From contig JALTKC010000492.1 in the NCBI GenBank assembly GCA_027076245.1, forward strand, positions 1 to 36,466: a DNA stretch of 36,466 nt, written 5' to 3'. The first letter of the stretch is position 1; each line of letters opens with the position of its first letter. Shown one piece after another: positions 1 through 36,466 of the stretch. The position numbers and the translations under genes were made by a program. The DNA comes from Gammaproteobacteria bacterium. Its GTDB lineage: Bacteria; Pseudomonadota; Gammaproteobacteria; GRL18. The notes beneath the pieces are model-generated. The model was not told the DNA's origin. It ran no database searches and saw only the letters and a program-made list of their open reading frames with translations.

Positions 1-741
1 GCCGCACAGATAAAAACTGAAGTTAAAAATGAAACCTTCAGTAAAATTAATGCCCTGACCAAACAGAACAGCATTATACTTAATGATCAGCTTACCCGGA
101 TCAGACAATCCATTAAAGAAATAAAGGCACAACAGTCTCAGGAACAAAGCACTTTAAATACCCCACAGACAAAGTCTGAAACTACTGCTGACACCGCGAC
201 ACTTAACAACAACCCCCAACAGGAACTTCTGCAAGCCCGGCTGGCGGCGCTGGAAACAGCTCTGAAAAAAGAGCTTCAGGAAGAACTACAAAAAGAACTT
301 AATGGTAAAACAGCCGGTTTAAAAGAGGAGCAGAGCCAGCTTAAACAGTCTGTCAGTCATTTATCAGAGAAGGTTTCTCAGATAGACAGTAAAGTGACTG
401 AACTTGAGAAAAACCTGCAAACATCATCTCAAACCGCTACCCCATCAAACAATACAAAGTCCAATACCAAAAAGCAGGCCATTATTCCTGTCAGCAGCAT
501 AACCACCCCATTTTATGCTGTCCAGGTTTCCGGCTCCTGGCAGACAGCCTCCATTAAGGACTTTATGCTTAAACATCAACTGGTCAATAAGGCCGCCATT
601 TACCAAACGGAGCTGAATAACAAACCCTGGTTTATTATCCTTATAGGCAACTATCAAAATTTTAAGCAGGCCAGACAGGCTCTAAAAGCATTACCTGAAG
701 ACTTAACACAATTAAAACCCTGGGTAAGAAAACTGCCTTAA
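1..741 (+). CDS. SPOR-domain protein (DamX-like), 5'-truncated at the window edge
   Basis: Frame 1 is open from base 1 to TAA 739-741; the track ORF 394..741 is only the part after an internal GTG. The N-part is Q/E/K/L-rich and coiled-coil-like. The C-terminal ~75 aa (FYAVQVSGSW...WFIILIGNYQNFKQARQAL) resemble a SPOR peptidoglycan-binding domain. Confidence 0.7.
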   Translation, partial: AAQIKTEVKNETFSKINALTKQNSIILNDQLTRIRQSIKEIKAQQSQEQSTLNTPQTKSETTADTATLNNNPQQELLQARLAALETALKKELQEELQKELNGKTAGLKEEQSQLKQSVSHLSEKVSQIDSKVTELEKNLQTSSQTATPSNNTKSNTKKQAIIPVSSITTPFYAVQVSGSWQTASIKDFMLKHQLVNKAAIYQTELNNKPWFIILIGNYQNFKQARQALKALPEDLTQLKPWVRKLP

Positions 742-1955
742 AAAGCCACCTTTAAAGAAGTCACTGTCAATTCAGGTGAGCGTGGAGAGACTCTTTGCTG
801 AATCAGGTTCAGAGTATTGTCTTCCAGGGGTCTGAACAGCTTGCGTTTTAAGGACTGGAAATCGGGGTGGGTCTGACAGGATTTTACAGCTTCCGGGTGA
901 CAGAATTTTATGGTCCAGGAATATTTATAATGACTGTCATTATCCATAAGCTCTGATACCAGCACTTCCCTGACACCGGGAATGCGGGATAAAACAGCCT
1001 GAACCTCATAGACTGTGCTTAGGGGCAGTCCCTGTTCTGCAAAGGGTTTATAAATCAGTAGCTGTTCTACGGGCTGCCAGATATGGCATTGTGACAGCAC
1101 TTCTGCAGCCCGGCCGGCTGCTCCCCACAGGCGCAGGTATTTCTCAACATCAGAGGTAATGGCTGCTTTGCTCATATTCTGGATCTGGCTGTAGCTAATA
1201 CCGATGGTGCCCCGGGTGCTTTCTCTGAGTTTTCTGGCGGCCAGTTCAGAAATGCCGGTAAAACAGTTGATTTTGGCAACACCATTGCTGATTAAGCGAT
1301 GATACTGGCTGTCTGAGAGGCCGCTGCCACCGTGGATTACAAGAGGCATTTTCAGGGCTTCATTAATTTGTTTTAGACGCTGATAATCCAGTCTCGGCTT
1401 GCCTTTCATTCGGCCGTGTACGGTGCCGATGGATACCGCCAGACAATCCACTCCAGTACGTTCCACATAGGCTTTTGCTTCAGCCAGAGAGGTATAGGCC
1501 AGTTCATCACAGGCTTTGGTCTGTTTTTCTTCGGCCTGGGGTACATAACCCAGTTCACCTTCTACGCTGATGCCGCAGGCATGAGCCATTGCTACTGCGT
1601 CTTTGGTGATCCGGGTATTTTCAGAAAAGTTCAGGTGTGAGGCATCCACCATAATGCTGTTGCAGCCCAGGCGGATACCGTCTGTAGCTGAGTCAATGCT
1701 TTTACCGTGATCAAAATGAATGGCTACCGGCACCTGTGCCCTTGCGGCAGCGGCTTCTACGGCCGGCATCAGCAGCTGTACATCAAAATCGTCAAAATGA
1801 TGTTCACCGACACTGAGAATAACCGGTGCCCGTGCCCGCTCTGCCGCATCCATAACCGCTGAGAGCATTTCCAGATTAATCAGTTCAAAGGCACCTACCG
1901 CATAACCATGGTGATAAGCATGGTTGAGCATATCCTTCATATCTGCAAGCGGCAT
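738..1955 (-). CDS. fba: Class II (metal-dependent) fructose/ketose-bisphosphate aldolase with C-terminal Dabb-like domain
   Basis: 405 aa. Residues 1 to ~288 carry class II aldolase motifs: AIHFDHG, IMVDASH, VEGELG, SIGTVHG, VIHGGSG, and WGAAGRA at the usual C-terminus. Residues ~294-388 (nt ~792-1076) resemble a stress-responsive alpha/beta-barrel (Dabb) domain (LLIYKPF, IPGV, HPDF). ATG 1955 lies 6 nt after the upstream stop, with a GAGG SD. Confidence 0.85.
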   Translation of the reverse strand: MPLADMKDMLNHAYHHGYAVGAFELINLEMLSAVMDAAERARAPVILSVGEHHFDDFDVQLLMPAVEAAAARAQVPVAIHFDHGKSIDSATDGIRLGCNSIMVDASHLNFSENTRITKDAVAMAHACGISVEGELGYVPQAEEKQTKACDELAYTSLAEAKAYVERTGVDCLAVSIGTVHGRMKGKPRLDYQRLKQINEALKMPLVIHGGSGLSDSQYHRLISNGVAKINCFTGISELAARKLRESTRGTIGISYSQIQNMSKAAITSDVEKYLRLWGAAGRAAEVLSQCHIWQPVEQLLIYKPFAEQGLPLSTVYEVQAVLSRIPGVREVLVSELMDNDSHYKYSWTIKFCHPEAVKSCQTHPDFQSLKRKLFRPLEDNTLNLIQQRVSPRSPELTVTSLKVAF

Positions 1956-1961
1956 TATGTT

Positions 1962-2315
1962 TTACCTCAATTGTTGCTGTAATGCTTCGGACAGAAAATG
2001 CAGACTGGGCTCCCGCATTTTACTGGCCATATAATGATAATAATTCAGGGTGCATTCGACCGGCGTGTGCAGACTGTCTCGCCCCTTATCCTGAAAATCC
2101 ACCCAGGCCAGAATGGGCAGGTCGTATTTATTTTCATCCACCACCACCCAGCTGTCTTTTTCTATGATAAGCACCATGTACTCAAAATCCGGTATGTCCA
2201 GACGCAGAGGAAAGTTCAGGTGCAGTTTTGCCCGCCGCCATAGATTATATAAACCAGCATCTATCTGGTGAACTCTGGCGGCAAAAACAGGCATATCCTC
2301 AATGCGAGTGGTCAT
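1962..2315 (-). CDS. Hypothetical protein (orf117) in the cbb operon
   Basis: 117-aa ORF with no family I recognise. It starts 24 nt after the cbbO stop (GGGAGAAGGG SD) and ends 6 nt before the aldolase start, on the same strand. The packing implies co-translation with the operon. Confidence 0.6.
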   Translation of the reverse strand: MTTRIEDMPVFAARVHQIDAGLYNLWRRAKLHLNFPLRLDIPDFEYMVLIIEKDSWVVVDENKYDLPILAWVDFQDKGRDSLHTPVECTLNYYHYMASKMREPSLHFLSEALQQQLR

Positions 2316-2339
2316 ATACCCTTCTCCCGGACAGCCACA

Positions 2340-4685
2340 TTAACCTGTTAAACTGGCGAATAATAACGGCAATTGTTCCGGCAGACGATCCACATGATCC
2401 ACAATGGTATAGTGGCTTTCACCAAAAATGCGTTTTACATAACTGTCGGCATTGGGATCCAGGGTCAGGCAGTAAGTCAGGACGCCATTGCTGTAGAGTT
2501 CCTCTACGGCCTTTTTGGTGTCATGGCGTAAATGCTGCGGATCCTGCTCGTCAATATCCGCCGGTTCTCCGTCGGTGACCAGTAGAATCAGCTTACGGCG
2601 TTCCGGCTGTTTAAGCAAATGATATCCGGCATGGCGTAATGCTCCCCCCATACGGGTGGACAGGCCGCCGGTCATACCGGCTAAACGCGCTTTGGCTTCA
2701 TCATCGTAATGCTGGTTAAAATCCTTAAAGCGATAATACTGAACATCATGACGGCCATCAGAGGCAAAACCATGAATGGCAAAAGGATCGCCAATCCCTT
2801 CCATTGCCGTGGCAACCAGCGAGGCAGCCTCCCGGGTAAGCTGTAAAACGGTTTTGTCTGATTCGCCGATGGTCTCATTGGTTGACTCCGATAAATCCAG
2901 TAATACCACAATTGACAGGTCTCGGGTTTTAAGCACATTACGCATGGTAATACGCGGACTGGGCTGTTCTCCCATACGAATGGCAATCATGGCATCCACC
3001 GCGGCATTGATATCTACTTCGTCCCCGTCTTCCAGACCACGCTGGCGCTGTACGCCGGCCGGTGCCAGCAGGTCAATGATCTGCCGGATACGATGGGCAA
3101 TGGGTTTATGCTCCACCAGGATCTGTTCTATATCTTCCGGATCCCCTTTGGGCATTCTGCGTTCATACAGGGTTACCCAGTCCGGGCGGTGCAGCTGGAT
3201 CTGGTAGTCCCATTCCTGATAGTGGAACGGATCAGAAATCGGCTCCTTACCCATGATTTCATTAAAGCTGGTAGCGGTATCCGTCAGATCATCTTCATAC
3301 ACCCGCATAACATCCGAACAGGTCCAGATCTCCTGAGCATCATCACCGGCCAGTTCACAGTCCACTTCATGAGCCATCATCAGCGGGCTGACCTTGTAGC
3401 GAACCTGACGCTGGCTGGCCGGCAGGTATTCGGTGCCGTTGTTCCAGTCGATGTCTTCAAAATGCCAGACAATGCGGTTATCATCCCGGTACGGAATACG
3501 GTAACGTTCCAGAATACGCAGGCTGGGCACGGCTTTGCGGCCGGCAAAAATATTGTACAGCTCCACTCCCATCAGCCAGGAGAAATGGTTATCCTCTTCA
3601 TGCTCATGAACTTCATTATGAAACTTTTCGACAAAGGTATTGAGTTGTTCGTCATCCCCTTTTATGTCACTGTCCAGTAACTGCAGGGCCAGTTTTTCCA
3701 GTATGGGTACGGTTTCATGCTCAACCGGCTCATCGTAATCTGCCATCATCAGTGAACGCCAGAGTTTTTTCAGACCGGGAAAGCGCTTAACCGCCATATA
3801 TTCCACCCGCGCATCTTCCAGCAGACCGATAAAAAACATCTGCGCAGGACTGAGCTGTTCGGCGGATACAGATTTTCTGCCGTACATCATGTGAGCGGCC
3901 ATATGAGCGGCCGTGGCACGGTAAATTTCCAGGCCGGGAATATCACCCAGATCATCCAGAGCATCGGGCATGTGCAGGATACGGTCTTCTACATAGGGAC
4001 GAAAGTCCGTATAGTCGGCACCGGTAGGCCTCAGAAAAAAGTCCCGCCCCCATAAGGCACGCAGATAAAAGTTAATTTTACGCTGGATTTTGACAAACAG
4101 GATCCCCCGCCGTTCTTTTTCCAGCATGGCCCGGCTGTCAGCTGATTCCAGGTTGAAGTAAGCGGTCAGATTATTAAAATCACGACGATAGGCCTGGGCA
4201 CCAAAGTTCGCCCAGCGGCGCAGACCGCTCAGGGTCAGCTTGGACAGCAGTTCATCAATATGACTGAGCATGGGGCGCAGACCACGGGCAGCCGTGGAAG
4301 CCAGCTGATGGATCAGGGTCAGATAACCCCGGACCAGCTGAGCATCCCCAAGATGCCTGGCCGCTGTAGGCAGACTGGACAGCATCAGGTTAATCACCTG
4401 CCCGGAGGTCATAGAGGAGACTTTCATGGCGGCGGTGATGACATCAGAAATAATGTCCTCACCGCATTCTTTGGCTACAAGGGGCATTTCCTGCAGATAG
4501 GTGATGACCAGTTCATGCCCTCTTCCCAGTTTGCTCAGCGCAAGGGCACCATCCATATAATCAGACAGGCCTGCAGGCGACATGATTCTGGCCGCTTCGT
4601 GAAAGGTACTGTCAAGAATATCCCGCACTTCCGGAACCGTCTGTTCCAGAAATTCTGAATAATCTTCCAGTTTAATGGATGACAT
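2340..4685 (-). CDS. cbbO: CbbO, von Willebrand A-domain adaptor subunit of the CbbQO Rubisco activase
   Basis: 781 aa. C-terminal vWA domain with MIDAS-type VVLLDLSESTN and LLVTDGEPAD. Size, architecture and position directly after cbbQ match the CbbO/NorD family. AGGAG SD upstream of ATG 4685. Confidence 0.9.
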   Translation of the reverse strand: MSSIKLEDYSEFLEQTVPEVRDILDSTFHEAARIMSPAGLSDYMDGALALSKLGRGHELVITYLQEMPLVAKECGEDIISDVITAAMKVSSMTSGQVINLMLSSLPTAARHLGDAQLVRGYLTLIHQLASTAARGLRPMLSHIDELLSKLTLSGLRRWANFGAQAYRRDFNNLTAYFNLESADSRAMLEKERRGILFVKIQRKINFYLRALWGRDFFLRPTGADYTDFRPYVEDRILHMPDALDDLGDIPGLEIYRATAAHMAAHMMYGRKSVSAEQLSPAQMFFIGLLEDARVEYMAVKRFPGLKKLWRSLMMADYDEPVEHETVPILEKLALQLLDSDIKGDDEQLNTFVEKFHNEVHEHEEDNHFSWLMGVELYNIFAGRKAVPSLRILERYRIPYRDDNRIVWHFEDIDWNNGTEYLPASQRQVRYKVSPLMMAHEVDCELAGDDAQEIWTCSDVMRVYEDDLTDTATSFNEIMGKEPISDPFHYQEWDYQIQLHRPDWVTLYERRMPKGDPEDIEQILVEHKPIAHRIRQIIDLLAPAGVQRQRGLEDGDEVDINAAVDAMIAIRMGEQPSPRITMRNVLKTRDLSIVVLLDLSESTNETIGESDKTVLQLTREAASLVATAMEGIGDPFAIHGFASDGRHDVQYYRFKDFNQHYDDEAKARLAGMTGGLSTRMGGALRHAGYHLLKQPERRKLILLVTDGEPADIDEQDPQHLRHDTKKAVEELYSNGVLTYCLTLDPNADSYVKRIFGESHYTIVDHVDRLPEQLPLLFASLTG

Positions 4686-4732
4686 AAGTGAATACTCCTA
4701 TTCCCGGTTCACAATGAGATTAGCGTTATGGT

Positions 4733-4766
4733 CGGTCTCTGTTTTTAGAGATGTTTTCAGAGACCG
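4733..4766 (-). other. Intercistronic 9-bp perfect hairpin between cbbQ and cbbO
   Basis: CGGTCTCTG (4733-4741) and CAGAGACCG (4758-4766) flank a 16-nt loop. It starts 8 nt after the cbbQ stop and has no U-tract after it on the transcript. Confidence 0.5.
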
Positions 4767-4773
4767 GTACACC

Positions 4774-5580
4774 TTATCCCAGGAAGGTCTGTACTGCGGC
4801 ATTGAGGGTATCGCGCATATCCGGATCATCGGTCAGCGGAGTGACCATAGTAATACTGCAGGCCGCTTCTGGATCAATACCCTTGGCAATTAACTGTCCG
4901 GCATAGACCAGCAGACGGGTCGAAATGCCCTCATCCAGACCATGTCCCTTAAGATTACGGGCACGATGGGCAATCTGCACCAGTTTTTCTGCAATGACAC
5001 GCTCCACACCGGATTCCTTGTGGACAATATCAACTTCGATTTCAGTTTCAGGGTAATCAAAGTTCAGACCGCCAAAACGTTGCTTGGTGGACTGCTTCAG
5101 ATCTTTCATTAAGCTCTGATAACCTGGGTTGTATGAAATGACCAGCTGAAAATCCGGATGAGCTTCAATCAGCTCACCTTTTTTATCCAGCGGCAGAGTG
5201 CGACGATGGTCAGTCAGCGGGTGAATAACAACCGTGGTGTCCTGACGGGCTTCGACCACCTCATCGAGATAGCAGATTGCGCCAATTCTAGCAGCCGTGG
5301 TTAATGGGCCGTCCTGCCACTTGGTGCCGTCCTTATCCAGCAGGAAACGTCCTACCAGATCCGAAGCGGTCATATCTTCGTTACAGGCCACGGTAATTAG
5401 CGGACGCTGCAGCTTCCAGGCCATGTATTCAACAAAACGGGACTTACCGCAGCCGGTAGGTCCTTTGAGCATCATGGGCATACGCACATTGTATGCGGCC
5501 TCATAGTGCTCGACTTCCTTACCCGTTGGCTCATAATAGGGCTCGTTTTTAACTATATACTGTTGTGCATCTACACTCAT
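4774..5580 (-). CDS. cbbQ: CbbQ, MoxR-class AAA+ ATPase subunit of Rubisco activase
   Basis: Walker A GPTGCGKS, Walker B ICYLDEV, and CbbQ/NirQ/NorQ-like throughout. I prefer ATG 5580 (MSVDAQQ, AGGTGG SD ~8 nt upstream) over the track's GTG 5592. Confidence 0.93.
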
Positions 5581-5684
5581 AATCTTACCCACCTGTGGTT
5601 TTAACGGATTACATCTATTTAGTATTCATCCATTTCTTAAATGGCTTCTCTCACCCAATAGGTTAGAGAATAAAGCACCTTCAA

Positions 5685-5710
5685 CCTGGGAGTGCGGGCA
5701 TCTTGCCCGC
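5685..5710 (+). repeat. REP-like 26-nt palindromic unit, copy 1
   Basis: CCTGGGAGTGCGGGCATCTTGCCCGC. It contains an internal 7-bp hairpin, GCGGGCA-TCT-TGCCCGC. Confidence 0.75.
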
Positions 5711-5742
5711 ATCAAAAATAACGTGCAAACTGGCATGTTAAC

Positions 5743-5768
5743 GTGGGCAGGATGCCCACGCTCCCAGG
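5743..5768 (-). repeat. REP-like 26-nt palindromic unit, copy 2 (inverted relative to copy 1)
   Basis: The plus strand reads GTGGGCAGGATGCCCACGCTCCCAGG. Its reverse complement matches copy 1 at 22 of 26 positions. Two of the differences form a compensatory pair in the internal stem (C-G becomes T-A). Confidence 0.75.
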
Positions 5769-5786
5769 ATGTTGCTCTATTTTTAA

Positions 5787-5811
5787 ATATTCATATTAAA
5801 AATATGAATAT
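5787..5811. other. AT-only 10-bp perfect hairpin downstream of orf103
   Basis: ATATTCATAT (5787-5796), a 5-nt loop, then ATATGAATAT (5802-5811). It lies about 50 nt past the orf103 stop. Confidence 0.4.
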
Positions 5812-5859
5812 ACGGTTGGACACTAAATAGCAGCACTCCTGTGCTTAAGTAAATGAGGT

Positions 5860-6171
5860 TTATTCCTCATCACCAGTTTCAACTTCTCCACTCCAGCCGG
5901 CCTTTCTGGCCTGTTCCATGGCACGGCCATGAATTTCATTATGACGCTGACGTAAATCATCCGGTAAGTGACTGACCAGACAACCGTATTTATCCCATTG
6001 ATCATTGACCTGTTGTAACAGCGCATTGATACGAGACAGATCCCAGCCTTCACAGGTTTCTGTTTCCGGTATTAAACCGAATACCTGGGCATCGCGGATA
6101 ATTTTGCCGATATTCGTCATACCGCCATTGACGTCTTTATCAACACCAATATATTCCTGAGGTTTATTCAT
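5860..6171 (-). CDS. Hypothetical small acidic protein (orf103) between cbbS and cbbQ
   Basis: 103-aa ORF with protein-like composition and an acidic tail (GEVETGDEE). No family recognised. Same strand as the cbb genes. The SD is weak (AGAGAAAC). Confidence 0.55.
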   Translation of the reverse strand: MNKPQEYIGVDKDVNGGMTNIGKIIRDAQVFGLIPETETCEGWDLSRINALLQQVNDQWDKYGCLVSHLPDDLRQRHNEIHGRAMEQARKAGWSGEVETGDEE

Positions 6172-6235
6172 CGGGTTTCTCTAAATTTTAGTCTCAATAT
6201 CTTTTTGAATAGCTAAATTTTTAATCAATTTTTTA

Positions 6236-6292
6236 TAAAAAGCTGTTCCGCCCACTAAACTGGAAACGGACAAGGGCGCAGGCAGAACAGCT
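6236..6292 (-). terminator. Putative partial intrinsic terminator or attenuator after cbbS
   Basis: On the transcript, AGCTGTTC..GCCC pairs with GGGCGGAACAGCT. The plus-strand arms are 6241-6253 and 6274-6292, with a 6-nt bulge. The structure is followed by UUUUAUAAAAAAUU. Confidence 0.5.
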
Positions 6293-6358
6293 CATTTTTA
6301 CAACTGCCTTTTATAACTGCTATGCTTTTAGCAGCTAAGACATTCAGTGCGATGGATA

Positions 6359-6706
6359 TTAATCCATCTTGCCACGGTAAATAACCATGGCCGCACCAGC
6401 AGACTGTGCAAAGTTGTCAAATCCTAACAGACGCACATGGTTATTTGGATGTGCGGCATGGCAGGCTTCAACTTCTTTTAAAATCACATCTACATCGGTT
6501 TCACCGAACATAGGCAGTTTCCACATGTACCAGTAATGTCCTCCGGCATTTTCTGGTTCAGTGTGTTCAATACCAGGGTTCCAGCCCTTGCTCACGATGT
6601 ATTCGATCTGAGCGCGGGTCTGTTCTGGTGTGAACTCAGGCAAATATGAAAAAGTTTCAAATTTGCGGCTTGAGGCATCGCTCAGGCTGGATTGATAATC
6701 TTGCAT
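6359..6706 (-). CDS. cbbS: Rubisco form I small subunit
   Basis: 115 aa with [19 protein letters not shown] and VRLLGFDN. Starts 28 nt after cbbL with an AAGGAG SD. Confidence 0.95.
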
Positions 6707-6734
6707 TTTTAATGCTCCTTATTACTTTTTTAAA

Positions 6735-8153
6735 TTACTTGTGAGAAACGTCTAATTTGTCAACAGTGTCAAATTCAAACTTGATCTCTTTCCAGGTTTC
6801 CATAGCAGCCGCCAGTTCAGGACTGTGCTTGGCAGCATTAGTCAGGATATCCTTACCTTCTTTCTCAAGTTCACGACCCATATTGCGTGCTTCTACACAA
6901 GCTTCAACGGCAACACGGTTAGCCGCGGCACCCGCTGCATTACCCCATGGGTGACCCAGAGTACCACCACCGAACTGCAATACTGAATCATCACCAAAGA
7001 TGTTAACCAGAGCAGGCATGTGCCATACATGAATACCACCGGAAGCAACCGGGAACAGTCCAGGCATTGCGCCCCAGTCCTGATCAAAGAAAATACCGCG
7101 TGAACGATCTTCTTTAATATAAGAATCACGCATCAGGTCAATCCAGCCCAGGGTGGCATCACGGTCACCTTCCAGCTTACCAACAACGGTACCGGAGTGC
7201 AGATGGTCACCACCGGACAAACGCAGGATCTTGGTCAGTACACGGAAGTGGATACCATGATGTGGGTTACGGTCAAGTACCGCGTGCATAGCACGGTGAA
7301 TGTGCAGCAGCATACCGTTTTCCTGACACCATTGTGCTAATTGAGTATTAGCTGCCCAGCCGCCGGTAATATAGTCATGCATGATAATTGGAGCACCAAT
7401 TTCCTTGGCGTATTCAGCACGACGCATCATTTCGTCAGAAGTCGGCGCGGTTACGTTCAGATAGTGACCTTTACGTTCGCCGGTTTCTGCTTCTGCTTTT
7501 TCAATGGCTTCCATTACAAAGTCAAAACGGGCTCTCCAGCGCATGAATGGCTGTGAGTTAACGTTTTCATCATCCTTGGTAAAGTCCAGACCACCACGCA
7601 GACCTTCATAACAGGCACGACCGTAGTTCTTGGCAGACAGACCCAGCTTGGGCTTAATGGTACAACCCAGTAAAGGACGGCCGTATTTGTTCAGGATGTC
7701 ACGCTCTAACTGGATACCCTGCGGTGGTCCATTACAGGTCATAACATAGGCCAGTGGGAAACGGATGTCTTCGAGACGCAGGGCACGCAGGGCTTTAAAG
7801 CCAAATACGTTACCAACCAGAGAAGTCATTACATTAACAACTGAACCTTCTTCAAACAGGTCAATCGGGTAAGCAATAAAGGCATAGAAACAGGTATCAT
7901 CACCAGGTACGTCTTCAATTGCATAAGCACGGCCCTTGTAGTAGTCCAGATCCGTTAACAGATCGGTCCATACGGTAGTCCAGGTACCGGTGGAAGATTC
8001 TGCAGCTACCGCAGCAGCGACTTCTTCACGCGGAACACCATCCTGAGGGGTTACCTTAAAACACGCCAGAATATCAGTATCTTTCGGGGTGTATTCAGGC
8101 ATCCAGTACGTTTCGCGGTATTCTTTTACACCCGCGTCATAGGTCTTGGCCAT
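6735..8153 (-). CDS. cbbL: Rubisco form I (green-type, IA-like) large subunit
   Basis: 472 aa with [37 protein letters not shown] and [19 protein letters not shown]. Confidence 0.98.
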
Positions 8154-8168
8154 TTTGTTCTCCTGTGG

Positions 8169-8186
8169 TTAAACCAATGTGTTTAA
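8169..8186. promoter_or_regulatory. Perfect palindrome TTAAAC-N6-GTTTAA just upstream of the cbbL SD
   Basis: TTAAACCAATGTGTTTAA lies 16 nt upstream of the cbbL ATG. It is either a candidate operator or a leader hairpin in the cbbL-cbbR control region. Confidence 0.35.
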
Positions 8187-8244
8187 TATTTGTTTTAAAA
8201 GAGTCACTTTGTCAGCGGTTAAAAGCTTTCAAAGTTTCCGTTGG

Positions 8245-8273
8245 TTGAAATTATGTTGCAGGCAATGTATAAA
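8245..8273 (+). promoter_or_regulatory. Candidate sigma70 promoter for cbbR
   Basis: TTGAAA (8245-8250), a 17-nt spacer, then TATAAA (8268-8273). It lies about 40 nt upstream of the cbbR ATG. Confidence 0.45.
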
Positions 8274-8314
8274 GTGAAATCGATAATTTCTATAAAACAC
8301 ATAGGTAATAGTCT

Positions 8315-9265
8315 ATGACATACTCACTGGCTAAAAATTTAATCCGTCATGTTACGCTTCGACAGTTACAGATTTTTGAAGCGGTGGTTCGCCTGGGCGG
8401 CTATACCAAAGCCGCAGAGGAGCTGCACCTGACTCAGCCCACCGTTTCCATGCAGGTAAAAAAACTCAGCGATACAATAGGTTACCCACTGCTTGAGAAA
8501 GTAGGGACCCATCTGCATACCACATCCTTTGGTCAGGAGGTGTACCTTTCTGCACAGAAAGTGCTGGGCAGTATGGTGGAACTGGGAGAAACGGCAGCGG
8601 AACTGGAAGGCGTGGTAAAAGGCCCCTTAAAAATTGCTGCCATTACTACGTCAAAATATTTTATGCCACATTTACTCGGAGTCTTTATCCATCAATATCC
8701 TGAAGTACGGCCTGTTTTACAGGTCACTAACCGTTCCAGGGTTCTGGAACGACTGCAGGCAAACGAAGATGATATTTTGATTATGGGTCAGGTGCCGGAA
8801 GAACTGGAGGTGGAAGCCTACCCGTTTATTGATAATGAACTGGTGGTGGTCGCCAATGTGGGTCACCCCCTGTCAAAATGCAAAAATATTACTCTGAAAC
8901 AATTACTTAAGGAACGTTTTCTGGTACGCGAACCCGGTTCCGGAACCCGCCTCGCCATTGATCGATTATTTGCTGAACAGAACCTTGAAATTAAACCCTA
9001 TATGGAACTGGGCAGCAGTGAGGCCATTAAGCAGGCAGTTATGGCCGGACTGGGTATTTCAGTTCTGTCCCGGCATAATTTAAGACTTGAGCTAGCACAT
9101 AATTATATTTCGGTACTGGATGTAAAAGGATTTCCCCTGTTTTTTCGCTGGTACGCTGTGCATTTAAAGGAGAAGCGTCTGTCACTGGCAGCACGGACAT
9201 TTTTACAGTTTCTGCTGGAACAGGGTAAGGATATTCTGGATGATTATTTAACCATTAAGAAGTAA
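8315..9265 (+). CDS. cbbR: LysR-type transcriptional regulator, CbbR-like
   Basis: 316 aa. N-terminal wHTH (LRQLQIFEAVVRLGGYTKAAEELHLTQPTVSMQVKKL). Divergent from cbbL across 161 bp, which is the classic cbbR arrangement. Confidence 0.85.
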   Translation: MTYSLAKNLIRHVTLRQLQIFEAVVRLGGYTKAAEELHLTQPTVSMQVKKLSDTIGYPLLEKVGTHLHTTSFGQEVYLSAQKVLGSMVELGETAAELEGVVKGPLKIAAITTSKYFMPHLLGVFIHQYPEVRPVLQVTNRSRVLERLQANEDDILIMGQVPEELEVEAYPFIDNELVVVANVGHPLSKCKNITLKQLLKERFLVREPGSGTRLAIDRLFAEQNLEIKPYMELGSSEAIKQAVMAGLGISVLSRHNLRLELAHNYISVLDVKGFPLFFRWYAVHLKEKRLSLAARTFLQFLLEQGKDILDDYLTIKK

Positions 9266-9287
9266 CCGGTTAAAATGAAGTGATGAC

Positions 9288-9313
9288 GCGGGCAGGATGC
9301 CCGCGCTCCCAGG
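9288..9313 (-). repeat. REP-like 26-nt palindromic unit, copy 3
   Basis: GCGGGCAGGATGCCCGCGCTCCCAGG, in the same orientation as copy 2. It lies between the convergent cbbR and channel gene stops. Confidence 0.75.
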
Positions 9314-9349
9314 AGGGAAATAACATACCTGGAAGAAAGAGCAGTAACC

Positions 9350-10156
9350 TTATTTGTTCTGCTTAAGGTTATCTTCCAGCAGCTTTCTTAAAGCCCGTAT
9401 TTCTTCCTGCAGTTCGGTATTGGACGGCTCCGGTACTTTGTTTTTTAATACCGCTTTTTCGTGTTCTTCATTCAGTACATTGACCACCACACCAATAACC
9501 ATATTTAAAAAAGCAAAGGCGGTAAAAAATATAAAACTTAGATAATACATCCAGCTTAAGGGATAAACCTCCATGGTTTCATACTGTACATCGGTCCAGT
9601 CCTCAAATGTCATTACTCGGAACAGAGTCAGCATGGATATGGCAATATCCCCCCATAATTCCTCATTAATACTTGCAAAGAAGGTACTGCCGACGGCGGC
9701 ATAGATATAAAAAATAATAAACATCAGAGCAATAATATAGCCCAGTTGCGGCATGGCCTTAAGCAGGGAATTAAGCAGGATTTTTAATTCCGGTATTATA
9801 GAGACCATCCGCAATACCCGGAAAATACGGATTAAACGCCCAACCAGCGCCAGTTCACTGTCCTCAATCGGGATCAGACTCATGATCACAATCAGGGAAT
9901 CAAAAATATTCCAGCCCTGTTTAAAGAAATCTCTTTTTCGCTCTTCTGCCAGGAAGCGGATAATGATTTCTATTAAAAAAATACCGGTAATCAACCAGTC
10001 CAGAGCATGAATTAACCAGAGAGTACGGGGAGAAATATCAAAAGTTTTGGCACCGATTACCAGAGCCGAGAAAATAATAATAAAAATAACAAAGGATTCG
10101 AAAAACTTGTTACTGCGGATCCGGGCAAAGGTTTGAGTAAGACTTGTGCTGTTCAT
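9350..10156 (-). CDS. Single-domain voltage-gated cation channel (BacNav/NaChBac family)
   Basis: 268 aa with six TM segments. S4 reads RLIRIFRVLR, with Arg at every third residue. The pore loop is LTLFRVMTFEDWTDV. A C-terminal coiled coil is present (ELQEEIRALRKLLEDNL). Confidence 0.85.
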   Translation of the reverse strand: MNSTSLTQTFARIRSNKFFESFVIFIIIFSALVIGAKTFDISPRTLWLIHALDWLITGIFLIEIIIRFLAEERKRDFFKQGWNIFDSLIVIMSLIPIEDSELALVGRLIRIFRVLRMVSIIPELKILLNSLLKAMPQLGYIIALMFIIFYIYAAVGSTFFASINEELWGDIAISMLTLFRVMTFEDWTDVQYETMEVYPLSWMYYLSFIFFTAFAFLNMVIGVVVNVLNEEHEKAVLKNKVPEPSNTELQEEIRALRKLLEDNLKQNK

Positions 10157-10165
10157 GGTATTTGC

Positions 10166-10202
10166 TTCAACAGTTAAACGGGGGATGAATTATACTGTTG
10201 AA
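10166..10202 (-). other. 9-bp perfect hairpin between the gspE-like stop and the channel start
   Basis: TTCAACAGT (10166-10174) and ACTGTTGAA (10194-10202) flank a 19-nt loop. It ends 9 nt before the channel ATG. Confidence 0.4.
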
Positions 10203-10233
10203 AACCATTTATTGAAACGACTGGTTGATTTTA

Positions 10234-12015
10234 TTAACTCATGGGTACTGGCGTGACCCGTAAAACTTCTTCAATGGTGGTAATGCCTTTGGCTACTTTC
10301 TGGGCTCCGGCCAGACGCATGGGTTTATAGCCCTCCCGAACGGCCTGACGGCGCAGAGTGTCCAGTTCGGCATTCTGGCTGATCAGGTGTTTTAAGTCCC
10401 GGCTCAGCGGCAGCATTTCAAACAGGCCGACCCGTCCCATAAAGCCGGTATTGCGACATTCGATACAGCCCACCGGTTTATAAATTTTCTGTGGCGGCTC
10501 ACTTTTCCAGGGGCGCACCATATCCACCCAGACATCAGTATCCACTTCAGTTTCTTCCTTACAGTGCGGGCATAGGGTTCTGACCAAACGCTGGGCCATA
10601 ATGCCAATAATACTGGAGTGGATAAGATAGGTGGGCACACCAATATCCCGTAAACGAACAATAGCCGACAGGGTATCATTGGTATGCAGAGTGGTCAGTA
10701 CCAGATGGCCGGTTAAGGAGGCCTGTACCGCCATTTCTGCGGTTTCCCGGTCACGGATCTCCCCTATCATAATAATATCGGGGTCCTGACGCATCAGGGT
10801 ACGCACGCCCTGGGCAAAGTCCAGGTCGATATTCTGTTGAACCTGCATCTGGTTGAATTTCGGCTCAATCATTTCAATGGGATCTTCCACCGTGCAGACA
10901 TTGACTTCCGGTCTGGCCAGCCGTCGCAGGGTGGTGTAAAGCGTACTGGTTTTGCCGGAGCCGGTAGGACCGGTGACCAGAATAATGCCATTGGGCTGTT
11001 TGATCATATTTTCCCAATGCTGTTTTTCCTGTTTGCCAAAGCCCAGCGAGGCAAAATCTTTGGTCAGTACTTCCGGATCAAAAATCCGCATAACCAGTTT
11101 TTCACCAAAGGCGGTAGGCATGGTGGACAGGCGCAGTTCTATTTCCTGCCCGGCCGGGGTACGGGTTTTTATCCGGCCATCCTGGGGACGACGTTTTTCT
11201 GAGACATCCATCCGGCCCAGTATTTTTATCCGGCTGGATACTGCATTCATCACCGCTGCAGGAATTTCGTACACTTGCTGCATAATGCCGTCAATACGAA
11301 AACGCACATTGGCCTGTTCCCGTCTCGGTTCCAGGTGAATATCGCTGGCACGCTGTTCAAACGCATACTGCAGCAGCCAGTCCACAATTCTGACAATGTG
11401 GTTATCATTGGCGTCCAGATTTCCGGCACGGCCCATTTCAATAAGCTGTTCCAGATTCTGAATACCCAGAATTTCATCCTCACTCTGGTATCTGGCCTGG
11501 GTTACTGAGGAGGAAACACTGTAGAACTCTACCAGATAATGGGCAATGTCATCGGGGTTAGCCAGCACCAGTTCAACTTTTTTATTGTTGATCCGTTCAA
11601 TTTCGGCAATCCACTCCGTCTGAAACGGTTGGGCTGTGGCCACATAAACCCGTTCGGCATGTACTTCAACGGGCAGCACATTAAAATTGCGGGCATAGGA
11701 AAAGGACATTAAGGCGGTAATGCTGTGCACATCCACGGTCAGCGGATCAATGCGCATGGTTTTTATACCCGTTAAACCTGACAGCCATTGGGTCAGTTCA
11801 TCCAGCGTAATCAGTCGTTCAGGATGCTGGCCGTTCTTCCAGCCCCGTTCAGTTATCACCAGAAACGGATGCTGACTCCGATACTGGTCATTTTTATCCA
11901 GCGCCCGCAGCACCTGAGCATTTTCCTTGCTGACTATACCATCCAGCACCAGTTGATCCAGCACCTTGTATAAATCCAGTTTTCCATCCGCTTGTGTTAA
12001 TTGGCTTATCTGCAT
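10234..12015 (-). CDS. GspE/PilB-family secretion or pilus-assembly ATPase with no partner genes nearby
   Basis: 593 aa. Walker A GPTGSGKTST, Walker B IIMIGEIRD, His box TGHLVLTTLHTN, and a CPHC...CIEC tetracysteine motif. The N-terminal domain is T2SSE_N-like. No GspF/PilC, pilin or secretin gene lies nearby. Confidence 0.9.
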   Translation of the reverse strand: MQISQLTQADGKLDLYKVLDQLVLDGIVSKENAQVLRALDKNDQYRSQHPFLVITERGWKNGQHPERLITLDELTQWLSGLTGIKTMRIDPLTVDVHSITALMSFSYARNFNVLPVEVHAERVYVATAQPFQTEWIAEIERINNKKVELVLANPDDIAHYLVEFYSVSSSVTQARYQSEDEILGIQNLEQLIEMGRAGNLDANDNHIVRIVDWLLQYAFEQRASDIHLEPRREQANVRFRIDGIMQQVYEIPAAVMNAVSSRIKILGRMDVSEKRRPQDGRIKTRTPAGQEIELRLSTMPTAFGEKLVMRIFDPEVLTKDFASLGFGKQEKQHWENMIKQPNGIILVTGPTGSGKTSTLYTTLRRLARPEVNVCTVEDPIEMIEPKFNQMQVQQNIDLDFAQGVRTLMRQDPDIIMIGEIRDRETAEMAVQASLTGHLVLTTLHTNDTLSAIVRLRDIGVPTYLIHSSIIGIMAQRLVRTLCPHCKEETEVDTDVWVDMVRPWKSEPPQKIYKPVGCIECRNTGFMGRVGLFEMLPLSRDLKHLISQNAELDTLRRQAVREGYKPMRLAGAQKVAKGITTIEEVLRVTPVPMS

Positions 12016-12152
12016 ATTAAATAGTGGCTATCCCGGTTTGTACCTGTAAAAGTAATTTTCCAAGGATAGCAGAGAAAAAATGGAAAATCTCATAAAATGA
12101 ACTACAGTTTAAATTGACATAAATCAATAAATACATCAATTAATAAAAAACG

Positions 12153-13043
12153 ATGAATTTGAAACCTATTATCATTTTATTTTGTTTAATTATCTTGGGG
12201 CTGTTCTCTGCTATTGCCTGTGCTGCCGGGGAAAACCGCCTTATTGTTGATGTTAACTGGCTGAAACAATATAAAAACCAGCCTGATGTGGTGGTTATTG
12301 ATGTCCGATCCGCCCGGTTATACCGTCAGGGACATATACCCGGTGCGGTAAATATCCCTGTTTCTGAGACCTTTAATCCGGTTAAAAATACCGACCGGGT
12401 GGCCAATATGACCCACATACAGCAATTATTCAGCAATGCAGGTCTGAAGCCCGACAACACTCTGGTGCTTTATGATGCCGGCAGCCATATTGATGCCGGA
12501 CGGACTTTCTGGGTATTTGAAGTATTTGGACATAAAAAAGTCAAATTATTAAGCGGCGGTTTTCCTGCATGGACACTCAACAAAAACAATCCTGTCAGTA
12601 AAAAAACACCCGAAATCACTAAAACTCAATACATTCCTCAACTGAAACCAGAACGAATGATTACCCGCTTGAGTATGCAGCTGGCTCTGGAAAACAGGGA
12701 TCGTATTATTATTGATGCCCGCAGTAAAGAGGAATACCTGGGCAAAAAGTCCATTGCTTCCCGCGCAGGCCACATCCCCGGCGCTATCAATATCCCGTGG
12801 GACCAAAATTTTACCCGCAGTAATGGTATCGAACAACTTAAATCCATAGACGAACTTAAAGCACTATACAGTCCACTGGATAAAAATAAAAAAATTTATT
12901 TATATTGTAATAAGGGAAAGCAGTCATCTTTAAGCTACCTGGTATTAAGGCAGCTGGGCTATGATGTGGGCCATTATGATGGTTCCTGGTTTGAATGGGG
13001 TAATAATCAGTTTTTACCTATTGAAAAACAGGCTAATCCGTGA
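12153..13043 (+). CDS. Periplasmic tandem-rhodanese sulfurtransferase
   Basis: 296 aa. Signal peptide MNLKPIIILFCLIILGLFSAIACA. Two rhodanese domains, the second with the active-site loop YLYCNKGKQSS. Confidence 0.85.
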   Translation: MNLKPIIILFCLIILGLFSAIACAAGENRLIVDVNWLKQYKNQPDVVVIDVRSARLYRQGHIPGAVNIPVSETFNPVKNTDRVANMTHIQQLFSNAGLKPDNTLVLYDAGSHIDAGRTFWVFEVFGHKKVKLLSGGFPAWTLNKNNPVSKKTPEITKTQYIPQLKPERMITRLSMQLALENRDRIIIDARSKEEYLGKKSIASRAGHIPGAINIPWDQNFTRSNGIEQLKSIDELKALYSPLDKNKKIYLYCNKGKQSSLSYLVLRQLGYDVGHYDGSWFEWGNNQFLPIEKQANP

Positions 13044-15472
13044 TGAAAAAGTTAAAGCTTTCTTTACACTCAATCAAGACCCGGCTGGCAATAGTGAACT
13101 TTGTGGTGTTGCTCTTGCTGATCAGTTTTATTTTTTTTCATACCATGCAGAGTAATGTCAACCGTTTAAAAACTGAACTGGAAAACAATGTTGATGCTTA
13201 TGTCAACTTTATCAGCCAGGATCTGGTTAATATTATGGTTTTTGATTCCATAGATACGGCATCGGATCTCACTTCCCGTTTACAGTATTTTAGCCAGATA
13301 GAGCAACTTGTGGTGTACAACCAGCAACATCAAGGCGTGTTCTATTACCATGGGGAAAACCAACAGAATATCGACCCAACCCCAAAGACCTGGGAACCTT
13401 ACAGCCAATATGATGAACACACCTATATTAGTTTAAGACCACTCCTATACCAGGGACAACCATACGGTTATGTCTATATTCATGTCTCTACGGCAAACAT
13501 CGAACAGGCTTTAATAAATTTCAGGCAGCAGGTGGTTGCCCTGATTATTGCACTGTTTATTGCGTCTGCCCTGCTGACACTGTTATTTAACTATTTTGTA
13601 TCCAGCCCCCTGACAACCCTTCTGAATGCATTAAAACAGATCAGTAAAACAGGCCGTCTGGAATACCCTGTCACCAGTCAACGCAAAGATGAAATCGGAG
13701 CCTTATTTAATGGCTTTAATGAGATGCAGCAGGTCATTCAAAAGACTAATCAGGATTTAAAAAACCAGAAATATGCTCTGGATGAACATTCCATTGTGGC
13801 GGTGACTAATCTTGACGGGGATATTACCTATGTCAACCAAAAATTTATTGATTTATCCGGGTACTCAAAAGAAGAACTGCTGGGTCAGAATCATCGATTA
13901 ATTAATTCCGGAAAACACCCCAGAGACTTTTTCAGAAAAATGTATAAAGCCATTACGGCTGGTAAGGTATGGCATGGGGTTATCTGCAATAAAACAAAAA
14001 GCGGGCAACTATACTGGGTGGAAACCACAATTGTCCCCTTAATGGGCACTGACGGAAAACCAAAAAGTTATATATCTATCCGCACAGAAGTCACACAATT
14101 GATCGCCGTACGGAAAAAGGCTGAATATCTGTCCCGTCACGATGTTTTGACAGGACTGCCCAACCGTTTTCAGGTAGAAGAACATTTAAAACGCGCCATA
14201 GCACGTGCCCGCCGTAACAGCAGCATTTTAGCCATGATTTATATGGATCTGAATAAATTTAAAGCCATCAATGATACCCTGGGACATGAAATCGGGGATA
14301 AAGTTTTAAAAACCGTTGCCAAACGGCTGTCAGACTGTTTTAGAAAAACAGACTTTCTGGCTCGTCATGGCGGGGATGAATTTATTGCCATAATTGAAGA
14401 TGTTCACAATGAAATTGAATTATCCCATTTGTTTAACAAAATCATTCAGACTATTGAAGAACCCATTTTTGTAGCTGATAAACAGCTTTATATCGGCATC
14501 AGTATGGGCATCTCCATATACCCAACTGATGCCCAGGATTCAAAAACCCTGTTTAGCCATGCTGATTTTGCGATGTATAAAGCTAAAGATAACCACCATT
14601 CCAATTATCAGTTTTATACTAAGGATTTAAATGAAAAAGTTCTGCGGCGTTATACCCTGGAATCCGACTTAAGAACCGCCCTGAATGAAGATAAACTGTA
14701 TTGTGTTTTTCAGCCAAAGGTTAATATCCACACTAAAGAAGTCATGGGTGCCGAAGTCCTTATCCGCTGGCCGCAGGAAGACGGCAGTTTTATATCACCT
14801 GCGGAGTTTATTCCAATAGCAGAAAGCTGCGGACTGATTAATAGTATCTGGGAGATTGTCCTCAACAGCGCCATTAAAATGATTAAGGAGCTGGAACGCC
14901 TGAAAATCACATTACCTCTGGCCGTTAATGTTTCACCCATTCAGTTTAATTACGGCTCTCTGTGCAGGGACATTATATCCGCACTGGATAACCATACTTT
15001 GTCTATGCACAATCTGCAGATTGAGATCACTGAGGGCTTACTGATTGATAACAATACCAAAGCCAGGAATACTCTAAATAAGCTGTCCAGACAGGGAATA
15101 CTGATCGCTATTGATGATTTCGGCACAGGCTACTCCTCATTAAAATACCTTAAGGAGTTTCCAATTCATTATGTTAAACTGGATCTGTCATTTATCTCCG
15201 GCATCGGCTTTAATAAAGATGATGAAAAGCTCATTCAAACCATGATAAAAATGGCCAGAAGTCTGGGCAAAAAAGTCATTGCCGAAGGTGTCGAAAACCA
15301 GCATCAGCTTGATTTTCTTATACAGAACGGCTGCCATTATGCACAGGGCTATTTTTACAGCAAACCACTGAAGGCAGAAGAATTTATCACCTATGCCAGG
15401 AGCCATCCAGTTGAAGTTATTAAACATTCCCCTTTTCAGCCATATATTATTAAGCCTTCCAACAGTTCCTGA
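13043..15472 (+). CDS. Membrane sensor with periplasmic domain, HAMP, PAS, GGDEF and EAL domains (c-di-GMP turnover)
   Basis: Two TM helices flank a ~130-aa periplasmic domain. These are followed by HAMP, PAS, GGDEF (RHGGDEFIAI) and EAL-type (EVLIRW, QIEITEG, DDFGTGYSSL) domains. ATG 13043 overlaps the rhodanese TGA (TGATG); GTG 13040 is an alternative start. Confidence 0.9.
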   Translation: MKKLKLSLHSIKTRLAIVNFVVLLLLISFIFFHTMQSNVNRLKTELENNVDAYVNFISQDLVNIMVFDSIDTASDLTSRLQYFSQIEQLVVYNQQHQGVFYYHGENQQNIDPTPKTWEPYSQYDEHTYISLRPLLYQGQPYGYVYIHVSTANIEQALINFRQQVVALIIALFIASALLTLLFNYFVSSPLTTLLNALKQISKTGRLEYPVTSQRKDEIGALFNGFNEMQQVIQKTNQDLKNQKYALDEHSIVAVTNLDGDITYVNQKFIDLSGYSKEELLGQNHRLINSGKHPRDFFRKMYKAITAGKVWHGVICNKTKSGQLYWVETTIVPLMGTDGKPKSYISIRTEVTQLIAVRKKAEYLSRHDVLTGLPNRFQVEEHLKRAIARARRNSSILAMIYMDLNKFKAINDTLGHEIGDKVLKTVAKRLSDCFRKTDFLARHGGDEFIAIIEDVHNEIELSHLFNKIIQTIEEPIFVADKQLYIGISMGISIYPTDAQDSKTLFSHADFAMYKAKDNHHSNYQFYTKDLNEKVLRRYTLESDLRTALNEDKLYCVFQPKVNIHTKEVMGAEVLIRWPQEDGSFISPAEFIPIAESCGLINSIWEIVLNSAIKMIKELERLKITLPLAVNVSPIQFNYGSLCRDIISALDNHTLSMHNLQIEITEGLLIDNNTKARNTLNKLSRQGILIAIDDFGTGYSSLKYLKEFPIHYVKLDLSFISGIGFNKDDEKLIQTMIKMARSLGKKVIAEGVENQHQLDFLIQNGCHYAQGYFYSKPLKAEEFITYARSHPVEVIKHSPFQPYIIKPSNSS

Positions 15473-15519
15473 TATAATTGTCTTTTTGTTTAACCACACT
15501 CTTTTAGCAGGGAGCCACA

Positions 15520-16095
15520 GTGGCGCAATTGCTACTTTTTAACAAGCCTTACAATGTGCTCAGTCAGTTCACTGACCGTAATGAACAATACGCAGCCGAT
15601 CGAAAAACTCTCTCTGACTATATCAATATCAAAAAAGTTTACCCTGCCGGTCGTCTGGATCGAGACAGTGAAGGCTTGTTACTGCTCACTGATTCCGGTG
15701 CCCTGCAACACCAGATAGCCCATCCCGGGCATGGTAAGGAAAAGTCCTATTGGGTACAGGTGGATGGTGCCATTACTGAGCAAGCAGTTCAACAATTAAG
15801 GCAGGGCGTTAAGCTAAAAGACGGCCTGACCCAGCCGGCCAGGGCCCGTATCATATCAGAACCGAAGATCTGGCCCAGAACCCCACCGGTTCGTTTTCGA
15901 AAGGCCATCCCGACCAGCTGGATAGAACTGACCATCTCGGAAGGTAAAAACCGTCAGATACGCCGTATGACGGCGGCAGTCGGGTTCCCGACCCTGCGCT
16001 TAATCCGCCACCGCATTGGACAGTGGCAGCTAAGAAATTTACAGCCGGGGGAATATATTGTTTTAAACGTCCAGGTGAATAATGGCTATCGTTAA
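15520..16095 (+). CDS. rluE: 23S rRNA pseudouridine synthase, RluE-like
   Basis: 191 aa. RsuA/RluE core AGRLDRDSEGLLLLT, with no N-terminal S4 domain. GTG start with an AGGGAG SD. Confidence 0.8.
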   Translation: MAQLLLFNKPYNVLSQFTDRNEQYAADRKTLSDYINIKKVYPAGRLDRDSEGLLLLTDSGALQHQIAHPGHGKEKSYWVQVDGAITEQAVQQLRQGVKLKDGLTQPARARIISEPKIWPRTPPVRFRKAIPTSWIELTISEGKNRQIRRMTAAVGFPTLRLIRHRIGQWQLRNLQPGEYIVLNVQVNNGYR

Positions 16096-16161
16096 TCCTA
16101 TATAAATCAGTAGAATCGTAAAAAACAATAGCCAGGTAATAAACCGACCGTAATATGACTA

Positions 16162-16170
16162 TGGTATAAT
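16162..16170 (+). promoter_or_regulatory. Extended -10 element TGGTATAAT
   Basis: TGnTATAAT ends 6 nt before ATG 16177, and no SD lies in between. Confidence 0.45.
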
Positions 16171-16176
16171 CTGGTC

Positions 16177-16785
16177 ATGACTTTTTACCGTATAGCACCT
16201 GTTTTCTTCTGCATAAGCCTGTCTCCCGCTCTCCTGGCAGACACATTTGTTTCTGAACAGATTATAAATAACCCCAATCGTTCTCAATTTTCAATGTGCC
16301 ACGGTCAGGGCTGCAAGGAAGTGGAACAATTATCTCTCAATGACCAGGAGTGGCAGAAAATCTCTGCGCATTTTCAGCCCCCGGCTCAATCTGCCCTACA
16401 GGAACGTCAGCAAATTGCCCTGGCCATAGCAGAGTTTGAAAAAATTGTTGGTGCCAAAACAGGTACCGATCGGGATAAAGCCCGCCTGTTTGAACATATG
16501 GGTTCTCCCGGTCAGCTTGACTGTATTGATGAATCCACCAACACGACTGTTTATTTAATGATTTTAAAAAAACACGACTTATTGCGCTGGCATGAACCCA
16601 TGGATCATGTCACCCGTGGTTTTTTTATTTTCGGCTGGCCGCACAGCTCAGCCGCCATGCGGGAAACCAGACACCCCGAACGTGAATATGCTGTGGATTC
16701 CTGGTTTGAAGATAATGGCAAGCCGCCCCATATTATTCCCCTTGAACAATGGCGTGATGGCTGGGAACCACAGGACAAAAGCTGA
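16177..16785 (+). CDS. Hypothetical secreted protein (orf202)
   Basis: 202 aa. N-terminal signal-like segment FFCISLSPALLA and a CHGQGC motif. No family recognised. It sits between rluE and mnmA. Confidence 0.6.
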   Translation: MTFYRIAPVFFCISLSPALLADTFVSEQIINNPNRSQFSMCHGQGCKEVEQLSLNDQEWQKISAHFQPPAQSALQERQQIALAIAEFEKIVGAKTGTDRDKARLFEHMGSPGQLDCIDESTNTTVYLMILKKHDLLRWHEPMDHVTRGFFIFGWPHSSAAMRETRHPEREYAVDSWFEDNGKPPHIIPLEQWRDGWEPQDKS

Positions 16786-16788
16786 TTT

Positions 16789-17907
16789 ATGAATAACCAG
16801 AAACCAACAAAGACAGATACCCCGGTTATTGTCGGCCTGTCCGGCGGCGTGGATTCATCCGTTGCTGCCTTATTGCTCAAACAGCAGGGTTATGACGTCT
16901 CCGCGGTATTTATGAAAAACTGGAATGAGGATGACGATGAGGGCTATTGCCCGGCAGAAGAAGATTTTGCTGATGCCCAAAGCATTGCCGCTGAGCTGGA
17001 TATTCCTTTTCACGGGGTCAATTTTGCACCGGAATACTGGGATAATGTATTTGCCTATTTTCTGGCTGAATATAAAGCCGGACGCACTCCCAACCCGGAT
17101 ATATTATGCAATAAAGAAATCAAGTTTAAGGTATTTCTGGACTATGCTCTGGCTCAGGGTGCAGAAAAAATAGCCACCGGTCATTATGCCCGCGTCAGAG
17201 AAGAACAAGGTCAGTTCTATTTACTCAAGGGTAAAGATAATAATAAGGATCAAAGCTATTTTCTCTACACCATTGGCCAATATCCTCTGTCTAAAACCCT
17301 GTTTCCCGTCGGAGAACTGGAAAAGCCTCAGGTTCGCCATCTGGCTGAAAGCCACCAACTGGCTACCTGGGATAAAAAAGATTCTACCGGGATCTGTTTT
17401 ATTGGTGAACGGGACTTTAACCAGTTTCTCAGCCGTTACCTGCCGGCTCAGCCCGGTGATATGGTTACCCCCGAAGGTGAGGTTGTAGGACAGCATAAAG
17501 GACTGATGTACCATACTCTGGGACAGCGTAAAGGTCTGGGTATTGGCGGTCGGAGCACTTCCGGTAAACACAGCGGTGAACCCTGGTTTGCGGCACAGAA
17601 GGATGTACAGAATAACCGTCTGATTGTAGTACAGGGCAAAGATCACCCCCTGCTCTACAGTCAGAGCCTGAGCGCATCGGATTTACACTGGGTCAGCGGT
17701 CAACCACCCAAAACCCCGTTTCGCTGTAAAGCCAAAACCCGTTATCGCCAACCCGATCAGGACTGTGTAATTACCACCATTGAAACTTCCGCTCAGAACA
17801 GTCAATGTATGGTAGAATTCGACTCACCACAATTTGCAGTGACCCCCGGTCAGTCAGTGGTTTTTTACGATGGTGAAATCTGCCTGGGGGGCGGGGTAAT
17901 TAATTAG
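16789..17907 (+). CDS. mnmA: tRNA 2-thiouridine(34) synthase
   Basis: 372 aa. PP-loop [10 protein letters not shown], with MnmA/TrmU-like sequence over the full length. Confidence 0.95.
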
Positions 17908-17951
17908 TGCCTATCCATTTATTAATAAAATATCCATAACAGGTTTTAACA

Positions 17952-18578
17952 TTGACAAACGAACAGCTCAGCAATCTGGAACAACGCACCCTTGCTCTGG
18001 CCGGAATCTTTCAGAACTGTTATCAGGTACAGCAACTGGCCAATAGCGGTCTGATTGATCGTTTTTATCTTAATATTGCCGTTAAGGCCATTATGAATAC
18101 CGAACCGGATAATGCTCTGGAGGTCTTTGACGGACTGCCGGGCATACGCGAAGGACTGCAGCTTATTGTTCAGCAGTTAAGCGGTGACAGTAAAAAGCGC
18201 AGTGCCGATCTGACCCGCTACAGTATTTCGGTGCTGTTCCTTGCGGGCAAACTGCTTAAAAACCCGGCTATGCTCAATGATCTGAGTCAGGGCATTGAAA
18301 AAACCCGGGCACAGATAGAGCACTTCGGCATTGATCACACAAATATTTATGCCAGCCTGGGTGGTCTGTATACCGATACCATCAGCAAATTAAGTCCCCG
18401 TATTATGGTCTCCGGTGAACCGACGATACTTAATAATACCGACAATGCCAATAAGATCCGTACACTCTTATTATCCGCCATTCGTTCTGCGGTACTCTGG
18501 AATCAGCTGGGCGGCAGTCGCTGGCAACTACTATTACAGCGAAAAAAAATTGTTCAGACTGCCAGAAATCTGGCATAA
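17952..18578 (+). CDS. hflD: High-frequency-of-lysogenization protein HflD homolog
   Basis: 208 aa. The N-terminal RTLALAGIFQ...VQQLA is typical of HflD. TTG start. The mnmA-hflD adjacency is conserved. Confidence 0.85.
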   Translation: MTNEQLSNLEQRTLALAGIFQNCYQVQQLANSGLIDRFYLNIAVKAIMNTEPDNALEVFDGLPGIREGLQLIVQQLSGDSKKRSADLTRYSISVLFLAGKLLKNPAMLNDLSQGIEKTRAQIEHFGIDHTNIYASLGGLYTDTISKLSPRIMVSGEPTILNNTDNANKIRTLLLSAIRSAVLWNQLGGSRWQLLLQRKKIVQTARNLA

Positions 18579-18852
18579 ACCGCCGTTCATACGCACAGTA
18601 ATGAACTTTTAAAATTCAATTCTGTCTATAACTGCAAATCAGTCATCCTGCTCCCTTACAGCTTGCCTCTTTCCCGGAGACAGAGGGGAGATAACAGGGG
18701 CTGACTAATATAAGCCTTTATTAACCATATACTTGTTTTTTACCTTTTTATACCAAAATTAACAGACATATCCTGTTTTCCTGTTCCATTAAAATGCAAA
18801 TGGAATAATAAGGATACCTAATTACTATTTTTGAGATGAATAATAAAATACT

Positions 18853-19839
18853 ATGAGTCTATTTCAGCAGATCACACAAGCTAAAGATTGCTTAAGAAAA
18901 AAAATTATTGGCCAGGATGCTCTGGTCAATAAACTGTTTATTGCCCTGCTTGCCGACGGACATTTACTGGTCGAAGGTGCGCCTGGACTGGCCAAGACCC
19001 GGGCCATTAAGGAGCTGGGTGATTTAATTGAGGCCGATTTTCACCGGGTACAGTTTACTCCGGATCTATTGCCTGCGGATTTAACCGGTACGGAAATATA
19101 CCGCCCCCAGGACGGCAGTTTCCACTTTCAGCAGGGGCCGTTGTTTCACAATCTGTTACTGGCCGATGAAATAAACCGCGCACCGGCTAAAGTGCAGTCG
19201 GCATTGCTGGAAGCCATGGCAGAAAAACAGATCACCATTGGCCGAAAAACCTATCCCCTGCCCAAACTGTTTATGGTTATGGCGACCCAGAATCCTATTG
19301 AACAGGAAGGTACCTATCCCCTGCCGGAAGCACAGCTGGATCGTTTTTTAATGCATATCCGCATTGACTATCCGGAACAAAATGCTGAAAAATCCATTCT
19401 GGCTCTCAACCGTCAGGAAGCCCAGCAGGATCTTGTTAACACTCAGAACAGCAAAAATACTGATGGAGATAAATTTGTTATTTCCCAGCAGGTTCTGTTT
19501 GCCGCCCGGCATGAAATTTTAAATATTCATATGAGTCCAGAGGTAGAAGATTATCTGCTAAAAATTATTCTGGCGACCAGAAATCCAAAGCCTTATGATG
19601 AGACACTGGCCAACTGGGTAAACTACGGCGTTAGCCCGAGGGCGACCATTGCTCTGGATCGTTGTGCCCGAGCTCATGCCTGGTTAGCCGGTAAGGACTA
19701 TGTTGCACCGTCTGACATACAGGCAGTAGTAGCCGATATTTTCCGGCACCGGATTTTACTATCTTTTGAAGCCGAAGCAAACGGCATTGACCCGGATTAT
19801 TTTATCAGTAAATTACTGGGCTATATTGCGGTTCCCTAA
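18853..19839 (+). CDS. moxR: MoxR-family AAA+ ATPase
   Basis: 328 aa. Walker A GAPGLAKT, Walker B LLLADEINRA, and the MoxR-type C-terminal region. Confidence 0.92.
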   Translation: MSLFQQITQAKDCLRKKIIGQDALVNKLFIALLADGHLLVEGAPGLAKTRAIKELGDLIEADFHRVQFTPDLLPADLTGTEIYRPQDGSFHFQQGPLFHNLLLADEINRAPAKVQSALLEAMAEKQITIGRKTYPLPKLFMVMATQNPIEQEGTYPLPEAQLDRFLMHIRIDYPEQNAEKSILALNRQEAQQDLVNTQNSKNTDGDKFVISQQVLFAARHEILNIHMSPEVEDYLLKIILATRNPKPYDETLANWVNYGVSPRATIALDRCARAHAWLAGKDYVAPSDIQAVVADIFRHRILLSFEAEANGIDPDYFISKLLGYIAVP

Positions 19840-19851
19840 AGGCGGGTCAAT

Positions 19852-20919
19852 ATGAGTTTGTGGCAAACACTTTTTAATACGCAGGATCATTCCGCCAATA
19901 CTAAAGACACGATGCGTGCTTCCGGTACGGCTCAGGAAGGATCAGACAAGCAGGCAACCCATGTGGATCTGCAGGGTCTGATTCAGCTGCGTTTTCATTC
20001 TTCCCGGATTTCACTGGGATCACAGCGTAAGGCCTTTTCTGCCCTGGCCGGTCAATACATGTCCCCTTTTAAGGGACGCGGTCTGAACTTTGATGAGGTA
20101 CGTCCTTATCAGCCCGGCGATGATATACGCAATATCGACTGGAATGTGACTGCCCGTACTGACCGGGTACACACCAAGGTGTTTAAGGAGGAGCGGGAGC
20201 GCCCGGTATTTATTGTGGTTGATCTCAGCCGCAGCATGTATTTTGGTACCCGCCATTGCCTTAAATCAGTGACAGCAGCCAAGGCCGCGGCCCTGTTTGC
20301 CTGGGCTGGTGCCGATAATCATAATCGTATTGGCGGCGTCGTCTTTAATGACTCTGATCACCGGGAAATGCGTCCCCGGGGCGGTCATCAGGGTGTGTTA
20401 CGTTATCTGAAAATGCTGAGCGATTTTCATAATGCACCGCTGGAAAATACCCTTCCCAATGCAGAGGGGTTTACCACCGATAATCACAATAGTCATTTCA
20501 GCAGTGAATTTTTATTTGCCCGACTGCAGAAACTGATCCACCCCGGCAGTATTGTTTTATTTGCCAGCGACTTTATGAATACCACGGAAACCGCTTTAAA
20601 ACACATTCGTCATATTGCCCGTCACAATGATTTACTTATGGCGCATATTTATGATCCCATTGAAGCCGAGCTGCCGCCGGCAGGCCGTTATGCCATTAGT
20701 GACGGTGAACATTTCCAACAGATTGATACCAGTGATCCGTCTCTGCGTCAGGCCTTTCACCAGTCTTTCACCCGCAAGGAGCAAGAAATAGAACAGTTTT
20801 GCATACACAACCAGAGTAATCTGATTAAACTGGCCACTTATGACAAGGTACCGGAACGCTTTATAGCCGCCCTGGGCAGAGACAATACTACCCGAAGAAT
20901 TGCCAGGAGTCGTCATTAA
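19852..20919 (+). CDS. DUF58-family protein (vWA-like MoxR partner)
   Basis: 355 aa. FKGRGLNFDEVRPYQPGDDIRNIDWNVTAR is the DUF58 signature, followed by FIVVDLSRSM. Confidence 0.88.
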   Translation: MSLWQTLFNTQDHSANTKDTMRASGTAQEGSDKQATHVDLQGLIQLRFHSSRISLGSQRKAFSALAGQYMSPFKGRGLNFDEVRPYQPGDDIRNIDWNVTARTDRVHTKVFKEERERPVFIVVDLSRSMYFGTRHCLKSVTAAKAAALFAWAGADNHNRIGGVVFNDSDHREMRPRGGHQGVLRYLKMLSDFHNAPLENTLPNAEGFTTDNHNSHFSSEFLFARLQKLIHPGSIVLFASDFMNTTETALKHIRHIARHNDLLMAHIYDPIEAELPPAGRYAISDGEHFQQIDTSDPSLRQAFHQSFTRKEQEIEQFCIHNQSNLIKLATYDKVPERFIAALGRDNTTRRIARSRH

Positions 20920-21536
20920 TGCCTGTTACATCGAACAATCCGGTTATAACATCTAATCCGGTTATGACATCCACAGCACCGGGCAATGGTTTTGATCCGT
21001 CTCAACTGGCCGATATTCATTTACCTCAGGCCATTAGTTTCTGGCCCATTGCACCGGGCTGGTGGTTCACCCTCGGGGTAGTGATCATTGCGCTTACCGC
21101 CTTCTGGTTATGGAAAAAACAGCATGAGCGGGATCCGGCCGTGCTGGAACAGCGCCGTCTAAAACGCCTGAAAAGCGAAGCACAGCAAGAGCTGGAAAAG
21201 CTGAAACAGCAATACAAAGCGCAACAAAATGCCCATAAGAGTATAGAAGCACTGTCTGTGTTTCTGCGGCGTTTTGCCCTGTCTGTTTATCCACGGGAGC
21301 AGGTCGCTTCATTAACCGATGAACAATGGCTGAAACTGCTGGATCGTCTTTCCGGAACTGAGGATTTTTCCGGTTGCTTTAAAAATCTGTTACTGGAAGC
21401 CCCCTATCAGGCACCGGATAAAACCATTGATACTCAATTACTGGAACAGTTATTTGCAGCCGCAGAAACGCTGCTGGCGAAAACCGTACAGCAAAAGCTG
21501 AGCGCACAAAAAGATTCCGGAGGTCAGCATGTATAG
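20919..21536 (+). CDS. Small membrane protein of Bat-type operons (DUF4381-like)
   Basis: 205 aa with one TM helix (WWFTLGVVIIALTAFWLW). Its ATG overlaps the upstream TAA (TAATG). Its position between DUF58 and batA is typical of these operons. Confidence 0.65.
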   Translation: MPVTSNNPVITSNPVMTSTAPGNGFDPSQLADIHLPQAISFWPIAPGWWFTLGVVIIALTAFWLWKKQHERDPAVLEQRRLKRLKSEAQQELEKLKQQYKAQQNAHKSIEALSVFLRRFALSVYPREQVASLTDEQWLKLLDRLSGTEDFSGCFKNLLLEAPYQAPDKTIDTQLLEQLFAAAETLLAKTVQQKLSAQKDSGGQHV

Positions 21537-22554
21537 TTTTGACTGGCCCTGGATGTTCCTGCTACTGCCCTTACCTTTACTGGTGTACTGGTTCAGCAAG
21601 CCTCTGGCCAGCACTCAGTCAAAGGCTCTAAAGGTACCGTTTTACCATACCATAGACCAGCTTGGCCGCCGGAGCGCAGCGGTTAATAAAAGCCGTTTTT
21701 CTCCGGCACTGATCCTGGCTTTACTGGCCTGGATATTATTGATTACCGCCAGTGCTCAGCCCAAATGGTCGGGAGAAGCCATATCCATTCCTGTCAGTGG
21801 CCGGGACTTAATGCTGGCAGTGGATATTTCCGGCAGTATGGAGCAGACCGATATGTTTTTTGCCCAGGATGCGGTGGACAGACTGACCGCGGTTAAAGCC
21901 GTTCTGCTGCCTTTTATCAAACAGCGCAAAGGCGACCGCATTGGTCTGATTCTGTTTGGTGATCACGCTTATCTGCAAACACCTCTGACCTTTGACCGTA
22001 AAACCGTTGAACGGATGCTGCTTGAATCCTTTATCGGCATGGCCGGACAACGTGCTACAGCCATTGGTGATGCCATTGGTCTGGCAGTCAAACGTCTGAA
22101 GGATTTGCCCGCAACACAAAGTGAATCCAGAGTCCTGATCCTGCTCACGGACGGTTCCAATAACGCCGGCATTGCACCCTTAACCGCGGCAAAACTGGCC
22201 AAACAGATCGGTATAAAAATTTACACCATTGGTTTTGGTGCTGATGAAATGATCGTACGCTCCTTTTTTGGCCGACAGCGAGTCAATCCCTCCAGAGATC
22301 TGGATGAAAAGACCTTAAAGGAGATTGCCCACATTACCGGCGGCCAGTATTTCCGTGCCAGAGATACCAGGGAACTGCAGAAAATTTATCAGACACTGGA
22401 TCAGCTGGAACCAGTGGAATCCGATAATCTGACGTATCGTCCAACCAAATCTCTGTTTCATCTGCCGCTGAGTCTGGCCTTTGTGCTGGCGATTATGGTG
22501 TATTTACTGCGTCAGTTTTATCAGCCCTTTTATAGCCGGAAGGGAGGTCAATAA
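21529..22554 (+). CDS. batA: BatA-like membrane-anchored vWA protein
   Basis: 341 aa with N- and C-terminal TM helices. vWA MIDAS motifs: LAVDISGSM and LLTDGSNNAG. Overlaps the upstream gene by 8 nt. GGAGG SD. Confidence 0.85.
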   Translation: MYSFDWPWMFLLLPLPLLVYWFSKPLASTQSKALKVPFYHTIDQLGRRSAAVNKSRFSPALILALLAWILLITASAQPKWSGEAISIPVSGRDLMLAVDISGSMEQTDMFFAQDAVDRLTAVKAVLLPFIKQRKGDRIGLILFGDHAYLQTPLTFDRKTVERMLLESFIGMAGQRATAIGDAIGLAVKRLKDLPATQSESRVLILLTDGSNNAGIAPLTAAKLAKQIGIKIYTIGFGADEMIVRSFFGRQRVNPSRDLDEKTLKEIAHITGGQYFRARDTRELQKIYQTLDQLEPVESDNLTYRPTKSLFHLPLSLAFVLAIMVYLLRQFYQPFYSRKGGQ

Positions 22555-24671
22555 TGTTAGCAGATTTTCATTTTTTACGACCTGAGTGGCTGCTGGCTGT
22601 CCCTGTGGTGGCCATTATACTGATTGTGTTTTATCGTCGCTCCAGACAGAGTATCGGCTGGGAAAAGGTGTGTGATCCGGCTTTACTGGACTTTCAGCTC
22701 ACCCGCACCAGAGAAAGCAGCGGTTCTGCTTCACGCCTGTTATTATGGCTGGTTCCCTTAATGTTTCTAATCAGCATTATTGCTCTGGCCGGGCCAAGCT
22801 GGCAGAAAAAAGAACAGCCAGTTTTTCAGAAGGATTCCGCTCTGGTTATTGTGCTTGACCTGTCCCTATCCATGAATGCAAAAGATGTCAAACCTTCTCG
22901 TCTGGAAAGAGCCAAACTTAAAATTATTGATATTTTAAAGCAGAAAAAAGAAGGCCAGACAGCACTGGTAGCCTATGCCGGTGATGCCCATATTGTCAGC
23001 CCTCTGACCATTGATAATAAAACCATTATGTCCCTGCTACCGGCTCTGGACTCTTCCATTATGCCCCTGTCCGGCTCATCTGCAGCAGATGCAATAAAAA
23101 CCGCAAAAGAATTATTAGTCAATGCCGGTTACAACCGGGGGGACATATTATTATTTACCGATGGTATTGATGCTTCAGAACAACTGAAGATAACACAACA
23201 GCTTAAACAACTTGAACAACAGGGCTATCATACCTCTATTATCGGTATCGGTACTCAGGCCGGCTCCCCTATTCCCATTCCCGGTCAGGGAGGCTTTATT
23301 AAGGATCGCTCCGGTCAGGTTATATTAAACAAACTGGAAGAACAGCCCTTAAAAGCCATCGCTCAGGCTGGCGGCGGTTTTTATCATCGTCTGTCACTGG
23401 ATGACAGCGATTTTAAGGAAATTCTGGAACAGAAGTTTATTGATAAAGATAAAGTCAAACAACAGGATGAAGAACTGGAACAATGGATTGATGCCGGAGC
23501 TTATGTCACACTGCTGATTATACCGCTGGCATTATTGATGTTTCGCAAGGGTGTACTCACTCTGTTAGTGGGCTCCTTACTGGTTTCATCCTTGCTGTTG
23601 CCGGTCTTTTATAGTGATCCTGTTATGGCTGAACAGGTATCTGAAAACACGGCTGACATCGCCGCACCTCAGCAAAAAGGCAAGTCCGGCTTTAACTGGA
23701 ATGATCTCTGGCTGACACCGGATCAGCAGGCCGATAAAAGCTTTAAGGCACAGAACTATCAACAGGCAGCCGAAACCTTTAAGGATCCACTCTGGAAAGC
23801 CTCGGCTTATTATCGTGCCGGTCAATATGAACAGGCCTTACAGCAATACAGCCAGTTTGACAGCGCTGATGCCTTATACAACAAGGGTAATACTCTGGCC
23901 AATCTGCAGAAGTTTCCACAAGCCATTAAGGCTTATGAGCAGGCCTTAAAACAAAATCCGGAATTTAAGGATGCCAAAAAGAATCTTGATTACGTAAAAA
24001 AACTTCTGGAACAGCAAAAACAGCAGTCTGGACAGAACAATCAGAAGCAGCAGGATCAAAACAATCAGTCTCAACAGAACAATTCACAGCAGAACCAGCA
24101 ACAGGATCAGTCCGGTAATAAACAGGATTCTCAATCTGACAAAGAATCCGGCAGTGATGGTCAGAAGCAGGAGCAGGAACAACAGAACGATACGGGTAAA
24201 AATCAGGACAAGTCTGAAAATTCCGAATCTGAATCGGACTCAGAACAACAGTCCTCTCAACAGGATCAGGATAAAAGTCAGGAACAGAAAGATCCGTCTT
24301 CTGAACAGCAACAACAGGCAGCTCAAAATGCGCAGCAGGATAACAGCGATCAGCAATCCCAACAGGCGAAACAGCCTGACAGCAAGGAGGAGATTGAAAA
24401 AGCCAGAGAGCAGGCCGCTCAGGCTGCACAGACTCAGGAAGATCAATCTGAGGAACATGATCAGGACAAAGAGCAGCACAATGAGCAGGCACAGGCTCCG
24501 GCCGATCTTATGTCACAGCTCAGCCAGGAAGAACAGCAATCCATGAAACAGTGGTTACAGCGGATCCCGGATAACCCCGGTGAACTGCTGAGAATTAAAT
24601 TCAGGAACAATACATTGATTAAACAAAGACAACAGCAAAGTCCGCAACAATACGAGGGTAACCCATGGTAA
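22554..24671 (+). CDS. batB: BatB/BatC-like fusion: vWA domain, TM helices, TPR repeats and a long Q/S/D/E-rich tail
   Basis: 705 aa. vWA motifs VLDLSLSM and LLFTDG, mid-protein TM helices, and TPR-like AYYRAGQYEQALQQY...AIKAYEQALKQNP. The low-complexity tract is followed by MKQWLQRIPDNPGELLRIKF. TAATG overlap with batA. Confidence 0.85.
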   Translation: MLADFHFLRPEWLLAVPVVAIILIVFYRRSRQSIGWEKVCDPALLDFQLTRTRESSGSASRLLLWLVPLMFLISIIALAGPSWQKKEQPVFQKDSALVIVLDLSLSMNAKDVKPSRLERAKLKIIDILKQKKEGQTALVAYAGDAHIVSPLTIDNKTIMSLLPALDSSIMPLSGSSAADAIKTAKELLVNAGYNRGDILLFTDGIDASEQLKITQQLKQLEQQGYHTSIIGIGTQAGSPIPIPGQGGFIKDRSGQVILNKLEEQPLKAIAQAGGGFYHRLSLDDSDFKEILEQKFIDKDKVKQQDEELEQWIDAGAYVTLLIIPLALLMFRKGVLTLLVGSLLVSSLLLPVFYSDPVMAEQVSENTADIAAPQQKGKSGFNWNDLWLTPDQQADKSFKAQNYQQAAETFKDPLWKASAYYRAGQYEQALQQYSQFDSADALYNKGNTLANLQKFPQAIKAYEQALKQNPEFKDAKKNLDYVKKLLEQQKQQSGQNNQKQQDQNNQSQQNNSQQNQQQDQSGNKQDSQSDKESGSDGQKQEQEQQNDTGKNQDKSENSESESDSEQQSSQQDQDKSQEQKDPSSEQQQQAAQNAQQDNSDQQSQQAKQPDSKEEIEKAREQAAQAAQTQEDQSEEHDQDKEQHNEQAQAPADLMSQLSQEEQQSMKQWLQRIPDNPGELLRIKFRNNTLIKQRQQQSPQQYEGNPW
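24010..24500 (+). repeat. Low-complexity Gln/Ser/Asp/Glu/Asn/Lys-rich coding tract within batB/C
   Basis: About 160 codons almost free of hydrophobic residues (QQKQQSGQNNQKQQDQNNQSQQNNSQQNQQQDQSG...). The boundaries are approximate. Confidence 0.7.
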
Positions 24672-26443
24672 GAAAGACGCTTAATACAATAATGGGTCTT
24701 AAATTGCAGTATATTATGCTCATTTTGCTGACACTCAGTTTCTCTACCCCCTTATGGGCGGATGTCAGGGCTACAACGGACCGAACCGTAGTGGCTATTG
24801 ATGAAACTATTACACTGAATATTCAGTCCAAAAACGGTTCCGGTTCTCCGGATCTGGGTGTGCTGAAAAAAGATTTTCAGATCCTGGGACAAAGTCAGAG
24901 CCAGAACTACAGTTTTATTAATGGCCATGCGTCCAGTACCCAGACCTGGACCATTACCCTATTACCCAAATCAACCGGTGAACTGACCATTCCTGCCATT
25001 AAGGTCGGCAATGAACATACCCAACCAATACCTCTGGTTATTCAGAAACAGTCCACCACACCAGCACTGGACGGCAAGGAGGTCTTTTTAAAGCTGCAGC
25101 TATCTGCTGAAGACAGTGTTTATGTACAGCAGCAGATCCTGTTAACCGTGCAACTGTATCATCGTATCCGACTGGCCAATGCCACCTTAACCGATCTGGA
25201 ACTGAACAATGCCGTTATTGAAAAACTGGGTAATGACAGCAACTATACCAAGGTGATCGGGAAAAACCGCTACAATGTGATAGAACGTCAATACGCCATT
25301 TATCCCCAACAAAGCGGTACATTAACCATTCCGTCACTGACCTTTTCCGGTAATAAGGAAATCGGCCAGAGCTTTTCCCTGTTTTCACGTCCAGGACGTC
25401 AGCTGATCAGCCGTACCGAACCGGTTACCATTAACGTTAAACCCATTCCGTCCAGCTATACAGGTCAATACTGGCTGCCTGCTGAGTCGGTGGTACTGGA
25501 ATCGGAAATTCTGGAAGATACAAATAATATTAAAGCCGGAGAGGCCATTACCCGGCATATTATTATCCGGGCCACCAATCTTCTGGGTTCTCAACTTCCG
25601 GCCATCAGCATGGCTTCAAACAGCGATTATAAAACCTATCCTGATAAGGAAAAACTCAATAACCAGCTGGTTAACGGCAAAGTCATAGGCAGCCGTAAAG
25701 ACACCATTGCCATTATTCCCTTACATCCGGGGCCGTTTACCCTACCTGAAATCAAGGTCAGCTGGTGGAATACCCTAAGCAATAAACAGGAAACCGCTGT
25801 TCTGCCGGCTCGAACACTTAACGCTCTGCCTAACCCCGATATGCAGACTCAGTCGGCTCCCAAACCACCTACACCTGCACCGGTAATCAAACCACAACCG
25901 GTTCAGCCAGTTGCCAATAGCACAAAAAGTGATAATTCAATGCCTGAACGCACTGAAAATTCCCTTGAAAAAATCATTACAGCAGAGCCGCACTTTACTA
26001 AAAACCGCTGGTTCTGGGTCAGTATGGGCTTACTGATATTATGGCTGATAACACTGATATTATGGCTTTCTGCCAGAAAAAAACAGACGGCACCAGCCGT
26101 AGTGACAGCCCCCGTACCGAAAGAGTCACACGAGCCTTATTTACAGCGTGTCTATGCTGCCTGCCGGAAAAATAATCCCGCAGCCATTCAGGAGGCTCTG
26201 GTGCAGTGGGCAAAAGTTTACTTTAATCAGCCTTTGCTGGCCGGTTTATCGGACATTATTGAACAGACGGATGATCAGGCTCTAATCAGGGCCATTACCG
26301 GCCTGGAGGCATCCAGGTATTCCAGCCATAAACAGAACTGGGAGAGTAAGGAACTGGAAAAAGCCCTGCAGAATTTTATTGCACAACAGAATAAGCGTAA
26401 TAACGATGGTGACGGACAGGTATTGGCAGAACTCAACCCATAA
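24665..26443 (+). CDS. batD: BatD-like protein
   Basis: 592 aa. Signal peptide, a large extracytoplasmic region, a Pro-rich linker, one C-terminal TM helix (WFWVSMGLLILWLITLILWL) and a cytoplasmic tail. Overlaps batB/C by 7 nt. Confidence 0.8.
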   Translation: MVRKTLNTIMGLKLQYIMLILLTLSFSTPLWADVRATTDRTVVAIDETITLNIQSKNGSGSPDLGVLKKDFQILGQSQSQNYSFINGHASSTQTWTITLLPKSTGELTIPAIKVGNEHTQPIPLVIQKQSTTPALDGKEVFLKLQLSAEDSVYVQQQILLTVQLYHRIRLANATLTDLELNNAVIEKLGNDSNYTKVIGKNRYNVIERQYAIYPQQSGTLTIPSLTFSGNKEIGQSFSLFSRPGRQLISRTEPVTINVKPIPSSYTGQYWLPAESVVLESEILEDTNNIKAGEAITRHIIIRATNLLGSQLPAISMASNSDYKTYPDKEKLNNQLVNGKVIGSRKDTIAIIPLHPGPFTLPEIKVSWWNTLSNKQETAVLPARTLNALPNPDMQTQSAPKPPTPAPVIKPQPVQPVANSTKSDNSMPERTENSLEKIITAEPHFTKNRWFWVSMGLLILWLITLILWLSARKKQTAPAVVTAPVPKESHEPYLQRVYAACRKNNPAAIQEALVQWAKVYFNQPLLAGLSDIIEQTDDQALIRAITGLEASRYSSHKQNWESKELEKALQNFIAQQNKRNNDGDGQVLAELNP

Positions 26444-26461
26444 CGAACAGCAATAGCTGAA

Positions 26462-26494
26462 TTACCCTTCCATACTTACACCATGGAAGGGTAA
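26462..26494. terminator. 12-bp perfect hairpin between convergent batD and ferritin genes
   Basis: TTACCCTTCCAT (26462-26473), a 9-nt loop, then ATGGAAGGGTAA (26483-26494). There is no clear U-tract on either side. Confidence 0.5.
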
Positions 26495-26503
26495 CATCAT
26501 CAC

Positions 26504-27013
26504 TTAAAGATCAGAAGGTGTCCCAAGAGTACGGGTTGATAACTCATTATCAATCATCAGCGTACCATAGCCATCCCCTTCTACCAGTTTCAGCTTGGCA
26601 ATAATTTCCATAACGGTGGACTCTTCTTCCACCTGCTCATTTACAAACCACTGCAGAAGATTATAGCTGGCATGGTCTTTTTTCTTTAAAGCCTTATTGC
26701 TTAATTCATTTAGATTGCGGGTCATAAACTGCTCATGCTCCAGACTGGCCTGAAAAACATCCAGCAGAGTACCGAATTCTTTGGGCGGCTTGTCAATAGC
26801 TTCAAGATTAATGGAACAGCCCTGTTCGATCAGATAATTGTAGATACGGGTAGCATGCTGGTGTTCTTCTTCATACTGCAGTTTAAACCAGTGAGCAGCC
26901 CCGTTAAAGTCTTTTGAGCTGCAGTAAGCAGACATGGAAAGGTACAGATAAGCGGAATAGAATTCACGATTCAGCTGTTTAATGAGTTCTTTTCTGATTT
27001 TCTTACTTATCAT
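26504..27013 (-). CDS. ftnA: Non-heme ferritin
   Basis: Ferritin-like ferroxidase motifs: REFYSAYLYLSM, YEEEHQH and QWFVNEQVEEE. I prefer ATG 27013 (MISKKIRKEL, AGGAAA SD) to the track's TTG 27049. Confidence 0.88.
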   Translation of the reverse strand: MISKKIRKELIKQLNREFYSAYLYLSMSAYCSSKDFNGAAHWFKLQYEEEHQHATRIYNYLIEQGCSINLEAIDKPPKEFGTLLDVFQASLEHEQFMTRNLNELSNKALKKKDHASYNLLQWFVNEQVEEESTVMEIIAKLKLVEGDGYGTLMIDNELSTRTLGTPSDL

Positions 27014-27048
27014 AATTTTTCCTGTAAGCGATTGAGATTTAAAACACA

Positions 27049-27077
27049 ATCATAGACGGGTGACAGGAAAAATTCAA
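27049..27077 (-). promoter_or_regulatory. Candidate sigma70 promoter for ferritin
   Basis: On the minus strand: TTGAAT (27077-27072), a 17-nt spacer, then TATGAT (27054-27049). It lies about 35 nt upstream of ATG 27013. Confidence 0.5.
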
Positions 27078-27084
27078 TGAAAAG

Positions 27085-27104
27085 AGCGGGAGATAACTCC
27101 CGCT
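27085..27104 (-). terminator. Intrinsic terminator after the carbonic anhydrase gene
   Basis: AGCGGGAG-ATAA-CTCCCGCT. On the minus-strand transcript it is followed by CUUUUCAUU. Confidence 0.75.
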
Positions 27105-27122
27105 TCAGGTAGTACAATTGTG

Positions 27123-27851
27123 TTACTGCAGTACCGGACGGGCATTAACCGGCTGAACTGGACGGTTGTTGGGATGATGCATGACTTTCTTAAACGCATC
27201 AATCTGGGCTTTGGAGGCCGTAACGGTATTTTTCATCACAAACCAGCGAACCCCTTCACTGCAGGGTGGTGTGGTTAAGGAACCGTTAAAACGGTAGTAA
27301 TCCCTGTTTTCAGGCAGAGTTTTATTAACATCTGCTTCTGCGCTTAAAGCGGTTTTATCACCTGCATGGGCAGGCAGTTGTTTCCAGGCACTTTCCAGTA
27401 CGGGATTTGAAGCCCCTTCTTCGATCATAACGGCAACCACGGCCAGATTACCGTCTTTATCGGCATGAACCAGATGGGCTTCCATGGGATAGGAAATACC
27501 CTTGATCATATTCTCACTGGGCGCATGGAAATGAAACTGCAGTAGATTAAAGGTAGTATTATCAATAGTGATACTGCTGCCTTTTTTATAATTTATCTGG
27601 ACTGTATGACCATTATTCAATATCTCATGCCCACCACTTTTGTAATTAAAATCAATAGGCTGCAATTCAGCTTCAATAAAGCCTGTCAGATCAATAGGTG
27701 ACTGGTTTTTGCCCGCACAAGCACTGTATTCAGGCGTCAGTTTTGCCCAGTGAGTTGGACCGGTTTCACCTTCATAACCCCAGTGATGACCGCCGGAAGC
27801 CAGAACTGGAGTATTTAACAGGATAGCTGTTGCTAATATCAGTTTTTTCAT
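27123..27851 (-). CDS. Periplasmic alpha-class carbonic anhydrase
   Basis: 242 aa. Signal peptide MKKLILATAILLNTPVLA. Alpha-CA motifs HWGY, QSPIDL, QFHFHAPSEN, EAHLVH and SLTTPPC. Confidence 0.92.
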   Translation of the reverse strand: MKKLILATAILLNTPVLASGGHHWGYEGETGPTHWAKLTPEYSACAGKNQSPIDLTGFIEAELQPIDFNYKSGGHEILNNGHTVQINYKKGSSITIDNTTFNLLQFHFHAPSENMIKGISYPMEAHLVHADKDGNLAVVAVMIEEGASNPVLESAWKQLPAHAGDKTALSAEADVNKTLPENRDYYRFNGSLTTPPCSEGVRWFVMKNTVTASKAQIDAFKKVMHHPNNRPVQPVNARPVLQ

Positions 27852-28036
27852 GTTTTACCTTTTGCTTTTATTATAAAAGGTGACATTATATGCTTGTTTT
27901 TCTTTATCATTCAATATGTTATATTGCAACACAACTATTTCATAATGAAACAGCACATACGAACAAACTGCTGAAACAGATACTCTAAAAACCTTGTATA
28001 ATCATTCCTGGTCACTATGAGCTTCTTAAAATAAAA

Positions 28037-28780
28037 ATGTCCAATTCACCACATATAAAATGGCTTGCCAGCGGAGAACCCTATTCTGAACAGTTTCAGG
28101 ATTATTATTTCTCAACTGACGGCGGGCTGGCGGAAACAGAGTATGTTTTTTTAAAACAAAACAAATTTCCACAACGCTTTGCCCAGTCTGATGAGTATCA
28201 GGAAACAGCATTAATTAAAATTGGTGAAACCGGGTTTGGCACCGGGCTTAACTTTCTGGTCACTCTGTATCACTGGCTGCATACCCCAGAACCCAAAAAA
28301 CCGGTACATTATATGTCTGTTGAAAAATATCCGTTCAGCAAAGTTCAGTTAAGCAGAATATACACCCTGTTTTCAAAACAATGGCCGCAACTGGATGAGC
28401 CATGCAGACTATTACTTAATGCCTGGCCTGACTCATTAAGCTCGCAGTCTGTTTTTGAGTACTCGTTTTTTGAACAGCAATTTAAACTGACTCTGTTAAG
28501 CGGGGATGCCCAGCTGGAATTATCTGCCCTGCTCCCAGAGCATAAACACTCTTTTGATGCCTGGTATCTGGACGGTTTTGCTCCGGCCAGAAATCCCGAT
28601 ATGTGGCAGCAGGGCTTGTTTAACACCCTGTATCAGCTCAGCAAACCCGGTACAACATTAAGCACATTTACCGCAGCGGGTTTTGTGCGAAGAGGTCTGA
28701 CACATGCCGGATTTACCATTAACAAGGTCCCCGGTCTGGGAAAGAAAAGAGAAATCCTTTCAGGCATATACCATAATTAA
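28037..28780 (+). CDS. mnmC: Stand-alone tRNA mnm5s2U34 methyltransferase (MnmC methyltransferase domain only)
   Basis: 247 aa. QDYYFSTDGGLAETEYVFL, GETGFGTGLNFL and DAWYLDGFAPARNPDMW match the N-terminal SAM-methyltransferase half of MnmC. No FAD-oxidoreductase half follows. Confidence 0.8.
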   Translation: MSNSPHIKWLASGEPYSEQFQDYYFSTDGGLAETEYVFLKQNKFPQRFAQSDEYQETALIKIGETGFGTGLNFLVTLYHWLHTPEPKKPVHYMSVEKYPFSKVQLSRIYTLFSKQWPQLDEPCRLLLNAWPDSLSSQSVFEYSFFEQQFKLTLLSGDAQLELSALLPEHKHSFDAWYLDGFAPARNPDMWQQGLFNTLYQLSKPGTTLSTFTAAGFVRRGLTHAGFTINKVPGLGKKREILSGIYHN

Positions 28781-28884
28781 CACACCTCTCCTGAAATCAT
28801 ATCAATGTCAACCAGCCTGATAAATAGAATTTAACACCTGCCTGATCAAACTCTGAACCTTAGTTAAGCTATTATTTTTTAGAA

Positions 28885-28900
28885 TTAGACTAAAGTCTAA
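28885..28900. promoter_or_regulatory. Palindrome TTAGACT-AA-AGTCTAA with a third TAGACT half-site at 28910-28915
   Basis: Lies in the AT-rich 256-bp region upstream of the oxidase pair. Candidate operator. Confidence 0.35.
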
Positions 28901-28991
28901 ATTTACCCGTAGACTATTTATTTTGTTCCTAACTTCCTTATAATTTATATGGAGATAATAAAAAACTGTTAAGCATGGAATGCAAAAACAG

Positions 28992-29008
28992 TTCTTATAA
29001 TATAAGAA
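28992..29008. promoter_or_regulatory. Palindrome TTCTTATA-A-TATAAGAA containing a TATAAT hexamer
   Basis: 8-bp perfect arms. TATAAT at 28996-29001 lies ~36 nt upstream of TTG 29037. Candidate -10 element overlapped by an operator. Confidence 0.4.
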
Positions 29009-29036
29009 TAAACAACCAACTAAGGGGGATTTTCTT

Positions 29037-30035
29037 TTGAACAGAAGAAACTTTATTAAATCCAGCGGGGCAGGTCTTGCCAGTATTATGCTGGGAAGCA
29101 CAGGATTATTATCCTGGACTCCCAGAGCTCATGCAGCAACCATATCCAAAACCTTTTATATAACCGAAGGCACTATTACTCAACCCGATGGTGTAGATGT
29201 TTACTTCTGTGGTTTTAGTAATGATACTGCCAGTCTTAATGTGCCCGGCGCTCAACTTATTGTCCAGGAAGGTGACACTGTTGCTATTACCATCGTTAAT
29301 ACCTTAACAACAGACCACAGTTTTGTGATTGATGGCGTTGTGGACAGCGGTGTAATTAAAGCAGGTACCACGAAAAATTTTGAATTTATTGCCAGTAAAG
29401 CCGGCTCATACCTTTACTATGACGGTTTAAATGCACCATACAACCGACTGGTCGGATTACATGGCGGTTTCTCAGTCATGCCACAGGGCAGCAGTGATGA
29501 ACTTTACCCTGGAAGTCCTACCTTTGTTCAGCAATATTCCTGGATCACCAATGATGTCGATCCTGTCTGGCATAATGCTGTACGTGACGGCAATACCCCC
29601 ACAAGCAAGTTTAAACCTTACTATTTTACCCTGAACGGCCGTAGCATGCGGGTACCTGGAAATCCTGACTATGGTAATCCTGATATCGATTCCGGATATG
29701 CCAAAGACACCCGTCTCACAGGTTCCATAGGTGACAGAACACTGGTTCGAATTCAAAATGCCGGTTTATGTATGCACTCTATGCATTTCCATGCCAACCA
29801 CGTTGAATGGCTGACCCGCAACCGGGTTATCCGCGATGTCTGGGTTAAAGATACCGTATTCCTGCCCAATAATATAGGCAGTGTTGATGTTATTTACCCC
29901 TTTGAAACACCGCCAGACTCCTGGCCACCCGTCTCTAAAGGTCATTATCCCATGCATTGCCATGACGAAATGACTCAAACAGCCGGTGGCGGTTTATACC
30001 AGTTTGGCCTTGCAACAACAATTTCATTTGAATAA
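29037..30035 (+). CDS. Tat-exported two-cupredoxin multicopper-oxidase-like subunit A (ligands only in the C-terminal half)
   Basis: 332 aa. TTG start with an AAGGGGG SD. Twin-arginine signal MNRRNFIKSSGAGLASIMLG...AHA. HSMHFH (nt 29775-29792) and HCH (29955-29963) lie in the C-terminal half. The N-terminal half lacks HxHG and HxH. Confidence 0.8.
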   Translation: MNRRNFIKSSGAGLASIMLGSTGLLSWTPRAHAATISKTFYITEGTITQPDGVDVYFCGFSNDTASLNVPGAQLIVQEGDTVAITIVNTLTTDHSFVIDGVVDSGVIKAGTTKNFEFIASKAGSYLYYDGLNAPYNRLVGLHGGFSVMPQGSSDELYPGSPTFVQQYSWITNDVDPVWHNAVRDGNTPTSKFKPYYFTLNGRSMRVPGNPDYGNPDIDSGYAKDTRLTGSIGDRTLVRIQNAGLCMHSMHFHANHVEWLTRNRVIRDVWVKDTVFLPNNIGSVDVIYPFETPPDSWPPVSKGHYPMHCHDEMTQTAGGGLYQFGLATTISFE

Positions 30036-30049
30036 GGGGGAATAATATT

Positions 30050-31024
30050 ATGGGAATGAGAAACAGAAACGGTGGCGGCGGCGGTGGCGGCGGTGCCTGT
30101 TATATCTATCCAGATGCACCTGCCACTATCGGTGAAGTAACTCCGGATGTTACTTTTAATCGCGGTATTTATATGAATGGCAGCATGACCATGGACGATG
30201 GTCGTACAGTCACAATATGGGGCTTTACTGATGGCGGAGGCGGCATGGGAGGACAGTTCCCCTCACCCGCCATGCGTGTCACACAGGGACAGGTTGTTCA
30301 TTCAGTTCTGACCGTTAATGGCAATATGTGGAAACATACCATCCATCACCATGGTATTGAACCCAGTACTGAAAATGATGGTGTCGGTCATTATTCTTTT
30401 GATGTCAGCGGCACATACACCTATCAATGGAAAGCTGCCCATCCCGGCACTTATTTTTACCATTGTCATACTAATACTGTACTGCATGCAGAAATGGGCA
30501 TGTATGGTGCACTGATTATTGATCCACCCGAAGGTCCCGGTACTTTATTCTCCGGTGGACCAACTTATGATGTTGAAGCTATCTGGGCATGTGATGAAAT
30601 TGATTCATCCTGGCATAATCTTAGATGGGATGCCGGTACCTGTGGCGGTGATGTCGGTCTAAACGATCTGAATCCGGACTATTTTATTATTACCGGAGTG
30701 GATGGCGCACGCTCTGCACTGACTGATCCAGCCGTCGCTGTTAATATGAATGTAGGCCAGAAACTGCTGGTACGCTATATCTGTGCCGGTTATTTACCTC
30801 AGCGGATTAATTTTGGTGGTTTAACTGCAACCGTTCATATGTCCGACGGTCGTCCTTTTCCTAAACCTATACAGGTTAAGGAAATTGAAGCCTGTTCAGC
30901 AGAACGCTATGACTGTATTTTTGAACCCACTCAAAGCGGTGTTTATGAAGTTACCGTAGACTTCCTTGACTGGGTAACCGGTGATGTAGTGGGAACTGCA
31001 AGAACACGCATTACCGTCAACTAA
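30050..31024 (+). CDS. Signal-less two-cupredoxin multicopper-oxidase-like subunit B (ligands only in the N-terminal half)
   Basis: 324 aa. Starts 14 nt after subunit A with the same AAGGGGG SD. An in-frame TGA at 30029-30031 excludes a longer N-terminus. HTIHHHG and YHCHTNTVLHAEMGM lie in the N-terminal half. There is no hydrophobic signal segment. Confidence 0.8.
   Translation: MGMRNRNGGGGGGGGACYIYPDAPATIGEVTPDVTFNRGIYMNGSMTMDDGRTVTIWGFTDGGGGMGGQFPSPAMRVTQGQVVHSVLTVNGNMWKHTIHHHGIEPSTENDGVGHYSFDVSGTYTYQWKAAHPGTYFYHCHTNTVLHAEMGMYGALIIDPPEGPGTLFSGGPTYDVEAIWACDEIDSSWHNLRWDAGTCGGDVGLNDLNPDYFIITGVDGARSALTDPAVAVNMNVGQKLLVRYICAGYLPQRINFGGLTATVHMSDGRPFPKPIQVKEIEACSAERYDCIFEPTQSGVYEVTVDFLDWVTGDVVGTARTRITVN
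30071..30094 (+). repeat. (GGY)8 triplet tract encoding Gly8
   Basis: GGTGGCGGCGGCGGTGGCGGCGGT encodes residues 8-15 of subunit B. Confidence 0.9.
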
Positions 31025-31043
31025 AACTTAAATAAGCAACCCC

Positions 31044-31075
31044 AAAAAAAAGCCGGATTAAACTCCGGCTTTTTT
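31044..31075. terminator. Bidirectional intrinsic terminator between oxidase subunit B and acnB
   Basis: An A-run, AGCCGGA-TTAAAC-TCCGGCT (31051-31070), then a T-run. Confidence 0.85.
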
Positions 31076-31103
31076 GCTTTCAGCTTTATCAAAACCATGA
31101 GTA

Positions 31104-35200
<4,097 letters not shown>

Positions 35201-35216
35201 GCCTGATACTTAGCTG

Positions 35217-35714
35217 ATGAGCAGTCAAACGCTGCCCGGTTCACTGACAATCAGTGTCGTGGACTGGGCACAATCTTCCCCGACTTTGTGTCAAATCCGC
35301 ACCAGGGTTTTTATTGAAGAACAGCATGTCCCTGAAGCACTGGAATGGGACGGACTGGATAAAACCGCCCTGCACCTTCTGGCTCAGATACAAACTCCAG
35401 AAACCATTGATAACGAACAGACCGGTTCCATTGCCCGCCAGACTGAAGCCGTTGGAACAGCCAGAATAGTTATTAATAATAAAATTGCCCATATTGGCCG
35501 TATGGCCGTTTTACCAGACTGGCGAGGAAAAGGTATTGGTTTTAAGATACTGCAAAAAGCCATCCTGGAATGCCGGCAACGCTCAGTTAAAAAAATCATA
35601 CTCAATGCTCAGACCTATGTGCTAAACTTTTATCAGAAGGCTGGTTTTAAAGTCAGCAGTGAGGCATTTTTAGATGCCGGTATAATGCATAAAGAAATGA
35701 CACTGCTTTTATAA
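35217..35714 (+). CDS. GNAT-family N-acetyltransferase (ElaA/YjcF-like)
   Basis: 165 aa. Acetyl-CoA motif RMAVLPDWRGKGIGFKIL and C-terminal FYQKAGF. Confidence 0.85.
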   Translation: MSSQTLPGSLTISVVDWAQSSPTLCQIRTRVFIEEQHVPEALEWDGLDKTALHLLAQIQTPETIDNEQTGSIARQTEAVGTARIVINNKIAHIGRMAVLPDWRGKGIGFKILQKAILECRQRSVKKIILNAQTYVLNFYQKAGFKVSSEAFLDAGIMHKEMTLLL

Positions 35715-35736
35715 CAGGCAATTATGTAGGTTAAAT

Positions 35737-36249
35737 ATGATTGATTTAAACCATTATAAACTGGGTGAAACGCAGGAACTTATCACGGTTGATAATCAGG
35801 ATGACTTCAGGCAGCTGCTGATTGCCATGAGTCAGCAGGCGCAGCACCGGATATGGATATTCAGTCATAATCTGGATATTCGTATTTATGATAATAATGA
35901 GCTTTATGAAGCCATTAAACAGCTCGCTATTCGTAGTCCCCGCACCCATATCAATATACTGGTGCAGGATAGTGAACACATGGTTAAAAATGATCACCGT
36001 CTGCTGCGTCTGGCGCAACGGATCTCCAGCCATATACAGGTTAAATTAACCGCTAAGGAACATCAGGACATCTATCAGACCTTTGTTATTTTTGATGACC
36101 GTGGTTATATTATCCATGAAGATCCGCTGCGCTTTAATGCCCGTGCGGATTTTTACAACCCCCTGGAAACCAGAAAACTGGCCGAACAGTTTTCTGATAT
36201 GTGGGAAGTGGGTGTTATTGATAACCGGATCAGACGTTTGAGTTTATAA
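35737..36249 (+). CDS. Hypothetical protein (orf170)
   Basis: 170-aa ORF with protein-like composition, starting 22 nt after the GNAT gene. No family confidently recognised. Confidence 0.6.
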   Translation: MIDLNHYKLGETQELITVDNQDDFRQLLIAMSQQAQHRIWIFSHNLDIRIYDNNELYEAIKQLAIRSPRTHINILVQDSEHMVKNDHRLLRLAQRISSHIQVKLTAKEHQDIYQTFVIFDDRGYIIHEDPLRFNARADFYNPLETRKLAEQFSDMWEVGVIDNRIRRLSL

Positions 36250-36324
36250 ATAAACTGTATCTGCATTATATTTAGGGTTAAAATAGCATGATATTCATCT
36301 GTTATCCGAAAAAGGATGGTTTTT

Positions 36325-36466
36325 ATGCTGTGCAGAAAGTCTTCTTATGCGAAGTTAAGCATTACATTAAGTGTTTTCTTTGCCTGCGCTCTGTTGATTT
36401 TCTCGACCGCTTCTGCCAGCGATTTTAAAGTTTTTAAAACCCATCAGTTTGCCCAGAATCTTATTC
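36325..36466 (+). CDS. Putative secreted protein, 3'-truncated at the window edge
   Basis: ATG 36325 with an AAGGA SD 8 nt upstream. Encodes MLCRKSSYAKLSITLSVFFACALLIFSTASA, which is signal-peptide-like. The frame is open to the window end. Confidence 0.4.
   Translation, partial: MLCRKSSYAKLSITLSVFFACALLIFSTASASDFKVFKTHQFAQNLI

Follow-up and report, generated by a model that had tools for sequence, protein, structure and literature searches.

Adjacent two-domain multicopper oxidase paralogues retain complementary halves of the copper ligand set and are predicted to form a Tat-exported hetero-oligomer

The window analysed here, that is, the whole stretch of 36,466 nucleotides (contig JALTKC010000492.1 of a Gammaproteobacteria bacterium), contains two adjacent genes, termed A and B, each encoding a protein with two cupredoxin domains. 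Their residues are compared below with those of two type-C two-domain oxidases, the Nitrosomonas europaea blue copper oxidase (PDB 3G5W) and the metagenomic mgLAC (PDB 2ZWN). The features of the locus are as follows.

29021..29029, + strand: Shine-Dalgarno sequence TAAGGGGGA of gene A, with the TTG start 7 nt downstream
29037..30035, + strand: gene A (ORF, TTG start, 332 aa), Tat-signal subunit with two cupredoxin domains
29037..29135, + strand: twin-arginine signal peptide of A (M1-A33), containing N-R-R-N-F-I-K, with predicted cleavage between AHA and AT
29775..29792, + strand: A domain 2 motif H247-S-M-H250-F-H252, in which H250 and H252 are predicted cluster ligands
29952..29963, + strand: A domain 2 motif M306-H307-C308-H309, in which H307 and H309 are predicted cluster ligands
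30033..30041, + strand: Shine-Dalgarno sequence TAAGGGGGA of gene B, overlapping the TAA stop of A
30050..31024, + strand: gene B (ORF, ATG start, 324 aa), signal-less subunit with two cupredoxin domains
30050..30100, + strand: low-complexity Gly/Met N-terminal tail of B, ending in Cys17 (C-Y-x-Y-P)
30335..30352, + strand: B domain 1 motif H96-T-I-H99-H100-H101, opposite HTIHWHG in the 3G5W alignment and found in 77/77 orthologues
30461..30502, + strand: B domain 1 motif H138-C139-H140-x5-H146-x4-M151, opposite HCHVNVNEHVTMRGM in the 3G5W alignment and invariant
31046..31075, unstranded: hairpin terminator AAAAAAGCCGGA-UUAAAC-UCCGGCUUUUUU between the convergent B and acnB, closing the two-gene operon

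All of the features that an earlier reading of the sequence (hereafter the original prediction) had listed for A and B were found where it had placed them. These include the identical Shine-Dalgarno sequences, as TAAGGGGGA occurs exactly twice in the window, each time just 5′ of a start codon (genes A and B). The stop codon of A lies 14 nt from the start of B, and in orthologues the gap is typically 10-30 nt; the overlap of the Shine-Dalgarno sequence of B with the stop codon of A suggests translational coupling. The terminator hairpin has a folding energy of -18.4 kcal/mol (z = -4.8), with 0/200 shuffles folding equally well. The neighbours of the pair in the window, which encode ferritin, carbonic anhydrase and aconitase B, serve housekeeping functions and offer no hint of its role.

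The protein encoded by gene A begins MNRRNFIKSSGAGLASIMLG...PRAHA, followed after the predicted cleavage site by AT. Residues R3, R4 and F6 of the signal are nearly invariant in the family alignment and the RR motif is present in essentially all A orthologues, bearing out the twin-arginine signal that had been proposed; the Pfam TAT_signal match is sub-threshold (18.2 bits, cutoff 22.7) and that to TIGR01409 falls just under its cutoff (16.0 bits, cutoff 16.7). A Pfam search, put forward as a check on the original prediction, placed Cu-oxidase_3 in both proteins (A, E = 5e-7; B, E = 7e-15). Domain 1 of A, which contains TTDH94SF and VGLH142GG, is without copper ligands and there is no type-1 site in A. 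Conservation of the remaining candidate ligands was scored across 74 A and 77 B orthologues. H250 and H252 are invariant (74/74), as are H307 and H309 (73/73). The HxxHxH and HCH motifs originally described in domain 2 are present, but two of their residues are not conserved: position 247 is His in 53/74 orthologues and Gln in 20, whilst position 308 is Cys in 2/73 and Leu in 63/73, making HCH incidental. The conserved motif is thus HxH plus M-H-x-H-x-E, and a vestigial type-1 site built on H247 and C308 was rejected for this clade. Across the wider superfamily, Cys is common at position 308 (57/116). The HxH pairs of A domain 2 fall on HAIHTH and IHDH in the second domain of 3G5W, in an alignment that is weak when taken alone (domain E = 3.4).

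Gene B has its best matches, in both sequence and fold, in 3G5W (E = 4e-19) and 2ZWN, to which it aligns across both domains, the domain 1 ligand motifs matching residue for residue. The AF2 monomer model of B is of moderate confidence (pTM 0.75, pLDDT 71) and best matches the same two structures in Foldseek. The model of A is poor (pLDDT 59) and was used only for fold-level matching; though weaker, it too best matches 3G5W and 2ZWN. By alignment to 3G5W, H96 is a predicted type-1 ligand, with H99 and H101 predicted cluster ligands, and the second motif would provide the type-1 Cys, His and Met together with two flanking cluster His. The ligand His and C139 of B are invariant (77/77 orthologues), and the original description of B domain 1 as a full type-1 site (H96, C139, H146, M151) with four cluster His holds for every orthologue. 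The C-terminal half of B contains no HxH, again as first described; N254 and G256 stand opposite both His of the 3G5W HTH. The type-2 site of NirK comprises two domain 1 His and one domain 2 His, with a catalytic Asp and His. A NirK-like type-2 site was considered here and rejected, as B domain 2 is without a conserved His in the motif region; with the NirK model TIGR02376 (cutoff 296 bits), B reaches 44 bits and A 26. The lack of a signal peptide on B, for which an in-frame TGA upstream had been adduced, was corroborated: the TGA is real (30029-30031) and a hydrophobic signal peptide was found in 0/77 B orthologues. The N-terminal tails of B are 38% Gly and 12.5% Met and vary in length from 4 to about 60 aa, and C17 is invariant (77/77).

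A and B are paralogues (hhalign probability 98.8%, E = 1e-16, 240 columns) that show reciprocal ligand loss. In the profile-profile alignment, A Y128-D129-G130 lies opposite B H138-C139-H140 and A L141 opposite B M151, with A H142 one residue past the axial-Met position. The loss of ligands from A domain 1 therefore stands as originally reported, but VGLHGG is not at the HxH place, which is taken by Y128-D129-G130. The eight trinuclear-cluster His are complete only in the pair, four being contributed by B domain 1 and four by A domain 2, with neither chain having more than four. Since the ligand positions are invariant across the orthologues of both genes, this pattern is not due to chance, and because each paralogue keeps half of the cluster residues, the two are almost certainly functional only as a pair. 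The obligate heteromer of the original prediction, in which neither chain suffices and the pair yields all eight His, is thus supported by each of the comparative tests made, namely by the paralogy, by ligand invariance, by the confinement of the signal to A, by gene adjacency and by the gene fusions described below. The conserved residues that stand in for ligands in A domain 1 (H94, Asp129 at the type-1 Cys position, N136 and H142) may make up a novel site for a substrate or a metal.

With half of the canonical ligands gone from each chain, the pair might instead be a functionless, decaying duplicate in which pseudogenisation is ongoing. We regard this as vanishingly unlikely. Both ORFs are intact, as are both Shine-Dalgarno sites and the terminator, and purifying selection is strong: the best 120 matches to A are 63-93% identical and the best 120 to B 68-88%, with mean column identities of 75% (A) and 69% (B) in 22-sequence family alignments. 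Moreover, the ligand pattern is kept in distant clades as well as in 174 or more species.

A is encoded in 174 species genomes. At those loci with room for a gene downstream of A (the informative loci), B lies immediately 3′ of A on the same strand in 78/78 cases, and when the search was started from B, A was found upstream. The genome survey that the original prediction had called for thus found the two genes consistently adjacent, and extended this to four distant clades, in each of which an A-like gene adjoins a B-like gene whose product lacks a signal peptide and repeats the ligand pattern of B. The wider A-like superfamily comprises 139 clusters (50% identity) at E<=1e-30, and the A-type pattern is present in 108 of the best 150 superfamily representatives. 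The host organisms are almost all sulfur or iron chemolithotrophs. In Thiobacillus denitrificans strain RG the operon runs A-B-cusB-cusA. A homologue search with the strain RG protein gave no ATCC 25259 entry among the matches listed, and the genes at issue there are probably the canonical PcoAB. Natural A-linker-B single-chain fusions are found in independent assemblies, most of them with an N-terminal export signal (three Tat-type, one Sec-type), which in these forms takes B out of the cytoplasm together with A. A fusion in the permuted order, B before A, would have been an argument for a closed ring of four domains, but none was found; P0273 consists of a complete unit to which an A-like unit and a cupredoxin are appended.

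The split arrangement is widespread in bacteria and apparently undescribed. As the original prediction had supposed, no curated family or paper describing a split, two-subunit multicopper oxidase was found. To our knowledge, every characterised multicopper oxidase is a single chain or a homo-oligomer (laccases, CueO, ceruloplasmin, two-domain homotrimers). In hundreds of genomes of sulfur and iron oxidisers both genes are labelled 'multicopper oxidase domain-containing protein'. Motif-based screens would score A and B each as defective, and either one expressed singly would give inactive protein.

One alternative is that A and B act separately, A as a periplasmic copper-binding or scaffold protein and B as a cytoplasmic blue-copper protein, their His pairs being relics or serving outside a cluster (e.g. 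in sequestration). The missing signal peptide of B is in keeping with this, as is the fact that each protein alone scores as a cupredoxin-domain protein. However, the genes are strictly adjacent with short gaps, it is exactly the complementary eight His that are invariant over wide divergence, and the two proteins occur as single-chain fusions, most behind an export signal. A type-1 copper protein in the cytoplasm would also be unusual. Moreover, the N-terminal Cys and C198 of B are co-present or co-absent in 9/9 distant sequences, a covariation that suggests a disulfide and so points to an extracytoplasmic location. Separate roles for A and B are therefore very improbable.

We consider it likely that A and B descend by duplication from a two-domain multicopper oxidase chain of type C, each having shed a complementary half of the ligands, that they function only as a hetero-oligomer, that B hitch-hikes on the Tat signal of A and that the complex serves in periplasmic metal oxidation. 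Type-C two-domain oxidases are homotrimers with twelve ligands per chain and three clusters, the three chains closing a six-domain ring. As in 3G5W and 2ZWN, there are two cupredoxin domains per ~320-aa chain, type-1 copper would reside in domain 1 (of B only) and the trinuclear cluster is predicted to lie between domain 1 and domain 2 of different chains. Unlike in those enzymes, the ligand set is divided between two paralogues, A being without the domain 1 set and B without the domain 2 set; only the B-to-A interface could be catalytic, and a homotrimer of A or of B would be dead. A 1:1 A:B pair, unlike three two-domain chains, cannot close a six-domain ring, and we infer that the stoichiometry may be AB, A2B, AB2 or higher.

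In the proposed mechanism, the substrate would donate electrons to the blue type-1 copper of B domain 1 (H96, C139, H146, M151), from where they would pass over the Cys-His bridge to a single trinuclear cluster that reduces O2 to water. Its ligands would be four His of B (H99, H101, H138, H140) and four of A (H250, H252, H307, H309), meeting across a putative A:B interface much as the cluster of the homotrimeric two-domain enzymes lies between subunits. The other two domains, the first of A and the second of B, would remain as copper-free scaffold. If true, an oxygen-reducing cluster to which two distinct polypeptides contribute would give multicopper oxidases a new architecture. Nmar_1354 of Nitrosopumilus maritimus (PDB 9CCK), a two-domain oxidase, crystallised as an alpha-alpha-alpha-prime heterotrimer (PMC11761707). 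However, its heterogeneity arises because one copy of a single gene product has lost an extra cupredoxin to proteolysis, and all of its chains have full ligand sets. It was thus rejected as a precedent for a two-gene oxidase.

The predicted A/B arrangement also recalls ceruloplasmin and the laccase/CueO type, with a single trinuclear cluster between two specific domains and the rest as degenerate scaffold, and the A-B fusions resemble such multi-domain single-chain oxidases. It differs in that each of those enzymes is one polypeptide whose first and last domains enclose the cluster, whereas A and B make up two polypeptides (four domains in the fused form) and their cluster domains, the second of A and the first of B, follow each other in gene order. 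The literature searched yielded no multicopper oxidase of four domains. The shedding of copper sites is a postulated step from two-domain trimers to three- and six-domain oxidases. The A/B pair shows such shedding of redundant sites after duplication, and both split and fused forms are available for testing models of site loss. On balance, we favour the view that these proteins represent a widespread, unrecognised class of heteromeric or fused four-domain oxidases with one catalytic B-to-A interface per pair and a signal-less catalytic subunit that hitch-hikes through Tat. The class would then be a living intermediate between homotrimeric two-domain oxidases and multi-domain oxidases with a single cluster, such as ceruloplasmin.

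We know of no multicopper oxidase hitchhiker pair, and none was found in the literature searched; if the proposal is true, A/B would be the first such enzyme to leave the cytoplasm as a hitchhiker complex through Tat. A and B would assemble in the cytoplasm, and signal-less B would reach the periplasm by means of the twin-arginine signal of A, for which the fusions behind an export signal and the covarying Cys of B are indirect support. E. coli hydrogenase-2 HybOC and DmsAB are Tat hitchhiker pairs, according to Rodrigue et al. (1999) as cited in PMC6708511. Like them, the pair has a Tat signal on one subunit alone (A) and an adjacent gene for a signal-less partner, which implies assembly before export. 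Unlike A/B, those hitchhikers carry NiFe, FeS or molybdopterin inserted in the cytoplasm. The original prediction had likewise assumed folding with copper in the cytoplasm, which is not needed: CueO crosses via Tat without copper (PMC6708511) and CutO acquires its copper from the periplasmic supply exported by CopA (PMC8456105), both being single chains, unlike the A/B pair. Copper insertion into A/B would probably be post-export as well.

Genes for CusB (HMBD)/CusA-type RND efflux proteins lie within 6 kb of the pair in about 25/81 loci (~30%), and in about 20 of the 81 they are co-directional and directly 3′ of B. No other association with neighbouring genes is repeated in separate lineages; this one is seen in both beta- and gammaproteobacteria. 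Together with the Gly/Met-rich tails of B, it suggests periplasmic Cu(I) oxidation. The likeliest role in this clade would thus be periplasmic metal oxidation for copper tolerance, with Cu(I) the best candidate substrate. A Tat signal and predicted periplasmic multicopper oxidase chemistry are shared with CueO, PcoA and CopA, and the Met-rich segments and the linkage to copper efflux genes, frequent but absent from the window, may be further points in common, although those are three-domain single chains. The corresponding models score far below their cutoffs: TIGR01480 copper_res_A (cutoff 479) gives B 71.4 bits and A 21.7, and NF008205 CueO (cutoff 525) gives 35 bits. Should the CusBA link be functional, the pair would be an unrecognised copper-tolerance determinant in chemolithotrophs of vents, sediments and aquifers.

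It is also possible, though rather unlikely, that A and B form the heteromer with an inter-subunit copper site but act on a substrate other than Cu(I) in detoxification. Candidates are Fe(II), Mn(II), cytochrome c or another redox protein (the enzyme then being a terminal oxidase of the periplasm), hydroxylamine or a nitrogen oxide, by analogy with two-domain oxidases of archaea, and sulfur compounds, which would fit sulfur-oxidising hosts. Some ~70% of loci, the window included, have no copper or efflux genes nearby, and the prevalence of sulfur and iron chemolithotrophs among the hosts points the same way. In a distant clade, CHRD-domain proteins precede both an A-B pair and an A-B fusion, in one case with cytochrome c and Sod_Cu-like matches as well, and the related Nitrosopumilus two-domain oxidase acts on hydroxylamine (PMC11761707). 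Against these stand the recurrence of the CusB/CusA linkage and the Met-rich segments, which are typical of Cu(I)-handling oxidases; moreover, no sulfur- or nitrogen-cycle genes consistently adjoin A-B. A Crp/Fnr-type regulator gene, which lies upstream in 9 loci, speaks for another substrate, but FNR/CRP boxes are not enriched upstream of A in the 81 loci (1 match against 1.2 expected), which speaks against it. Neither a sigma-70 promoter above background nor a conserved regulator site was found. Palindromes are present upstream of A.

Two co-directional ORFs resembling multicopper oxidase genes, A and then B, were found at 29037-31024 in the window:

Features of the A-B locus
29037-30035, gene A, TTG start, 332 aa, N-terminus MNRRNFIKSSGAGLASIMLGSTGLLSWTPRAHA/AT
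30050-31024, gene B, ATG start, 324 aa, N-terminus MGMRNRNGGGGGGGGACYIYP
31046-31075, hairpin (-18.4 kcal/mol, z = -4.8) with A and T runs on its flanks, between B and the convergent AcnB gene

The 36 kb window contains just two copies of TAAGGGGGA, one 5′ of each of these start codons, the second copy overlapping the TAA stop of A. The B reading frame is shut upstream by a TGA at 30029-30031, as the original prediction had it. As the strong hairpin stands between B and the aconitase B gene, which converge, A and B form a self-contained bicistronic unit. Their neighbours are housekeeping genes, namely a MoxR/Bat operon, ferritin, carbonic anhydrase, an MnmC-type methyltransferase, AcnB and PurB.

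Both proteins match Pfam Cu-oxidase_3, and A also matches TAT_signal just below threshold. No hydrophobic segment was found at the B N-terminus, and no NCBIfam model came near its cutoff against either protein. Both domains of B align with the type-C two-domain oxidase 3G5W, the Nitrosomonas europaea blue copper oxidase (E = 4e-19), and likewise with 2ZWN (mgLAC). In domain 1, HTIHWHG of 3G5W corresponds to HTIHHHG of B and YHCHVNVNEHVTMRGM to YHCHTNTVLHAEMGM; in domain 2, HVHAIHTHGH corresponds to LPQRINFGGL. The A family profile places HsvHfH on HAIHTH and MHlH on IHDH of 3G5W domain 2, a match that is weak alone (E = 3.4). When B was modelled with AF2 (pLDDT 70.6, pTM 0.75), its best fold matches were 3G5W and 2ZWN (E = 8e-20, TM ~0.6), as they were for the poorer model of A (pLDDT 59, pTM 0.58). 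Comparison of A with B by hhalign covered 240 columns across both domains (probability 98.8%, E = 1e-16), showing the two to be paralogues.

In this alignment H138-C139-H140 of B faces Y128-D129-G130 of A, H146 faces N136 and M151 faces L141, and in domain 2 PQRINFGGL of B faces HSMHFHANH of A. As the motifs of A lie opposite non-ligands of B and vice versa, the ligand loss is reciprocal, in agreement with the complementary halves originally proposed. Family alignments of 22 sequences showed H94, H250, H252, N254, H255, M306, H307, H309 and E311 of A to be invariant (R3, R4, F6 and H142 nearly so), together with H84, H96, H99-H101, H114, H138, C139, H140, H146, M151, C17 and C198 of B; the motif regions of B domain 2 contained no conserved His. 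Counting orthologues in one genome per species, A retains H250 and H252 in 74/74 and H307 and H309 in 73/73, and B retains C139 and all eight His in 77/77. At position 308 of A, 63 orthologues have Leu, 7 have Phe and just 2 have Cys, so that the HCH motif first noted in A is an accident of the window's sequence; position 247 is Gln in 20. The conserved features of A domain 2 are exactly the four predicted cluster His. Domain 1 of A keeps conserved residues around the former type-1 site:

Conserved set in A domain 1
29316-29318, H94
29421-29423, D129
29442-29444, N136
29460-29462, H142

Asp stands in place of Cys at this site in 130/144 superfamily representatives, and H94 aligns ambiguously, falling where either the type-1 His or the first of the cluster His would be expected. 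Instead of simply marking decay, these residues could make up a site for a substrate or a non-blue metal.

A pattern scan of 185,579 species genomes found A encoded in 174, overwhelmingly those of sulfur/iron chemolithotrophs (Thiohalobacter, Thiogranum, Thioalkalispiraceae, Thiobacillus, Sulfuriferula, Gallionellales and Sulfurimonas). Eighty loci were fetched and, together with the Sulfuriflexus mobilis locus, gave a set of 81. B lies directly 3′ of A on the same strand in 78 of these, and the contigs of the other three stop at or just past A; the co-occurrence and adjacency expected of the proposed heteromer are thus borne out. The A stop and B start are typically 10-30 nt apart in orthologues, and reverse look-up from two B proteins found A upstream both times. 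Pairwise distances of A and B orthologues are correlated (r = 0.73), which fits co-inheritance without being decisive alone. Moreover, RRxF is present in essentially all A proteins and a signal-like hydrophobic stretch in no B orthologue, so restriction of the Tat signal to A holds beyond the window.

An exhaustive profile search (E<=1e-30) returned 139 clusters at 50% identity. The best 150 representatives comprised 108 of A-type pattern (no Cys at position 129 and all four domain 2 His), 7 complete type-C-like chains and 35 fragments. Four distant A-like genes were looked up and in 4/4 a B-like gene came next, with overlapping start and stop codons in 2/4; these B-like partners have the full domain 1 ligand set, a domain 2 without HxH and no signal peptide. 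Six representatives are single A-linker-B chains, starting with a twin-arginine signal (P0254, P0247, P0308), a Sec-type signal (P0388) or a lipoprotein-like N-terminus (P0279), or cut N-terminally (P0261). The fusions were found repeatedly, in assemblies independent of one another: four proteins from NCBI, JGI and ENA make up the P0279 cluster, P0308 is joined by an 810-aa sister protein, and P0254 is an NCBI protein. The A-B design, fused forms included, evidently reaches far beyond the window's clade. Such fusions are classical evidence for the predicted A-B interaction, and in those bearing an N-terminal signal the B moiety must be exported with A. Their order places A domain 2 beside B domain 1, the two domains between which the cluster is predicted to form. 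In B, C198 and the N-terminal Cys are invariant in the window's clade and jointly present or jointly absent in 9/9 distant sequences, which suggests a disulfide, fitting an extracytoplasmic location.

The N-terminal tail of B is of low complexity (4 to ~60 residues; 38% Gly, 12.5% Met, ~19% Ser/Thr) and terminates in an invariant small-residue-Cys-Tyr-x-Tyr motif. In the window (30050-30100) and in orthologues it is hypervariable in length, with Gly/Met, poly-Thr/Ser or Asp-Gly repeats ahead of the invariant Cys, and it resembles the linker of the fusions. The tail could be the vestige of a linker, an arm that binds Cu(I), or the two combined. Elsewhere in the superfamily, cupredoxin units are combined in other ways. 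In P0273 a Sec signal is followed by a complete type-C two-domain unit, then an A-like unit and finally a plastocyanin-like domain at the C-terminus; P0358 has tandem two-domain units wholly lacking copper ligands, and in P0327 and P0355 only one unit is left with residual HxH motifs.

From what is established about multicopper oxidase chemistry, and from the way two-domain oxidases build their cluster between subunits, we infer as the best-supported model that A would assemble with B in the cytoplasm and both would cross the membrane on the Tat signal of A. A single trinuclear cluster would lie at the interface of B domain 1 and A domain 2, receiving electrons from the B type-1 site via the C139 bridge, with A domain 1 and B domain 2 as putative scaffolds. 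The cytoplasmic copper loading first envisaged is not required: CueO crosses via Tat without copper (PMC6708511), and Rhodobacter CutO matures with copper delivered to the periplasm by CopA (PMC8456105). The Tat route would be more simply explained by export of a pre-assembled heteromer. In known two-domain oxidases three chains close a six-domain ring, whereas a 1:1 A:B pair cannot; possible stoichiometries are AB (an open four-domain unit), A2B, AB2 or larger.

Databases name A and B homologues only as 'multicopper oxidase domain-containing protein' or 'FtsP/CotA-like', neither falls under a curated NCBIfam model, and full-text searches turned up no description of a heteromeric, split, four-domain or hitchhiking multicopper oxidase. 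The A-B arrangement is widespread. It is not categorically new, as homotrimeric two-domain oxidases already build their cluster between subunits.

Only two neighbour families recur in lineages that are separate from one another: a membrane-fusion protein of CusB type, bearing heavy-metal-binding domains, and an RND pump of CusA type. They are encoded <=6 kb away in ~25/81 loci. The string A-B-cusB-cusA occurs in ~20 loci, mostly betaproteobacterial plus one gammaproteobacterial locus (L031), and two further loci found from B proteins have RND and membrane-fusion genes with regulators on the flanks. In betaproteobacterial sulfur/iron oxidisers (loci L062-L080) the operon order is A-B-cusB(HMBD)-cusA, including Thiobacillus denitrificans RG (L069, 6001-12605). 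Because of these neighbours and the Gly/Met-rich segments of B, we tentatively favour a role in copper tolerance, through oxidation of Cu(I) in the periplasm, at somewhat less than even confidence. Other metals, or proteins, may instead donate the electrons. In a distant clade, a large CHRD-domain protein is encoded directly 5′ of an A-B pair (L084, 2960-4966) and of an A-B fusion (L085, 2745-4967); that of L085 also matches cytochrome c and Sod_Cu-like, and may donate electrons to the oxidase or act as its partner.

Lastly, the region 28-75 nt 5′ of the A start (28961-29008) contains an inverted repeat, AAAAACTGTT-N16-AACAGTTCTT, and a perfect palindrome, TTCTTATA-T-TATAAGAA. Neither could be tied to a known operator, and no sigma-70 promoter scored above background. 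Further upstream, 18853-26443 holds a full MoxR(AAA_3)-DUF58-DUF4381-VWA-VWA/TPR-BatD operon of Bat/aerotolerance type, 5′ of the ferritin and carbonic anhydrase genes, and 28037-28780 encodes a 247-aa Methyltransf_30 protein that stands alone, corresponding to MnmC's methyltransferase half and lacking the FAD oxidoreductase domain. The window's contig is also present in metagenome assemblies.
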